DNA of 64,000 nucleotides from an uncultured Acidimicrobiia bacterium. Lineage in GTDB: Bacteria > Actinomycetota > Acidimicrobiia > Acidimicrobiales > AC-14. The notes under the pieces are model-generated. The model was not told where the DNA came from. It did no database searches and worked only from the letters and a program-made list of their open reading frames with translations. Location of the stretch: contig CAWIIV010000024.1 in the NCBI GenBank assembly GCA_963836205.1, positions 192,001 to 256,000 on the forward strand, read 5' to 3'. Numbering within the stretch: the first letter of the stretch is position 1; each line of letters starts with the position of its first letter. This document shows, in pieces, positions 1 through 64,000 of the stretch. The translations under genes were made by a program, and so were the position numbers.

Positions 1-1319
1 ATTGCGTCCTGGGCGCCCGGGGGCACACCCGCGGTGAGCGGGATCTCGACGTTGCCGGCGGGCCCGGTACGGACCGGGCTGGGGACAGTGAGCAGGGGCG
101 GCGTGCCGACGGGGGCGAGGTGGATCGTGACCTCGGGGGCGGGCACCCCTCGCCGCAGGGCGTAGACGGTGGCCTTCGCGTTCCCGCGGGCCTCGATCCG
201 GTGGACGAAGTCGTCGACCCGCACGTAGAGGCCGTCGGCGGTCTCCCGGCCGACCACCCGGCGGGTCCCGTCCTGGCGTCGCACGACCAGCCCGAGTGGA
301 CGCTGGGCGACCACCGCGGCCACGGCGGGTGCCAGCGCGAACGAATACACGCCGGACTGCGCGGGCGCGTCGGCCAAGTCGACGGTGCCGATGATCGCCG
401 TCGCCCCGTCGTCGGCCGCGATGATCGCCCCCGCCGTCACCGTCTCGGACGCGAGGATGGCCAGTTCCAAGGCCACCATGCGCTCCTGCGGGGTGGACAG
501 GGCCGCGAGCGTGGCCGGCGTCCCCACCGGGTCGACGATGGGGTAGGCGTTCCCCAGGTCGAGGACGATCCGCGACTCCGCCTCGTCCACCGAGGCGACC
601 GACCAGGCCAGGAGGATGGGGTCGGGGCCAGGACGGGCGAGCACGCCGGCATCGATCCGGCGGCCGGCGGCGAACCTGGCCGGCTCCCCGTCCCGCCACG
701 GCCCGATGCACCCGGTGAGCGACCCGGTCCCGAAGAGGGCATCGACGTGTGCGTAGTAGTAGCCGAAGGTGTTGAGGACGATCGAGAGCCGGTTGGCGTC
801 ACTCTCGGCCCGGATCGCGGACAGCGCGGCCGACGTCGCCGCTCGAGGGCCGTAGGTGACGTCGTCGAGCACCGAGACGAACGATGCGCCGGCCTGCTGG
901 CCGTTTCCGCCCTCCACCGTCTGCCGAGTCCAGACGTCGCGGAAGCCCGACACCCGGAACGAGCCGGAGACCAGCTCCTCGCCGGACCCGGGGTCGACGA
1001 GACGCACCTGGAGGGCCCAGATCTCCGACGACATCTGCCATCGCGGATCGAGGTCGACCAGCTTCGCACCCGGCCGGTCGGCGGCACCGACGACCGCCAG
1101 GCCGGTCGCCGGGTCCTGGTCGCCGATCGGGTTGCCGTCGGGATGCTCGCCGCCGTTCACGCGGCAGCCGAGGAAGTCGAAGGTCCCGCCTCCCCCCCGG
1201 TTCCACAACGGGTCCACGATGGGTCCGGGTTCGAATGCCCCGGGATCGTTGTTCACCGTCGGGACGTCGGCGAAGAACCGGCCGGAGAAGGTGATCCGGG
1301 TGCCGTTGAGGTAGCTCAT
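1..1319 (-). CDS. VioB/RebD/StaD-like protein, N-terminal part (runs off the window edge)
   Basis: Not in ORF track. Manual translation after GGAGG RBS: MSYLNGTRITFSGRFFADVPTVNND...AKLVDLDPRWQMSSEIW...GCIGPWRDGEPARFAAGR, resembling the VioB-family N-terminus. Confidence 0.6.
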   Translation of the reverse strand, partial: MSYLNGTRITFSGRFFADVPTVNNDPGAFEPGPIVDPLWNRGGGGTFDFLGCRVNGGEHPDGNPIGDQDPATGLAVVGAADRPGAKLVDLDPRWQMSSEIWALQVRLVDPGSGEELVSGSFRVSGFRDVWTRQTVEGGNGQQAGASFVSVLDDVTYGPRAATSAALSAIRAESDANRLSIVLNTFGYYYAHVDALFGTGSLTGCIGPWRDGEPARFAAGRRIDAGVLARPGPDPILLAWSVASVDEAESRIVLDLGNAYPIVDPVGTPATLAALSTPQERMVALELAILASETVTAGAIIAADDGATAIIGTVDLADAPAQSGVYSFALAPAVAAVVAQRPLGLVVRRQDGTRRVVGRETADGLYVRVDDFVHRIEARGNAKATVYALRRGVPAPEVTIHLAPVGTPPLLTVPSPVRTGPAGNVEIPLTAGVPPGAQDA

Positions 1320-1410
1320 GCGGTCCTCCGGGAGAAGGCGCCCTGGCTCTATCGACGCTAGCTCGATGGCCTGCGGCCTGACCCGCGGGTGGAGGGTGGC
1401 TGGCGATCGG

Positions 1411-2433
1411 TTAGGCGGCGGCGACCTCGTCGGCGGTGGCGATGGCGATGGTGACGGCCAGCACCGACAGGAGCGCCCCCGGCACGCCCGCCAGCTCCAG
1501 CCCGACCAGGCCGGCGGCGAGGGTGAGGAACGGTCCCACATGGACCGTTTGCCGCTCCACCCGGTTCTCCACCAGCAGGTTCTCGGCCAACTGGTAGGCG
1601 ATGAACACCACCGCCAGCCAGGTGGCGTCGGCGGCCGAGCTCACCGCGGCCAGGGCCACGATCGGCATGGCGCCGACGAGGGCGCCCCCGAGCGGCACCA
1701 GGTCCCACAGGCCGACCCAGATGCCGAGCGCGGCCGGTCCCGGGACGTCGGCCGCCCGGGCCATGGCGAAGGCGAACAGCCCCGCGGCCACGGCCATGGT
1801 GAGGGAGGCGGCGGCGTAACCGAAGGCCCGGCCGTAGACCACCGGACCCAGTTCCCGCAGCCGCTCCCGGCGCCGGGGATCGGAGAACTGGCGGACGGCG
1901 GCCGCCGCGATCCGGGGTCCGTGCTGCAGGAAGAAGATGGTGAGCACGCCCGTGGCCAGGAAGGCCACCCCCCGGGTGGCGGCGGCCCGGATGGCGTCGG
2001 CCGTCGATCCCCCTCGGAGGCGCTCGGGGAGTTGGTCGAGGAAGCTGCGGGTGCGCTCGGCCAGGTGGAGGTCGCGCGCCATCTCCCCGAAGCGGGGTGA
2101 GCGCTCCAGCTCCTCGGCTCGCTCGGGCGCCACTGCTTGGAGGCGAGTGGTCTCGGCGCGGACGTCGTCGATCAGGCCGTAGATCACCACCCCCGCCGTC
2201 CCCACCAGGACCACCATGACCAGCAGCACGGCCAGCCCCCGGCGCATGCGCCGTTGCAGCCACGACACGATCGGGTGCAGGAGGCCGGCGAAGGTGGCCG
2301 CCACCAGGATCCAGCCGATCACCCGGCGGGAGGCGGCGAGCATGGCCAGCCCCCCGAGGGTGGCGCCCAGCATGGCGACGGCCAGCACCGCCGACCGGGG
2401 ACTGATCGACAGCCGCTCCCTGGGCACCGCCAC
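1411..2433 (-). CDS. AI-2E family transporter (PerM-like)
   Basis: Multi-TM protein with family-typical C-terminus (DLVPLGGALVG...QLAENLL...G..GALL); GTG start inferred. Confidence 0.8.
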   Translation of the reverse strand: MAVPRERLSISPRSAVLAVAMLGATLGGLAMLAASRRVIGWILVAATFAGLLHPIVSWLQRRMRRGLAVLLVMVVLVGTAGVVIYGLIDDVRAETTRLQAVAPERAEELERSPRFGEMARDLHLAERTRSFLDQLPERLRGGSTADAIRAAATRGVAFLATGVLTIFFLQHGPRIAAAAVRQFSDPRRRERLRELGPVVYGRAFGYAAASLTMAVAAGLFAFAMARAADVPGPAALGIWVGLWDLVPLGGALVGAMPIVALAAVSSAADATWLAVVFIAYQLAENLLVENRVERQTVHVGPFLTLAAGLVGLELAGVPGALLSVLAVTIAIATADEVAAA

Positions 2434-2451
2434 GTCGGTACAGTACCGACG
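2434..2451. promoter_or_regulatory. Symmetric bidirectional leaderless promoter
   Basis: GTCGGTAC-A-GTACCGAC palindrome; TACAGT (+) and TACTGT (-) lie 7 and 6 nt from divergent GTG starts. Confidence 0.6.
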
Positions 2452-3804
2452 GTGGCGGACTCCGGCCTCCCCCCGGTGGTACAGCCCGCGGTCACCGCGG
2501 GGCCCATCGGCGGCGAGCGCAGGCGACGGTGGTGGCGGGGCGTCGATCCGCCCACCCGGGAGGTCGACCTCGACTGGCGTTCGGTGGCCTGGGTGCTGGG
2601 CGCCTTCGTCGCCCTGCTCGCCCTCACCAATCTCATCCGGGTCGCGCCCCGGGCCCTCACCGTCCTGGCCGTGGGGACGCTCCTGGCCCTGGCCCTGACC
2701 CCGGTGGTCACCGCCGCCCAGCGCCGATTGCATCTGGGCCGTCCGGGCGCGGTGGCCGCGGTCGTCGCGGGACTGGTGCTGCTGGCGGTGGCCGCGGTGG
2801 CGCTCCTCGTCCCCCCCGCCATCCGTCAGGGGCGCCAGCTCGGTGGCGACCTCGACGAGGTCGTGGGCCAGATCGAGACCCTTCCCGTGATCGGCGACGA
2901 TCTGGCCGAGGCGGGCACCGCCGACAAGGTCCGGACGTGGATCGAGGACCTGCCCAACCGCCTCGAAGGCGACGACACGCCCATCGGCGACGCCGCCGTC
3001 CGGGTGGCCGACGGGTTCATCGCCTTCTTCTTCACGCTCCTCGTCACCATCAGCCTCCTGCTCGACGGTGAACGCCTGGTCCGGGGGCTACGGCGGCTGG
3101 TGCCACCGCCGCGGCGCAAGCAGGCAGACCGCATCGGCCGGCTGGCCTACGAGACGGTCGGTCGTTATGTGGCCGGATCGGTGCTGGTGGCGGGCATCGC
3201 CGGGCTCAGCATCCTGGTGATGGGCCTGATCCTGGGCGTGCCCCTCACCCCGCTGCTGGCCCTGTGGGTCGCCATCTTCGACCTCGTGCCCCAGATCGGG
3301 GGGGCGATGGGCGGCATCCCATTCGTTCTGCTCGGGCTGACCCAGGGGGTCACCACCGGGCTGATCTGCGCCGGCTTCTTCATCCTGTACCTGCAGTTCG
3401 AGAACCACATCCTCGGCCCGCTGATCGTGGGCAAGTCGGTGCACCTGTCGCCCCCCGCCACCATGACCGCGGCCCTCATCGGTGTCTCCGCCGGCGGCGT
3501 GGTCGGCGCCCTGCTCGCGGTGCCGGTGGTGGCCTCGGTGAAGGTGGTGTACCTCGAGCTGCGCCAGCCGCCGCCCGAACCCGACCTGGAGCGTTTCACC
3601 GGGGCCGGGGCGGGGGACGGGTCGGAGGTGAGCGAAACCACTGCCCCCACGGACGAGGCGGTCACCAGCGTCCCCCTCGAGGACGAGGACGGCAACGAGT
3701 ACGTCATCGCCCAGCAAAACAGCGGGGCGGCGGAGACCACCGAGGGCGGCGGCGAGTACCCCGAGCCCGGCACACCGCCCCAACCCCCCGCCCCCGGCGC
3801 CTGA
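2452..3804 (+). CDS. AI-2E family transporter with acidic C-terminal tail
   Basis: DLVPQIGG...YLQFENHILGPLI...GGVVGALLAVP motifs. Confidence 0.8.
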   Translation: MADSGLPPVVQPAVTAGPIGGERRRRWWRGVDPPTREVDLDWRSVAWVLGAFVALLALTNLIRVAPRALTVLAVGTLLALALTPVVTAAQRRLHLGRPGAVAAVVAGLVLLAVAAVALLVPPAIRQGRQLGGDLDEVVGQIETLPVIGDDLAEAGTADKVRTWIEDLPNRLEGDDTPIGDAAVRVADGFIAFFFTLLVTISLLLDGERLVRGLRRLVPPPRRKQADRIGRLAYETVGRYVAGSVLVAGIAGLSILVMGLILGVPLTPLLALWVAIFDLVPQIGGAMGGIPFVLLGLTQGVTTGLICAGFFILYLQFENHILGPLIVGKSVHLSPPATMTAALIGVSAGGVVGALLAVPVVASVKVVYLELRQPPPEPDLERFTGAGAGDGSEVSETTAPTDEAVTSVPLEDEDGNEYVIAQQNSGAAETTEGGGEYPEPGTPPQPPAPGA

Positions 3805-4091
3805 CCTGCCGCGGTTCCCGCGTCGGTGGGGATCGGTGCGCGGGCCTATTCGGCCCGGACGCCGACGATCCCTGCGATCAGGCGAGGTCGGCACGTCGGG
3901 CCGTCGTTCGGCGCCGAGGGAGACGAGCCACCCTGTTGCCACTCAACTACCTGGGTGGCCAGCCCCCTCGCAACGGACCTGGGGGCGGACTCCTCGGCGT
4001 TGAATTGTCACGACTATTCCATTCAGTCCGCCTGACGAACTGATTTGTGTGTCCCACAATGGAGTAGGCACGTCGGCAATACTGAGGGTCC

Positions 4092-4859
4092 CTATCCCGT
4101 TTGCACACTGTTGAGGCGCTCCGCGCACAACATGGCAAGTTCCTCGACCTTCACCGAATGGCTCCCGCTGTAGTTATAGGTGCCGACGAGTACGACTACA
4201 TTGCCTTTGCGGATGAAGACTCCGTCAACGTGAGGAGTACCCCACGAGTCCGAAGGTCTGTCAGCTGTGATTCTCAGAGTCTCGTCACCAAGGGTGGGTC
4301 CAGGCAATATTCGATAGCCGCATCTTTCGGCAGCTTCCTTTACCACCGAGAACAGTACCGTCGCCCCGTCCTCGGCGAATGCCCCTGCGCTACTGCCAAA
4401 GCCGACCCAACCGGCGCCGAATGATGCGCTCTTGAAGTAGGCACCGCTAACGTCGGATGTGAGGCCAGTAGCCGGAACGCGCTGTCCGCATAAGTCCATT
4501 CTCGCGAGACCACCAAAGAGGCTGTCTTTGATCCCGCCCTCGCCTTCGATCGCCGGACCAGATCCGACTGAACTCATGCGTGTATTGAGATCCTCTCGGG
4601 TAAGAAGGACCTTAACCAAATCGGCGGCCGGCGCAAGATAACGCGTCGTGGCTCGGGGGACACTCTGCTGCGTAGAAGTGGTTTGGTCGATGAGTGATGG
4701 GGTGGTCGAAGGCTCAGTTCGCGAATTTGGTGGAGAAGGGTCACCGCGTTCAGTGCCATTGGTATTGACAATAATGGCGACAACAACGCTCACGACGCCC
4801 GTAATCAGTGCTGCAATGATCGCAGACGCTTTCCACCAAGGAGATTCGTTCTCGGCCAC
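4092..4859 (-). CDS. Hypothetical membrane-anchored protein in a lower-GC islet
   Basis: 255-aa ORF with N-terminal TM helix, Ser/Thr/Pro linker and Cys-containing extracellular domain; atypical composition. Confidence 0.6.
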   Translation of the reverse strand: MAENESPWWKASAIIAALITGVVSVVVAIIVNTNGTERGDPSPPNSRTEPSTTPSLIDQTTSTQQSVPRATTRYLAPAADLVKVLLTREDLNTRMSSVGSGPAIEGEGGIKDSLFGGLARMDLCGQRVPATGLTSDVSGAYFKSASFGAGWVGFGSSAGAFAEDGATVLFSVVKEAAERCGYRILPGPTLGDETLRITADRPSDSWGTPHVDGVFIRKGNVVVLVGTYNYSGSHSVKVEELAMLCAERLNSVQTG

Positions 4860-5753
4860 TCTGCGCAGACCTTTCGCGTCTCGTCGCTGAACCCTTTGTG
4901 ACTAACCTTATAGCGTGAGAGCGACTTGCGCCCATCTCCCTGCGACCCCTGCCTCGGCGAAAGAGTGTTGGTACCGGCCCCGCGAGACTGATCGTCTCCA
5001 AACCGCATGCGGCGGCCGATGCCACGCTTCTGTCTTGTGGCTCGTGTGGGACGACGAGAGCGGAATACCAGCTCCGTCGGCTGAGATGCGATGCCTGAGC
5101 TGACTCTCGGTTTTCACTACGACCCCCCTCGATTTGTGTCCTGCGATCAGTAGTTTAGGTGTTACGGCCGAAGCACATCGACCTCAAGGAAAGGGCGATC
5201 AGCCGATCGCCATTCGTTATTAGAGACGCACCTCTTGCGGAAGTTGCCGGACATCCTTGCCCGGAGTAATGGTCAATAGATGTTGGCTAGCGGCGATGCC
5301 ATCTGCCGGCCGCGTGAGCGACCCCCTGGTGTGCGTCATTCTTGTATCGGTCGCTAAATGTAGACCCGCACGACGAAAACACAGTTTGCCGGATGGATCA
5401 TGTCCGAATCCTTAGCGCCCGCAACTGAACCTACGGGTGGTGATTAGCCAGTTCGGCAAGAGTCGGACATGCCGAATACTCGGGCTGCCGAGATGAGGTC
5501 CTCTTCGGAGCCACAGTCGTCGATGTCGCGCCGCTCCTGTCGAACTTGACGCCCGCCCATGGCAACTGCCCCCTCCTAGAGTTGAGGATGGCGGCGGTCT
5601 CCTTTCGCTCGATCGCCGGTAAATCAGACGCGTGGGGTCCGGGGGCCCCCTTTCCTGGCGAAGGCCAATGCCGACGCCTGAGGCCACCGGCGGATCGGAT
5701 AGGCGGAGGGTGGTGACCACGTTCGTGACTCTGTCGGGCCGTAGCATCCGGGC

Positions 5754-6539
5754 ATGCGTCGGGGGGCCTTGACTCTGGGCCTGTTGTCGGCGGCTCTGCT
5801 TCTGGCTTTGGCAGGGTCGGGTCCGGGTCGGGATGGGGCGGTCGAGGTGGCGATGCCGACCCTCCCGCCCACCTCGGGGCCGCCGACGACCCTGCCCCTG
5901 CCCCCGGCCTTCCCGACCACCTCCACGACCCCGGCCCATCGGAACCTGGTGGCGACGGTGAAGGGTGCGTCGATCGACGTGTTCGAATCGCCCGACGCTG
6001 GCCCGGCAGCGCCGCCGGCCTGGACGCTGCCCAACCCCCGGGCGTCCGGCTCGGAGCAGGTCTTCCTCGTCATCGGCCGACAAGCGGGGTGGCTCAACGT
6101 CATGGTGCCGGTGCGGCCCAACGGGTCGACGGGGTGGATCCGAGCGGCCGACGTCTCCCTCGCCGGCCACGACTTCTCCATCGTGGTCGAGCTCGGCGCC
6201 CACAAGCTCACCGTGTACGAGGGCGACGCGGTGTGGGCCGAGGAGCCGGTGGGGGTGGGGGTGTCCAACACGCCCACGCCCGGCGGGCGGTTCTTCACGG
6301 TGGAGCTCTTCGCGTCGCAGAAGGCGGCCTACGGGCCCTACGCCTACGGGCTGTCGGGGTACTCGGAGGTGTTCTACGACTTCGGCGGCGGCGACGGCCA
6401 GTTCGGCATCCACGGGACCAGCGACCCGTCGGGAATCGGGTCGGACGTGAGCAACGGGTGCATCCGCATGAACAACGACGCCATCACCAGGTTGGCCGAG
6501 ACCCTGCCCATCGGAGTCCCGGTCGAGATCCGGGCTTGA
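5754..6539 (+). CDS. L,D-transpeptidase (YkuD family)
   Basis: GIHGT...VSNGCIRM catalytic motif, signal peptide, TAGCAT-N6-ATG leaderless start. Confidence 0.9.
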   Translation: MRRGALTLGLLSAALLLALAGSGPGRDGAVEVAMPTLPPTSGPPTTLPLPPAFPTTSTTPAHRNLVATVKGASIDVFESPDAGPAAPPAWTLPNPRASGSEQVFLVIGRQAGWLNVMVPVRPNGSTGWIRAADVSLAGHDFSIVVELGAHKLTVYEGDAVWAEEPVGVGVSNTPTPGGRFFTVELFASQKAAYGPYAYGLSGYSEVFYDFGGGDGQFGIHGTSDPSGIGSDVSNGCIRMNNDAITRLAETLPIGVPVEIRA

Positions 6540-6590
6540 CACCGGTCGTACCCTGGTAGGTGCTACCGCAGTACGTCGGGGGGAGGCGCC

Positions 6591-6842
6591 ATGGGTGTCG
6601 AAAAGCTGAGCGTGTCGTTCGAACACGACCTGGGAGCGGCCATCCGGACGTCCGCGACCGGCGCCGGTCAGAGCGTCTCGGCGTGGTTGGCGGAAGCGGC
6701 CCGCAACCGACTCCGCCTGGAGGCATTGGGTGAGGCGGTGAAGGCGTGGGAGCACGTGTACGGCCCTCTCACCGATGCGGAGGTGGCCACCGCCGATCAG
6801 GTCCTGGAGGACGCCGCCGGCGAGCGTCCGGGCGAGCCGTAG
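6591..6842 (+). CDS. Antitoxin (VapB/RHH-like)
   Basis: 83 aa (EKLSVSF...SVSAWLAEAA), abuts the PIN toxin gene. Confidence 0.75.
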   Translation: MGVEKLSVSFEHDLGAAIRTSATGAGQSVSAWLAEAARNRLRLEALGEAVKAWEHVYGPLTDAEVATADQVLEDAAGERPGEP

Positions 6843-7205
6843 ATGAGCCTCGTCCTTGATTCCGGCGGCTTGCTCGCCTTCGAGCGGGGTGATCGGGAGA
6901 TCGCGGCCCTGGTGGAGGCCTCTCGTCGGCGGCGGGACCAGGTCGTCACCTCGTCGGGCTGCGTCGCTCAGGTCTGGCGGGGGGGATCGCAGGAGGCGCT
7001 GCTGGCACGACTGCTCCGCGGCGTCGACGAACGCACCCTCGATCCCGCCGCGTCCCGGGCGGCCGGCGAGCTGTGTGCCGCGGCGGCCTCGAGCGACGTG
7101 GTCGACGCCCATGTCGCCCTCCTGGCCCGGGACTGGGACGTCGTGATCACGACCGACGCCGAGAAGCTTCAGCCCCTCCTGCGGGCGAACGGCTGGCGCT
7201 GCTGA
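6843..7205 (+). CDS. PIN-domain toxin (VapC-like)
   Basis: LVLDSGGL...DVVDAHVAL...VITTD PIN acidic motifs. Confidence 0.8.
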   Translation: MSLVLDSGGLLAFERGDREIAALVEASRRRRDQVVTSSGCVAQVWRGGSQEALLARLLRGVDERTLDPAASRAAGELCAAAASSDVVDAHVALLARDWDVVITTDAEKLQPLLRANGWRC

Positions 7206-7240
7206 GCCGACCGCGCGGCGAGCCCAGGCCCGGATGACAC

Positions 7241-8593
7241 TCAGGTCGGGGTGATGCGCAGGCCCAGCTCGGAGAACTTGGCCAGGGCCTGGTCGTAGCC
7301 CCGCTCGAGGTGGTGGACGCCGTGGAGGATCGACGGCCCTTCGGCGGCGGCGGCGGCGATGACGTAGGCGAAGGCGCCCCGGATGTCGGGCATCTCCACC
7401 TCGGCGCCCCGTAGCCGCCGGACGCCCCGGACCAGTGCGGAGTGGGACGACCCGCTCTCCTGGAACCGGCACGCCTCGCCCACCAGGCACTGCTCGAACA
7501 GCTCCACCTCCGCCTCCATCGAGCGGAGGGCGTCGACGTAGCCCAGGCGGTCCTCGAACACCGTCTCGTGAATCACCGACATCCCCGCGGCGCGGGTGCA
7601 GAGGACGACGAGGGGCGGCTGCCAGTCGGTCATGAACCCCGGATGGGGACTGGTCTGCACCGCCGCCGGGCGCAGGACGTCGGCCTCGCACGTGATGGTG
7701 TCGTCGTCGATCTCGAAGCGGGCACCCATGCGCTGGAGGGTGGAGATGGCGGTCACCAGCCGGTCCTGGCCGCAGCCGGAGATGCGCACCCGGCCGCCGG
7801 TGGCCAGCCCCGCCACCAGGTAGGAGAAGGCCTCGATGCGGTCGCCGCCCAGCCGTTGGGTGGCGCCGGTGAGGTGGGAGACGCCCTCGATCACGAACCG
7901 GCGGTCGGGTTGGAGCTCGATGCGGGCGCCCATGCGCTGCAACAACAGCGCCAGCTCGACCACCTCGGGTTCGACCGCGGCGTTGTCGAGAATGGTGCGG
8001 CCCTCGGCGACGGCCGCCGTCATCAGCACCGTCTCGGTGGCGCCCACGCTGGGGAAGGGGAGTGCGAAGTGGGCCCCGTGGAGGCGGAGGGCCTTGGCCT
8101 CCAGCCCCTCGTCGGTGAGCTCGACCTCGGCCCCGAACTGGCGCAGGGCCTGGACGTGGAAGTCGACCGGTCGGGCCCCGATGCGGTCGCCGCCCACCAG
8201 GGGGACGAACGCCTCGCCGATGCGGTGCAGCAAGGGACCGACCATGAGGATGGGAACCCGGTTGAGGCCGGTGTACGACACCGGGATGCGGCTGCCGGTG
8301 GTGGACTCCGGGTCGACCGTCACCGAGTCGCCGTCGATCTCCACGCCTGCACCCAGGGAACGCAGCATGCCGGCGGTGATGTCGACGTCGCCCAGCCGGG
8401 GGGCGTTGCGCACGACGCTCGGCGTATCCGCCAGCAGGGCCGCCACCATGAGCTTGGTGACCGCGTTCTTCGACCCCGAGATGCGGACGTCGCCCCGGAG
8501 CGGCCCCACCGGGTCGATCCCCCACGTGACGTGGCCGGGGGAGCTGGGCGGGGGCTGGTGGGGGTTCACCGGCTCGGGCACGGCGGCCATCAT
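7241..8593 (-). CDS. murA: UDP-N-acetylglucosamine 1-carboxyvinyltransferase
   Basis: ISGSKNA, GGDRIGARPVDFH, PSVGATE, PGFMTD and LERGY motifs. Confidence 0.92.
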   Translation of the reverse strand: MMAAVPEPVNPHQPPPSSPGHVTWGIDPVGPLRGDVRISGSKNAVTKLMVAALLADTPSVVRNAPRLGDVDITAGMLRSLGAGVEIDGDSVTVDPESTTGSRIPVSYTGLNRVPILMVGPLLHRIGEAFVPLVGGDRIGARPVDFHVQALRQFGAEVELTDEGLEAKALRLHGAHFALPFPSVGATETVLMTAAVAEGRTILDNAAVEPEVVELALLLQRMGARIELQPDRRFVIEGVSHLTGATQRLGGDRIEAFSYLVAGLATGGRVRISGCGQDRLVTAISTLQRMGARFEIDDDTITCEADVLRPAAVQTSPHPGFMTDWQPPLVVLCTRAAGMSVIHETVFEDRLGYVDALRSMEAEVELFEQCLVGEACRFQESGSSHSALVRGVRRLRGAEVEMPDIRGAFAYVIAAAAAEGPSILHGVHHLERGYDQALAKFSELGLRITPT

Positions 8594-10932
8594 GGCACCG
8601 GGTGGTCGCCGTCCTCGACCGGCGACGGCTCCAGGCCGGCCGGGAGGGGGAGCGACGACACCACCCGCAGCCGGCGGGTGGTGCGGGTGAGGGCCAGGTA
8701 GAGCGCCCGCCAGCCGTGGGGGTACTCGGCCACGATCGCGGCCGGCTCGACCACCACCACCGAGTCGAACTCCAGGCCCTTGGCCTGCTGTACCGGCAGT
8801 ACCGCCAGCGGCGCGTCGAGCATCTCCGGACCCTTCCCCGCAGACGCCAACACCGAACGGACGAGCCCGAGCATCGACGGCGACGTGAGGACTGCCACCT
8901 TCCCGTCGGGGACGGCCTCCCGCTCGATCCGGGCCGCCTCCCGGATGGCCGCCCCGAGAGAGTCAGCATCGAGGCCGCTGGCGTGCACCGCGGTGAACAC
9001 CGGGTGGACTCCCGCCTGGCGGACCGATCGGGACGGGGTGAGCTCGGGGGCGGCCACGGCCAGCACCCGGGCGGCCACGTCCATCACCTCCGAGGGCGTG
9101 CGGTAGTTGACGGTGAGCTCGGCCCGGCGCGCCGGGCGCCGATCGGACGACGGCAGGTGGGCCACCACCTCGTCCCACGAGCCCGGCGCCCACGAGCCGC
9201 TGGCCTGGCCCAGGTCGCCCACGATCGTGAGCGACCCGCTCGGCACCCGCCGGCCGACCATCCGCAGCTGCATCGGCGAAAGGTCCTGGGCCTCGTCGAT
9301 CAGGACGTGGCCGAACGTGCGGTTCCAGAGCTCGAGGCCCTCCTCTTCGCCATTCGTCTCCCGAGGGTCGATGGCCTCCAGATGGCGGAGGACGTCGCGG
9401 CGCATCTGGGCGTCGAGATCGCCCATCTCCGCCACCACCTTCTCCCGCTCCCAGCCCGCGGGCCCGTCGCCGTCGCGCGGGCCCACCCGTCGCTTCCGGG
9501 CGACGGTACCGAGGTGGACCACGGCCTCGTCGAGAAGGGGCAGGTCGGCCTCGGTCCAGGGCACGTCGGCCACCCGCTCCGACCGGGGCCGGTGGAGAAG
9601 GGCGACCTCGCCGTCGTCGAGCACACCCCGTCCCGCCAGGCGGATGAGGGCGGGCCAGCCGAACAGGTCGTGGAGGAGCTCCTCCGGGGTGAGCAACGGC
9701 CACATCCGCTCGAGGGCCGTCACCACCGTCCGGTCGGCCCGCAGGGTCCGGCCGATGGCATCCCGTCCCTCCTGGCCGGTGTCGTCGTCCTCCAGCTGGA
9801 GCTGGCCCATGAGGTGGCGCACGACCGACCGCTCCACCTGCGACCGCCGCTCGTTGTGGGTGCCCCGCCGGCGCTTGACCCCTTCCACGATGCGACGGGA
9901 GTCGCGCACCGGCAGCCGCACCCGCTGGCCGTTCCACAGCAGGCTGACGGCCTCGCGCAGGCCTCGCTCCCGGTCGCCGACGGCCTGGGCCATCACCCGG
10001 GCCATGCGGGCGTCACCCTTGAGCCGGGCCGCCTCGGGGGTGTCGACCCCCCGGACGGGCGTGGGCACCAGGTCGGCGGGCGTGGCCAGGTTGACCGTGT
10101 GCTCGCCCAGGGCGGGCAGGACCTGCTCGATGTAGCGCAGGAAGATGCGGCTGGGCCCGATGAGCAGGACCCCCGCCCGCTCCAGGGGGAAGCGGAACGT
10201 GTAGAGCAGGTAGGCGGCCCGGTGGAGGGCGACCGCGGTCTTGCCCGTCCCCGGGCCGCCCTGCACGACCACGATCCCGGGCAGCGGCGACCGGACGATC
10301 TCGTCCTGCTCCCGCTGGATGGTGGCCACGATGTCGGCCATCCGCCCCGAGCGCGACCGTTCGAGGGCGGCCAGCAGCGCCCCCTCGCCCACCAGGACCA
10401 GGTCGTCGCCGGTGGGCTCGGCCGTGAGCAGCTCGTCGTCGAGGCCGGTGAGGGTGCGGCCCCGGAGGATGAAGTGGCGGCGGCGGACGAGACCCATGGG
10501 CGCCCCCGGCGTGGCCCGGTAGAAGGGCTCCGCCGCCGGTGCCCGCCAGTCGACCACGAGGGGCTCGTTGTCCTCGTCGGAGATGGCCAGCCGGCCGATG
10601 TAGCGCCGGTCGCCGTCGGACGCGTCGGTCCGCCCGAACACCAGCCCGGCCTCGCCCACCTGGAGCGTCGCCAGCCGCCGTTCGGTCAGCTGGACCCGGA
10701 CGTCACGTTCGAGGCGGGCCTGGTGGGTGCCGCCGGGGGTGGTCTCGAGGACGTCGGCGGACACGGCGCGGGCCGCGTCCCGCATGGCTTCCAGGCGGGA
10801 GTAGGCGCGGTCGACGACTGCCTGTTCGGCCTGAATCTCGGGAGTGGACGTGGTCGTGGTTCCTTTGCGGGCTGCGAGAGGGAGCCATCGAGTGTCACCA
10901 CTCCCGGGGCCGGGAGCAAACTGGAGGCCCAT
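8590..10932 (-). CDS. helD: HelD-family RNA polymerase recycling ATPase/helicase
   Basis: VDWRAP, DIVATIQREQD, GGPGTGKT, LHRAAYLLY, DEAQD and KGLEFD motifs; start uncertain. Confidence 0.8.
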   Translation of the reverse strand: MGLQFAPGPGSGDTRWLPLAARKGTTTTSTPEIQAEQAVVDRAYSRLEAMRDAARAVSADVLETTPGGTHQARLERDVRVQLTERRLATLQVGEAGLVFGRTDASDGDRRYIGRLAISDEDNEPLVVDWRAPAAEPFYRATPGAPMGLVRRRHFILRGRTLTGLDDELLTAEPTGDDLVLVGEGALLAALERSRSGRMADIVATIQREQDEIVRSPLPGIVVVQGGPGTGKTAVALHRAAYLLYTFRFPLERAGVLLIGPSRIFLRYIEQVLPALGEHTVNLATPADLVPTPVRGVDTPEAARLKGDARMARVMAQAVGDRERGLREAVSLLWNGQRVRLPVRDSRRIVEGVKRRRGTHNERRSQVERSVVRHLMGQLQLEDDDTGQEGRDAIGRTLRADRTVVTALERMWPLLTPEELLHDLFGWPALIRLAGRGVLDDGEVALLHRPRSERVADVPWTEADLPLLDEAVVHLGTVARKRRVGPRDGDGPAGWEREKVVAEMGDLDAQMRRDVLRHLEAIDPRETNGEEEGLELWNRTFGHVLIDEAQDLSPMQLRMVGRRVPSGSLTIVGDLGQASGSWAPGSWDEVVAHLPSSDRRPARRAELTVNYRTPSEVMDVAARVLAVAAPELTPSRSVRQAGVHPVFTAVHASGLDADSLGAAIREAARIEREAVPDGKVAVLTSPSMLGLVRSVLASAGKGPEMLDAPLAVLPVQQAKGLEFDSVVVVEPAAIVAEYPHGWRALYLALTRTTRRLRVVSSLPLPAGLEPSPVEDGDHPVP

Positions 10933-11018
10933 CCGGACTGCGGTCGGACCCGGCGATCAGGTCGATCGACCTACCCGGGGCGCTCCACCGGCGCCGGTTT
11001 TCTGCCGATAGGATCGAC

Positions 11019-11504
11019 ATGGTGCACCTCTCCCCCAGCAGCCTGCTTGAGCGGGCGCGCACGCCGGGCGGGCGCAAGCTCGTCCGCTACAGCCTGGTCT
11101 CGGTGGTCTCGGTCGTCGTGTCGCAGGTCATACTGTTCGTGGCCCAGTTCCAGTGGTCGGCCCGGTCGTCGAACATCATCGCGGTGTGCCTGTCGGCGGT
11201 GCCGTCGTACCAGCTCAACCGGGCGTGGGCCTGGGGCAAGACCGGCCGCTCCCACCTGATGAAGGAGATCGTCCCCTTCTGGGGGATGGCCCTGCTGGGG
11301 CTCATCCTGTCCACCTGGTCGGCCGACTTCGCCGAGAGCCACGCGGCCTCGATCACCTCGTCGGCGCTGGGCCAGAAGCTGGTCGTCAACTTCGCCGCCC
11401 TGGCCGCCTTCGGCGTGCTCTGGATCGGCAAGTTCGTCATCCTCAACCGGGTGCTGTTCGCCCACCCCGGTCACCCGGCCCCGCCGCCCGAACCCGTCAC
11501 CTGA
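11019..11504 (+). CDS. GtrA family membrane protein
   Basis: About 4 TM segments, PSYQLNRAWAW motif, TAGGAT just upstream. Confidence 0.8.
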   Translation: MVHLSPSSLLERARTPGGRKLVRYSLVSVVSVVVSQVILFVAQFQWSARSSNIIAVCLSAVPSYQLNRAWAWGKTGRSHLMKEIVPFWGMALLGLILSTWSADFAESHAASITSSALGQKLVVNFAALAAFGVLWIGKFVILNRVLFAHPGHPAPPPEPVT

Positions 11505-11535
11505 GCTGACCCCGGCTCCGCTGACTCCCCGGCTG

Positions 11536-11964
11536 GTGGTGGCCCTTCTCGTGCTGGCCCTGGCTGCGGCGTGCAACGGGTCGGGATCGGACGGCTCGTC
11601 CTCGTCCACCGACACCACCGGGGCGACGATCGTGGTCGCCGGCGACGCCGTGCCCGTCGCCCAGATGACCGACGCCCTGGCCAACCTGTGCCTTGCGCGC
11701 GACGACGCTGCCGACCGGCAGCAGGCGGCGGAGGCCCGTTTCTTCGACCGGTCGCACGCCACGCTGCACGTCGTCGCCGCCGCCCTGGAGGACGTCGACC
11801 GGCCCCTGGCCGGCCGCCTGTTGGAGGCCAAGCAGAAGGTGGAGGCCGACTTCTCCGGCCTGGCCAGCGGGGCGCGGGTGCGCGACGACCTGGGCGCGCT
11901 GGTGGCGGTCACCGGCGACGGCCTCGACCGACTTGCGGTTCCCCGGCCGCCCTGCGCCAAATGA
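11536..11964 (+). CDS. Putative lipoprotein
   Basis: Lipobox LAAAC. Confidence 0.6.
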   Translation: MVALLVLALAAACNGSGSDGSSSSTDTTGATIVVAGDAVPVAQMTDALANLCLARDDAADRQQAAEARFFDRSHATLHVVAAALEDVDRPLAGRLLEAKQKVEADFSGLASGARVRDDLGALVAVTGDGLDRLAVPRPPCAK

Positions 11965-12983
11965 GCCTCATGCAGTCGTTCCGGCGCCCGGTCGCGGCGT
12001 GCGTGTTGGGCCTGTTCCTGGTCCTGGCCGCGTGCTCGTCCGACAACGGCTCGTCCGACAACGGCTCGTCCGTCACCACTCAGACCGAACCCCCGCCCGA
12101 CGCCGACGACCTGGTCGTGCAGGTGGCCAGCTACGACCTGGCCGTCGGGCCACCGGCGCGGGTCATCGTCGGCGTCCAGGCGGGCGACATGCGGGTCGTG
12201 GCCTTCGGGTCGGTCGCCGTCCGCTTCAGCTACCTGGGCACGCGGGAGGCGCCCATAGAGTCGCCCGTGCCGGGCCCGCCGGTCACGGCCACCTACCTGC
12301 CCATTCCCGGCACTGCGGACGCTCCCGTCGGCGTGACCGCGCCCCAACTGGTGAGCGGGGCCCAGGCTCGGGGTGTTTACGCGACATCGGTCGGGTTCGA
12401 CAAGGCCGGGTTCTGGCGGGCGGAGGTCACCGTCACCCTCGACGGCGAGGATCGGCGGGGCACGGGTGCGTTCGCCGTCGTCCCCGAGCACGTCGTCCCC
12501 GCCCCCGGCGGGCCTGCCCCCCGGACCCAGAACCTCACCATGGACTCGCCCGCCGACATCCCCCGGGGCGCCATCGACTCCCGGGCGGGGAGCGACGGCT
12601 CCCAACCCATCACCGACCCCGAGCTCCACGCGACGACGGTGGCCGCCGCCCTCGACGCGGGCCGGCCGGTGGTGCTCGCGATCGCCACACCGGTGTACTG
12701 CACCAGTCGCTTCTGCGGACCGATCACCGACATGGTGCAGGAGCTGTCCCACGTCTACGGCGACCGGGCCACGTTCGTCCACATCGAGGTGTGGCGGGAC
12801 TTCCAGAACACGGTGATGAACCAGTCCGCGGCCGAGTGGATCTACCAGAGCCGCACGGGCGACATCACCGAGCCCTGGGTCTTCGTCGTCGACTCGAACG
12901 GGACGGTGACCGCCCGCTTCGACAACGTCGCGACCCGGGCCGAGCTCGAGCCTCTCCTCCAGGCTCTGCCCGTCCTGCCGTAG
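11961..12983 (+). CDS. Lipoprotein with C-terminal thioredoxin-like domain
   Basis: Lipobox LAAC; TPVYCTSRFCGP...FVHIEVW...EPWVFVVD. Confidence 0.7.
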   Translation: MSLMQSFRRPVAACVLGLFLVLAACSSDNGSSDNGSSVTTQTEPPPDADDLVVQVASYDLAVGPPARVIVGVQAGDMRVVAFGSVAVRFSYLGTREAPIESPVPGPPVTATYLPIPGTADAPVGVTAPQLVSGAQARGVYATSVGFDKAGFWRAEVTVTLDGEDRRGTGAFAVVPEHVVPAPGGPAPRTQNLTMDSPADIPRGAIDSRAGSDGSQPITDPELHATTVAAALDAGRPVVLAIATPVYCTSRFCGPITDMVQELSHVYGDRATFVHIEVWRDFQNTVMNQSAAEWIYQSRTGDITEPWVFVVDSNGTVTARFDNVATRAELEPLLQALPVLP

Positions 12984-13008
12984 GTCCGGCCGAGGCCGGT
13001 TGGCGGGC

Positions 13009-13060
13009 CGAACCGGTGACACTTTCGGGTCCTCTGACACCCGAAAACGTCACCGGTTGG
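13009..13060. repeat. Solo 52-bp REP-like palindrome (same family as units at 55973, 56978 and 57040)
   Basis: CGAACCGGTGAC...CCGAAAACGTCACCGGTTG between convergent genes. Confidence 0.8.
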
Positions 13061-13078
13061 CGGGCTGGGGTGGGGCGG

Positions 13079-14305
13079 TCAGACCCCCCCGATCGGGGCC
13101 GGCGGGGGACTGGTGCGGCGGAGGTAGTTTGGGCGGTCGGTGTCGTCGGGGGGGTCGGGGAGGCGGCCGGCGAGGCGGGCCGCGGCCCAGACGCCGAGCA
13201 GGTTGCCCGGGGGGAGGGCGCGGACGACGGCCTCCAGGTCGGCCCGGCCGCCCTCCGGGTCACCGGCGCCCAGGCGGGCCAGGCCCCGCCCGTAGCGGAC
13301 CCGGGCGTCGTCGACCACCGGCGCGTGCACCTGGTCGAAGGCGGCCAGGGCGTGGGTCGGGCGCTCCATCGAGGCCAGGGCCAGGCCCTGGTTGGCCCAC
13401 AGCCGCTGCACCACCTCGACGTCGCCGGGTCCCGCGGCCTTCACCCCCGCCTCAGTGGCCATGGCCGCCGACGACCACCGGGACTCCATGATCGCCAGCC
13501 GGGCCCGGGCCAGGTGGATGCGGGCGGTGGGGGCTGCGTCAGGGGCAGCGGCCTCGTCGAGCGTCGACCGGGCCAGGCCCAGGTCGCCCCGGCGGCCGTA
13601 CAGGGCGGCCAGTTCGAGCCACGCCTGCTCGTCGGCGGGCGACTCCCGGACCGTCCGCCGCAGGTCCGCCACTCGTTCGCCCTCGCCCGACGCCACCGCG
13701 AACAGGGCGTGGCGAACCGTCCCCCGCCACCACCGCCACAGCCCGGCGAGGAGCGCGGCGTGGCCGACGGCGGTGGCCCAGGCCAGGGTGGGCGCGGCCG
13801 CGAAGTCGTAGATGACGACCCAGTCGCCCCAGTTCGACGACAGCGACAGCAGCGGGTACCCGACCAGGGCGTAGCCGACCTGGAGCGTCCCCCCCAGGAT
13901 CAGCACGTACCGGACGCCGGGACGCATTCGCCCGCGGGCCAGCCCGATGGCGGCCAGGCCCATTCCGACGGCGGCACCGAGCACGTTGCCGGCCAAGGCC
14001 ACGAACCAGGCCTGGCCGGCGGTGATCTCGCCGACGTAGCCGACCGAGCCCTCGAAGAACCCGTAGTGGAAGCTGGTGACCCGGGCCCCCACCGCCATCA
14101 CCGCCCCCACGTGTCCCAGCTCGTGGATCAACACCACCACCGGGGGGACGAGGAACACCCCTGCCCGGGTGGCTAGCCGCTTGTCCTCGGCGGTGAAGTC
14201 TCGGTCGAAGAAGGTATGCCGCGAGCGGACCAGGGCGACCAAGGTGGCCAGCGCGGCCAGTCCCATGAGGACGTCGACCGCGGTCGACTGGGGGTCGAAG
14301 GGCAC
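13079..14305 (-). CDS. Membrane metallopeptidase (M50-like) with C-terminal TPR repeats
   Basis: IHELGH zinc motif, ALAGN, helical TPR-like tail. Confidence 0.65.
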   Translation of the reverse strand: MPFDPQSTAVDVLMGLAALATLVALVRSRHTFFDRDFTAEDKRLATRAGVFLVPPVVVLIHELGHVGAVMAVGARVTSFHYGFFEGSVGYVGEITAGQAWFVALAGNVLGAAVGMGLAAIGLARGRMRPGVRYVLILGGTLQVGYALVGYPLLSLSSNWGDWVVIYDFAAAPTLAWATAVGHAALLAGLWRWWRGTVRHALFAVASGEGERVADLRRTVRESPADEQAWLELAALYGRRGDLGLARSTLDEAAAPDAAPTARIHLARARLAIMESRWSSAAMATEAGVKAAGPGDVEVVQRLWANQGLALASMERPTHALAAFDQVHAPVVDDARVRYGRGLARLGAGDPEGGRADLEAVVRALPPGNLLGVWAAARLAGRLPDPPDDTDRPNYLRRTSPPPAPIGGV

Positions 14306-14372
14306 CTTCCGAGCCTAGGAGCGTCCGGGTACAGTCGACCGGCAGGGGAGCACTGAGGGGGCTGGTCCGGAC

Positions 14373-15797
14373 ATGGCGCGCTACGACCTGGTGATCATCG
14401 GCATGGGCTCGGGCGGGATGATCGGAGCCGAGTTCGCGGCCACCATCGGCCTGCGGGTGGCCGTGGTCGAACGGGACCGGGTCGGCGGCGACTGCCTCTG
14501 GACCGGGTGCGTGCCGAGCAAGGCCCTGCTGGCGTCGGCCAAGGCCGCCCACATCATGCGGGTGGCCGACACCTACGGCCTGCCGTCGGTGGTTCCCGAG
14601 ATCGACACGTCACTGGTGTGGAAGCGCATCCGGGCCATCCAGCAGGAGATCGCGTCCACCGACGACGACCCCGAGCGCTTCGCGGTCGACGGGGTGGAGA
14701 TCGTGCGGGGCGTGGCCCGCATCGTGGGGCCCAACACCGTTCAGGTCATGGGCGAGGGCGCCGCCGGCCAGGACCGCGACCTCGAGGCCCGCTTCATCCT
14801 GGTCTGCACCGGCAGCCGGCCGGTGGTCCCTCCCATCGAGGGCCTCAAGGAGGCCGGCTTCCTCACCAGCGAGACGCTCTGGGACCTGGAGCGGGCGCCC
14901 GCCACCATCGTCATGATCGGCGCCGGACCGATCGCCACCGAGATGTCGCAGGCCTTCACCCGGCTGGGCATCGGCACGACCGTCCTCCAGAAGGGTCCCC
15001 GGATCCTGCCCCGGGACGAGCCCGACCTGGTCGACATCCTGGTGGCCAAGCTGCGGTCGGAGGGTGTCGACCTGCACTTCGACGTGGAGATCGAGCGGGT
15101 GGCGGTGTCCGGCAACCGCAAGATCGTCTTCGGCAGCGAGAACGGCGTGCCCGCCCGGTGGGAGGGCGAGGAGCTGCTGGTGGCCACCGGCCGCCGCCCC
15201 AACGTGGAGGGGCTGGGGCTGGAGGAGGTGGGGGTGAAGGTCGGGCGCACGGGCATCGAGGTCGACGAGCGCATGCGCACGGCGGTGCCGTCGATCTACG
15301 CCGCCGGCGACGTGGCCGGCCGCTTCCTCTTCACCCACTCCGCCGGCTACGAGGCGGTGCGGGCGGTGCGCGACGCCTTTTACCCGGGCAAGGGCAAGGT
15401 CACCGACTTCGTGCCGTGGTGCACGTTCACCGACCCCGAGCTGGCCCACGCCGGACTCACCGTGGCCGAGGCGGAGCAGAAGTACGGCGACGACGTCGAG
15501 GTCTACCGCCTCGACCTCTCCCACTCCGACCGGGCCCGGGCCGACAACGCCACCGAGGGCGCCATCGTGGTGGTGACGGCCAAGGGCAAGGTGGTCGGCG
15601 CCCACATCCTGGCCCCGTCGGCCGGGGAGATGATCCACGAGCTGGCCCTGGCCATCAACGAGGGGCTGAAGCTGGCCGAGGTGGCCAGCCTCATCCACGT
15701 CTACCCGACGCTGTCGACCCACATCGGCCAGTTGGCCGGCGAGGCCGCATTCGAGGGAGCCAGGAAGCTGCGCTGGCTGGTCCGCAAGGAGAAGTAG
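14373..15797 (+). CDS. FAD-dependent pyridine nucleotide-disulfide oxidoreductase (Lpd/MerA-like)
   Basis: GMGSGG, GGDCLWTGCVPSK, YAAGDV, FTDPELA and HVYPT motifs. Confidence 0.9.
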   Translation: MARYDLVIIGMGSGGMIGAEFAATIGLRVAVVERDRVGGDCLWTGCVPSKALLASAKAAHIMRVADTYGLPSVVPEIDTSLVWKRIRAIQQEIASTDDDPERFAVDGVEIVRGVARIVGPNTVQVMGEGAAGQDRDLEARFILVCTGSRPVVPPIEGLKEAGFLTSETLWDLERAPATIVMIGAGPIATEMSQAFTRLGIGTTVLQKGPRILPRDEPDLVDILVAKLRSEGVDLHFDVEIERVAVSGNRKIVFGSENGVPARWEGEELLVATGRRPNVEGLGLEEVGVKVGRTGIEVDERMRTAVPSIYAAGDVAGRFLFTHSAGYEAVRAVRDAFYPGKGKVTDFVPWCTFTDPELAHAGLTVAEAEQKYGDDVEVYRLDLSHSDRARADNATEGAIVVVTAKGKVVGAHILAPSAGEMIHELALAINEGLKLAEVASLIHVYPTLSTHIGQLAGEAAFEGARKLRWLVRKEK

Positions 15798-15953
15798 GCG
15801 GCGCCGGCGCCGGGGCCGGGCGACGTCAGCGGAATGGCACGACGCTTTCCGTGATCCGAATGTTCCGTGCGGCGGAATGGACGTGATCGGAGCCGAAACG
15901 GGCTATTTCACGACGTTTGGAGTGATCTGAACGCTTCGTGCGCTGACCCTGGA

Positions 15954-17580
15954 TCAATCGTCGTCGCCCCGCCCGTTCCCCTTGTCCTTGTCCTTGTCGG
16001 GCTTGCCCTTGAGGTCGTCGCCGGTGGGGACGAAGACCTCGGGCGACCCGCCGGTGGGGGCCGGGGGGGCGGCGGTGACGGCGGGGGCGGACCCGGCGAT
16101 GGCGACCCCGGGGACCTTCTGGAGGAGTTGGATGGCGGCGACGGTGGCGCCGTCGGTGAGCTGGCCCGCCTGGCGCCAGAGGGCCACGTCGACGATGAGA
16201 TTGGTGGCCGACGAGGCCCCGTTCAGCTCGCCCCGCTCCACCTGGTCGGCGACCGCGCGCAGGCGGGTGGCCAGGTCGGGGGCGGCCGCGCCGTCGCCGG
16301 GGCCGAAGCGGGCGGCGCCGGCCCGCAGCTCGGCGGCCAGGGCGGCGGCGGGCGACGGGGCGGTGGCGGTGGGCGCCACCGTGGTCGAGGTCGACGCCAC
16401 CGTGGTGGAGGTCGACGCCGACCGGACCCGTTCGGCCGCCACGTCGTCGATCGACTGCCGGGGGACGATCTGAGCCAGCAGGATCACGACGGCGACCGCG
16501 GCCAGCGCCACCAGGGCGACGCGGAGCCGGAGTGAGGGCGGCCGGCGGCCGGCGAGTGGGGGACCGGGATCGGGCGGCGGCGGCGGGGCAGTAGAAGGCA
16601 GGGCCGGGGCCGGCGAGTCGAGAGGGATCGGCGACCGGCGGGACGCCGAGTACCGCGGGGGCGGTCGCCGCCATCTCGTCCACGTCGAGGACCTGGGTGG
16701 CGTCGGGCGCCGCCATCACACCGGTGGCCGCGGGGACCACCGTCGGAACCGCCGGCGGGACGAGGGCCGCGCCCATGGCCGCGGCCGAGGGGAAGCGGGC
16801 GCCGGGGTCGGGATCCATGGACCGTTCGACGGTCCGGACCAGGGCGTCGTCGAGGTCGGGGCGGAGGGTGGCGAGGGGGACGTACACGCCGTTGGCCACC
16901 GCCCGGGCGACGACCATGGCGTTGTCGCCCTCGAACGGCTTGCGCCCGGTGAGGGCCTCGTAGAGCACGACGCCGAGGGCGTAGAGGTCGGACAGGGGCG
17001 ACGCGGGGTCGCCGCCGAGTTGCTCGGGGGCCAGGTAGGCGGGGGTGCCGATGAGCTGGCCGGTGCCGGTGAGGTCGCCGCCTGCGGCCGACAGGTCGAG
17101 GCTCTTGGCGATGCCGAAGTCGGCGATCTTGGCCGACCCCTCGCCGGTGAGCAGGATGTTCCCCGGCTTGACGTCGCGGTGGACCATGCCCACCCGGTGG
17201 GCCGCGTCGAGGGCGCCCAGCACCTGGCGGCCGAAGGCGCGGGCCTCGGCCGGGCTCAGCACGGGGCCGGTGGCGATTCGGTCGGCCAGGGTGTCGCCGG
17301 GCAGGCGCTCCATGACGATGTAGGGCACGCCCTCGTGCTCGCCGGTGTCGTAGACGGCCACCGCGTGGGGCTGGGTGATGGCGGCCGCGGCCCGGGCCTC
17401 GGCCTCGAAGCGGACCCGGACGTCGTCGCGGGCGGCCATCGCCTCCTGGAGGAGCTTGATGGCGACCGGCCGCGAGAGGCGGAGGTCGACGCCGGCGTAC
17501 ACCTCGGCCATACCGCCCCGCCCCAGCAGCTCGCCGACCTCGTAGCGGCCGGCGATCAGAGTCGGCGTGGTGCTTCTCAC
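15954..17580 (-). CDS. Hanks-type Ser/Thr kinase with TM and extracellular tail (apparent frameshift near 16600)
   Basis: GRGGMA, HRDVKPGN, DFG, GTPAYLAPE; TM and C-terminus continue in ORF 15954..16511. Confidence 0.85.
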
Positions 17581-17610
17581 CGTGAGGGGCCTACCCGCCG
17601 CCCGGCGCCC

Positions 17611-17964
17611 CTACTCGTCGCCAAGAAGCTCCAGCACCCGGTCGGCGGGCCGGGCCACCACTGCCCGGTCGCCCCGGATGACGATCGGCCGCTCGATCAG
17701 GACGGGATTGGCAACCATGGCGTCGAGCAACTGGTCGCGGTCGGCGCCGGCCAGGCCCAGCTCCCGGTAGACGGATTCCTTGGTGCGGACGATGTCCCGC
17801 GGGTCGTCGGTGCCGAGCAGCGTCATGACCCGCTCGATCTCGGCCCGGGAGGGCTTCTCGGTCAGGTACTCGAACAGCTCGGCGTCGACGCCCTGCTCGG
17901 CCAGGATGCCCTGCGTCGTCCGGCACGTGCTGCACGCGGGGTTGAACCACACCGACACGTCCAT
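17611..17964 (-). CDS. ArsC/Spx/MgsR family protein
   Basis: FNPACSTCR...NPVLIERPIV. Confidence 0.85.
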   Translation of the reverse strand: MDVSVWFNPACSTCRTTQGILAEQGVDAELFEYLTEKPSRAEIERVMTLLGTDDPRDIVRTKESVYRELGLAGADRDQLLDAMVANPVLIERPIVIRGDRAVVARPADRVLELLGDE

Positions 17965-17983
17965 GGGATGCGATCCTACGGCC

Positions 17984-19019
17984 ATGACTGCTACCCGTCG
18001 TGCGCTGGTCACCGGGGCGACCGGCTACATCGCGTCCCACCTGATCCCGGCCCTGGTCGACTCCGGCTGGGACGTACTGGCCACCGGCCGGCGCCGGGAG
18101 CCACCGTCCCACCTGGCGGGCGTCGACTACGCCTCCGTCAACCTGGTCAAGGACGACCCCTGGGTCTTCTCCGGGCTGATGGAGCGGATCTCCCACGTCT
18201 TCCACCTGGCGGGGGCGTCGAGCTCGCTGTCGGACCAGAAGGAGATGGAGCAGGTCAATGTCGACGGCACCCGGCGGCTGTCTGCAGGCGGCCAAGCCGT
18301 GGCCCGTCGAGCGCTTCGTGCACATGAGCTCGACGTCGGTGTACGGGGAGGAGGTCGAGCTCCCGTCGCCGGTGCCGGAGGACGTCGAGCGTCACCCGAG
18401 CCGGGGGTACGGCAAGGCCAAGGACGGGGCCGAGCGGGTGGTGGAGGAGTTCGCCGCCGGGGGCATGCCGACGGTGGTGCTGCGGCCGGTCACCGTCTAC
18501 GGCCCGGGCAACGTGAAGCTGCTGGCCAGCGCCATCCTCGACGTCGCCATCGAGCGCTTCGCCGGCCTCGACCGGATCGCGGTGCCGGCCACGCCCATCG
18601 AGCAACGGCTGGTCCATGTCGACGACGTGGTGGCGGCCACCATCCACCTGGCCACCGCCGACGGGGCAGAGGGGCGGGCGTTCAACGTCGTCCTGCCCGA
18701 GTACCCGTCGAGCCACGACGTGGCGGGCATGGTGGCCGACGCCTTCGGCCTGCCGGTGGAGCTGGTCGACGTCCCCGACGCGGGCCTGTCCTACGACGCC
18801 CGGGCCGAGGCCCACGGGCGGATGGTGGAGGCGGGGATGGAGCCTCGAATCCTCCTGTCGAAGGAGCGGTTCCGGTTCCTGGGCAAGGCCAACCGCAACA
18901 ACCGGCTGTCGGTCGACGCCTTGCTGGGCACGGGCTTCGAGTTCACCCAGACCGATGTGCCCGCGAGCGTCGGCCGGACGGTCGACTGGTATCGCGAGCA
19001 CCGGTGGGTGCTCGGGTAG
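17984..19019 (+). CDS. NAD-dependent epimerase/dehydratase (apparent frameshift near 18285)
   Basis: LVTGATGYIA; SSTSVYG, YGKAK and LRPVTVYGP in the second frame. Confidence 0.85.
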
Positions 19020-19025
19020 CGGCGG

Positions 19026-19637
19026 TCAGCGGAAGGCGGGGAAGTCGACGGTGGTGAAGAACCACAGCGCCGACGTGAGCCACAGCCCGGTGAGCAGGAC
19101 CACCAATGTTCCGCCGACAACGGGAAGGCCCCACTTGGGAAGGCGGTCGGACCGCAGTACCAGGAGCTTGGTGCTGAAGGCGCCGTAGAAGGCGCAGCCG
19201 AGCAGCGAGTGGACGAGCGGGCGGACACCGGCATCGGCCTGGAAGCCGAGCGCCCACAGGCAGTGGTAGGCGACGGGCAGCGAAACCAGGAAGGCGCACG
19301 TCCCCGACCACCGGTGGGCGAACGGCAGCCACCGGGGCGCCGGCCGCCAGATTGGAAGCTTCCCCCACATGCCCAGGACGGAGACGAGCTGAAAGGCGGC
19401 GAAGGCGAAGGCGACGGTCGCCAGCCACGCCTTCATAGCCTGGAGCGACGGGAAGCCGAGGTCGAAGATGGGGTCGAACGTGGCCTGATGGACCCGTCCG
19501 TAGACGCCGAGGGAAACCGCGACCGCCCCGCCGGCCAGGGCCGGCACCACCAGGGCCGAGGGGGTCGGCGGCGATGGGGTGGCCGGGGCGGGGGACGCCG
19601 GGGGGGCCGGGGCGGTGGCGGTGGGGTCGGCGCTCAT
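19026..19637 (-). CDS. DUF6529-like membrane protein
   Basis: KAWLATV...HRWSG...VAYHCL...HSLLGCAFYG; His residues in TM helices. Confidence 0.7.
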   Translation of the reverse strand: MSADPTATAPAPPASPAPATPSPPTPSALVVPALAGGAVAVSLGVYGRVHQATFDPIFDLGFPSLQAMKAWLATVAFAFAAFQLVSVLGMWGKLPIWRPAPRWLPFAHRWSGTCAFLVSLPVAYHCLWALGFQADAGVRPLVHSLLGCAFYGAFSTKLLVLRSDRLPKWGLPVVGGTLVVLLTGLWLTSALWFFTTVDFPAFR

Positions 19638-20066
19638 CGGACGACGAGGCTGCCGGACATCTGGGGGTGGATGAGGCAGGTGAAGCGGTAGCTGCCGGGA
19701 GCGGTAGGGGCGACCAGGTTGACGGTGGCCTTGGGGCCGACGCCTGTGTCGAACTCCCCGCCGGTGGCGGTGACGGTGTGGGCGACGCTGTCTCGGTTCT
19801 GGACGACGACCCGACCGCCACGGCCGGCGGTGACCGGTCCGAACTTGAGGCCCTGGATCTCGAGGGTCGCCGGGGCGGCGGCGGCCGCGGTCCCGGTGCC
19901 GCCCCCGGCCGGGTTGGCGTATTCGCCGCTGGCCGGAGCCGCTGGCCGGAGCCGGCGCGGGCACCGCCACCGGGCCCGGTGAGTCGGCGTTGAGGACCAA
20001 GGCGCCGGCGGTGAACGCAGCGGCAGCGACACAGACCACGAGCGAGCCGGTGAGTGATCTCTTCAT
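19634..20066 (-). CDS. Secreted cupredoxin/plastocyanin-like protein (apparent frameshift near 19950)
   Basis: Signal peptide in one frame; AHTVT...YRFTCLIHPQM type-1 Cu ligands in the other. Confidence 0.8.
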
Positions 20067-20075
20067 GTCCCGGGA

Positions 20076-20100
20076 TACGGCCCGCGGGCCCGAGCGGTTC
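20076..20100 (-). promoter_or_regulatory. ECF-sigma promoter GAACC-N16-CGTA
   Basis: Same motif and spacing at 21115-21139 (-) and 21790-21814 (+). Confidence 0.65.
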
Positions 20101-20171
20101 GCGGCCCGGACGCGACGGAGCCGGCGGCAGGAACGAATCCTGCGCGCCGGCTCCCGTCACGAACGACTGGG

Positions 20172-21077
20172 TCAGGTCGACTTCACCAGCGTCCCGTCGC
20201 CCTTGACCGCGAACCAGACGCCACCCGAGCCCTGGCCGTTGACGTCGCCGGGCCCGCCGTCGCCGGCGAAGTAGTACAGCGGCCACTTGCCCAGCTTGAG
20301 CTGGTCGGGGCCGCCGTCGGGCCGGGCCACGACGGTGAGCTTCGACCCGTCGACGCCGTCACCGGCGACGGGCTCGGCCGGGGCCGGTGCCGCCGGCCAC
20401 GCGGTGGCGCAGCCGCCGACGCACGTCGGGGTCCCGTCCACGTCCTTGGTGAAGGCGTAGAGCGTGCGCCCCTCGGCGTCGCCCACGATGTCGCCCAGGG
20501 CGGAGTCGGTCAGCGACACCGACGCCTCGGCCGGCGCCGCCACCGGACCGGGGACCCGGCCGTACCCGGGCGTGGTCGCGGCCCCTTCCTTCACCAGCTT
20601 GGCGTCGGGTGCGACCACGAACCACACGTCGCCCGCGCCCTGGCCGTAGGAGTCGCCGGCGGTGGCGTCTCCCTCGAAGTAGTACAGCGGCCACTTGCCG
20701 GCGACCAGTTGCAGGCTGCCGTCGTCGCGGGTCGTGGTGGCGAACACGCCGGTGTCGAGCCCGGGGCCGACGGTCCAGGTGGCGTCCACGGTGGCCGCCG
20801 GCCAGGCCAGGAGGCACGCCCCGCTGCAGGTGCTGCGGGCGTCGACGTCGTTGGTGAACCCGTAGAGGGTTCGGCCGTCGGCGCCGACGAGGATCTCGCC
20901 CAGGTCGGCCTGGCCCAGCTTCACCGCCGCTCCCGCGGGAGCGGTGACGGCCGGCGCGGGGTCGGCCGCGGGCGGGGCGGACGTGGTGGTGTCGGAGCCC
21001 GAGCCACACGCGCCGGCGATGACGCCGGCGGCGACCAGGGCGAGCAGGAGCCGTTGGGGGCGGGTGGGCAGACGCAT
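20172..21077 (-). CDS. COG4315 / secreted-repeat lipoprotein (two repeats)
   Basis: Lipobox IAGAC; duplicated GRTLYxF..D...C.G.C...WP...KWPLYYF.GD...GQG...VWF.V. Confidence 0.85.
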   Translation of the reverse strand: MRLPTRPQRLLLALVAAGVIAGACGSGSDTTTSAPPAADPAPAVTAPAGAAVKLGQADLGEILVGADGRTLYGFTNDVDARSTCSGACLLAWPAATVDATWTVGPGLDTGVFATTTRDDGSLQLVAGKWPLYYFEGDATAGDSYGQGAGDVWFVVAPDAKLVKEGAATTPGYGRVPGPVAAPAEASVSLTDSALGDIVGDAEGRTLYAFTKDVDGTPTCVGGCATAWPAAPAPAEPVAGDGVDGSKLTVVARPDGGPDQLKLGKWPLYYFAGDGGPGDVNGQGSGGVWFAVKGDGTLVKST

Positions 21078-21114
21078 CGGAGGACCTCCGTATCGGGACT
21101 GTGTCGAAACCCGG

Positions 21115-21139
21115 TACGGGCCGGCGCGGGGTCCGGTTC
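21115..21139 (-). promoter_or_regulatory. ECF-sigma promoter GAACC-N16-CGTA
   Basis: Upstream of the lipoprotein gene; motif occurs three times around the ECF sigma gene. Confidence 0.65.
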
Positions 21140-21200
21140 AGGGACAGGGATCAAGGATTTCCCCGATGTGGCGACGAGGGCCGGTCGTCAGTCTGCGGTC

Positions 21201-21791
21201 ATGGCAACCGAGACCCCCGACGTCACCCGCCCGCGGACCCGTCCCGTGATCGACCGGGCGACCGCAATCGGCTTCCGAGCAGGCGATCCCGACGCGGTGC
21301 GGGCCGTGTACCGGGCCTATGGGGGCCTCGTCTTCGCGGTCGCCCACCGGGTGCTCGGTGACCGCGCCCTCGCCGAGGAGGCGTCGCACCAGGCGTTCGT
21401 CCAGGCCTGGCGGGCGGCCCGCTCGTTCGACCCGTCCCGTGAGCTGGCCCCGTGGCTGGCCACCATCGCCCGGCGGGCGGCCATCGACCTCCACCGGCGG
21501 GAGTCGGTGCGGAGCCATCGCTCCATCGAGGACCTCGATCTGGCCGAGGTGAGGGTGCTCACCCTTCCCGACGGGGCCGAGCGGGCGCTCGAGGTGGGGC
21601 TGGTGCGGGACGCGGTCGACGAGCTCCCTCCCGACGAGCGCGCCGTCGTGCGCCTCCAGCACCTGGACGGCTACACCCACACCGAGATCGCGGCCCGCCT
21701 TGGCATCCCCGTCGGGACGGTGAAGTCCCGCTCGAGCCGGGCCCACCGGCGGCTGGCCGCCCGCCTCGACTATCTCCGCCAGGCGGGCTGA
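21201..21791 (+). CDS. ECF RNA polymerase sigma factor (SigK-like)
   Basis: Region 2 (AFVQAWR..FDP...WLATIARR) and region 4 (EIAARLGIPVGTVKSR). Confidence 0.9.
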   Translation: MATETPDVTRPRTRPVIDRATAIGFRAGDPDAVRAVYRAYGGLVFAVAHRVLGDRALAEEASHQAFVQAWRAARSFDPSRELAPWLATIARRAAIDLHRRESVRSHRSIEDLDLAEVRVLTLPDGAERALEVGLVRDAVDELPPDERAVVRLQHLDGYTHTEIAARLGIPVGTVKSRSSRAHRRLAARLDYLRQAG

Positions 21792-21822
21792 ACCGGGGGC
21801 AGTCCGACGCCGTACCACCGGT

Positions 21823-21984
21823 GTGGACGACCTCGCCGCTCTCCTCGCCGACCCGTGTATCTGGGCCGAGCCGCCGGCCGGCCTGGAGGCGCGGGTGCTC
21901 GACGCCATCGCCGACGAGGTTGGTGGCCGGCTGGGTGCCACCCACCCCGCAGCAGTCCGGTCTCGCGACCGTCGTCGACGATGA
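21823..21984 (+). CDS. Small ORF resembling an anti-sigma (RskA-like) N-terminus, truncated
   Basis: 53 aa VDDLAALLADPCIWAEPPAGLEARVLDAIA...; not in ORF track; preceded by the ECF promoter motif. Confidence 0.5.
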   Translation: MDDLAALLADPCIWAEPPAGLEARVLDAIADEVGGRLGATHPAAVRSRDRRRR

Positions 21985-22116
21985 CGGAACGCCGACGGGC
22001 CCAGGGGAGGGCGATGCCGTGCGCCTCTTCGACACGAACGCCGCGCCGCCGCCGGTGGGGTGTGGGCGTCGAGCGCCGCCCCGATCCCGAGATCGCCAGC
22101 GCCGCCTGAAACCGGC

Positions 22117-22851
22117 TCAGGCCGGGTCGGGCGTTTCCCGGACTCCGAACTCCCGCAGGAGGAAGGGGTTGGTCCGCCGCTCGTGGCCGACGGTGGTGGT
22201 GGCCCCGTGGCCGGGGAAGACCACCACCTCGTCGGAGAGCGGGAGGACCTTCTCCGCCATCGACGCCATCAGCTGCTCGTAGGAGCCGCCGGGCAGGTCG
22301 GTGCGGCCGATCGACCCCGCGAACAGGTGATCGCCGCTGAACAGCCGGGGCGGCTCACCCTCCATCTCCAGGAGGAAGCACACCGAACCCTGGGTGTGGC
22401 CGGGCGTGTGGAGGGCGGTGAACGTCATCCCCGCGCCCGACACCCTCTGGCCGTCGTCGAGGCCGAAGACGAGCTCGGGCGGGGGGATGCGGAGGTTCTC
22501 CAGGTCGAGCATCTGGGCCAGGGTGCCGCCGGCACCGACCGGGTCGAGGAGCATGTGGCGGTCGCGGTCGTGGAGGTGGACGGGGATGGTGGCCGCGGAG
22601 CCCTCCATCTCCGTCATCCCGTCGTGGGCGTGGGCCACCACCTCGCCGATGCCGCCGACGTGGTCGACGTGGCCGTGGGTGGTGAGGAGGGCGACCAGCC
22701 GCAGCCCGTTCTCCCGCAGCCGGTGGAGGATGACGCGCGGCTCGGGCGGGGCGTCGATCAGCACACACTCGCCGCCGGGGCCGTCGGGGGCGACGATCCA
22801 CACGTTGGTGCCGGCCAACCACAGCCGGAGCCCCTCGATGACCGGGCTCAC
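22117..22851 (-). CDS. MBL-fold hydrolase (glyoxalase II-like)
   Basis: THGHVDH, HTPGHT, SGD, GRTDLPGG and PGHG motifs. Confidence 0.9.
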   Translation of the reverse strand: MSPVIEGLRLWLAGTNVWIVAPDGPGGECVLIDAPPEPRVILHRLRENGLRLVALLTTHGHVDHVGGIGEVVAHAHDGMTEMEGSAATIPVHLHDRDRHMLLDPVGAGGTLAQMLDLENLRIPPPELVFGLDDGQRVSGAGMTFTALHTPGHTQGSVCFLLEMEGEPPRLFSGDHLFAGSIGRTDLPGGSYEQLMASMAEKVLPLSDEVVVFPGHGATTTVGHERRTNPFLLREFGVRETPDPA

Positions 22852-24719
22852 GTCGCCTCCCCTCGACGGTCGAGGGCGTCGGCGATGACCCGGGGGCGGG
22901 GGTCAGCCATGATCTCTTCCAACGGCATGGGCAGGGCGATCGACCAGTTGGGCCATTCGTCGACGGTACCGGGCATGTTGGGTCGCTCCGGCACGGACAC
23001 CGCGTCGTCGAGCGCAGCGGCCAGGAGCAGGCAGGGGGCGGTGCCGAGGGCGCCGTACAGGCCGGCCACGGCCTCGTCGGGTTGGGCGTCGGCGGCCACG
23101 CCGGTCATGTCCTGCAGCCGCCGGCACATGGCCTCGGTGGCCTCGACGTTGGGTTCGGTACCGAGCCGGCGCTGGTCGTCCAGGTCGGACCCCGTCCACA
23201 ACCCGGCGACGGTGGGCAGGTCATGGGTGGTGACCGCGGCGAGGGCCCGCTCGGGGTACTGCGGGGGCGGCCGGTCCTCGAACCACAGCAACTTGTACGA
23301 CAGCAGGTCGCGGTCGGCCATCTCCTTCCGCACGTGGTCTTCCACCGTCCCCAGGTCCTCGCCCACCACGTAGGCGCCGGCCCGGTGCGCCTCGAGGGCG
23401 ACGATGTCGAGCAACTCGGTGGCCGGGTAGCGGACGTAGGCGCCGGACGCGGCCGGCTGGCCCCGGGGGATCCAGAACAGCCGGAACAGGCCCATCACGT
23501 GATCGACCCGCAGCCCGCCGGCGTGGCGGAGGCCGGCCCGGATGGTCTCCACGAACGGCCCGTACCCGGCGTCCCGCAGCTTCCAGGGATCGAACGGCGG
23601 CAGGCCCCAGTCCTGGCCCCGGGTGTTGAACTCGTCGGGCGGGGCGCCGACGGCCATGTCGAGGGCGAAGACGTCCTGCCACAGCCAGGCGTCGGCGCCG
23701 CCGGGGTCGACCCCCACCGCCAGGTCGTGCATCACCGCCACTCCCGCGGTCGACGCCGACTCCAACTGGAGGTCGAGCAGCCACTGCAACCACTGGTGGA
23801 ACCGGACCCGGTCCTCGTGCTTGCGTCCGTAGGCCGCCACCTCGGGCTGGTCGGGGTGGCGGAACGACTCCGGCCACGCCTGCCAGTCGGCGCCGTGGTC
23901 CTCGACCAGCACGCAGAAGGTGGCGTAGGCGTCGAGGGGGCCGCCACCGCCGGGGCCTTGCCGCCACCGGTCGAAGACGGGGTCGCCGGCGAAGTCGTCC
24001 CACACCTGGCCGAGGGCGTCGAGCTTGAGGCGCCACACCGCGTCGCGGTCGATCAGGCGCCGGCGGTTGAGGGCCCGCCCGGCCTGGGCGAGTGCGTCCA
24101 GCCGGTCGCCGAGGGCGGCCGCCGCGCCGGGGACGTCCTCCACCCGGAGGTAGAGCGGGTTGCGGAACCGGCGGCTGCTCGGGAAGTAGGGGCTGGCGGC
24201 CTGGGGGAAGCCGGGCATGGCCGCGTGGAGGGGGTTGACCAGGACCATGCCCGCGCCCAGGTCGTCGGCCGACCATGCTGCCAGCCGGCGGAGGTCGGCC
24301 AGGTCGCCCATCCCCCAGCTCGCTTCCGAGCGCATGGCGTAGAGCTGCACCGCCCACCCCCATGTGGGGTCGCCCACCGGGAGCGGGCACCGCCCGGGGC
24401 TGACGACGACCGTGGTCCGGGCGCCGTCGTCGAGGCCGACGAGGACGTGGTAGCCGAGGGGGAGATCCGCTGGCAGGCGGTCGTCGACCCGGACCTCGCC
24501 CCCGTCCTCGGTGTGGAGGATCGACGGGCCACGGACGGCCGGGGTCGTACCGGGCCGGAGGAAGAGCACAGGTTCGCCCCCGGGCGGGTCGGGGCGCTCG
24601 GCGGACGCGCCCATCGTCCGCAGGATGGCTTCGACGGTTGCGGGGGGGCTTTCCCGCCACCGGCCCATGGCGTCGTGGTAGCCCTGATGGACGCCCCAGG
24701 CCGCGGGGTCGGGCCTCAG
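22848..24719 (-). CDS. malQ: 4-alpha-glucanotransferase (GH77)
   Basis: SPYFPSSR, DLAVG, GQDWGLPP, RVDHVMG, GEDLG, THDLPT and NMPGT motifs; start uncertain. Confidence 0.9.
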   Translation of the reverse strand: MRPDPAAWGVHQGYHDAMGRWRESPPATVEAILRTMGASAERPDPPGGEPVLFLRPGTTPAVRGPSILHTEDGGEVRVDDRLPADLPLGYHVLVGLDDGARTTVVVSPGRCPLPVGDPTWGWAVQLYAMRSEASWGMGDLADLRRLAAWSADDLGAGMVLVNPLHAAMPGFPQAASPYFPSSRRFRNPLYLRVEDVPGAAAALGDRLDALAQAGRALNRRRLIDRDAVWRLKLDALGQVWDDFAGDPVFDRWRQGPGGGGPLDAYATFCVLVEDHGADWQAWPESFRHPDQPEVAAYGRKHEDRVRFHQWLQWLLDLQLESASTAGVAVMHDLAVGVDPGGADAWLWQDVFALDMAVGAPPDEFNTRGQDWGLPPFDPWKLRDAGYGPFVETIRAGLRHAGGLRVDHVMGLFRLFWIPRGQPAASGAYVRYPATELLDIVALEAHRAGAYVVGEDLGTVEDHVRKEMADRDLLSYKLLWFEDRPPPQYPERALAAVTTHDLPTVAGLWTGSDLDDQRRLGTEPNVEATEAMCRRLQDMTGVAADAQPDEAVAGLYGALGTAPCLLLAAALDDAVSVPERPNMPGTVDEWPNWSIALPMPLEEIMADPRPRVIADALDRRGEAT

Positions 24720-25603
24720 TGGGGGACCGCCTCGGCCCGTTCCCGGGGACGGACGCCCTGGCCGTTGAGCAGGACGATGCCGCCGACGATGAGCGCCCCG
24801 CCCGCAACCAGCCGCACATGGAAGGGCTCGTGCAGGAAGAGCAGTCCGACGGTGACGGCCATCACCGGTACCAGGTAGGTGACAGCCGCGGCCATCGTCG
24901 GGCCGAGGTCGGAGATGATCCGGTAGAAGAGGACATAGGCCAGCCCCGTACCCAGGATGCCCAGCAGGCAGACCGCGAGCAGGCGCCGGGGTGTGAGGTC
25001 GAGTCCCTCCCGGGCGGTGGTGGCGACGGCCACGGGCAGGGCCAGGATGCTGGCCATCACCAGCTGGCCGGCGGCGTTCACCAGCGGGGGCTGGTGGCCG
25101 AGGTGACGCTTGGCGTAGACGATGGCGATGGCATAGCAGGCGCCGGCGGCGACGGCCGCCGCCTCGCCCGCCAGCGACGCCCCGGTGAGCTCGGACGCGC
25201 CCAGTCCCGCGGCCACACCCACGCCCACGAAGCCGAGCAGCAGGCCGAGGGACTGGCTCTGGCGGAGGCGTTGGCCGAGGAAGAGGGCGGCCAGGAGGGC
25301 GGCGAACAGGGGGGTGGCGGCGTTGAGCACCGCCCCCAGGGCGGACGGGATGCGCTGCTCACCCCAGGCCAGGAGGGTGAACGGCACCGCGCTGCCGAAC
25401 AGGCCCACGACCGCGTAATGCCGCCACGCTTCCCGTCCCGTGGGCAGGCGCAACCCTTTCACCCGCACTACGGCCAGGAGGACGAGCATGCCCAGAGTCA
25501 CCCGGGTGAACGACACCGCCGCCGGTGGCATCCCTCCGACCGCCACCTTGATGAGGAGGAACGACCAGCCCCAGATGCCCGCCAACAGAAAGAGGCGGCG
25601 CAT
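24716..25603 (-). CDS. EamA/DMT transporter
   Basis: IWGWSFLLIK; about 10 TM segments; TACGAT leaderless start. Confidence 0.85.
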   Translation of the reverse strand: MRRLFLLAGIWGWSFLLIKVAVGGMPPAAVSFTRVTLGMLVLLAVVRVKGLRLPTGREAWRHYAVVGLFGSAVPFTLLAWGEQRIPSALGAVLNAATPLFAALLAALFLGQRLRQSQSLGLLLGFVGVGVAAGLGASELTGASLAGEAAAVAAGACYAIAIVYAKRHLGHQPPLVNAAGQLVMASILALPVAVATTAREGLDLTPRRLLAVCLLGILGTGLAYVLFYRIISDLGPTMAAAVTYLVPVMAVTVGLLFLHEPFHVRLVAGGALIVGGIVLLNGQGVRPRERAEAVPH

Positions 25604-25659
25604 CCCCCGATCGTAGGGGCGCAACGTCGGACCTCCACCCGAGTTTCCCGCCGCCGCCC

Positions 25660-25890
25660 GTGTCCGGCGAGCGAGTGGCGCGAGTGGTCCCTCGAGGGAC
25701 CGGTAGTGCCACCCGCTCGGACGTCCGAGCGCTGGCCCCCCTGGTCCGGCGACCGAGTGGCGCGAGTGGTCCCCTGGAGGGACCGGTACTGCCATCCGCT
25801 CGGACGCCCGGCGTCCCGCCCCCGTGGTCCGGCGAGCGAGTGGCGCGGAAGCCCCTCAGCAGGGGGGTCTCGTGGCGATCGCTCGGATCG
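25660..25890. repeat. Cluster of about three REP-like hairpin units (~82-bp period)
   Basis: GTCCGGCGA(G/C)CGAGTGGCGCG three times; ~52-bp palindromic core CGAGCGAGTGGC...GCCACCCGCTCG. Confidence 0.75.
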
Positions 25891-25900
25891 CGGGCGCCGG

Positions 25901-26554
25901 TTACCCCCGGGACGGGGCGGTTGCGGGCACGCCGCCGCGGGCGACGACGTCGAGGTCGACCTCGCCCCGGGCGACCAGTCCGACGACGTCGAGGGACAGG
26001 CGGGGCTCGCACGCCCGCACCCGGTCCCGCAGGCTCTCAAGGGTGTCGTCGGCCAGCACCGGCACCCGGTATTGCAGCACCACCGGCCCGTGGTCGTACT
26101 CCTCGTCGACCAGGTGCACGCTCGGGCCCGTCTCCTTCTCGCCGGCGGCCAACACCGCCTCGTAGACCCGGTCGCCGTACATCCCCTCGCCCCCGTAGGC
26201 CGGCAGCAGGGCGGGGTGGATGTTGAGGATGCGGTTGCGGAAGGCGGCCACCGTCGCCGGGCCCAGGCGCTTCATGTACCCCGACAGGAACACCAGGTCG
26301 ACCGCCCGCTCGAGCAGAACCCCGGCGATGGCCTGGTCGAGACGCCCCGGGTCGGGATGGGTGCGGCTGCTCAGGTGGCATCGGTCGATGCCGTGCTCCC
26401 GGGCGTAGTCGAGGATGGTGGCGTCGCCGTTGTTGCTCACCAGCACGACCAGTTCACCGTCGAGGGTGCCCGCCCGGCAGGCGGCGTCGATGTGGCGGAG
26501 GTTGGTGCCGTTGTGGGACGCGATCCCGGCGATCCGCAGCGGCCCGTCCCCCAT
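25901..26554 (-). CDS. purN: Phosphoribosylglycinamide formyltransferase
   Basis: SHNGTNL, LSGYM, LNIHPALLP, ETGPSVHLV and YDHGP motifs. Confidence 0.9.
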   Translation of the reverse strand: MGDGPLRIAGIASHNGTNLRHIDAACRAGTLDGELVVLVSNNGDATILDYAREHGIDRCHLSSRTHPDPGRLDQAIAGVLLERAVDLVFLSGYMKRLGPATVAAFRNRILNIHPALLPAYGGEGMYGDRVYEAVLAAGEKETGPSVHLVDEEYDHGPVVLQYRVPVLADDTLESLRDRVRACEPRLSLDVVGLVARGEVDLDVVARGGVPATAPSRG

Positions 26555-26569
26555 CGGCGCCTACCGTAG

Positions 26570-27559
26570 CTACGGGGCCGCGGGCGCCGGGGAATCGGCC
26601 CTCGGCGTGGGCGTGGCCGTGGGCGGCCGGCGACGGAAGAGGCGGCTCAGCCCCCAGATCACGAGGCCCAGGACGACGATCGGTACCGCCCAGCCGACCA
26701 CGATGATCATCCCGCCGACCACCGCCACCGCCCCGTCGACCGACCGGCGGAAGGCGTTGGCCAGGCCCTCGTCGTCGTCGACCGGTCGGGGCTCGAAGCC
26801 GGCGCCCGGCTCGAAGACCGACACCTGGATGGTGGCCAGCGACGCCGCCTGCTCCAGGTTCTGCTTCTGGGCGGTGAGCTGCTCGATCTGCTGCCGCACG
26901 TTGAAGAGCGAGTTCTGCACCTCCAGCACCTCGCCCACCGCGGTCGCCCGACCCAGCAGGCCCCGCAGGGCCTCCTCCTGGGCGACGAGGCTCCTGAGCC
27001 GGGCGTCGTAGTCGACCAGCTGGCCGCTCACGTCCTCGCCCCGCAGGGCCTGGTACTCGACCTTGCCGAGGGCGGCCAGGTCACGGCGGGCGGCGTCGAA
27101 GCGGTCGGACGGCACCCGCACGGTGAGCTCGCCGGCCCGGGCCTTCTCGATCGACGACGTGGACGACCCGGCCACGAATCCGCCGTGGGCGGCAGCGATG
27201 GACGCCACCCGGTCGAAGGCGACGTCGAAGCCGTTCTTGCCCACGTTCACCCGCAGCTCGCCGCTGCGGACGATCCTGGGCGACCCGGGTACGGGCGTCG
27301 ACCCTCCGTCCGGCGGCACCGGGCCGATCTGCTTGAAGTCGGCGTCCATCCCGGGGGCGGCGATGGACGCGCCGGCGCCGGCATCGGCGACCCCGCCCGC
27401 CGCGCTCTCCCGGCCGGGCACGACCGTCCCCCCGGTGGCCAGGTCGTCGTCGGACTTCAGGCTGCCGAGCGCCGCCACCAGGGCGCCGGCCACGACCAGC
27501 GCCACGACCGCCGCCGCCACCGTCCGCCCCCGGTTCCCACCGATCCGAACCCGTGCCAT
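26570..27559 (-). CDS. DUF4349 domain membrane protein
   Basis: ELTVRVPS...EDVSGQLVD, coiled coil, C-terminal TM; GGAAC-N17-CGTC ECF-like promoter upstream. Confidence 0.8.
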   Translation of the reverse strand: MARVRIGGNRGRTVAAAVVALVVAGALVAALGSLKSDDDLATGGTVVPGRESAAGGVADAGAGASIAAPGMDADFKQIGPVPPDGGSTPVPGSPRIVRSGELRVNVGKNGFDVAFDRVASIAAAHGGFVAGSSTSSIEKARAGELTVRVPSDRFDAARRDLAALGKVEYQALRGEDVSGQLVDYDARLRSLVAQEEALRGLLGRATAVGEVLEVQNSLFNVRQQIEQLTAQKQNLEQAASLATIQVSVFEPGAGFEPRPVDDDEGLANAFRRSVDGAVAVVGGMIIVVGWAVPIVVLGLVIWGLSRLFRRRPPTATPTPRADSPAPAAP

Positions 27560-27654
27560 CACGTTCCTCCTCGTCGTGCGTCATCCAGTGGACGACCCTG
27601 CTCCCGGGGAAGTTCCAGGGGCGCCCGAGGCGTCGGCGGTAGACTCGGCGTCCC

Positions 27655-27948
27655 ATGTCCAAGTGGTTGGTCGAGCGCAGACTCTCCGAATCGGCCGAGC
27701 GCCTCAAGCGTTTGCGGGCCGAGATCGTGGTGGCCGACGAGCAGCTGCGTTCGCTCGCCGACACGGCCGACGACGCCCGCCTGCGGGCGCTCATGTCGGA
27801 GACGCCCAGGGCGGAGCAGGAGCACCGCGAGGCCCAACGCCACGCCGACGCCATGGCCCGCCACCGCTCCGAGCTCGAAGCCGAGGTCCGCATGCTCCAG
27901 GAGTCCCAGGACGATCTCCTCGACCGCCTGGCGCGCGAGCTCGACTGA
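27655..27948 (+). CDS. Small coiled-coil hypothetical protein
   Basis: 97-aa helical ORF, TAGACT -10 upstream. Confidence 0.7.
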   Translation: MSKWLVERRLSESAERLKRLRAEIVVADEQLRSLADTADDARLRALMSETPRAEQEHREAQRHADAMARHRSELEAEVRMLQESQDDLLDRLARELD

Positions 27949-27967
27949 CCCCGATGACCGACAACTA

Positions 27968-28552
27968 GTGGCAATTCGAATCGTCATCGCCGAGGACGAG
28001 GCCCTGATCCGCCTCGACCTTCAGGAGACCCTCGAGGAGGAGGGCTACGAAGTCGTGGGCGCAGTCGGGCGGGGCGACGACGCGGTGGCCCTGGTCAAGG
28101 AGCTCAGTCCCGACCTGGCCATCCTCGACATCAAGATGCCGGGCATGGACGGCATCGCCGCGGCCAAGGAGATCGTCTCCGCCCGCCGGGCGGCGGTGCT
28201 CATCCTCACCGCCTTCAGCCAGCGTGACCTGGTGGAGAAGGCCACCACCGCGGGCGCCGTCGGCTACCTGGTCAAGCCGTTCCAGAAGAGCGAGCTGATC
28301 CCCGCCATCGAGGTGGCCATCGCCCGGTTCAAGGAGCTGCGGGCGCTGGAGGACGAGGTCCACAGCCTGGAGGACCAACTCGTCACCCGCCGCCTGGTCG
28401 ACCGGGCCAAGGGGATGCTCATGGACCGCCACAAGATGCCGGAGGGCGAGGCGTTCTCGTTCATCCAGCAGACCGCCATGCGCCAGCGTGCCAAGATGCG
28501 AGCCGTCGCCCAGCAGATCATCGACGGCGAGCTCGTTCCTCCGTCGGCTTAG
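27968..28552 (+). CDS. ANTAR-domain response regulator (PdtaR-like)
   Basis: IAEDEALIRLDL REC domain, DIKMP, VDRAKGMLM ANTAR; near polA as in other actinobacteria. Confidence 0.9.
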   Translation: MAIRIVIAEDEALIRLDLQETLEEEGYEVVGAVGRGDDAVALVKELSPDLAILDIKMPGMDGIAAAKEIVSARRAAVLILTAFSQRDLVEKATTAGAVGYLVKPFQKSELIPAIEVAIARFKELRALEDEVHSLEDQLVTRRLVDRAKGMLMDRHKMPEGEAFSFIQQTAMRQRAKMRAVAQQIIDGELVPPSA

Positions 28553-29460
28553 TCCGGCGTCCCGGGGGCCGAAGCCACCGGGGCGTCGCGCCCGACGACG
28601 TCGGCGAGGTCGACCACTGCGCCCGGCAGGAGCGCGACGGCGATGGCGGCGATCACGATGCGCCCGCCGAGCACCACCGTCCGGCTCCGCAGGGCACGAA
28701 CGAGCGGGGGAACCTGCGAGGCGACGACGACGATGATCAGCGCTGCAACGAGCGGGATCATGAGGAACACGGCGGGGATCAGTAGCAGGACCGGGAGGAT
28801 CAGGGGGAGGAGCGAGCGGACGCGCTCGCGTCTCGACGCCTCGACCATCGGGAATCGGGTGCTGAAGCGGTTGGCGATGGCGACCACCGCCATCCCGTGG
28901 GCGATGGCGGCCAGGCCGAACGTGAGCGCCGCCAGCCATCCCGGCCCGACGATGTCGAAGTCGGGGTTGCCCGGACGCAGGGGGTCGATTCTCGTGGCCG
29001 CAACCACCAGATGCAGCGCGCCGAAGGCGAGTCCACCGAGCCGGCCGCTCGGCAGCCACCGCCGGCAGGTGACATAGATGGCGCCGCTGAGCAGACCGGG
29101 GAGTACGCCACCGAAGAGATACAGGCCGATCGTGCCGTCGATGCTGATCTCCCCGACGACCTCCTCCGCCTCGGTGATCGCGCCCTGGGCGCCGTCGCCC
29201 GCACTGGCGGCCAGCAGCCGCATGATCAGGCGGACCGCAGGGCCGGTCACGAGGGCACCGGCCCAGAAGCCGCCGACGAGCGCGACGGCCACGCCCCGGA
29301 GGTAGCTGAGGGCGGCCACTTTGGGGGACGGGTTGGCGTCCGAGTCGGGGTCGGGCACCCAGGGCCGGTAAGGCGTCGCGCCCCAACGGAGCGTCAGCGT
29401 GATCCCGACGAGCAGGAGGACGCCCAGGATCACCATCAGGATCACGGGGCCATCATGCAC
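28549..29460 (-). CDS. Hypothetical integral membrane protein
   Basis: About 7 hydrophobic segments. Confidence 0.6.
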   Translation of the reverse strand: MHDGPVILMVILGVLLLVGITLTLRWGATPYRPWVPDPDSDANPSPKVAALSYLRGVAVALVGGFWAGALVTGPAVRLIMRLLAASAGDGAQGAITEAEEVVGEISIDGTIGLYLFGGVLPGLLSGAIYVTCRRWLPSGRLGGLAFGALHLVVAATRIDPLRPGNPDFDIVGPGWLAALTFGLAAIAHGMAVVAIANRFSTRFPMVEASRRERVRSLLPLILPVLLLIPAVFLMIPLVAALIIVVVASQVPPLVRALRSRTVVLGGRIVIAAIAVALLPGAVVDLADVVGRDAPVASAPGTPD

Positions 29461-29475
29461 CCGCCGGGAGTTGGA

Positions 29476-30360
29476 TCAGTCGGGCGACGCCCCGGCCGAC
29501 TTCACCGCGTGGCCGCCGAAGCCGTGGCGGAGGAGGGCCAGCACCTTCATGGCGGGGGAGTCGTCCTGGCGGGACGTGAACCGGGCGAAGAGCGACGCCG
29601 ACAGGACGTTCGCCGGCACGCCCAGCCGGACCGCCTCCTCGACCGTCCACCGGCCCTCGCCAGAGTCCTCCACGTAGGGCCTGATCCGCTCCAGCTTCGG
29701 GTCGTCGGTCAGGCCGACCGCGAGCAGCTCGAGCAGCCAGCTGCGGATGACGCTGCCGAATCCCCAGGCCTGGACGACCGCCGTGGTGTTGATCCCGAGC
29801 TCGCTCGCCCCCAGCAGCTCGAACCCCTCGGCGTAGGCCTGCATCATCCCGTACTCGATCCCGTTGTGGACCATCTTGGTGAAGTGGCCGGCGCCCACCG
29901 GCCCGCAGTGCACGAACCCCCCCTCGGGGGCGAGGGCGTCGAAGATCGGCTGCATGACGGCCACCTTCTCCGCCTCACCGCCGACCATCAGGCAGAAGCC
30001 CTCCTCGAGGCCCCAGATGCCGCCGCTCACGCCGGCGTCGACGAAGAACAGGCCTCGGTCGGCCAGCAGCTGCCCCCGGCGCATGGAGTCGTGGTAGTTG
30101 GAGTTGCCACCGTCGATCACCAGGTCTCCGGGCTCCAGCAGATCGGCCAGCTCGGCGATCGTCCCCTCGGTCGGGGCACCGGCCGGCACCATCACCCACA
30201 CCGCCCGGGGCGCGGGCAGGGCGGCGATCAGGTCGGCGACCGAGGCCGCGTCGCGGTGCTCGGGCGAGAAGTCGAAGCCGACCACGTCGTGGCCCCGCCC
30301 TCGGAGCCGCTGTGTCATCCCCCAGCCCATCCGCCCCAACCCGACCATGCCCAGCTTCAT
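29476..30360 (-). CDS. gnd: 6-phosphogluconate dehydrogenase (short decarboxylating type)
   Basis: GLGRMG, IDGGNS, KMVHNGIEYG, DSGEGRWT and FGGH motifs. Confidence 0.92.
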   Translation of the reverse strand: MKLGMVGLGRMGWGMTQRLRGRGHDVVGFDFSPEHRDAASVADLIAALPAPRAVWVMVPAGAPTEGTIAELADLLEPGDLVIDGGNSNYHDSMRRGQLLADRGLFFVDAGVSGGIWGLEEGFCLMVGGEAEKVAVMQPIFDALAPEGGFVHCGPVGAGHFTKMVHNGIEYGMMQAYAEGFELLGASELGINTTAVVQAWGFGSVIRSWLLELLAVGLTDDPKLERIRPYVEDSGEGRWTVEEAVRLGVPANVLSASLFARFTSRQDDSPAMKVLALLRHGFGGHAVKSAGASPD

Positions 30361-30427
30361 GGGCCGCCCTCCGCGCTCGATGACTGCGACGAGGCTACGT
30401 CCGCGCTACCCGGGCTCCGGGCCCGAC

Positions 30428-31087
30428 TCAGACCTTGGCGACGAACAGCTGGCTGGCGAGGGCGGGGCCGAGGGCGATGCTGCCGCTCTCGAGGGTGAGG
30501 GTGAGGGTGCCGTCGGGGGCCTTGGACCGGACCTCGGCGCCGGTGCCGGGCACGAAGCCGTGGTCGTCGAGGTAGACGAGGGCGTCCATGTCGACCTCGA
30601 CCTGCTCGGTGACCCGCTCCAGCCGGATGCGGTCGCCCGGCTCCGAGTCGGCCAGGGCCGACAGCTGCCGCAGCGGACCGCCCGCGCCCGGGATGGGATT
30701 GCCGTGGGGACACGTGGCGGGGTTGCCCAGCAACTCCACCAGGCGCTCCTCGACCTCGTCGGAGATGACGTGCTCCCACCGGCACGCCTCCTCGTGGGTC
30801 TTGTGCCAGGGGATGCCGATCACGTCGGTGAGCAGGCGCTCGGCCAGCCGGTGCTTGCGGACCACGCTCACCGCCCGGGTGCGGCCCTTGTCGGTGAGGC
30901 TGAGCGACCGCCCGTCGAGGGCCACGTAGCCGTCGGTGCGCAGCCGGCGCACCATTTCCGACACCGAAGGAGCCGAGTGGCCGAGGTGTTCGGCGAGGCG
31001 GGCCTGGATGACCTGGACGCCTTCTTCCTCCAACTCCCAGATCGCCTCCAGGTACTCCTCGAGGGGGGGGTGGAAGCCGTCGGCCAT
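30428..31087 (-). CDS. DtxR/IdeR metal-dependent repressor with FeoA domain
   Basis: EEYLEAI, RKHRLAERLL, EACRWEH and CPHGNPIP motifs. Confidence 0.9.
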   Translation of the reverse strand: MADGFHPPLEEYLEAIWELEEEGVQVIQARLAEHLGHSAPSVSEMVRRLRTDGYVALDGRSLSLTDKGRTRAVSVVRKHRLAERLLTDVIGIPWHKTHEEACRWEHVISDEVEERLVELLGNPATCPHGNPIPGAGGPLRQLSALADSEPGDRIRLERVTEQVEVDMDALVYLDDHGFVPGTGAEVRSKAPDGTLTLTLESGSIALGPALASQLFVAKV

Positions 31088-31135
31088 GGCCGGTCATCGT
31101 AGTCCCCGGGGCCGGCGAACGGGCCGACTCGACCG

Positions 31136-31651
31136 TCAGGTGTGTTGTTCGGCCGCGGCCCGGGCGAAGTGGAGGAAGTCGGCGACGGTCACCGATGTGA
31201 GCACGGCGGCCGTCATCCGGGTGCCCCGGGGGGCGAGGACGAGCCCGAACGTGAACGCCGTCGCCAGCCACTGGCTGATGCAGAAGGGGCAGGTCACAAG
31301 CTCGCCGATGGCCTTGCGGGCGCCCGTCCCCCGCACCTTCTCCTTGAGCTCGGCGGGGCCGGTGGTGGTGCCCTCGAACCGGGTGAACGGCGCCCGCAGG
31401 GGACTGGTGACGGGCGACTTGGCGATGAGCCGGCTCAGGCGGTGGGTGGCCACCGACACCAGGGCCACGTCCGACCACGCCGGGCGCTCCGGCAGGCCCC
31501 GCCGGCCGACCGCCACCGCCCCCGCGGCCACGAAGGCGCCGTAGACGGCCAGCAGCCCGGCGAAGGACTCCATGGGCAGGTCGGCATCGCCCCGGTAGGC
31601 GTCCACCTCCCGGCTGACGCGCTCCGTGGTGTGGCGGAGGGTGTCGGTCAT
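31136..31651 (-). CDS. DUF1360 domain protein
   Basis: HRLSRLI...VTSPLRAPF...GELVTCPFC. Confidence 0.8.
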   Translation of the reverse strand: MTDTLRHTTERVSREVDAYRGDADLPMESFAGLLAVYGAFVAAGAVAVGRRGLPERPAWSDVALVSVATHRLSRLIAKSPVTSPLRAPFTRFEGTTTGPAELKEKVRGTGARKAIGELVTCPFCISQWLATAFTFGLVLAPRGTRMTAAVLTSVTVADFLHFARAAAEQHT

Positions 31652-31691
31652 GGCTGAGGACTACCCACGCCGGCGGTCGTAGCATCCGGGG

Positions 31692-34350
31692 ATCGCCAAG
31701 ATCCTCCTCCTCGACGGCAATTCCATGGCCTACCGGGCCTTCTTCGCCCTTCCCACCGACCTGGCCACCGCCTCCGGGCAGGTCACCAACGCGGTCTACG
31801 GGTTCACGTCGATGCTCATCAACCTGTTCAAGGACCACCACCCCGACGCCATCGCGGTCTCGTTCGACCGTCCCGAGCGCACGTTCCGCCACGACCTGGT
31901 CGACGACTACAAGGCGGGACGGGCCGCCGCCCCCGACATCCTCCGCCAGCAGATGGGCCTCGTCCGCCAGGTGGTCGAGACCCTGAAGATCCCCATCGTC
32001 GACGCCGCCGGCTACGAGGCCGACGACGTGATCGCCACCCTCGCCACCCAGGCCCGCGACCGGGGCGACGACGTGATCGTGGTCACCGGCGACCGCGACG
32101 CCTACCAGCTGGTCGAGGACCCCCACGTCAAGGTCCTCTACAACCGGCGGGGCGTGAGCGACTATGTCCTCTACGACGAGGCGGGCATCCTCGAGCGCAC
32201 CGGGGTGACGCCACCGATGTACCCGCAGTACGCCGCTCTCCGGGGGGACCCGTCCGACAACCTCCCGGGCGTGCCGGGAGTGGGGGAGAAGACGGCGGCC
32301 AAGCTGCTCAACACCTACGGCGACCTCGACGGGGTGTTCGCCAACGTCGACAAGTGCACGCCCAAGCTGCGGGAGAGCCTCATCGCCCACGAGCCGGTGG
32401 TGCGGCGCAACGCCACCGCCACGCCCCTGGTGCGCGACGTCCCCCTCGAGGCCGACGTCAGCGACCTGCGCATGGGCCCGTTCGACGCCACCGCGGTGCG
32501 CGACCTGTTCAACTTCCTCGAGTTCAACACCCTCCACCCCCGGCTGATGGAGGCCATCGGGACGGCGGAAGCGGTGACGGCGGCGGCCGCGGCCCAGGCC
32601 GAGGTCCGGCCGCTGGCGGTCGACGTGGCCCGGGCGGCGACGGTCGACGAGGCGGTGGCCGCGCTGCTGGCTCCCGGTCCGGTGAGCGTGGCCGCCTCGT
32701 GGAGCGGGATCGAGGGTCGGAGCCGGCCCGAGGGACTGGCGGTGGCTGCGGATGGGAGCGAGGCGGAGGCCGTCTGGATCCCGTACGACCTGCTGGCCTC
32801 GCCGCCGGTCGCGGCCGTCCTGGCCGACGTGCCCTTCCGGGCCCACAACGCCAAGGCCCTCCTCCGGGGCCTCGGACTCGACCTGCGCGGCCTCGACATC
32901 GACACCGCCATCGCCGCCTACCTCATCGAACCAGCCGAGTCGCAGTACCTCCTCGACGACCTGGCCGCCAGGTTCCTGGGCCTCGAGGTCCGCGCACCCG
33001 ACGCCCCACCCGCGGGCCAACTCGACCTGTCCGGCACCACGCCCGACCCGGCCGAGGAGGCGGGCCGGCGGGCAGTGGCGGTGGGCCTGCTGGTGCCGGC
33101 GCTGGCCGCGTCGATGGACGCCCGGGGCCTGCGGCGGCTGTACGACGAGGTCGAGCGGCCGCTGGTGCGGGTGCTGGCCCGGATGGAGGCGGCCGGTGTA
33201 CGGGTCGACGTGGAGTTGCTGCGGTCGATCTACGACGGCCTGGTGGCCGAGGGCGCCCGCCTCGAGGAGGAGATCCAGGAGCTGGCCGGCGAGCGCTTCC
33301 TGGTCAACTCCACGTTGCAGCTGCGCCGGGTCCTGTTCGATCGGCTCGGGCTCCAGCCGCAGAAGAAGACCAAGACCGGCTTCTCCACCGACGCCGCGTC
33401 CCTGGAGAAGCTGCGGGGCCTGCACCCGATCATCGAGCCGCTGCTCCGGTACCGCGAGGTCGAGAAGCTGCGGTCGACCTACGGCGAGTCGTTGCTGGCC
33501 GAGGTCGGCCCCGACGGACGCATCCACGCCACGTTCAACCAGACGGTGGCCCGCACCGGCCGCCTGAGCTCCGACCGGCCCAACCTCCACAACATCCCCA
33601 TCCGCACCGACGAGGGCCGCCGCATCCGCCAGGCCTTCCTGCCGGCCGTAGGGGTGCCGGTTCCTCGTGGCCGACTACAACCAGATCGAGCTGCGGGTGA
33701 TCGCCCACCTGGCCCAGGACCCGGGGCTGATCGAGGCCTTCGCCACCGGCCAGGACATCCACAAGGCCACCGCCGCCCGCCTGTTCTCGGTCGACCCCGA
33801 CGCGGTCACGGTCGGCCAGCGGTCGAAGGCCAAGATGGTCTCCTACGGGCTGGCCTACGGGATGGAGTCCTACGGGCTGGGCCAACGGCTGGGCATCCCC
33901 ACCGAGGAGGCGGCCTTGATCCTCGGCGCCTACTTCGAGGCCTTCCCGAGCGTGCGGGCCTACATGGAGCGGACGGTGGTGGAGGCGCGCGACCGGGGCT
34001 ACACGGAGACGCTGTTCGGGCGGCGGCGGCAGATCCCCGAGCTGCAGTCGCAGAACTACCGCCTGCGCCAGGCGGGCGAGCGCCAGGCCATGAACGCCGG
34101 CATCCAGGGCCTGGCCGCCGACATCTTCAAGGTCGCCCTGGTCCGCCTCGACCGGGCCCTGGAAGACCTCGGCCTGGCCGCCCGGCTGGTCCTCCAGGTC
34201 CACGACGAGGTCATCCTCGAAGTCCCTCCATCCGAGGAGGACGGGGCCGCCGCCGTCACCCTCGAGGCCATGCGGGGCGCGGCCGAGCTGAGCGTCCCCC
34301 TGGAGGTCAACCTCGCCTGGGGCGACTCCTGGGCCACCGCCAAGGGCTAA
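31692..34350 (+). CDS. polA: DNA polymerase I (apparent +1 insertion near 33649)
   Basis: LLLDGNS.AYRAFF, EADD, GDPSDN, TGRLSS; ADYNQIELR and LQVHDE in the second frame. Confidence 0.93.
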
Positions 34351-34377
34351 TCTCCTTCCCTTCTCTTCCCCCTGGAT

Positions 34378-34448
34378 GTTTCGTGCGCCCGTAGCGGGGT
34401 GAAACGGCCTTGTCTTGCCGGTTCCACCCCTCTACGGCCGCAGCAAAC
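34378..34448. repeat. ~71-bp palindromic unit upstream of DUF559-like gene A
   Basis: GTTTCGTGCGCCCGTAGCGGGGTG...CACCCCTCTACGGCCGCAGCAAAC. Confidence 0.75.
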
Positions 34449-34462
34449 CGGGAGGGTTGGGG

Positions 34463-35299
34463 ATGCGAAGGCTGTTCACGACCGAGGAAGCCAGAGCCGC
34501 GGGACTGACGTCGGATGCATTGCGCTGGGGCGAGGCCACCGGACGCTGGCGGCGGCTCCGTCGGGGCGTGTACGGCATGGGGCCCGACGACCCGACGGCG
34601 TTCGACCTCGAGCTGGCCGAGGTACTGGCGAGGAGAGCGGTGGCGTCGGGTGGAATCGCCGGTGTCCTCCTCGGCCTCGACAGCGTGGCCGCCGACGGGC
34701 ACCCCGTCCGCCGCCGGCCGCTCTCCGCCGACGGGCTTGTGTTCATCGGTGGCATCCGCTGCACGAGCGGGTTGCAAACGCTGGTCGACCTCGCCGCCGT
34801 TGTCGATGACCTCGTCTGGGAGCAGGCGCTCGAATCGGCCCTGCGCAAGGGCCTCGTCTCGGTCGCCGACCTCGAACGTTCGCTGCCGGAACTCGGCCGG
34901 GCTCGGGTGCCGGGCGCAGCTCGCATCAGGCGGATCTTGGCGCTCCGCCCGCCGGGGGCGGCACCCACCGGAAGCCTGCTCGAGACCTTCATGGTCCAGC
35001 TGGCCAGAACCGTCCCTGGCCTGCCAGCCGCGGTTCGCCAGCTGCCGATCGGCCCGTTCCTGCTCGACTTGTCATGGCCGGAGGTCGGGGTCTTCGTCGA
35101 GCTCGACGGCCAACAGCACCTCGGCCAGCCGGTCTACGACGCCCGGCGGGAGACGGCGATCGTCGCCGCCACGGGCTGGTTGTGCGGTCGCTTCACGTGG
35201 ACCGAGGTTGTCCGGGTGCCGATCTCCACCGCCCGCCGGTTGGGTGAGATCGTCGACCAGGCTCGCCGCCGCCCGTTCCGTGCACCCGAGGCGGGGTGA
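34463..35299 (+). CDS. AbiEi-antitoxin-like N-terminus with DUF559/PD-(D/E)xK-like C-terminus (gene A)
   Basis: GRWRRLRRGVY, TLVDLA, GSLLET, LDLSWPE..VFVELDGQQH, GWLCGRFTW. Confidence 0.75.
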   Translation: MRRLFTTEEARAAGLTSDALRWGEATGRWRRLRRGVYGMGPDDPTAFDLELAEVLARRAVASGGIAGVLLGLDSVAADGHPVRRRPLSADGLVFIGGIRCTSGLQTLVDLAAVVDDLVWEQALESALRKGLVSVADLERSLPELGRARVPGAARIRRILALRPPGAAPTGSLLETFMVQLARTVPGLPAAVRQLPIGPFLLDLSWPEVGVFVELDGQQHLGQPVYDARRETAIVAATGWLCGRFTWTEVVRVPISTARRLGEIVDQARRRPFRAPEAG

Positions 35300-35346
35300 A
35301 CTGGGCCGCGCTCGACGGATCCACCCCGATTGGGGCGCACGAAAAC
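35275..35346. repeat. ~72-bp palindromic unit overlapping the stop codon of gene A
   Basis: GTTCCGTGCACCCGAGGCGGGGTG...CACCCCGATTGGGGCGCACGAAAAC; outer arm matches 34379-34401 inverted at 20/23. Confidence 0.75.
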
Positions 35347-35358
35347 GCTCGGACTCCC

Positions 35359-36294
35359 TCAGTCGACCGGGGGTGCGCCGCTCACCGCGGGGGCAGTCTC
35401 GCTCGACCGGATGACGAGGAACGTCCCGAGGGCGATGACGGCGGCGGCCGGCAAGGCCGCCGGTGGGGGGCTTTGGCCCAGGAACACGGCGGCCAGGACC
35501 GCCGCCCCGACGATCTCGAAGAGCAGCGCGACCGACACGATCGTGGGGCTTACCGTCCGCAAGACGAGGTTGAACACCGAGTGGCCCAGCAGTTGGGCCA
35601 GCAGGGCCAGCGCCGCCAGCCGGAGCCACGTGGTCGCGTCGTAGCCACCCAGCCGTTGTCCCGACACCACGCACACCGCCAGCAGGGCCAGGGCCGCCAC
35701 CGGGTAGCAGACGGCGGTGTAGGCGGTGGTCGAAACCGTCTTGCGCACGTCCGCCCCCACCACCCGGTACGCCGCCGCCAGCGCGCCTCCCACCAGGGCC
35801 AGCCCGTCGCCGAACAACGCCCGTCCCGACACCGTGACGTCGACCCCCGAGAGCATGAACGCGCCCGCGATCGCCAACCCGACGCCCAGCCACGCCTGGC
35901 CCGCCATGCGCTCGCCCCGCATCCGCAGGATCAACGCCGCCCACGCCGGCTGCATGGCCACCAGGGCCACGGCCGACGCCACCGTCGTCAACGTGACCGC
36001 GGGGATGAAGCAGGCGAAGTGGCCGGCCAGGAGCAGCCCGGCCAGCACCGACAACCGCCTCGAGGTCCGACCCATCCCGATCCGCAGGTCCGCCCGCCGG
36101 CCGGACCCTGCCAGCGCGAACGGCACCACCACGCCCGACGCCATCGCCATGCGCCAGAAGGCGATGGCCAGGGCGGGGGCGGCGGCCGACTTGATGAGCG
36201 GCGCCGCGGTCGACGTCCCCAAAACGCCCACGACCAGGAGCAACGCGCTCCCCGCGGGCGGGCGGCGCAGCGACGAGACGGGGGCCCGTTCCAC
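35359..36294 (-). CDS. EamA/DMT transporter
   Basis: About 10 TM segments; AIAFWRM, LFGDGLAL and QLLGHSVFN motifs. Confidence 0.85.
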   Translation of the reverse strand: MERAPVSSLRRPPAGSALLLVVGVLGTSTAAPLIKSAAAPALAIAFWRMAMASGVVVPFALAGSGRRADLRIGMGRTSRRLSVLAGLLLAGHFACFIPAVTLTTVASAVALVAMQPAWAALILRMRGERMAGQAWLGVGLAIAGAFMLSGVDVTVSGRALFGDGLALVGGALAAAYRVVGADVRKTVSTTAYTAVCYPVAALALLAVCVVSGQRLGGYDATTWLRLAALALLAQLLGHSVFNLVLRTVSPTIVSVALLFEIVGAAVLAAVFLGQSPPPAALPAAAVIALGTFLVIRSSETAPAVSGAPPVD

Positions 36295-36421
36295 CCGACG
36301 AAGGTAGGTCGCCGAAGTCTTCCCGCCCGACGGGGGGTACCATGAATCAGCCGAGCCGTGCGCGCCCGGCGGCGCGTCCCGCGTCCTCGCCCAACTCCCC
36401 CACAAAGGCCCATCCAGATCC

Positions 36422-37864
36422 ATGTCCGACCAGACCCCCGCCTCCGCGACCACGACAGACGCTCCCGCCGACGACGGAGGTGAATACGTCTTTCGGCAGA
36501 TCGTCGGCGACGACGACGGGATCTCCTTCGAGGATGCCATCGCCGGCACCATCGTCGAGTTCGACGACGGCGACATCGTCACCGGCACCGTCGTCAAGGT
36601 CGACAAGGACGAGGTCCTGCTCGACATCGGCTACAAGTCCGAAGGCGTCATCCCGGCCCGTGAGCTGTCCATCCGCCACGACGTCGACCCCGGCCAGATC
36701 GTCTCCCTCGGCGAGGAGATCGAGGCCCTCGTCCTCCAGAAGGAGGACAAGGAAGGCCGGCTGATCCTGTCCAAGAAGCGGGCCCAGTACGAGCGGGCCT
36801 GGGGCACGATCGAGCGCATCAAGGAGCAGAACGGCGTCGTCACCGGCCCGGTCATCGAAGTGGTCAAGGGCGGCCTGATCCTCGACATCGGCCTGCGGGG
36901 CTTCCTCCCCGCCTCCCTGGTGGAGCTGCGGCGGGTGCGCGACCTGCTCCCGTACGTGGGCCGAACCCTCGAGGCCAAGATCATCGAGCTCGACAAGCAC
37001 CGCAACAACGTGGTGCTGTCCCGGCGGGCGTGGCTGGAGGAGACGCAGAAGGAGCAGCGGGAGGAGTTCCTCGACAACCTCAAGCCGGGCGAGATCCGCA
37101 AGGGCGTGGTGTCGTCGGTCGTCAACTTCGGCGCCTTCGTCGACCTGGGCGGCATGGACGGGCTGGTCCACGTCTCCGAGCTCTCGTGGAAGCACGTCGA
37201 CCACCCGGCGTCGGTCGTGGCCGTGGGCGACGAGATCGAGGTCCAGGTGCTCGAGGTCGACCTCGAGCGGGAGCGCATCAGCCTGTCGCTCAAGGCCACC
37301 CAGCAGGACCCGTGGCAGGAGTTCGCCAATAACCACCGGGTGGGCGAGCTGGTCTACGGCCGGGTCACCAAGCTGGTGCCCTTCGGCGCGTTCCTGCAGG
37401 TGGGCGAGGGTATCGAGGGCTTGGTCCACATCTCCGAGATGGCTGCCCATCACGTCGACCTGCCCGAGCAGGTGGTCACTCCCGGCGAGGAGCTCTGGGT
37501 CAAGATCATCGACCTCGACCTCCAGCGCCGCCGCATCAGCCTGTCGATCAAGCAGGCGGCCGAGGGTGGCGTGGTCGCCGCCGAGTACCAGGAGGCGTTC
37601 GGCGAGCACGCCTACGACGCCGAGGGCAATTACATCGGCGAGTACGCGGCCGTCGACTTCACGCCTGAGACCGAGGCCCAGGCGGCCTGGGCCGACTACG
37701 TCGTCGAGCTCGGGGCCGGTGAACCCGGGGCCGGTGAACCCGGGGCCGGTGAACCCGGGGCCGGTGAACCCGGGGCCGGTGAACCCGCCGCCGCGGACGC
37801 CGGAGCCGAAACCGCGGCCGGGCCCACCACCGCGCCGGCCGACCCCGACTCTCCCGCCTCCTAA
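36422..37864 (+). CDS. rpsA: 30S ribosomal protein S1
   Basis: VLLDIGYKSEGVIP, four S1 domains, actinobacterial type. Confidence 0.95.
   Translation: MSDQTPASATTTDAPADDGGEYVFRQIVGDDDGISFEDAIAGTIVEFDDGDIVTGTVVKVDKDEVLLDIGYKSEGVIPARELSIRHDVDPGQIVSLGEEIEALVLQKEDKEGRLILSKKRAQYERAWGTIERIKEQNGVVTGPVIEVVKGGLILDIGLRGFLPASLVELRRVRDLLPYVGRTLEAKIIELDKHRNNVVLSRRAWLEETQKEQREEFLDNLKPGEIRKGVVSSVVNFGAFVDLGGMDGLVHVSELSWKHVDHPASVVAVGDEIEVQVLEVDLERERISLSLKATQQDPWQEFANNHRVGELVYGRVTKLVPFGAFLQVGEGIEGLVHISEMAAHHVDLPEQVVTPGEELWVKIIDLDLQRRRISLSIKQAAEGGVVAAEYQEAFGEHAYDAEGNYIGEYAAVDFTPETEAQAAWADYVVELGAGEPGAGEPGAGEPGAGEPGAGEPAAADAGAETAAGPTTAPADPDSPAS
37712..37786 (+). repeat. 15-bp in-frame VNTR, five copies (GAGEP)
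   Basis: GGGGCCGGTGAACCC, five perfect copies in the rpsA tail. Confidence 0.9.
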
Positions 37865-37905
37865 TCGGCAACACAGGTCCCGGGGATGCCTCCGGGAGGG
37901 GGACG

Positions 37906-39345
37906 TTGAGCGAGGGCCGGGCTCCGACCGGGAGGGGCGTCAGACGCCCCCTCCCCTCGCCGCGCCTCGAGTCGTTGTTCGTGGCCACGTTCGTGCTCTT
38001 CGGGTTCCGCCTCGGCGTGCGCCCGATCGGCGACAACTCGATGCTCACCCACGTGCGCACCGGCATCGACATGGTGCGGGGGCTCGGCATCCCCCGGGTG
38101 GACCCCTACTCCTTCACCGCCCCCGGCCACGACTGGGTGGTGCAGAGCTGGCTGCCGGAGTGGACCTACGGGTGGGCCTACCGGCTGGGCGGGTTCCGGC
38201 TGGTGGTGCTCGAACAGGCCGTGGTCATCGCCCTCCTGGCCTGGCTGGTGGTGCGCCTGGTGCGGGCGGGTTCGCCCCTGCGCACCGCCTTCGGCGCCCT
38301 GATCGTGGTCGGGATCGGCGCGCCGTTCTGGTCGCCCCGGCCCCTGCTGTTCGGCGCCGTCTGCATGGCCCTCGCCGTCACGATCGTGGAGAGCCGGCGC
38401 TCGCACTGGTGGCTGGTGCCGGTGGTGTGGCTCTGGGTCAGCAGCCACGGCTCGTTCCCGCTGGGCCTGGCCTGGCTGGCAGCCCGGGCGGTGGGGGAGG
38501 CGTTCGACTGGCGGGCGTGGCCCCGCGATGCAATCCGCTACGTGGGTGGGTTCGTCGTCGGACTGGTGGTGGCGGTGGTCAACCCGCTCGGGGCCAAGCT
38601 GCTGGCGTTCCCGTTCACCCTGGGCGACAAGCGCCAGACGTTCGAGCGCATCGTCGAGTGGATGTCGCCCGACTTCCAGCACGCGCCAGCACGCGTCGCC
38701 CTCATCTTCCTCGTGCTGGCCCTGCTGCTGCTGGTGCGGGCCCGGCTGAGCTGGCGGGACGTCGTGCCGGTGGTCGCCTTCATGGCCGCCGGTCTCCTGG
38801 CCGTCAGGAACCTGCCCATCGCGGCCGTGGTGCTGGCCCCGGTGCTGGGCCGGGTGCTCAAGCGCCCCGACTCGCTCCCGCCCCTGCCCCCCGTTCCCGC
38901 CAGCCGGGAGCGGCTCAACCGGGTCTTCGCGGTGGCGCTCGTGGCCGCCTTCGTCGTCTTCGGACTCTCGATCCGGACCAACGACCCGCTGCGCCTGTCG
39001 GGCTACCCGATCGCGGCGACCGACTTCCTGGAGGAGTCGGGCCTGCTGGCGGCGCCCCACCGGCTGGCGCACCTCGACTTCGTGGGCAACTACTTCGAGC
39101 TCCGCTTCGGCCGCCGGGTCAAGGTCTTCATCGACGACCGCTACGACATGTACCCGGTGGAGGTGTCCCAGGACTACTCCAACCTGCTCCGGGGCCGTCC
39201 GCAGTGGCAGGCCATCCTCCAGGCCCGCCAGATCGACGTCGTTCTGTGGGACCGGGATCTGCCCCTGACCTCCCTCCTCAAGTCCACCGGGCAGTGGCTC
39301 GAGATCTTCGCCGACGGCGACTGGGTGGTCTTGCGGCGACTATGA
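37906..39345 (+). CDS. Polytopic membrane protein, putative GT-C glycosyltransferase
   Basis: Loop D...H..TG...DPYSFT after TM1, many TM segments, C-terminal VFIDDRYDMY domain. Confidence 0.55.
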   Translation: MSEGRAPTGRGVRRPLPSPRLESLFVATFVLFGFRLGVRPIGDNSMLTHVRTGIDMVRGLGIPRVDPYSFTAPGHDWVVQSWLPEWTYGWAYRLGGFRLVVLEQAVVIALLAWLVVRLVRAGSPLRTAFGALIVVGIGAPFWSPRPLLFGAVCMALAVTIVESRRSHWWLVPVVWLWVSSHGSFPLGLAWLAARAVGEAFDWRAWPRDAIRYVGGFVVGLVVAVVNPLGAKLLAFPFTLGDKRQTFERIVEWMSPDFQHAPARVALIFLVLALLLLVRARLSWRDVVPVVAFMAAGLLAVRNLPIAAVVLAPVLGRVLKRPDSLPPLPPVPASRERLNRVFAVALVAAFVVFGLSIRTNDPLRLSGYPIAATDFLEESGLLAAPHRLAHLDFVGNYFELRFGRRVKVFIDDRYDMYPVEVSQDYSNLLRGRPQWQAILQARQIDVVLWDRDLPLTSLLKSTGQWLEIFADGDWVVLRRL

Positions 39346-39352
39346 GGTCGGT

Positions 39353-40528
39353 GTGAATCGCAGTGAGATCATCGGGGACCTGTTGCGGCGGGCCTCGCTC
39401 ACCCCGCCCGACCTGTTGGCGGCCGACGTGGCCAACGCGCTGCACGACGCCGGCGGCAACCACCTCGTCCTCTACGTGGTGGACTACGAGCAGGAGACGC
39501 TTCAGCCGGTGGCGCTGGCCGGCGACCTGCTCTCCGAACGGCCCAAAGGCGTCCCCATCGAGGGAACCATGGCCGGGCGGGCGTTCCAGTCCCAGGAGGT
39601 CCTCTCCGCGGAAACGCCTGCCGGGTGGCGGGTGTGGGCGCCGGTGCGGGAGCGGGCCGAGCGCATCGGGGTCCTCGAGCTGGGCTTTCCCACGGTCGAC
39701 GACGAGCTGCTGGCCCTGTGCGACGACCTCGGCCTGCTGGTCGGGCACCTCACCCACACCGCCGGCCGCTACACCGACCTCATCGAGCTGCGCCGCCGCC
39801 GTCGACCCATGAACCTGGCTGCCGAGATGCAGTGGGACCTGCTGCCCCCGCTGTCGTTCTCGTCGCCTGAGCTGGCCATCGCCGGCCTCCTCGAGCCGGC
39901 GTACTTCGTGGCCGGCGACGCCTTCGACTACTCCCTCAACGGCGACATCCTCGCCTTCGCCATCATCGACGCCATGGGCCACGGGGTGCACTCCACCCTG
40001 GCCAGCACCCTCGCCCTGGGGGCCTTCCGCTACGGACGGCGGCGGGGGCTCGACCTGTCGGTGATCGCGGAGCACGTCGACGACGCGGTGGCCGAGCATT
40101 TTCACGGCGACTGCTTCGTCACCGGCCACCTGGCCCGCCTCGACGTGGCCACCGGCGACCTGCTCTGGGTCAACGCCGGCCACCCCCCGCCGCTCCTGCT
40201 CCGGGGGCCGAAGGTGGTGTCGGAGCTGGCTTGTGAGCCGTGCTTCCCGTTCGGGCTGGGGATCTCGATCACCGAGATCGGCCACTGCCGGCTGCAGCCC
40301 GGCGACCGGGTGCTGTTCTACTCCGACGGCGCCATCGAGGCCCGGCCCACCGCCGGCGAGCAGTTCGGGCTCGAGCGGCTGATCAGCGAGGTGGAGCAGT
40401 TCATCGGCGCGGGCGTCCTGGCTTCGGAGACGCTGCGCCGGCTGGCGGCACGGCTCCGCCAGCACCGGGGCGGGGAGCTGGAGGACGACGCCACCCTCGT
40501 CTTCCTGGACTGGCAGCCCGGCCGCTGA
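39353..40528 (+). CDS. PP2C/SpoIIE (RsbU-like) phosphatase
   Basis: VAGDAFDY, DAMGHG, VNAGHP, YSDG and DDAT motifs. Confidence 0.9.
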   Translation: MNRSEIIGDLLRRASLTPPDLLAADVANALHDAGGNHLVLYVVDYEQETLQPVALAGDLLSERPKGVPIEGTMAGRAFQSQEVLSAETPAGWRVWAPVRERAERIGVLELGFPTVDDELLALCDDLGLLVGHLTHTAGRYTDLIELRRRRRPMNLAAEMQWDLLPPLSFSSPELAIAGLLEPAYFVAGDAFDYSLNGDILAFAIIDAMGHGVHSTLASTLALGAFRYGRRRGLDLSVIAEHVDDAVAEHFHGDCFVTGHLARLDVATGDLLWVNAGHPPPLLLRGPKVVSELACEPCFPFGLGISITEIGHCRLQPGDRVLFYSDGAIEARPTAGEQFGLERLISEVEQFIGAGVLASETLRRLAARLRQHRGGELEDDATLVFLDWQPGR

Positions 40529-40534
40529 CGGCGG

Positions 40535-41023
40535 TCAGCGGCCCTTCGGGCCGTCGGGGTCGGGCGGGCCGTCGGGGTCGGGCGGGGGGCCGAGGAAGCG
40601 GTCGAGGGGGCTGTCCCGGACGATGGCCAGCTCCTTGACCAGATGCACCACCGTCCCTTCCGCCGGGCGGGACTCGAACTTCACCCCGTCGACCAGGGCG
40701 GACAGGATGGCCAGGCCTCGCCCGTCCTCCGCCGATTCGGGGGCCATGCCCTGGGACAGCACCGACGAGTCGTCGAAGCCCCGGCCGGCGTCGACCACCG
40801 TGATCTCGCAGATCTGGTCGGTGACCACCAGGCGGACCTCGTACTCGTCGTCGACGCCCGAGTGCTGCACCACGTTGGTGCACGCCTCGGTGAGGGCCAG
40901 GGCCACGTCGTCGACGTCGGTCGGAGCGACGCCCAGCTCGTCGAGGGCGCACACGGCGATGTGGCGGATCACGGGCAGGGTCGACGAGTCCCGGGGGAGG
41001 CAGACCTCCATCTGGATCCTCAC
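40535..41023 (-). CDS. Anti-sigma factor / RsbW-like kinase (HATPase_c_2)
   Basis: LTEACTNVVQH, DAGRGF and EDGRGL motifs. Confidence 0.85.
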   Translation of the reverse strand: MRIQMEVCLPRDSSTLPVIRHIAVCALDELGVAPTDVDDVALALTEACTNVVQHSGVDDEYEVRLVVTDQICEITVVDAGRGFDDSSVLSQGMAPESAEDGRGLAILSALVDGVKFESRPAEGTVVHLVKELAIVRDSPLDRFLGPPPDPDGPPDPDGPKGR

Positions 41024-41181
41024 TGCGCACCACCGGGCCGCCGCGGCCGACGCCTGCGGGGAAGAGTCGGCGGGTGGGGAGCTCGCTCCATGGGTGGGTC
41101 CGGTTCTCCGGTCGGTTCGGGCTTCGTTCGCTCTCCTTACCCGTCCGCCACCCCTGGCGGAACCAACCTGACCCGGGAAAG

Positions 41182-41219
41182 GCAAGAGGAGCGGGCCCGA
41201 AGGGCTCCGCTCCTCTTGC
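41182..41219. terminator. Hairpin terminator downstream of flp1
   Basis: GCAAGAGGAGCGG...CCGCTCCTCTTGC; related hairpins near 41675, 42101 and 42525. Confidence 0.7.
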
Positions 41220-41254
41220 GCTGACCGGGGGGGGTCAGGTCTGTTGTGTCGGTC

Positions 41255-41464
41255 CTACTCCCCGGCGTCGGCGATGGAGCCGCCAACGGTGGAGAACTTG
41301 TCGGCGGCCTGCTCGCCGAGCTGGGTCAGGGCGATGATGCACACGACAGCGATCAGGGCCAGGAGGAGTGCGTACTCCACCAGGGCCGCACCACGCTCGC
41401 TGCGGCCGAGGACGGCGCGCAGGTAGGGGGTGCAGTTCTTCTGCCAGTAAGCGATGAGGGCCAC
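41255..41464 (-). CDS. flp: Flp type IVb pilin (copy 1, divergent)
   Basis: ERG|AALVEYALLLALIAVV prepilin motif. Confidence 0.9.
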   Translation of the reverse strand: MALIAYWQKNCTPYLRAVLGRSERGAALVEYALLLALIAVVCIIALTQLGEQAADKFSTVGGSIADAGE

Positions 41465-41525
41465 GGTTCTTCCTTCTTGGGGGCTCGGGCACCACTGGGG
41501 TGCAGGAACTCGACTCGTGGTACAG

Positions 41526-41568
41526 GTATCGGCGCCCGTCGCCGGGACTGAATAGGTCTTTCGACCTA
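41526..41568 (-). promoter_or_regulatory. Palindromic box plus sigma-28-like promoter (flp1)
   Basis: TAGGTC-GAAA-GACCTA then TTCA-N15-GCCGATAC. Confidence 0.65.
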
Positions 41569-41585
41569 ATTCCACAAAGTTCCGA

Positions 41586-41641
41586 CAACTCGCTTCCGTC
41601 AACTCGCTTCCGTCAACTCGCTTCCGTCAACTCGCTTCCGA
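41586..41641. repeat. 14-bp tandem repeat, four copies
   Basis: CAACTCGCTTCCGT four times (last base of copy 4 differs). Confidence 0.9.
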
Positions 41642-41742
41642 CGACTCGCCTTCGAACGACAAGAGGGCGGAAGAGGGAGCGAACCGTGGCGTCGCTCCCT
41701 CTTCCGGTTGCCGACCGGGGCTGGTCGGGAGGGCCGGTACCG

Positions 41743-41955
41743 CTAGCCGGCGTCCTCGATGGACTGGCCGACGGTGGAGAACTTGTCCGACGCCTGGTTG
41801 CCAAGGGCGGTCAGGGCGATGATGCAGACGACGGCGATGAGGGCGAGGAGCAGGGCGTACTCGACGAGTGCCGCTCCCCGCTCGCTGCGACCGAACACGG
41901 CCCGCAGGTAGGGGGCGCAGTTCTTCTGCCAGTAGCTGACGATGTTGAGGCTCAT
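41743..41955 (-). CDS. flp: Flp type IVb pilin (copy 2)
   Basis: ERG|AALVEY motif, GGAGA RBS. Confidence 0.9.
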   Translation of the reverse strand: MSLNIVSYWQKNCAPYLRAVFGRSERGAALVEYALLLALIAVVCIIALTALGNQASDKFSTVGQSIEDAG

Positions 41956-42169
41956 TGTGGTTTCTCCCGTTCTGGTTGCCCCCGTCCCGGGGCTGTCTGG
42001 GTACGAGAGATGTATCGGTGGGCGATGAGGGATGGCGTATAGGTCATTTGTCTCAATACCAGGGACAAAGCTGAGGCAAATGAACAGGGGCGGACGCGAA
42101 AAGGAGCGAGCCCGCAGGCTCGCTCCTTCTTCGGTTGCCGACCGGGGCTGGTCGGGAGGGTTGGTACCG

Positions 42170-42382
42170 CTAGCCGGCGTCCTCGATGGACTGGCCGACG
42201 GTGGAGAACTTGTCCGACGCCTGGTTGCCAAGGGCGGTCAGGGCGATGATGCAGACGACGGCGATGAGGGCGAGGAGCAGGGCGTACTCGACGAGTGCCG
42301 CTCCCCGCTCGCTGCGACCGAACACGGCCCGCAGGTAGGGGGCGCAGTTCTTCTGCCAGTAGGTGACGATGTTGAGGCTCAT
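42170..42382 (-). CDS. flp: Flp type IVb pilin (copy 3; mature protein identical to copy 2)
   Basis: Near-identical duplication of copy 2, with one S/T difference in the leader. Confidence 0.9.
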   Translation of the reverse strand: MSLNIVTYWQKNCAPYLRAVFGRSERGAALVEYALLLALIAVVCIIALTALGNQASDKFSTVGQSIEDAG

Positions 42383-42521
42383 TGTGGTTTCTCCGGTTCT
42401 GGTTGGCCCCCGTCCCGGGGCTTTCTGGTTACAAGAGATGTATCGGTGCCGGTTGTCACATTCTTGATGAGTTGTTCGGCCCATCACCCATTCACGTCTT
42501 AAACGCCGAAATCCGGACGCG

Positions 42522-42621
42522 ACAAAGGAGCGAGCGGTGAGCTCGCTCCTTCATCGTTGCCCGACCGGGGCAGGGGTGATGTTCCTCTCAGTTTCGGCCG
42601 ACCGGGGGATCAGTGGCCTCA
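42522..42621 (-). ncRNA. Candidate ~100-nt sRNA (pilin-like cassette without pilin ORF)
   Basis: TCCA-N16-TCCGATAC promoter at 42628-42655, terminator at 42525-42551, two CCCCGGTCGG motifs shared with flp2/flp3 3' UTRs. Confidence 0.4.
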
Positions 42622-42677
42622 AAGGAGGTATCGGACGCACCCTCGGGATGCTGGATGAGCCTTTCGATCCAATTTCC

Positions 42678-44115
42678 GGCTCTCCTGACCACGATGTGGA
42701 TCAGGACGCCTCTTTCCAGACCACCCGCTCGTGCGGCAGCTTGATGTCGATGGGCCCGGCAGCGAGCATGACGAGGGCCAGGGCCGCGTCGGCGGAATGG
42801 AACCCGTACGCCCTGCGGATGATGAGGCGGACCTTGGTGTTGAAGCCCTCCACCCGGCCGTTGGAGATCCCGTGCTCGACGGCGTTGAGGATCATCTCCC
42901 GACGCTGGCGCATGGTCTTGGCCACCTTGACGAACGGCGCCAGCCGCGATCTCTGGGCTCGGGCGCACCACCGGTCGAGAAGCTCGCCCGCCTCGTCGCG
43001 GGTGAGGTCGCCGGCCAGGATGGCCCGGAACTGCTCCTTCATCTCATAGGCCCGCCACATCCCGCCCCGGTTGCGTCGGATGCGCTTGAGCTGGGCGGCC
43101 TGGGTGGTGGTCAGGTCCTCGGGGTTCTTCAGCAGGGCCCACCGGGCTCCCTTGAAGTCCTTGGCCCAGCGGTCGTCGGGAAGCCGGCGCAGCTGGTTCC
43201 ACAGGTCCCGGCGGACCTCGTCGAGAGCGTCGCCCACCAGGCACACGAGGTGGAACGGATCGGCGCACACGATGGCCTGGGGAGCGTGTCCCTCGGCCTT
43301 GACGCTCTTGAGGTAGGCCGGGCCCAGATCCATGGAAAAGGCGCTGAGCTGGGACGATCGCTCCGGCCCGAGCTCGTCGAAGAAGGCGTCGAGGGTCTTG
43401 GCGTCCTTGCCTTTGGCTCCCCAGACGACCCTGCCCCGGTCGTGGTCGACCACCAGCGTCAGGTAGCGGTGGTGCTTGCGCCAGGAGATCTCGTCGACCC
43501 CGATGCGGAACAGGCCGTCGAGGCGATGGTCGTCGAGCTCGCTCGCCACCACCCGTTCGCAGGCCCGTCCCACCGTCCGCCACGACACCCGGCACAGACG
43601 AGCGACCGCCGTGCGGTCCATCCTCGTCGCCAGCCACGCCAGCAGGTCGTCGAGGTCCCGGGTGAGGTTCGCCCCCGGCCGGGCGAAGGGGACGGCCTCC
43701 ACCACCACGCCGTGGTCGGGGCAACGAAGACGGCGCAGGCTGGCCCGGACCTCCAGCCGCCAGGTGCCCAGGTCGAGGTGGCGCCACCACGACGGCGCCG
43801 GCCGGGTGTCGTAGCGGAACCGGGTCTTGAACCCGCAATGGGGGCAGACCAGCCGCCGCCGGCGCAGGGCCACGGTGACGATCACGATCGTGGTCAGGAA
43901 CTCCACGGCGACGACGTTGACGTCGTCGAGCCGAAGGAGGCGCTTGAATGCGGTGGTGACGCGCACGGGTTGAGGACCTCCCGGTTCAGGGGTGTGAGAA
44001 GTCCGTGAACCTTGGCCCGGCCCGTGCCGCGTCACACGGATACCGGAAGACCTGCTCAGCCAGCCACTACACGCCTGCCGGCTCCGATCCCATCCACACT
44101 TGGGTCAGGAGAGCC
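42678..44115 (-). mobile_element. ISL3-family insertion sequence, 1438 bp, 8-bp target duplication CAATTTCC
   Basis: Terminal IRs GGCTCTCCTGACC...GTGGAT at both ends; direct repeats at 42670-42677 and 44116-44123. Confidence 0.92.
42701..43966 (-). CDS. ISL3 transposase
   Basis: CPHCG zinc finger, IGVDEISWRK, DPFH, SNGRVEGFN.K...RRAYGF. Confidence 0.92.
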   Translation of the reverse strand: MRVTTAFKRLLRLDDVNVVAVEFLTTIVIVTVALRRRRLVCPHCGFKTRFRYDTRPAPSWWRHLDLGTWRLEVRASLRRLRCPDHGVVVEAVPFARPGANLTRDLDDLLAWLATRMDRTAVARLCRVSWRTVGRACERVVASELDDHRLDGLFRIGVDEISWRKHHRYLTLVVDHDRGRVVWGAKGKDAKTLDAFFDELGPERSSQLSAFSMDLGPAYLKSVKAEGHAPQAIVCADPFHLVCLVGDALDEVRRDLWNQLRRLPDDRWAKDFKGARWALLKNPEDLTTTQAAQLKRIRRNRGGMWRAYEMKEQFRAILAGDLTRDEAGELLDRWCARAQRSRLAPFVKVAKTMRQRREMILNAVEHGISNGRVEGFNTKVRLIIRRAYGFHSADAALALVMLAAGPIDIKLPHERVVWKEAS

Positions 44116-44139
44116 CAATTTCCGCCCGCCCGGCGGGGG

Positions 44140-44811
44140 TTACGGCTCCGACGGGGACAGGCGGATGATGCCCATCCGGACCGCCCGCAGGACGGCCTGG
44201 GTGCGGTCGCGCGCGTCGAGCTTGGCGTAGATCGAGGCCAGGTGGTTCTTCACCGTTTTCACGCTGATGAAGAGCTGGGCTGCCACCTCGGGCAGGGAAA
44301 GGCCGTCGGCGAAGAGCTGGAGCACTTCCTCCTCCCGGGCGCTGATCACCGACACCGCGGCCCCGTTGTGGCCGTTGAGCTCCCGCTCCCCGTCCCCTCG
44401 TTGCATCTCCACCAGCATCGACGACGCCAGCCCGGCGGACAGCACACCGTCGTCCTGGGCCGCCAGGCGGACGGCGGCCACCACCTCCTCGATGGCGCAG
44501 TCCTTGACCAGGTACCCCACGGCCCCGGCCTGGAGGGCGCGGGACATCACGTCGCCGTCGGCGTGCATGGTCAGCATCACCACTGCGATCGACGGCAGCG
44601 CCCCGTGGATGAGGCGGGTGGCCTCCACCCCGTCCAGTACCGGCATGGTGACGTCCATGAGCACCACGTCGGGGACCAGCTCGGAGGCCATCCGGAAGGC
44701 CTCCTGGCCATCCGAGGCCTCCCCCACCACCTCGAAGCCGTGGTCCTGGAGTGAACGGCGCAGTCCTTCGCGGAGCATGCGGTGGTCGTCGGCAAGCAGC
44801 AAACGGGTCAT
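44140..44811 (-). CDS. NarL/LuxR response regulator
   Basis: LADDH REC domain; SAREEEVL...LFISVKTVKNH HTH. Confidence 0.92.
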   Translation of the reverse strand: MTRLLLADDHRMLREGLRRSLQDHGFEVVGEASDGQEAFRMASELVPDVVLMDVTMPVLDGVEATRLIHGALPSIAVVMLTMHADGDVMSRALQAGAVGYLVKDCAIEEVVAAVRLAAQDDGVLSAGLASSMLVEMQRGDGERELNGHNGAAVSVISAREEEVLQLFADGLSLPEVAAQLFISVKTVKNHLASIYAKLDARDRTQAVLRAVRMGIIRLSPSEP

Positions 44812-46598
44812 GAGGCAGCTCTCTGAGGGTGCGCCGTGCGGGTGGGAGGGTGGGACTGGGCCGAAATGCCGGCGGGGGCGTCGACCCGGCACTCGACGAG
44901 CGTGCCGACGTAAGGCTCGGACTCGACGAGCAGGGTGGCGCCGATGGCGTTGGCCCGCTCCTGCATGCCGGTGAGGCCGAAGGAGTCGGCCCGGTGGGGG
45001 GCCTGGACGGCGAAGCCGATCCCGTCGTCGGCCACCGTGAGCTGGGCCGACTGGCCGTCGCACTTCCAGCGGACGCGCAGGTGCTTGGCCCGGGCGTGGC
45101 GCTCGGCGTTGGTGATCGCCTCCTGGGCGATCCGCCACAGCTCGCGTTCCTGGACCAGGGGCAGGCGGCCGGTGCTCTCGTGGCGGAAGTCGACGAGTAG
45201 GTCGGTGCGGGCCGCCACCCGCTCCAGGGACGCCTCGAGGGTGTCGACCAGCCCCCGTTGGTCGGAGACCTCGGCCCGCAGGTCGGAAAGGGTGTCGCGC
45301 ACCTCGCCGAGCACGGTGCGCACCTCCGAGCGGAGGCTGTCGAGGGACTCCTTGAGCGCGTCGGGCGCCTGCCCGGTGAGGCGGTCGAGCTCGAAGGCCA
45401 CGTAGGCCAGGGACTGGCCGATGCGGTCGTGCATGTCGCGGGCGATGCGAGTGCGTTCCTCGTCCGCCCCCATGCCCCGCAGCCGGCCGAACCAGCGGGC
45501 GTTGTCGATGGCCAGGGCGGCGGAGTCGATGAAACCGTCGAGGAGCTGGAGCTCCCGGCGGCCGTAGCGGCCCGGCTCGTGGTGCTCGAGGGCGACCAGT
45601 CCCACCAGGTTCCCCCGGGCCCGCAGCGGGGCGTAGAGGCCCGACCGCGACACCAGCGTCGGCCCGAATCCCTCGCCCGGGGCCAGGCTGACGACCAGCG
45701 AGGCCACGCTGCTGGTGGTGGCGGCCCGCAGGGGGACGGGAAGGGTCTCGTCGACGAGGGGCCGCGACGCCACCGCGCCCTCGCTGGCGGCCACGATCCA
45801 GCGGCCGGTCACGTCGTCGCGGAGCAGGAGGGCGGTGACGTCACAGTCGATGAGGCTGCGCATGCGCTCGATGGTGGAGGTGGCCACCTGGTCGATGTTC
45901 AGCGACGCCGGGAGGCTCTGGGCCACCCGGTGCAGCGAAACCAGCAGGTCGTTGGCCTCGGCCAGCTGCGACACCCGGTCGAGGGCCTGGGAATGGCGCT
46001 GCTCGGCCTCCCCGAAGAGGCGGCGGGCATAGCCGGCGAGGATCGCCACCAACACCAGCTCGAGCGCCCACTGACCGGTGAGGCCGAGGGGCTCGATGCC
46101 GAAGTTGGAACGCTCCAGGTGGAAGGGGATGCCGACGCTCAGGATGACCACGGCCGCCACCCGCAGGCCGAGCCGGAAGCCCTGGGCGAAGCCGGCGGCC
46201 ACCACCACGCTCAGCAGGCAGAAGGCCAGGGGCGAGGCCCAGTACTCGGTGCTGTCGACGGCGAGGATGGTGAGGAAGAGCTCGACCATGATCGCCAGCG
46301 GGGGGATGGCCGACGTCGGTTCGGCGCCGGCGCCGGCGCCTGTGCTCGCGGGGTCGATCACCGGGTGGCGGGCCCGCCAGGCGGCATGGGCCGCCAGCAC
46401 CACGCCCCACACCACCACGGAGGTCGTGAAGCGCCCGTTGACCGCGGCCACGAAGGCGCTGAGGGCGAGGATCCCCCAGCGGACACCGGGCACCAGCGCC
46501 GCGAACGACGGCTGGTGCCCGGTGTGCCCGATCCCCTGGGGTCCGGTTGCTGGCGGCTCCCCGGTTGCCGTCACGGGGAGAGCGGCATGAGGGAGCAT
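44808..46598 (-). CDS. Membrane GAF sensor histidine kinase (HisKA_3)
   Basis: EERTRIARDMHD, QEAITNA, DDGIGF and GLTGMQER motifs. Confidence 0.9.
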   Translation of the reverse strand: MLPHAALPVTATGEPPATGPQGIGHTGHQPSFAALVPGVRWGILALSAFVAAVNGRFTTSVVVWGVVLAAHAAWRARHPVIDPASTGAGAGAEPTSAIPPLAIMVELFLTILAVDSTEYWASPLAFCLLSVVVAAGFAQGFRLGLRVAAVVILSVGIPFHLERSNFGIEPLGLTGQWALELVLVAILAGYARRLFGEAEQRHSQALDRVSQLAEANDLLVSLHRVAQSLPASLNIDQVATSTIERMRSLIDCDVTALLLRDDVTGRWIVAASEGAVASRPLVDETLPVPLRAATTSSVASLVVSLAPGEGFGPTLVSRSGLYAPLRARGNLVGLVALEHHEPGRYGRRELQLLDGFIDSAALAIDNARWFGRLRGMGADEERTRIARDMHDRIGQSLAYVAFELDRLTGQAPDALKESLDSLRSEVRTVLGEVRDTLSDLRAEVSDQRGLVDTLEASLERVAARTDLLVDFRHESTGRLPLVQERELWRIAQEAITNAERHARAKHLRVRWKCDGQSAQLTVADDGIGFAVQAPHRADSFGLTGMQERANAIGATLLVESEPYVGTLVECRVDAPAGISAQSHPPTRTAHPQRAAS

Positions 46599-46608
46599 CT
46601 TTCGCGTC

Positions 46609-47532
46609 CTACTTCAGGGCCTGCGAGATCCCCGAAGCGGCGGGACCGAGGACCACCACCATGATCGCCGGGAACACGAACAGGACCAGCGGGAACAGCA
46701 TCTTGACCGGCAGCTTGGCCGCCTTCTCCCGGGCCCACTGGCGGCGCTTCATCCGCATCTCGCCGGCCTGGGTCTTGAGGACCCGGCCGATCGGGATGCC
46801 GAGGGCGTCGGCCTGGAGCAGGGCCAGGACCAGGTTGGACAGCTCCGGAACCTCGGTGCGGCGCTTGAGGTTCTGGAACGCGTCCCGGCGGGGCAGGCCC
46901 AGCTCCATCTCGTGGAGCGTGCGGGCGAACTCCTCGGCCAGGGGGGAGTTGAAGTGCTGGCACACGATGGCCAGCGCCCCCTCGAAGCCCATACCCGCCT
47001 CCACCGAGATGGCGAGCAGGTCGAGCGTGTCGGGAAGGTCCTTCAGGATCGCCCCCTGCCGCTCGCGGAGCTTGCGGGCCAGCCACGAGGCGGGCAGCAG
47101 GATCCCGATGAGCGGGGCCATGATCAGCACCAGCAGGGCGACGCGGGGCGACGGGGCGCCCAGGGTCACGTACATCACCGCGCCCAGGGTGCAGGCGGCG
47201 GTGGCGGCCAGCTGCCCGACCACGAACTCCTCGGCCCGCATGGTCCCCGTGAGGCCGGCGAGCAGGAGCTTGCGGTGGGTCTGGTCGAGGTAGTTGCGGG
47301 GCGTGAGCCGGCCCACCGAGTTGGCCAGGCCGGCACCGAAGGGGCGCACGACCCGGACGATGAACGGCTCCTGCAGCTTCCGCTCGAACTCGTCGGTGAA
47401 CGTGACGTTCTCGTCGAGGTCGCGCAGGTACTGGCCGACGTTCCCCGCGGGACGGGCCCGGGTGAGCCCGACGGCCACCGCGGTGGCCCCGGCCACCGCG
47501 AGGAAGACGGGAAGGAGAAGCATGAGGTCCAT
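46609..47532 (-). CDS. tadC: Tad pilus assembly protein TadC
   Basis: LPDTLDLLAISVEAG, AAKLPVKMLFPL. Confidence 0.9.
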   Translation of the reverse strand: MDLMLLLPVFLAVAGATAVAVGLTRARPAGNVGQYLRDLDENVTFTDEFERKLQEPFIVRVVRPFGAGLANSVGRLTPRNYLDQTHRKLLLAGLTGTMRAEEFVVGQLAATAACTLGAVMYVTLGAPSPRVALLVLIMAPLIGILLPASWLARKLRERQGAILKDLPDTLDLLAISVEAGMGFEGALAIVCQHFNSPLAEEFARTLHEMELGLPRRDAFQNLKRRTEVPELSNLVLALLQADALGIPIGRVLKTQAGEMRMKRRQWAREKAAKLPVKMLFPLVLFVFPAIMVVVLGPAASGISQALK

Positions 47533-47534
47533 GG

Positions 47535-48494
47535 CTATACCTCGATCTTTGTCATGCGGAAGATGATGAAGGAGCCCATCGCCACCATGGCCGCGGTGCC
47601 CATGAGCACCACCAGCCCCATCCCCCGGAACATCGGCTTCATGTAGTCGGGGCTGACGAAGTTGATGGCGAAGAGCATGAAGGGAGCCAGCGCGGTGAGC
47701 ACCCAGGCCGAGATCCGGCCCTCGGCGGTGAGCACCGCAACTTCCCGGCGCACTTCCTCACGGGCCCGGATGAAGTCGGCCAGCGTGTGCAGGAGGTCGG
47801 CCAGCTTGCCACCCACCTGCTGCTGGATGCGGATGGCCTGCACGACCCAGTCGAGGTCGCGGATCTGGAGGCGCTTGGCCATGCGGTCGAGCGCGTCCAC
47901 CACCGGGTCGCCCAGGCGGGTCTCCGAGACGAGCCGGGAGAACTCCTCCGACAGCGGCGGCGGCGACTCCTCGCACATCATCTGGATGGCACGCAGGAAC
48001 GTGTGCCCGGCCGACAGCGACGAGGCGATGAGGCCGAGGGCGTCGGGCAGGGCCGCTTCGAACGCCTTCTTGCGCCGGGCGATCCGCTGCTTGACGACCA
48101 CCGAGGCGATCAGTGGTCCGATGAGGGCCCCGAAGAGGGCGAAGAACCATGTCGACGACAGGGCCAGGAGCAGTGCGGCCAGGCCCAGGCTGCCGGCGAG
48201 GGTGACCAGGACGAACTCGCCCGGCCGCAACGGGATGCGAGCCCGCTCCAGCGACAAGGCCATGGAGCCCTTGCTGTCGAACTGGGTGACCATGCGCCCG
48301 GCGGCCTGGATCGTCCCCTCGACGAGCGGGCTCAGGTTCTCGGTGACACCCTCGACCCGGACGTCGCGCTCGCCGTAGGGCAGCTCGAGGATCTCGGCCA
48401 GCTGGCGCTGCCGGTCGCGGGACCGGGACAGCATGCCGACGACCACCAGCAACAGGCCGGCACCGACGGCGAAGACGGCGATCAACGTGGTCAT
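47535..48494 (-). CDS. tadB: Tad pilus assembly protein TadB
   Basis: LPDALGLIASSLSAGH, GGKLADLL and TAEGRIS motifs. Confidence 0.9.
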   Translation of the reverse strand: MTTLIAVFAVGAGLLLVVVGMLSRSRDRQRQLAEILELPYGERDVRVEGVTENLSPLVEGTIQAAGRMVTQFDSKGSMALSLERARIPLRPGEFVLVTLAGSLGLAALLLALSSTWFFALFGALIGPLIASVVVKQRIARRKKAFEAALPDALGLIASSLSAGHTFLRAIQMMCEESPPPLSEEFSRLVSETRLGDPVVDALDRMAKRLQIRDLDWVVQAIRIQQQVGGKLADLLHTLADFIRAREEVRREVAVLTAEGRISAWVLTALAPFMLFAINFVSPDYMKPMFRGMGLVVLMGTAAMVAMGSFIIFRMTKIEV

Positions 48495-50011
48495 TGGGCA
48501 CGCTCCGCCCGGGCCAGGGTGGACAGGGACGGGATGCGGGCGTTACGACCACCCCGGGCGGCAGCCGCAGGGGCCGCTCCCGGTGCCGCCGTCGGTGCCC
48601 GGAAGGCCTTGGCCGGGACCTCGATGCCGTTCTCGCCCAGCTTGTCGAGGAACTTGGGCCGCAGGCCGGTGGCCACCAGCTCGCCGTTGATGCGGCCGTT
48701 GTCGCCCCGGGCGAACTGCCGGAACTTGAAGATCTCCTGCAGCAGGATCGTCTCGCCCTCCATGCCCTGGAGCTCGGTCACCGAGGTGACCACGCGCCGG
48801 CCGTCGGAGAGACGGTCGAGGTGCATGATGATGTTCAGGGCGGAGGCGATCTGCTCCCGGATGGCCTTGACCGGGAGGTCGTAGCCGGCCATCAGCACCA
48901 TGGTCTCGATGCGGCTGAGGGCGTCGCGGGGGCTGTTGGAGTGGACCGTGGTCATCGAGCCCTCGTGGCCGGTGTTCATGGCCTGGAGCATGTCGAGGGA
49001 CTCGGCGCCACGAACCTCACCGACGATGATGCGGTCGGGACGCATACGGAGGGCGTTGCGGACCAGGTCGCGGATCTTGACCTCGCCGGCACCTTCCGCG
49101 TTGGGCGGGCGGGCCTCGAGGCTCAGGATGTGGGGCTGCTGGAGCTGGAGCTCGGCCGCGTCCTCGATGGTGACGATGCGCTCGCCCTCGGGGATGAACG
49201 ACGAGAGCACGTTGAGGTTGGTGGTCTTACCGGTGCCGGTACCACCGCTGACCAGGATGTTCAGCTTGCCCCGGACACAGGCCTCCATCACGACCGAGAG
49301 GTCGAGGGTGAAGGTGCCGAAGTTGATGAGGTCCTTGACCGTGTAGGGGTCGGCGGCGAACTTCCGGATCGTCATGATCGGGCCGTGGATGGCCAGCGGC
49401 GGGAGGATGGCGTTGACACGGGAGCCGTCGGGAAGGCGGGCGTCGACCATGGGCGACGACTCGTCGATGCGACGACCCACGGCGGACACGATCTTCTCGA
49501 TCACGTGCCGGTACTGCTGGTCGTCACCGAAGGCGGCGCCGGTGTGGTGGAGCTTGCCGTCGCGCTCGATCCAGATGTCGTCGTAGTTGTTGCACATGAT
49601 TTCTGTGATCGACGGGTCCTGGAGCAGCGGGTCGAGCGGCCCGTAGCCGAGGGTGTCCTGGATCATCTCCTGGAGGAAGGTGCGCCGCTCCCGGGGGGAG
49701 ATCTTGACGTCCTCCCGCGAGATGATGCGGTCGAGGGCGGACTTGACCTCGTTGGTGAGGCCCTCGGGGGTGAGCCCGTGGACCTTGGGCGCGACCTCGG
49801 CCAGGACGAGCTCCCGGACCTTCTTCTTGGACGCGTGCCACGAGGCGGCGGACGTCGCCCCCGCCCGCCGGGCGGTTGCGGCTTGACCGGTTTCGGTCGG
49901 TCGGGCTGCCACCCGCCTCCGGGCCGTTTCGCCGGACGACAGTGCCGACCGGGATGAGGTTGCCGCTCGTTCCTGGTCCTCCAGGGCTGCGAGCTTGTCT
50001 GAGAGTTTCAC
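48491..50011 (-). CDS. cpaF: Tad secretion ATPase TadA/CpaF
   Basis: GGTGTGKTT, IEDAAEL, LRMRPDRIIVGE and MNTGHEGS motifs. Confidence 0.93.
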   Translation of the reverse strand: MKLSDKLAALEDQERAATSSRSALSSGETARRRVAARPTETGQAATARRAGATSAASWHASKKKVRELVLAEVAPKVHGLTPEGLTNEVKSALDRIISREDVKISPRERRTFLQEMIQDTLGYGPLDPLLQDPSITEIMCNNYDDIWIERDGKLHHTGAAFGDDQQYRHVIEKIVSAVGRRIDESSPMVDARLPDGSRVNAILPPLAIHGPIMTIRKFAADPYTVKDLINFGTFTLDLSVVMEACVRGKLNILVSGGTGTGKTTNLNVLSSFIPEGERIVTIEDAAELQLQQPHILSLEARPPNAEGAGEVKIRDLVRNALRMRPDRIIVGEVRGAESLDMLQAMNTGHEGSMTTVHSNSPRDALSRIETMVLMAGYDLPVKAIREQIASALNIIMHLDRLSDGRRVVTSVTELQGMEGETILLQEIFKFRQFARGDNGRINGELVATGLRPKFLDKLGENGIEVPAKAFRAPTAAPGAAPAAAARGGRNARIPSLSTLARAERAQ

Positions 50012-50020
50012 GGTCCTCCC

Positions 50021-51283
50021 TTAAGAGCCGGTCGATTGAGGAGTCAGGTGGAAGATGCGGCTGAACAGGCCGGCTTTCCTTGCGCCAGGCTCGGCGAAGG
50101 CGGGCACCTTGGACTGCATGCCCTCGGGCAGCAGGGGCGCCATGCCAGCGGCCATGCGCTTGCTGACTTCGGAGTTGGGGTTGAAGGCCAGGATGGGCGT
50201 ACCGACGTTGACCGACTTGCTGACCTCCCGGGCGTACGGAAGTACCGAGGCGAAGCCCTGGGAGAACAGCTTGGTGATCTGGTCGATGTCGATGCCGACG
50301 TCGCGCTCGGCCTTGTTGAGGATGAGCTTGACGTTGTCGGACGGGATCTTCAGCTTGTCGAGGGTGTTGAGGAACACGCCCATGTTGCGGACGCTGGGCA
50401 GGTCCATGGTGGCCATGATGTAGAGCTGGTCGGACAGGTCGAAGGCGGCCAGGACGATCTCGGTGAGCGCCGCCGGCGTGTCGACCACGACGTAGTCGAA
50501 CTTGGCCCGCGCCGCCTCGATCACCCGGGCCACGTCGGCCGGGTGGATCCGGTCGGCGTCGGACGGGTCCTTGGGGGCGGCGAGCACCTGCACGCCACTG
50601 TCGTGGGCCACCACGTACTCCTGGATGTGGGCCTCGAGGTCTCCCTCGTCCTGTTCCTCACGGGCCAGCAGGTCGGAGATGGTGAACCGGGGCCGCAAGC
50701 GGAGGGCGGTGGAGACCTCGCCGAACTGCAGGTCGAGGTCGATGATGCAGGTGCGCTTGCCGGTGTGCTGGTGGAGGAAGTAGGCGAGGTTGGTCGAGTA
50801 GAAGGTCTTGCCGCAGCCGCCGGTGGCAGAGGCGACGGTGAAGACCGCACCCTGCTTGCCATGGCCGGCGACGACCGTGGTGGCCGGAGCGCTGCTTATC
50901 CGGGGCCGGCTGACCCCCACGGCGCGCTCGATGGCGTCGTGGAGCATCCGGTCCGACACCGGGAGCTGGAGCAGGTCCAGCGCCCCGGTGCGGACGATGT
51001 CACGGAGGGCGGCGTCAGGCCGCTTGTCGAAGGCAAGGAGGAGGCTCATGGCCGGCGACTCGTCATGCAGGGCCTGCATGCGGGCCAGGCTGGCCTTGGT
51101 CCCCAGGCTGGGCCCGGCGATCATCACGTCGAACGGACCGCTGCTGGCGATCACCTCGTTCACGATGGCCAGCCGATCGCACGGCACCACCTCGGGGCGG
51201 GGCCGGAGGTCTCCGGCCACCCCCCGGACCTGGTCAGCCAGGTCCGGTTCCTTTTCGACTACGAGGATCTTCGGGTTTCGCAC
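50021..51283 (-). CDS. cpaE: TadZ/CpaE (receiver-like plus MinD ATPase)
   Basis: ATGGCGKT, IDLDLQFG and VVVDTP motifs. Confidence 0.85.
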   Translation of the reverse strand: MRNPKILVVEKEPDLADQVRGVAGDLRPRPEVVPCDRLAIVNEVIASSGPFDVMIAGPSLGTKASLARMQALHDESPAMSLLLAFDKRPDAALRDIVRTGALDLLQLPVSDRMLHDAIERAVGVSRPRISSAPATTVVAGHGKQGAVFTVASATGGCGKTFYSTNLAYFLHQHTGKRTCIIDLDLQFGEVSTALRLRPRFTISDLLAREEQDEGDLEAHIQEYVVAHDSGVQVLAAPKDPSDADRIHPADVARVIEAARAKFDYVVVDTPAALTEIVLAAFDLSDQLYIMATMDLPSVRNMGVFLNTLDKLKIPSDNVKLILNKAERDVGIDIDQITKLFSQGFASVLPYAREVSKSVNVGTPILAFNPNSEVSKRMAAGMAPLLPEGMQSKVPAFAEPGARKAGLFSRIFHLTPQSTGS

Positions 51284-51292
51284 AGGGGGCCC

Positions 51293-52021
51293 CTACAGAA
51301 CCTGAAGGGCAGACTCGACACCGGCACCGGGCGTCTCGCCGACGGCGGGGGCGTCCTTGGCCACGAGGGAGAAGTACAGCGACTCGAAGCTCGTCAGGTA
51401 GACGAGGCGCTCGGCCTCGACGGGGCTGACGGAGAGCAGGAACACCAGGCCGGGAGCGGAAGGCTGTCCGGGGGTGGCGATCAGGTTCGTGCCGTTGACG
51501 TTCAGGACCTCGGTGTTCTGCATGATCAGCTTGACCGCGCCGCCGGGGGTGCCTGCGCCCGGCTTCTGGACGGCGTAGATGTTGATGCGGTCACCGGCGC
51601 CGGCGAACCCGGCAACACCCGGCACGTTGGCCAGCTCGAGGGCGAGAGCGGTCTTGCCCTCGGGGATCTTGAGGGTGCCGATGCGGGTCTGGGTCGCCTG
51701 GAACTGGGAGTCCGTGATGATCTGGCCCTCGGGCACGCCCAGGATGGCGGAGCGGCCGGCGAGCTGGGTCGGGTCGGTGAGGGCGTTGGCGGGCTTGACC
51801 GAGTCGGCCACCACCTTGCTCTTCACAAAGCCGTTGTTGGCCGCGTCGGCACCGTTGGTGCCTGCGGGGATGGGCTTGGCGGCCACGAGCACGGCGACCT
51901 TGCCGGATCCGACGGCGGGGGAGTTGTCCCCGTTGTCGCGCAGGATCAGGAAGGTGGCCATCGCGCCGACGATGAAGACGGCGAGGCCGAGGGTAACAAT
52001 CACGTTTGAGCGCTTAGCCAT
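51293..52021 (-). CDS. cpaB: Flp pilus assembly protein CpaB/RcpC
   Basis: SAF domain (VLVAAKPIPAG), GVAGF..AGDRI. Confidence 0.85.
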   Translation of the reverse strand: MAKRSNVIVTLGLAVFIVGAMATFLILRDNGDNSPAVGSGKVAVLVAAKPIPAGTNGADAANNGFVKSKVVADSVKPANALTDPTQLAGRSAILGVPEGQIITDSQFQATQTRIGTLKIPEGKTALALELANVPGVAGFAGAGDRINIYAVQKPGAGTPGGAVKLIMQNTEVLNVNGTNLIATPGQPSAPGLVFLLSVSPVEAERLVYLTSFESLYFSLVAKDAPAVGETPGAGVESALQVL

Positions 52022-52082
52022 TGGGTTGTCGGCTCCTGGTCGGGGTTAGTCGTAGGGGCAGTGATTCGAATTGCCCACTGAG

Positions 52083-52160
52083 TTGTCGGCTGGCTCCCTG
52101 CCGACCTGTAGCCGGTTTTTCGTAACGCACCCTCAAGCTGGGGCGGTTTCCATCCGATAC
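52083..52160. promoter_or_regulatory. Divergent sigma-28-like promoters for cpaB and tadE
   Basis: TACA-N16-GCCGACAA (-) and TCAA-N16-TCCGATAC (+). Confidence 0.6.
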
Positions 52161-52212
52161 CTCACCCGAACGACCGAGAAGGGGCCTACAAGTGGGGATC
52201 GAGGAGCCGACC

Positions 52213-52674
52213 GTGAGTAACAGCCGTCTTTCCGCGCCGGGCGCGGGCACCCGTCGGCGGTGCCGCCGCGGGGATGAGTCCGGAGCCGCCCTGGTGGAGT
52301 TCGCCCTGGTGGTGGGACTGTTCGTGTTCATCCTGTACGGGCTGATCTGGTTCGGCATGATGCTCGCCCTCAAGCAGGGCGTCACCAACGCCGCCGCAGA
52401 GGGGGCCCGGTCCGCCGTCGGCCTCACCGGTGCCGCCGCCCAGACCAAGGCCAAGGCCACCGTCGCCGACCGCCTGGGGTGGCTGGGCAGCAACTACGAC
52501 CCGAACAACGTCACCGTCGACCTCCCCGCGCCCTGCGTCGGCGGCGCCGGCACGTGCATCACGGTGAAGATCGAGTACCCGTGGGAGGACCGTCCCCTGG
52601 TCCCCGCGGCTCCCGGCCTGAACTTCGTGGCGGTCGACAAGATCGCCTCCGAGGCGACCGTCCAGATCTCATGA
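52213..52674 (+). CDS. tadE: TadE-like pseudopilin
   Basis: DESG|AALVEFALV...AAAEGAR; start could be 52192. Confidence 0.85.
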   Translation: MSNSRLSAPGAGTRRRCRRGDESGAALVEFALVVGLFVFILYGLIWFGMMLALKQGVTNAAAEGARSAVGLTGAAAQTKAKATVADRLGWLGSNYDPNNVTVDLPAPCVGGAGTCITVKIEYPWEDRPLVPAAPGLNFVAVDKIASEATVQIS

Positions 52675-54308
52675 GCGCCGGTCGACTTCAGAACGTGTTC
52701 TTCCGGCGCACCCCGGACGAGCGGGGCGCCATCCTGGTGCTCTCGACGGTCGGCATCGTGCTGGCCATGATCTTCTCGGCCATGGCCGTCGACCTCGGCT
52801 TCACCGCCCAGGAGGCCCGCCGCAACCAGAAGGTGGCCGACCTGGCCGCCCTCGACGCGGTGCGCGACCTGGCCAACCACCAGGCGATCGCCAGCCAGAG
52901 CGCCAACGTCCGCAACAAGTTCCCCACCGGGGCGGGCAACACCGTCGTCTCCCAACGGGGCACCTGGAACGGCACGACCTTCGTGCCCAATGGCGCCGGC
53001 GAGGATGTCGAGGTCACCGTGACCTCGCCCCACACCGACCTCTTCCCGTTCGTCGCCGGCGCCGACAGCGTCACCCGGCGGGCGGTGGCCAACCTCCAGG
53101 AGCGGGCGTCGTTCGACCTCGGCTCCAAGCTGGCCTCGCTGAACCCCGGCGACAACACGCTGCTGAACCAGGTGTTCTCGGCGATCCTGGGCACCAGCCC
53201 GGCGATCAACATGAACCTCGTCAGCTACCAGGGCCTCACCAGCGGCACCGTCTCCCTGACGGAGATCGCGGCCGCCGACCTCGGCCTGGGCACCGCTCAG
53301 CAGCTGGCCACCAGCAACATCGAGCTGAAGCGGCTGGCCACGGCCACCCTCAAGGCCCTCCAGACCAAGGCCGCCGGCGGCGACCTGGCGGCCCTCGCGG
53401 CCGCCACCGCCCTGGGGACGTTCGCCACCAACATCCCGTCCGACCTGCACGTGAACATGGGGCAGATCCTCGGCGTCAACGCACCCGACGACCCGTCGGC
53501 CCTGAGCGCCCAGCTCGGCGTGTTCAACCTGATCAGCACCGGTGGCCAGGCGGCGCAGATCGCCAACGGCCACAACTTCCTCAACATCCCGAACCTCACC
53601 CTCGGGATCCCGAACCTGGCGACGTCCCATCTCCAGCTGCACCTGATCGAGACGCCTCGGATCGCTCTGCCGGGCCCGGCCCGTCAGGTGCCGATGGACG
53701 CGTTGCTCTTCCCGACGGGCTGGCAGACGTGGGCCAAGACGGCGCAGATCGGCATCACCCTGACCACCAAGATCTCCATCGGTTGCGGGTTCCTCGCCTT
53801 GACCTGCGTGGAGGTCGACCTGCCCATCGTGATCGACGGGGCCAAGGCGTTCGGCTCGCTCACCGACGTGCGGTGCGCGGCGCCCAACAAGTACGACGAC
53901 ATCCTGGTCTCGACCCTGGCCACGCAGGCCCAGGCTGCGATCACCGCCAAGGTGAAGCTGCTGGGCATCACCCTGCCGCTCCCGTCGATCGCCAACGCCT
54001 CCGTGCCCCTCGGCGGTGGGTCGGCGACGCTGACGTTCCAGAACAAGGCACCCGTGCCCGGGCCCGAGTACCCGACCGACGTCCAGTCCACCGCTGCCAC
54101 CGGCCTCGGACTGGCCACCCTGCTCACCAGCCAGCTCAACCTGCTCGGAATCCCCCTCGGGAACCTCCTGTCGCTGCTGCAGCCGGTGACCGACGCCATC
54201 GACAACCAGATCCTCAAGCCGGTGTTCGAGTCCCTCGGCCTCACCGTCGGCGGCGCCGACGTGCGGACCCTGAGCGTCGACTGCGGTACGCCGACTCTGA
54301 TCCACTGA
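52671..54308 (+). CDS. TadG-like pilus-associated protein
   Basis: DERG|AILV, AVDLG..Q..ADLAALDA Tad N-terminal motif. Confidence 0.75.
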   Translation: MSAGRLQNVFFRRTPDERGAILVLSTVGIVLAMIFSAMAVDLGFTAQEARRNQKVADLAALDAVRDLANHQAIASQSANVRNKFPTGAGNTVVSQRGTWNGTTFVPNGAGEDVEVTVTSPHTDLFPFVAGADSVTRRAVANLQERASFDLGSKLASLNPGDNTLLNQVFSAILGTSPAINMNLVSYQGLTSGTVSLTEIAAADLGLGTAQQLATSNIELKRLATATLKALQTKAAGGDLAALAAATALGTFATNIPSDLHVNMGQILGVNAPDDPSALSAQLGVFNLISTGGQAAQIANGHNFLNIPNLTLGIPNLATSHLQLHLIETPRIALPGPARQVPMDALLFPTGWQTWAKTAQIGITLTTKISIGCGFLALTCVEVDLPIVIDGAKAFGSLTDVRCAAPNKYDDILVSTLATQAQAAITAKVKLLGITLPLPSIANASVPLGGGSATLTFQNKAPVPGPEYPTDVQSTAATGLGLATLLTSQLNLLGIPLGNLLSLLQPVTDAIDNQILKPVFESLGLTVGGADVRTLSVDCGTPTLIH

Positions 54309-54365
54309 TCCCCCCACCTCGTCACGCTTGACGGAGCACCCGGGTCGGCTCGATAGCCTGCCCGG

Positions 54366-54688
54366 GTGCTTCGTCATGTGGCGGTCTTCAGGTGGGTGGA
54401 GGGCACGCCGGCCGCCTCGGTGGAGGCCTTCGCGATCGGGGCTGGCCGGGCTACCGGCGGTGATCCCGGAGATCCGGTCGTACCGGTTCGGGCCCGGACG
54501 CGGGGCTGGGGATGTCGGCCAACGCCGACTACGCGGTGGTGGCCGACTTCGACGACGCCGACGGGTACGCGGCCTACGCCGGACACCCGGCCCATCAGGA
54601 CGTGATCGTGCGGCTCCTGCGCCCGATCGTGGCCGAGCGGCTCTCGGTGCAGTTCACGCTTCCTCGTCCGGGATCGGCGGAGGGATAG
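54366..54688 (+). CDS. Dabb (stress-responsive alpha/beta barrel) protein, two apparent frameshifts
   Basis: VLRHVAVFRW / LPAVIPEIRSYRFGPD / DYAVVADF...YAGHPAH across three frames. Confidence 0.7.
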
Positions 54689-55349
54689 GCGCCGACCGCA
54701 GGTACCCGGTGATGTCGTCGGCCCGGTAGAGGTTGTGCGTGGCCGGGTGCTGGGGTGACTTGCCGACCACGGTTCCGTCCCGCCGCACGCCCCAGAAGCC
54801 CTCGTAGGCCTGCTTGGGCCGGTGGGGGTCGGTGATGTAGTGGGGCACCTGCTCCACCAGGTCGAAGCCGGGCCGGGACGCGGCCCACGACGGCTCGTCG
54901 AGGAAGAGCACGATCCGGGGGTCGAAGGCGTCGATGGCGTGCGCCACCCGCTCGGGCTGCCCGGCGGCGGGCAGGAGGGTGGTGAGGGAGAGCGCCTCGG
55001 TGGCTCCCCAACGGGGCTGGCGGAGGCGGAAGAGGGTCACCGACCACCGGCGGACCTCGGCCCAGAAACCCATGGGGTCGGGGTAGTAGAAGCCCTGGTG
55101 GGGCGTGCCGAGGGTGAGGGGCAGCTCCTGCCACGGGATGAGGGGATCGCGCCACACCGGCTCCTTGGTGGTGACCAGGAGGAGCCAGGGGTTCAGGCTG
55201 CCGGGGGCGTTGGGGGGCCAGTCGCCCAGGCGGTCGGCCAGGCCCTTGGTGGCCCGCCGGTTCTGGGTGCGCGCCGAGTCCAGGCGGTCCTCGGGATTGA
55301 TCGAGAACAGCTTGGTGTCACCCCGATGGCGGCGGGCTTCGGTGCGTAT
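54654..55349 (-). CDS. Hypothetical protein
   Basis: ORF 54654..55157 stays open upstream to ~55349 with typical codon usage; start codon unclear. Confidence 0.5.
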   Translation of the reverse strand: MRTEARRHRGDTKLFSINPEDRLDSARTQNRRATKGLADRLGDWPPNAPGSLNPWLLLVTTKEPVWRDPLIPWQELPLTLGTPHQGFYYPDPMGFWAEVRRWSVTLFRLRQPRWGATEALSLTTLLPAAGQPERVAHAIDAFDPRIVLFLDEPSWAASRPGFDLVEQVPHYITDPHRPKQAYEGFWGVRRDGTVVGKSPQHPATHNLYRADDITGYLRSAPIPPPIPDEEA

Positions 55350-55375
55350 AGGGCCGATGATACGGTCGACCTGGG

Positions 55376-55963
55376 ATGCTCGTGGTCGGGTTGACGGGTG
55401 GCATCGGGTCGGGGAAGTCGACGGTGTCGTCGTTGCTGGCCGACCGGGGGGCCCTGGTGGTCGACACCGACGCCGTCGCCCGCCAGGTGGTGGCTCCCGG
55501 GGGTGCCGCCCACGAAGCCCTGGTCCGCCGGTTCGGTCCGTCGTTGGCCGCCGACCGCCGGGCGCTGGCAGGGGTGGTGTTCGCCGATCGGTCGGCCCTG
55601 GCCGACCTCAACGCCATCGTCCACCCTGCGGTCCGGGAGGAGGTGGCCCGGCGGATGGCGGAGCTCCGGGAGCGGGGCGCCGAAGTGGTCGTGCTGGCGG
55701 TTCCCCTCCTGGTGGAGACCGGCGGCGCCTACGACGTGGACGCGGTGGTCGTCGTCGACTGCCCGGAGGAGATCGCCGTTCGCCGCCTGGTCGAGCGCCG
55801 GGGCATGGACGAGGCCGACGTCCGTCGCCGGATGGCCGCCCAGGCGTCCCGCGAGCAACGCCTGGCCGTCGCCGACGTCGTCATCCACAACGACGGCCCC
55901 ATGGACGACCTCGAGGCCCAGGCCGACGAGACCTGGGAGTGGATCCAGGAGCTGTTGGGGTAG
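55376..55963 (+). CDS. coaE: Dephospho-CoA kinase
   Basis: VGLTGGIGSGKST, LNAIVHP and VPLLVE motifs. Confidence 0.93.
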   Translation: MLVVGLTGGIGSGKSTVSSLLADRGALVVDTDAVARQVVAPGGAAHEALVRRFGPSLAADRRALAGVVFADRSALADLNAIVHPAVREEVARRMAELRERGAEVVVLAVPLLVETGGAYDVDAVVVVDCPEEIAVRRLVERRGMDEADVRRRMAAQASREQRLAVADVVIHNDGPMDDLEAQADETWEWIQELLG

Positions 55964-55972
55964 CCCGAGTGA

Positions 55973-56024
55973 CGAACTGGTGACAGATCCGGGGGTCAGG
56001 GCCACCGAAAATGTCACCGGTTGC
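55973..56024. repeat. 52-bp palindromic unit abutting the stop codon of DUF559 gene B
   Basis: 44/52 identical to the reverse complement of 57040-57091. Confidence 0.85.
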
Positions 56025-56945
56025 TCAGGCGGCGACCGCCGTGCCGAGGAGGCGCAGGAGCTCGGAGACGACCCATGCCGGCCGTTCGACGAGGTCGCCC
56101 CACGTGAAGCGCACGACCCGCCAGCCGGCCCGGTGGAGCCGCCGGTCACGGGCTTCGTCAGCCTCCTGGTCGAGCTTGGCGGAGTGGTGGCGGTGACTGT
56201 CGAGCTCGATCAGCAGGCGGGCGGGCGGGTAGGCGACGTCGACCCGCCCGATCCATTCGGCGTCGTCGCCCACGTCCAACTGGCGGACGGGTTCGGCGAG
56301 GCCGGCGTCTCGGACGAGATCGCGGAAGCGGGCTTCCAACTCGCTCGCGGGCGGGATGTAGCCCTCGGCACGGGCGGCCAACAGACGCCGCATCACGGCC
56401 GTGCCCTTGCGACCTCGGCTGGCGAGGTCGAAGAAGGCAGCCTGGAGGGTCCCGGGAGTGGCGACGCCCATCGCCAGGCAGTTGTCGATCGCCCGCTCCG
56501 TCTTCCCCGGGTGGAGCACGCCGGCGAGGTCGCAGAGCGTGCGGGCCACCCTCGTGGTGACGATGCCCTCGACGACCGTCAGGTGATGTTCCGGGAATGG
56601 CCGCCACCGGTGGACGAGCTCGCTGTCGGTCCGGTGCCGCCGGGGCCGGGGCGTGGTCACTTCGACGAGCCCGCGGCGCTCGAAGCCGGGGATGCCGAGG
56701 AGCGCGGCCGCCGACCGGTGCGAGGCGGCCGCCGCCGGACCGGCCGCCAGGACAAGCCCGTGAAGCCGTTGCTCCCAGGTCCGTGGGGATCCCAGGATCC
56801 GGTACACATTGACCGCCACCTGCTCCCAATGGCCCGATCGGAGCCGGTGTCTTGTCGCCTCCCGGGTGAAGCCGAGACCCGCAATTTGCGCGCCGCTCAC
56901 GAGGCCGTGCTGCCTTTCAGCAAGTTCCATGAGTTCTCGATCCAT
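56025..56945 (-). CDS. AbiEi-antitoxin-like N-terminus with DUF559/PD-(D/E)xK-like C-terminus (gene B)
   Basis: LAERQHGLV, SHRSAAALLG, RTLCDLA, SELEARF, RVDVAYP..LIELDS..HH, GWRVVRFTW. Confidence 0.85.
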   Translation of the reverse strand: MDRELMELAERQHGLVSGAQIAGLGFTREATRHRLRSGHWEQVAVNVYRILGSPRTWEQRLHGLVLAAGPAAAASHRSAAALLGIPGFERRGLVEVTTPRPRRHRTDSELVHRWRPFPEHHLTVVEGIVTTRVARTLCDLAGVLHPGKTERAIDNCLAMGVATPGTLQAAFFDLASRGRKGTAVMRRLLAARAEGYIPPASELEARFRDLVRDAGLAEPVRQLDVGDDAEWIGRVDVAYPPARLLIELDSHRHHSAKLDQEADEARDRRLHRAGWRVVRFTWGDLVERPAWVVSELLRLLGTAVAA

Positions 56946-56977
56946 TTCGCGACGATGCCACACGTCGCGCACGATCG

Positions 56978-57091
56978 GCAACCGGTGACGTTTTCGGGGG
57001 TCCCCGCCCCCAGATCCCTCACCAGTTCGGTGACGGTCGGCAACCGGTGACGTTTTCGGGGGTCCCCGCCCCCAGATCCGTCACCAGTTCG
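56978..57091. repeat. Two tandem 52-bp palindromic units (62-bp period) upstream of gene B
   Basis: GCAACCGGTGACGTTTTCGGGGGTCCCCGCCCCCAGATCC(C/G)TCACCAGTTCG twice. Confidence 0.9.
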
Positions 57092-57128
57092 GGGTCTCGT
57101 TGTCGCAGGGTCGTCGTACGCTGAGGGC

Positions 57129-59175
57129 ATGCCTCCGTTCCGGGTTGTGAGCGACTTCGAGCCGGGGGGCGACCAGCCCAAGGCCATCGAGGGGCTCACG
57201 CGCGGGGTCCAGCGGGGCGACCGGTTCCAGACGCTCCTGGGCATCACGGGCAGCGGCAAGTCGGCCACCATCGCCTGGACCATCGAGGCGGTACAGAAGC
57301 CCACGCTCGTCATCGCGCCCAACAAGTCGCTCGCGGCCCAGCTGGCCAACGAGTTCAAGGAGTTCTTCCCCGACAACCGGGTCGAGTACTTCGTCTCCTA
57401 CTACGACTACTACCAGCCCGAGGCCTACATCCCCTCGAGCGACACGTACATCGAGAAGGACTCGTCGATCAACGACGAGATCGACCGCCTCCGCCACTCG
57501 CGCCACGTCCGGCCTCCTCGCCCGGCGGGACGTCATCGTCGTGGCCAGCGTGTCGTGCATCTACGGCCTGGGCTCGCCCGAGGAGTACGCCACCCAGGTC
57601 CTCCGCCTTCAACCCGGCGAGGAGCATCCCCAGCGGGCCATCCTCAGCCGGCTGGTCGACATGCAGTACGAGCGCAACGACGTGAACTTCGTCCGGGGCA
57701 AGTTCCGGGTGCGGGGCGACACCATCGAGGTCTTCCCCGCCTACGACGAGATGGGCGTGCGCATCGAGCTGTTCGGCGACGAGGTCGAGCGCATCAGCCG
57801 GGTCGACCCCCTCACCGGCGAGCTCATCGCCGACATCAAGGAGCTCGAGATCTTCCCCGCCACCCATTACGTGGCCGGCGAGATGCGCATGAAACGGGCC
57901 ATCGTCCAGATCGAGGAGGAGCTTCAGCACCGGCTCAAGTGGTTCGAGAACGAGGGCAAGCTGCTCGAGGCCCAGCGGCTGCGGATGCGCACCCAGTACG
58001 ACCTGGAGATGATGCAGGAGGTCGGCTTCTGCAACGGCATCGAGAACTACTCCCGCCACATCGACGGCCGCCGGCCGGGCGAGGCCCCCAACACCCTCCT
58101 CGACTTCTTCCCCGACGACTTCCTCCTGGTCATCGACGAGTCGCACGTCACCGTCCCCCAGCTCCACGGCCAGTACGAGGGCGACCGGTCCCGGAAGGAG
58201 ACCCTCGTCGACCACGGGTTCCGTCTCCCGTCGGCGGCCGACAACCGGCCCCTGCGCTTCGACGAGTGGTACGAGAAGGTCAATCAGTGCATCTTCTTGT
58301 CCGCCACCCCTTCGCCGTACGAGATCTCCCAGTCCAGCCAGGTGGTGGAGCAGGTGGTGCGGCCCACCGGCCTCACCGATCCCGAGGTGGTGGTCAAGCC
58401 CACCAAGGGCCAGATCGACGACCTCATGGAGCAGATCAAGGTCACCGTCGAGCGGGGCGACCGGGTGCTCGTCACCACTCTCACCAAGAAGATGGCCGAA
58501 GACCTCACCGACTACCTGCTCGAGCTGGGCGTGCGGGTGCGCTACCTGCACAGCAACGTCGACACCGTCCAGCGCATCGAGATCCTCCGCGACCTGCGGC
58601 TGGGGGAGTTCGACGTCCTCGTCGGCATCAACCTCCTCCGGGAGGGGCTCGACCTGCCCGAGGTCAGCCTGGTGTGCATCCTCGACGCCGACAAGGAGGG
58701 CTTCCTCCGCAGCGAGACGTCGCTCATCCAGACCATGGGCCGGGCCGCCCGCAACGTCGACGGCCAGGTGATCATGTACGCCGACAAGGTCACCGACTCC
58801 ATGCAGCGGGCCATCTCCGAGACCAACCGCCGCCGGGGGGTGCAGGAGGCCTACAACCTCGAGCACGGCATCGACCCCCAGACCATCCGCAAGGCGGTCA
58901 CCGACATCCTCGCCACCCTGCGGCCGGAAGGCGACGGCAAGTCGCCGATGCCCGGCAAGGACAAGCGGTCCCGGCGGCGTGACCGCTCCCGGTCCGACTT
59001 CTCCGAGCTGCCCCGCGAGGAGCTGGCCCGGCTCATCCAGACCCTCGAGGAGGAGATGAAGTCGGCCGCCGCCGATCTCCGCTTCGAGTACGCGGCCCGC
59101 CTGCGGGATGAGGTCCACGACCTGAAGCGGGAGCTGAAGGAGATGGAGGAAGGGCTCAGGCCGGCATCGGCCTAG
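57129..59175 (+). CDS. uvrB: Excinuclease ABC subunit B (apparent +1 insertion near 57501)
   Basis: [22 protein letters not shown]; DESH and [10 protein letters not shown] in the second frame. Confidence 0.93.
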
Positions 59176-59201
59176 GCCGATACCTACAGGGTGACCTCGG
59201 G

Positions 59202-60977
59202 ATGGCTTCGGCGCGCACGGGTACGTCCGTGACGCTCGTGACCGATCCCCCCGCCCCGACCGGGTCGGTGGCCGGATGGCACCTCCGGGCGTGGCGGGCT
59301 CCGGTGCGGGTCCACCTGGCCGTCCTCGGGCTCGTCCTCGTGGGCCTCATGGCGGTCGTGGGCACGAGCGCCTCGTTCTCGGCCGACGAAGGAGCCGTCA
59401 TCCTCCAGGCCCGGTCGCTGGCCCGGGGGGACGGGTGGATCGTGCCCCACCCGGTGCCCGAGGCCGACCCCGACGGCGTCGCCTACCCGCTCGAGCTGTC
59501 GGCCGGGGGTTCACGGGGGATGGCCCCCTTCGCCAAGCACCCGCTCTACGCGATCGTCCTGGCCGGAGCGGCACGGGTGGGCGGGATCAACGCCATGGTC
59601 GCCCTCTCCCTCCTGGGGACGGTGGCGGCCGCGGCGGTGGCGGCCGCCCTCGCCTCCCGCATGGGCGGCCCCGGCCTGGCCCGTCCCGCCCTGTGGGGCG
59701 TGGGGCTGGGCACGCCCCTCCTCCTCGACGGCTACCTGGTGATCGCCCACACGCTCGGCGCGGCGCTGGCCGGCGCCACCGTGCTGGTGGCGGCGCGGGC
59801 CGTCGAACGCCGGAAGCCTGTCCTCGCGTTCGCGGTCGGCATCCTGGCCGCGGTGACGGTCCTGTTCCGCACCGAGGCGCTCCTGCTGGCGGCCGCTCTC
59901 GCCCTCGTGGTGGGCCTGCTGGCGTTGCGGCGCCGAGGATCCGAGCGGGGGACGGCGGCCCTGGTGGGCGGGGCTGCGGTTGCCGGCGCCGGCCTGGCCC
60001 TGGTGGCCGAGAGGCTGTGGTCGACCGCGATCGTGGGCGCGGCCACGCTCCACGTCGGGAGCAGCCCGTCCAGCGCCGGCGACGCCGGCTACCTGGCGGG
60101 ACGGGTCCGCTCCTTCGCCCTCACCTGGCTGCGTCCGTCGTACGACGGGGGGACGGGGGACCTGATCCTCGTGGTCATGGCGGCGGCCGTCGCCCTGGCC
60201 GTGCTCGCCGCCCGCCGCCACCCGGGTGAAAACGGCCCGATCACGGTCCTCGCCGTGGTCGCCGCCGCCGCCTCGGTGCTCGCCGTGGTGATCGTCCCGG
60301 CCACTGTCGTGCCCGGCCTCCTGATCGCCAGCCCGCTCGTCCTCGCCGGCCTGGTCGCCGTCCGCCGGTCACACTTCGTCTCCTCGGGGACCACCGCCAC
60401 TCTCGCCGCCGGGACCTTCGCCGGCTTCGCCCTGGCCGTGCTCGCCACCCAATACTCGACCGGTGGGTCGTTCGAGTGGGGAGGCCGGTACTTCGCCATC
60501 GGCCTGCCCCTCGTGGTACCCGTCGGCCTGCTCGCCCTCCGGCAGGTGGGTGAGAGCCTGGCCCCCACCACCCGCCGGCTGGCGGCCGCCGGACTCGTGG
60601 TGTGCACCCTCAGCATGGCCGTCATGTCCGTCGGCGCCATCCGGGAGACCCGCCGCCTCACCGGCGAGATGATGGTGGCCATCGACCGCGCCGCCCGGAC
60701 GATCGACGCCCGGCCCGTCATCCTCACCACCGAGCGGGCCGTTCCCCGCACCGCGTGGGCCACCTTCGACCGCCAGCGGTGGCTGCTCGACCTCTCCGAC
60801 GACCTCTCGCCCGTGGTCGGCCGGCTGCGGGGCGCGGGCATCGACCGCATCGCCCTGGTGTCCAGCCGGCGCACCGAGACTCTCCTCCGCCAGCTCGGCC
60901 CGGGCGTCACCGTGGTCTCCGCCGACGCCTGGGCCCAGAGCGTCGGATGGCGGGTTCTCGTCCTCGAACTGGCGTAG
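59202..60977 (+). CDS. Polytopic membrane protein, GT-C-like
   Basis: SADEG in first loop, FRTE, EWGGRYF, more than 10 TM segments. Confidence 0.5.
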
Positions 60978-61012
60978 CCAGGTTGGATTTGGCCCAGGGG
61001 TACCCTCGGAGG

Positions 61013-63889
<2,877 letters not shown>

Positions 63890-64000
63890 GCGGCCTCCGC
63901 CCCCCACGAGGGCGCGCAGACGGCGGCTCAAGCGGGCCGCGCCGATGGTCGATAGGTACAAGGTGCGCCGCCTGGCCCGTCCGCTGATGACCGTGGGGAC

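Follow-up and report, generated by a model that had tools for sequence, protein, structure and literature searches.

An AbiEi-DUF559 nuclease gene bracketed by its own dispersed palindromes in an Acidimicrobiia genome: a candidate repeat partner other than RAYT

The window analysed here is a stretch of 64,000 nucleotides from the genome of a soil actinobacterium (Acidimicrobiia; 4.05 Mb, 88.6% complete), which is called G000. Within it, a nuclease gene is located between coaE and uvrB, with one palindromic unit at its stop codon and two tandem units upstream. This layout had been proposed in a preliminary description of the DNA, and both the positions and the inversion of the downstream unit were confirmed. 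Read in the inverted orientation, the downstream unit is 85% and 83% identical to the two upstream units over 52 nt (44/52 and 43/52). The features of the locus, together with one distant unit of the same family, are given below.

13011..13058, no strand: single dispersed unit, belonging to the same family of 149; the matching site carries no unit in the genomes G001, G002 and G005
55376..55963, plus strand: coaE (dephospho-CoA kinase; Pfam CoaE 6.8e-55), the convergent, downstream neighbour of the nuclease gene
55973..56024, no strand: downstream palindromic unit (48-bp core 55975-56022), 3 bp past the nuclease stop codon and inverted relative to the upstream units
56025..56945, minus strand: nuclease gene, 306 aa, ATG at 56945 (assigned from Pfam, PADLOC AbiEi, the AF2 model, fold matches and conservation)
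56952..56981, minus strand: putative leaderless promoter, read by eye
56978..57029, no strand: proximal upstream unit (core 56980-57027), with one arm mismatch
57040..57091, no strand: distal upstream unit (core 57042-57089), a 62-bp tandem copy of the proximal unit at 97%
57129..59175, plus strand: uvrB, the divergent upstream neighbour, named from its sequence; its frame shifts near 57500

The start of the nuclease gene had been placed at a TTG at 56981; the starts of the orthologues indicate that the ATG at 56945 is likely to be used instead. By eye, a -10-like CATCGT was observed 6 nt before this ATG, and a -35-like TTGCCG overlaps the end of the proximal unit. The G005 orthologue presents the near-consensus arrangement TTGCAA-17-CATAAT-6-ATG in the same register as the putative promoter. 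Contigs of relatives matched at 80% carry 0 or 2 units behind the nuclease gene. Among public sequencing runs, none was a close match (best share 0.14), and no RNA run was present among the matches listed.

Several further observations concern the surroundings. The uvrB gene (57129-59175) is split by a frameshift near 57500, which is likely an assembly error, as the contigs of relatives differ there by one base. A 167-aa reading frame without a Pfam match (54654-55157, minus strand) is located just upstream of coaE, and a similar frame was seen beside coaE in G012. Positions 48491-54376 hold a Tad/Flp pilus-like gene cluster (names by eye), which ends in a 22-bp inverted repeat (54329-54376) that is probably a terminator.

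The unit had been described as a 52-bp palindrome with some 30 bp between its arms. The palindrome stands, but the conserved core is 48 bp long (AACYGGTGAC-N27/28-GTCACCRGTT) and its interior measures 27-28 bp. A genome-wide count, which had been proposed as a check, identified 115 exact units and 149 with no more than two arm mismatches in the 4.05-Mb genome, compared with 0 in three block-shuffled genomes. These fall into 100 clusters, of which 64 are single units; as judged with our own rough gene caller, 9 clusters lie within predicted coding sequence and most begin behind a stop codon, no more than 31 bp from it. Where units stand in tandem, 26 of the 36 first periods are 60-63 bp, and the longer ten are weakly phased to the helix (R about 0.48). 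Half-sites are weakly enriched beside units (13/200 vs 72/1938), and a depletion of solo arms in the genome was not significant (17 vs 23 expected). Six predicted genes (on C6, C12, C15, C22 and C23) stop at a TGA inside a unit arm, so that their proteins end in N-R or N-W. A Ku-like gene is also bracketed by units, which was taken as chance given the 100 clusters.

The arms are nearly invariant across the genome. Their degenerate position, 4/45, showed no covariation (31 paired vs 31.7 expected), and covariation within the interior is weak (over 72 clusters, 6.4 of 11 pairs compared with 5.8, a value that none of 2000 permutations reached). As single-stranded DNA hairpins the units are moderately stable, with one of five folds significant (z -3.3; the others -0.8 to -1.6). 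No G.T preference was observed on the mRNA strand (60 GT vs 69 CA), and an RNA-level role was rejected on this ground. Judged from the arm and interior covariation, the lack of a G.T preference and the one fold in five that beats its shuffles, the unit is a DNA-level palindrome, and these results point both ways as to recognition as a duplex or as a hairpin. An Rfam search returned no family (three chance matches, E 2-3.6), and neither the type of arm wobble nor the unit orientation showed a link to local GC skew that would indicate a replication-strand bias.

The nuclease is composed of three parts, namely a winged helix (about residues 1-53), an AbiEi C-terminal fold (54-192) and a DUF559 nuclease of the Vsr/EDxHD type (about 198-304). 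Both AbiEi_4 and DUF559 scored above the Pfam cut-offs and PADLOC gave strong AbiEi matches (5e-28); a search of NCBIfam with the protein gave no match, and a PDB sequence search gave nothing below E 0.1. In the AF2 model (pLDDT 88), residues 1-192 matched the AbiEi structure 6y8q (Z 13.3, rmsd 3.9, 178 aligned), and residues of about 198-304 matched I-Bth0305I (3r3p; Z 13.2), NGO0050 (3hrl; Z 13.0) and Vsr (1cw0; Z 10.9). The catalytic-type residues are kept in nearly all of the 117 full-length homologues: E204 in 114, D236 in 116, E247 in 114, H254 in 117 and D263 in 109. The D-H-D spacing is 18/9, compared with 17/9 for D196/H213/D222 of I-Bth0305I (PMC3239194), a correspondence drawn from the spacing and the overall superposition range, not atom by atom.

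Against six homologues of the genus, dN/dS was 0.16-0.29; the gene is vertically inherited and under purifying selection. The winged helix is its fastest-changing part, with 50% identity compared with 80% for the middle domain. The AbiEi partner AbiEii (PF08843) is not next to the gene, where coaE and uvrB lie, and was not found in the 88.6%-complete genome; neither was a Y1 transposase (PF01797). The genome gives two GIY-YIG matches, both within large ORFs (644 and 699 aa).

Bracketing is defined here as a repeat common to the upstream and downstream flanks of a gene, with a local score of at least 36. The 182 loci with a match to the nuclease gave 145 distinct ones, of which 117 with a full-length gene and enough flank were kept and 28 were dropped. 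The obtained results showed bracketing in 79 of the 117 homologues, compared with 25 of 1072 genes of G000 and 1 of the 198 ORFs that neighbour the homologues in these loci, which demonstrates the enrichment of flanking palindromes that the preliminary description had proposed to look for. Without the rows from unpublished genomes the count was 76/114. The remaining 38 were not bracketed, and 29 of these have the intact E-D-H-D set. The hairpin score alone separates homologues poorly from other genes (101/117 vs 126/400), and the shared-repeat test was therefore relied on.

The flanking repeats differ in sequence from homologue to homologue, with their length kept at about 47-54 bp. Palindrome pairs scoring at least 20 rose from 3% at less than 35% protein identity to 85% at more than 70%. 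Palindrome similarity followed protein identity with a Mantel rho of 0.20 (null maximum 0.12; 101 rows), and a 4-base arm box, scored over the 51 rows that share one, required 19 changes on a quick ML tree; none of 200 shuffles required fewer than 32. Each clade thus has its cognate palindrome family, as had been suggested; because kin share labels, this signal is one of co-inheritance, not of co-evolution. Across 58 genomes of the family, at least 15 exact units were found in 16 of the 25 that have a homologue at least 54% identical (one of the 16 being the unpublished G033) and in 2 of the 33 that do not; coaE is missing from the assemblies of these two as well. No exact unit was counted in four genomes that do have a close homologue, 9 units occur in G013, where no homologue was found, and the units beside the nuclease gene of G002 are of a style that is in the minority in that genome.

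Seven paralogues are present in G000 and, apart from the window nuclease itself, are 31-40% identical to it. Six non-overlapping repeat families, of 135, 31, 29, 26, 16 and 12 units, were recovered with them. Five of these adjoin only their own paralogue. The sixth (16 units) was seeded from the flanks of orthologues in other genomes; its copy beside the G000 paralogue is split by an IS30-like element, and the seventh paralogue seeded no repeat family. Units occur on both sides only at the window gene; the other G000 paralogues have them on one side only. Together, the flank enrichment, the clade-specific repeats, the pairs of paralogue and family and the fact that no Y1 transposase was found bear out the proposed cognate partnership of gene and palindrome without a RAYT. 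As side observations, the IS30-like element (G000:C15:273600-275200) interrupts the palindrome that precedes the C15 paralogue and is accompanied by a short duplication. Families of different paralogues were also seen at the same intergenic site between species, or directly behind a left-over arm (G000:C24:86273 compared with G005; G000:C21:9369).

The association extends to DUF559 proteins without an AbiEi part. The stand-alone DUF559 protein YcjD of E. coli is 34% identical to the window nuclease domain over 53 aa. At its gene (L031:1700-1930, the fabI-ycjD region of K-12), a repeat lies about 200 bp behind and a partial inverted repeat lies over the stop; a separate perfect hairpin was observed upstream of ycjD. 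The pattern of the adjoining repeat occurs 21 times in K-12 and matches BoxC sequences (PMC2267715 supplement). From 80 returned loci, 44 distinct metagenome homologues of YcjD at no more than 65% identity were surveyed, closer or short-flank ones being left out; many of the 44 are from related enterobacteria. A BoxC-like motif was located downstream in 34/44 and upstream in 18/44, and 19/44 were bracketed, compared with 4/292 control windows. Because stand-alone DUF559 genes also abut BoxC-like repeats, the nuclease domain is the shared element.

To follow the units between species, 59 unit sites were drawn from G001, G002 and G005. They come from matches to an orientation-biased pattern, of which the first 30 of 75 were used for G001 and the full sets of 23 and 21 for G002 and G005. 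Of these, 53 are colinear in G000, and 43 of the 53 carry a unit there too (flanks 87% alike). For G001, interiors at shared sites were 0.38 alike, compared with 0.36 for shuffled pairing and 0.62 within its own genome (n=13); the corresponding values were 0.53, 0.48 and 0.51 for G005 (n=13) and 0.57, 0.56 and 0.60 for G002 (n=17). A small orthologous excess was present for G005 and G001 (p 0.024 and 0.046). Unit-free orthologous spacers, chosen as controls for a length similar to the units, were 0.71 (G001, n=21), 0.67 (G005, n=27) and 0.61 (G002, n=15) alike. The position and the arms of a unit are kept and its interior takes the style of the resident genome, clearly for G001 and partially for G005, the G002 value being close to that of shuffled pairing. 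As synonymous sites are near saturation between these species (pS 0.48-0.60), low identity between orthologous interiors could by itself be drift. The real argument for rewriting is the interior style shared genome-wide, which could also result from ordinary gene conversion by RecA or from selection acting on binding sites. REPINs at conserved positions are overwritten likewise according to REPORTH (10.1101/2024.10.14.618302). Units on G001:C11 and C12 are in the G000 style rather than that of G001, possibly owing to bin contamination.

Units were also identified in frame within genes. A MidA-like methyltransferase gene (G000:C11:160404-160451) has a copy number that varies between species, with 1-5 units in six of eight genus genomes and none in two. 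Its shortest filled form is in frame and exceeds the empty form by 39 bp, since the unit's initial 12 bases (R-T-G-D) take the place of ancestral R-T-G-E codons, which already match the unit arm at 8 of 12 positions. In genera outside this one, including the unit-free G044, the site reads E-R-T-A-D-G-W or similar at the empty length, and solved relatives have the short loop. From the arm-like ancestral codons and the empty-length outgroups, the unit here therefore grew on a pre-existing half-site, a model drawn from this one clean site. Other in-gene units, located in a DnaE2-like polymerase (by eye; C15:356917-357026), an ABC protein (C6:646043-646182) and one gene at C20:82448-82495, have no clean borders. 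Pairs of empty and filled sites gave no consistent target-site duplication, the genomes compared being only about 87% alike.

The mobility of the gene itself was assessed at 30 coaE loci. The nuclease gene is adjacent in 16, including all seven genus genomes with coaE assembled; in 4, uvrB is 11-92 bp away with no palindrome (two of these from the unpublished G017 and G063), 3 have other inserts and 7 are rearranged or cut. Empty coaE-uvrB sites, which the preliminary description had proposed to seek, are found in the family (4/30 loci) and in none of the seven genus genomes with coaE assembled. Elsewhere in G007, G016 and G050 there are second copies whose units share the same arms. At L087 and L130, the coaE-uvrB gap is filled by a gene from another clade of the AbiEi-DUF559 family, which is oriented the other way and has a palindrome of its own; this would reflect either an independent arrival or an old inversion. 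Homologues were found on 2 of 72,556 plasmids, 50,697 phage records held none, and viral contigs gave three weak partial matches. Two further observations were made at this site: an insertion of ~2.6 kb with an IS110-like frame (name by eye) lies between the nuclease gene and uvrB at L061 (G001), and in G031 (L097/L190) the coaE-uvrB copy is shortened (about 257 aa), with an intact bracketed copy elsewhere in the genome.

Movement as a cassette, which had been put forward for this gene, is not supported for the window copy, which has a fixed place at coaE-uvrB throughout the genus as well as in other genera of the family. A gene fixed and syntenic in relatives had been named as evidence against the whole proposal, and this is what the seven of seven genus genomes with coaE assembled present. 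Such fixation counts against a mobile cassette and not against a REP partner, because RAYT genes behave likewise, staying at one site and relocating rarely (10.1101/2021.07.10.451892). Like RAYTs, the nuclease gene is a long-established resident and seldom moves.

The reading that we favour, to which the sequence comparisons give slightly better than even chances, is that of a domesticated repeat-partner nuclease that would recognise and nick its own units, with copy-repair spreading and homogenising them. The protein would recognise the invariant arms at their fixed spacing, either in duplex DNA or in an extruded or single-stranded hairpin, and would probably use the proximal unit to repress its putative leaderless promoter. 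Occasionally it may nick one of its units, or a site that resembles an arm, and the nick would be repaired by host recombination with another unit as template. Such copy-repair could rewrite interiors, grow tandem arrays and, from time to time, found a new site.

The units might instead be binding sites (operators, or sites for chromosome organisation, termination or mRNA stability) that selection maintains and ordinary gene conversion keeps uniform, with no part for the nuclease in their spread. Much at the locus is compatible with this: residues 1-192 are AbiEi-like (Z 13.3) and AbiEi binds inverted repeats at its own promoter, the proximal unit overlaps the -35-like box, 43 of the 53 colinear sites have kept a unit across species, most lie no more than 31 bp from a stop codon, and the lack of covariation at arm position 4/45 fits duplex recognition. 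We nevertheless consider it unlikely, as it leaves the conserved catalytic residues unexplained and accounts neither for the in-frame coding insertions, which range from 0 to 5 units between species, nor for the inverted copy behind the stop codon, nor for the fact that stand-alone DUF559 genes, which lack the AbiEi part, are bracketed too. Its RNA-hairpin form is further opposed by the lack of a G.T preference on the mRNA strand. Far less probable is an orphan type IV antitoxin or Vsr-like repair enzyme that stands beside a common repeat by chance. The strong PADLOC AbiEi matches (5e-28) would suit such a protein, and 100 unit clusters do bracket some genes by chance, such as the Ku-like gene; however, AbiEii is neither adjacent nor found in the genome, and the family-wide bracketing with different repeats largely refutes it.

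A true mobile element, in which the gene and its flanking palindromes move as a cassette and mobilise the solo units by excision and integration, would account for the same-arm second copies in G007, G016 and G050, for the different clade in opposite orientation at two coaE-uvrB loci, and for the 4 of 30 coaE loci where uvrB lies 11-92 bp away with no palindrome left. It is opposed by the fixation of the window copy in seven of seven genus genomes and its position beside coaE in 16 of 30 family loci, by the lack of a multi-copy identical cassette in G000 (paralogues 31-40%), by the near-absence from plasmids, phages and viral contigs, and by the lack of a consistent target duplication in the empty/filled pairs examined. 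As we also know of no strand-transfer chemistry for the Vsr fold, we regard this account as improbable. Marginally more doubtful still is a principal role like that of Ssn, in which a site-specific single-strand nuclease cuts hairpin-bearing incoming or replicating DNA and so tunes recombination and gene transfer, the spread of repeats being a side effect. The gene-between-repeats layout, as in NTS-ssnA-NTS, the small excess of interior complementarity (6.4 vs 5.8 of 11 pairs) and the length of ~47-54 bp kept across unrelated sequences are in its favour, whereas the fold is not GIY-YIG, the folds of the units are mostly no stronger than shuffles, and unit orientation has no link to local GC skew. 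This role is not exclusive of the repeat-partner nuclease that we prefer, and the two are compatible.

The pairing of nuclease and palindrome is real, widespread and apparently unpublished. In the open-licence literature searched, no description was found that ties DUF559 or AbiEi-DUF559 to flanking repeats: DUF559 and Vsr do not occur in the main text of PMC11893778, PMC3424549 in its available text places DUF559 only with Vsr and the homing endonucleases, and the word 'Actinobacteria' is absent from the available text of PMC3733652 (Di Nocera 2013). More broadly, and with somewhat less than even chances, we propose that DUF559 (the Vsr fold) is a third widespread class of repeat-partner nuclease beside RAYT and Ssn. 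Its AbiEi-fused members would be a naturally diversified set of site-specific nickases that have one ~48-bp palindrome each as their target and that found and rewrite repeats by nick-and-copy on arm-like half-sites, not by transposition, and stand-alone YcjD would be the missing BoxC enzyme.

The pairing bears on how short palindromic repeats originate and remain uniform in bacteria without a RAYT, and a candidate enzyme family can now be named for the actinobacterial repeats. Through YcjD, it also provides a candidate enzyme for E. coli BoxC that is directly testable in K-12. The proposal would reassign the very common annotation 'AbiEi antitoxin / DUF559'. It further offers a natural library of enzyme-target pairs, with six orthogonal pairs in one genome and the target beside each gene.

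Among known systems, the AbiEi type IV antitoxins (6y8q; Rv2827c, 1zel) share the fold of residues 1-192 and the inverted repeat at the own promoter, which AbiEi binds (10.64898/2026.01.19.700257). Unlike AbiE, the present protein is fused to a nuclease and has no AbiEii partner, and its repeat is dispersed genome-wide and also lies downstream. The EDxHD/Vsr-like nucleases (I-Bth0305I, Vsr, NGO0050, YcjD) share the fold and the acidic/histidine active-site pattern of residues 198-304. I-Bth0305I also has a DNA-binding module in front of its nuclease (PMC3239194), and YcjD-type genes likewise adjoin repeats, those of BoxC. In contrast to an EDxHD homing endonuclease, the gene is free-standing and intergenic, not placed in an intron or intein, and the sequence that it may target is a multicopy repeat on its flanks rather than a gene-less allele; in contrast to Vsr, it has no dcm neighbour.

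The Ssn system of Neisseria (SsnA with the NTS, or SRM) is alike in that the gene of a non-transposase nuclease is flanked by its own dispersed hairpin repeat, with many cognate pairs across bacteria (PMC11893778). SsnA is a small single-domain GIY-YIG single-strand nuclease, whereas the present protein is a three-part fusion of AbiEi and DUF559. The REPtron (a RAYT with its REP or REPIN) differs in its enzyme, as the RAYT is an HUH/Y1 transposase and not an AbiEi fold joined to a Vsr fold; here, moreover, the host belongs to the Actinomycetota (Acidimicrobiia) and the unit is one 48-bp palindrome. The two systems nonetheless have much in common. In both, a single-copy chromosomal gene is flanked by a cognate palindrome that co-varies with the enzyme (10.1101/2021.07.10.451892; PMC3733652), keeps the same extragenic site within a lineage and is rare on plasmids. 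In both, the repeat is scattered in many extragenic copies whose arms are conserved and whose interior varies, a genome can carry several systems, each with its own repeat, and the repeats at conserved positions are overwritten over time (10.1101/2024.10.14.618302).
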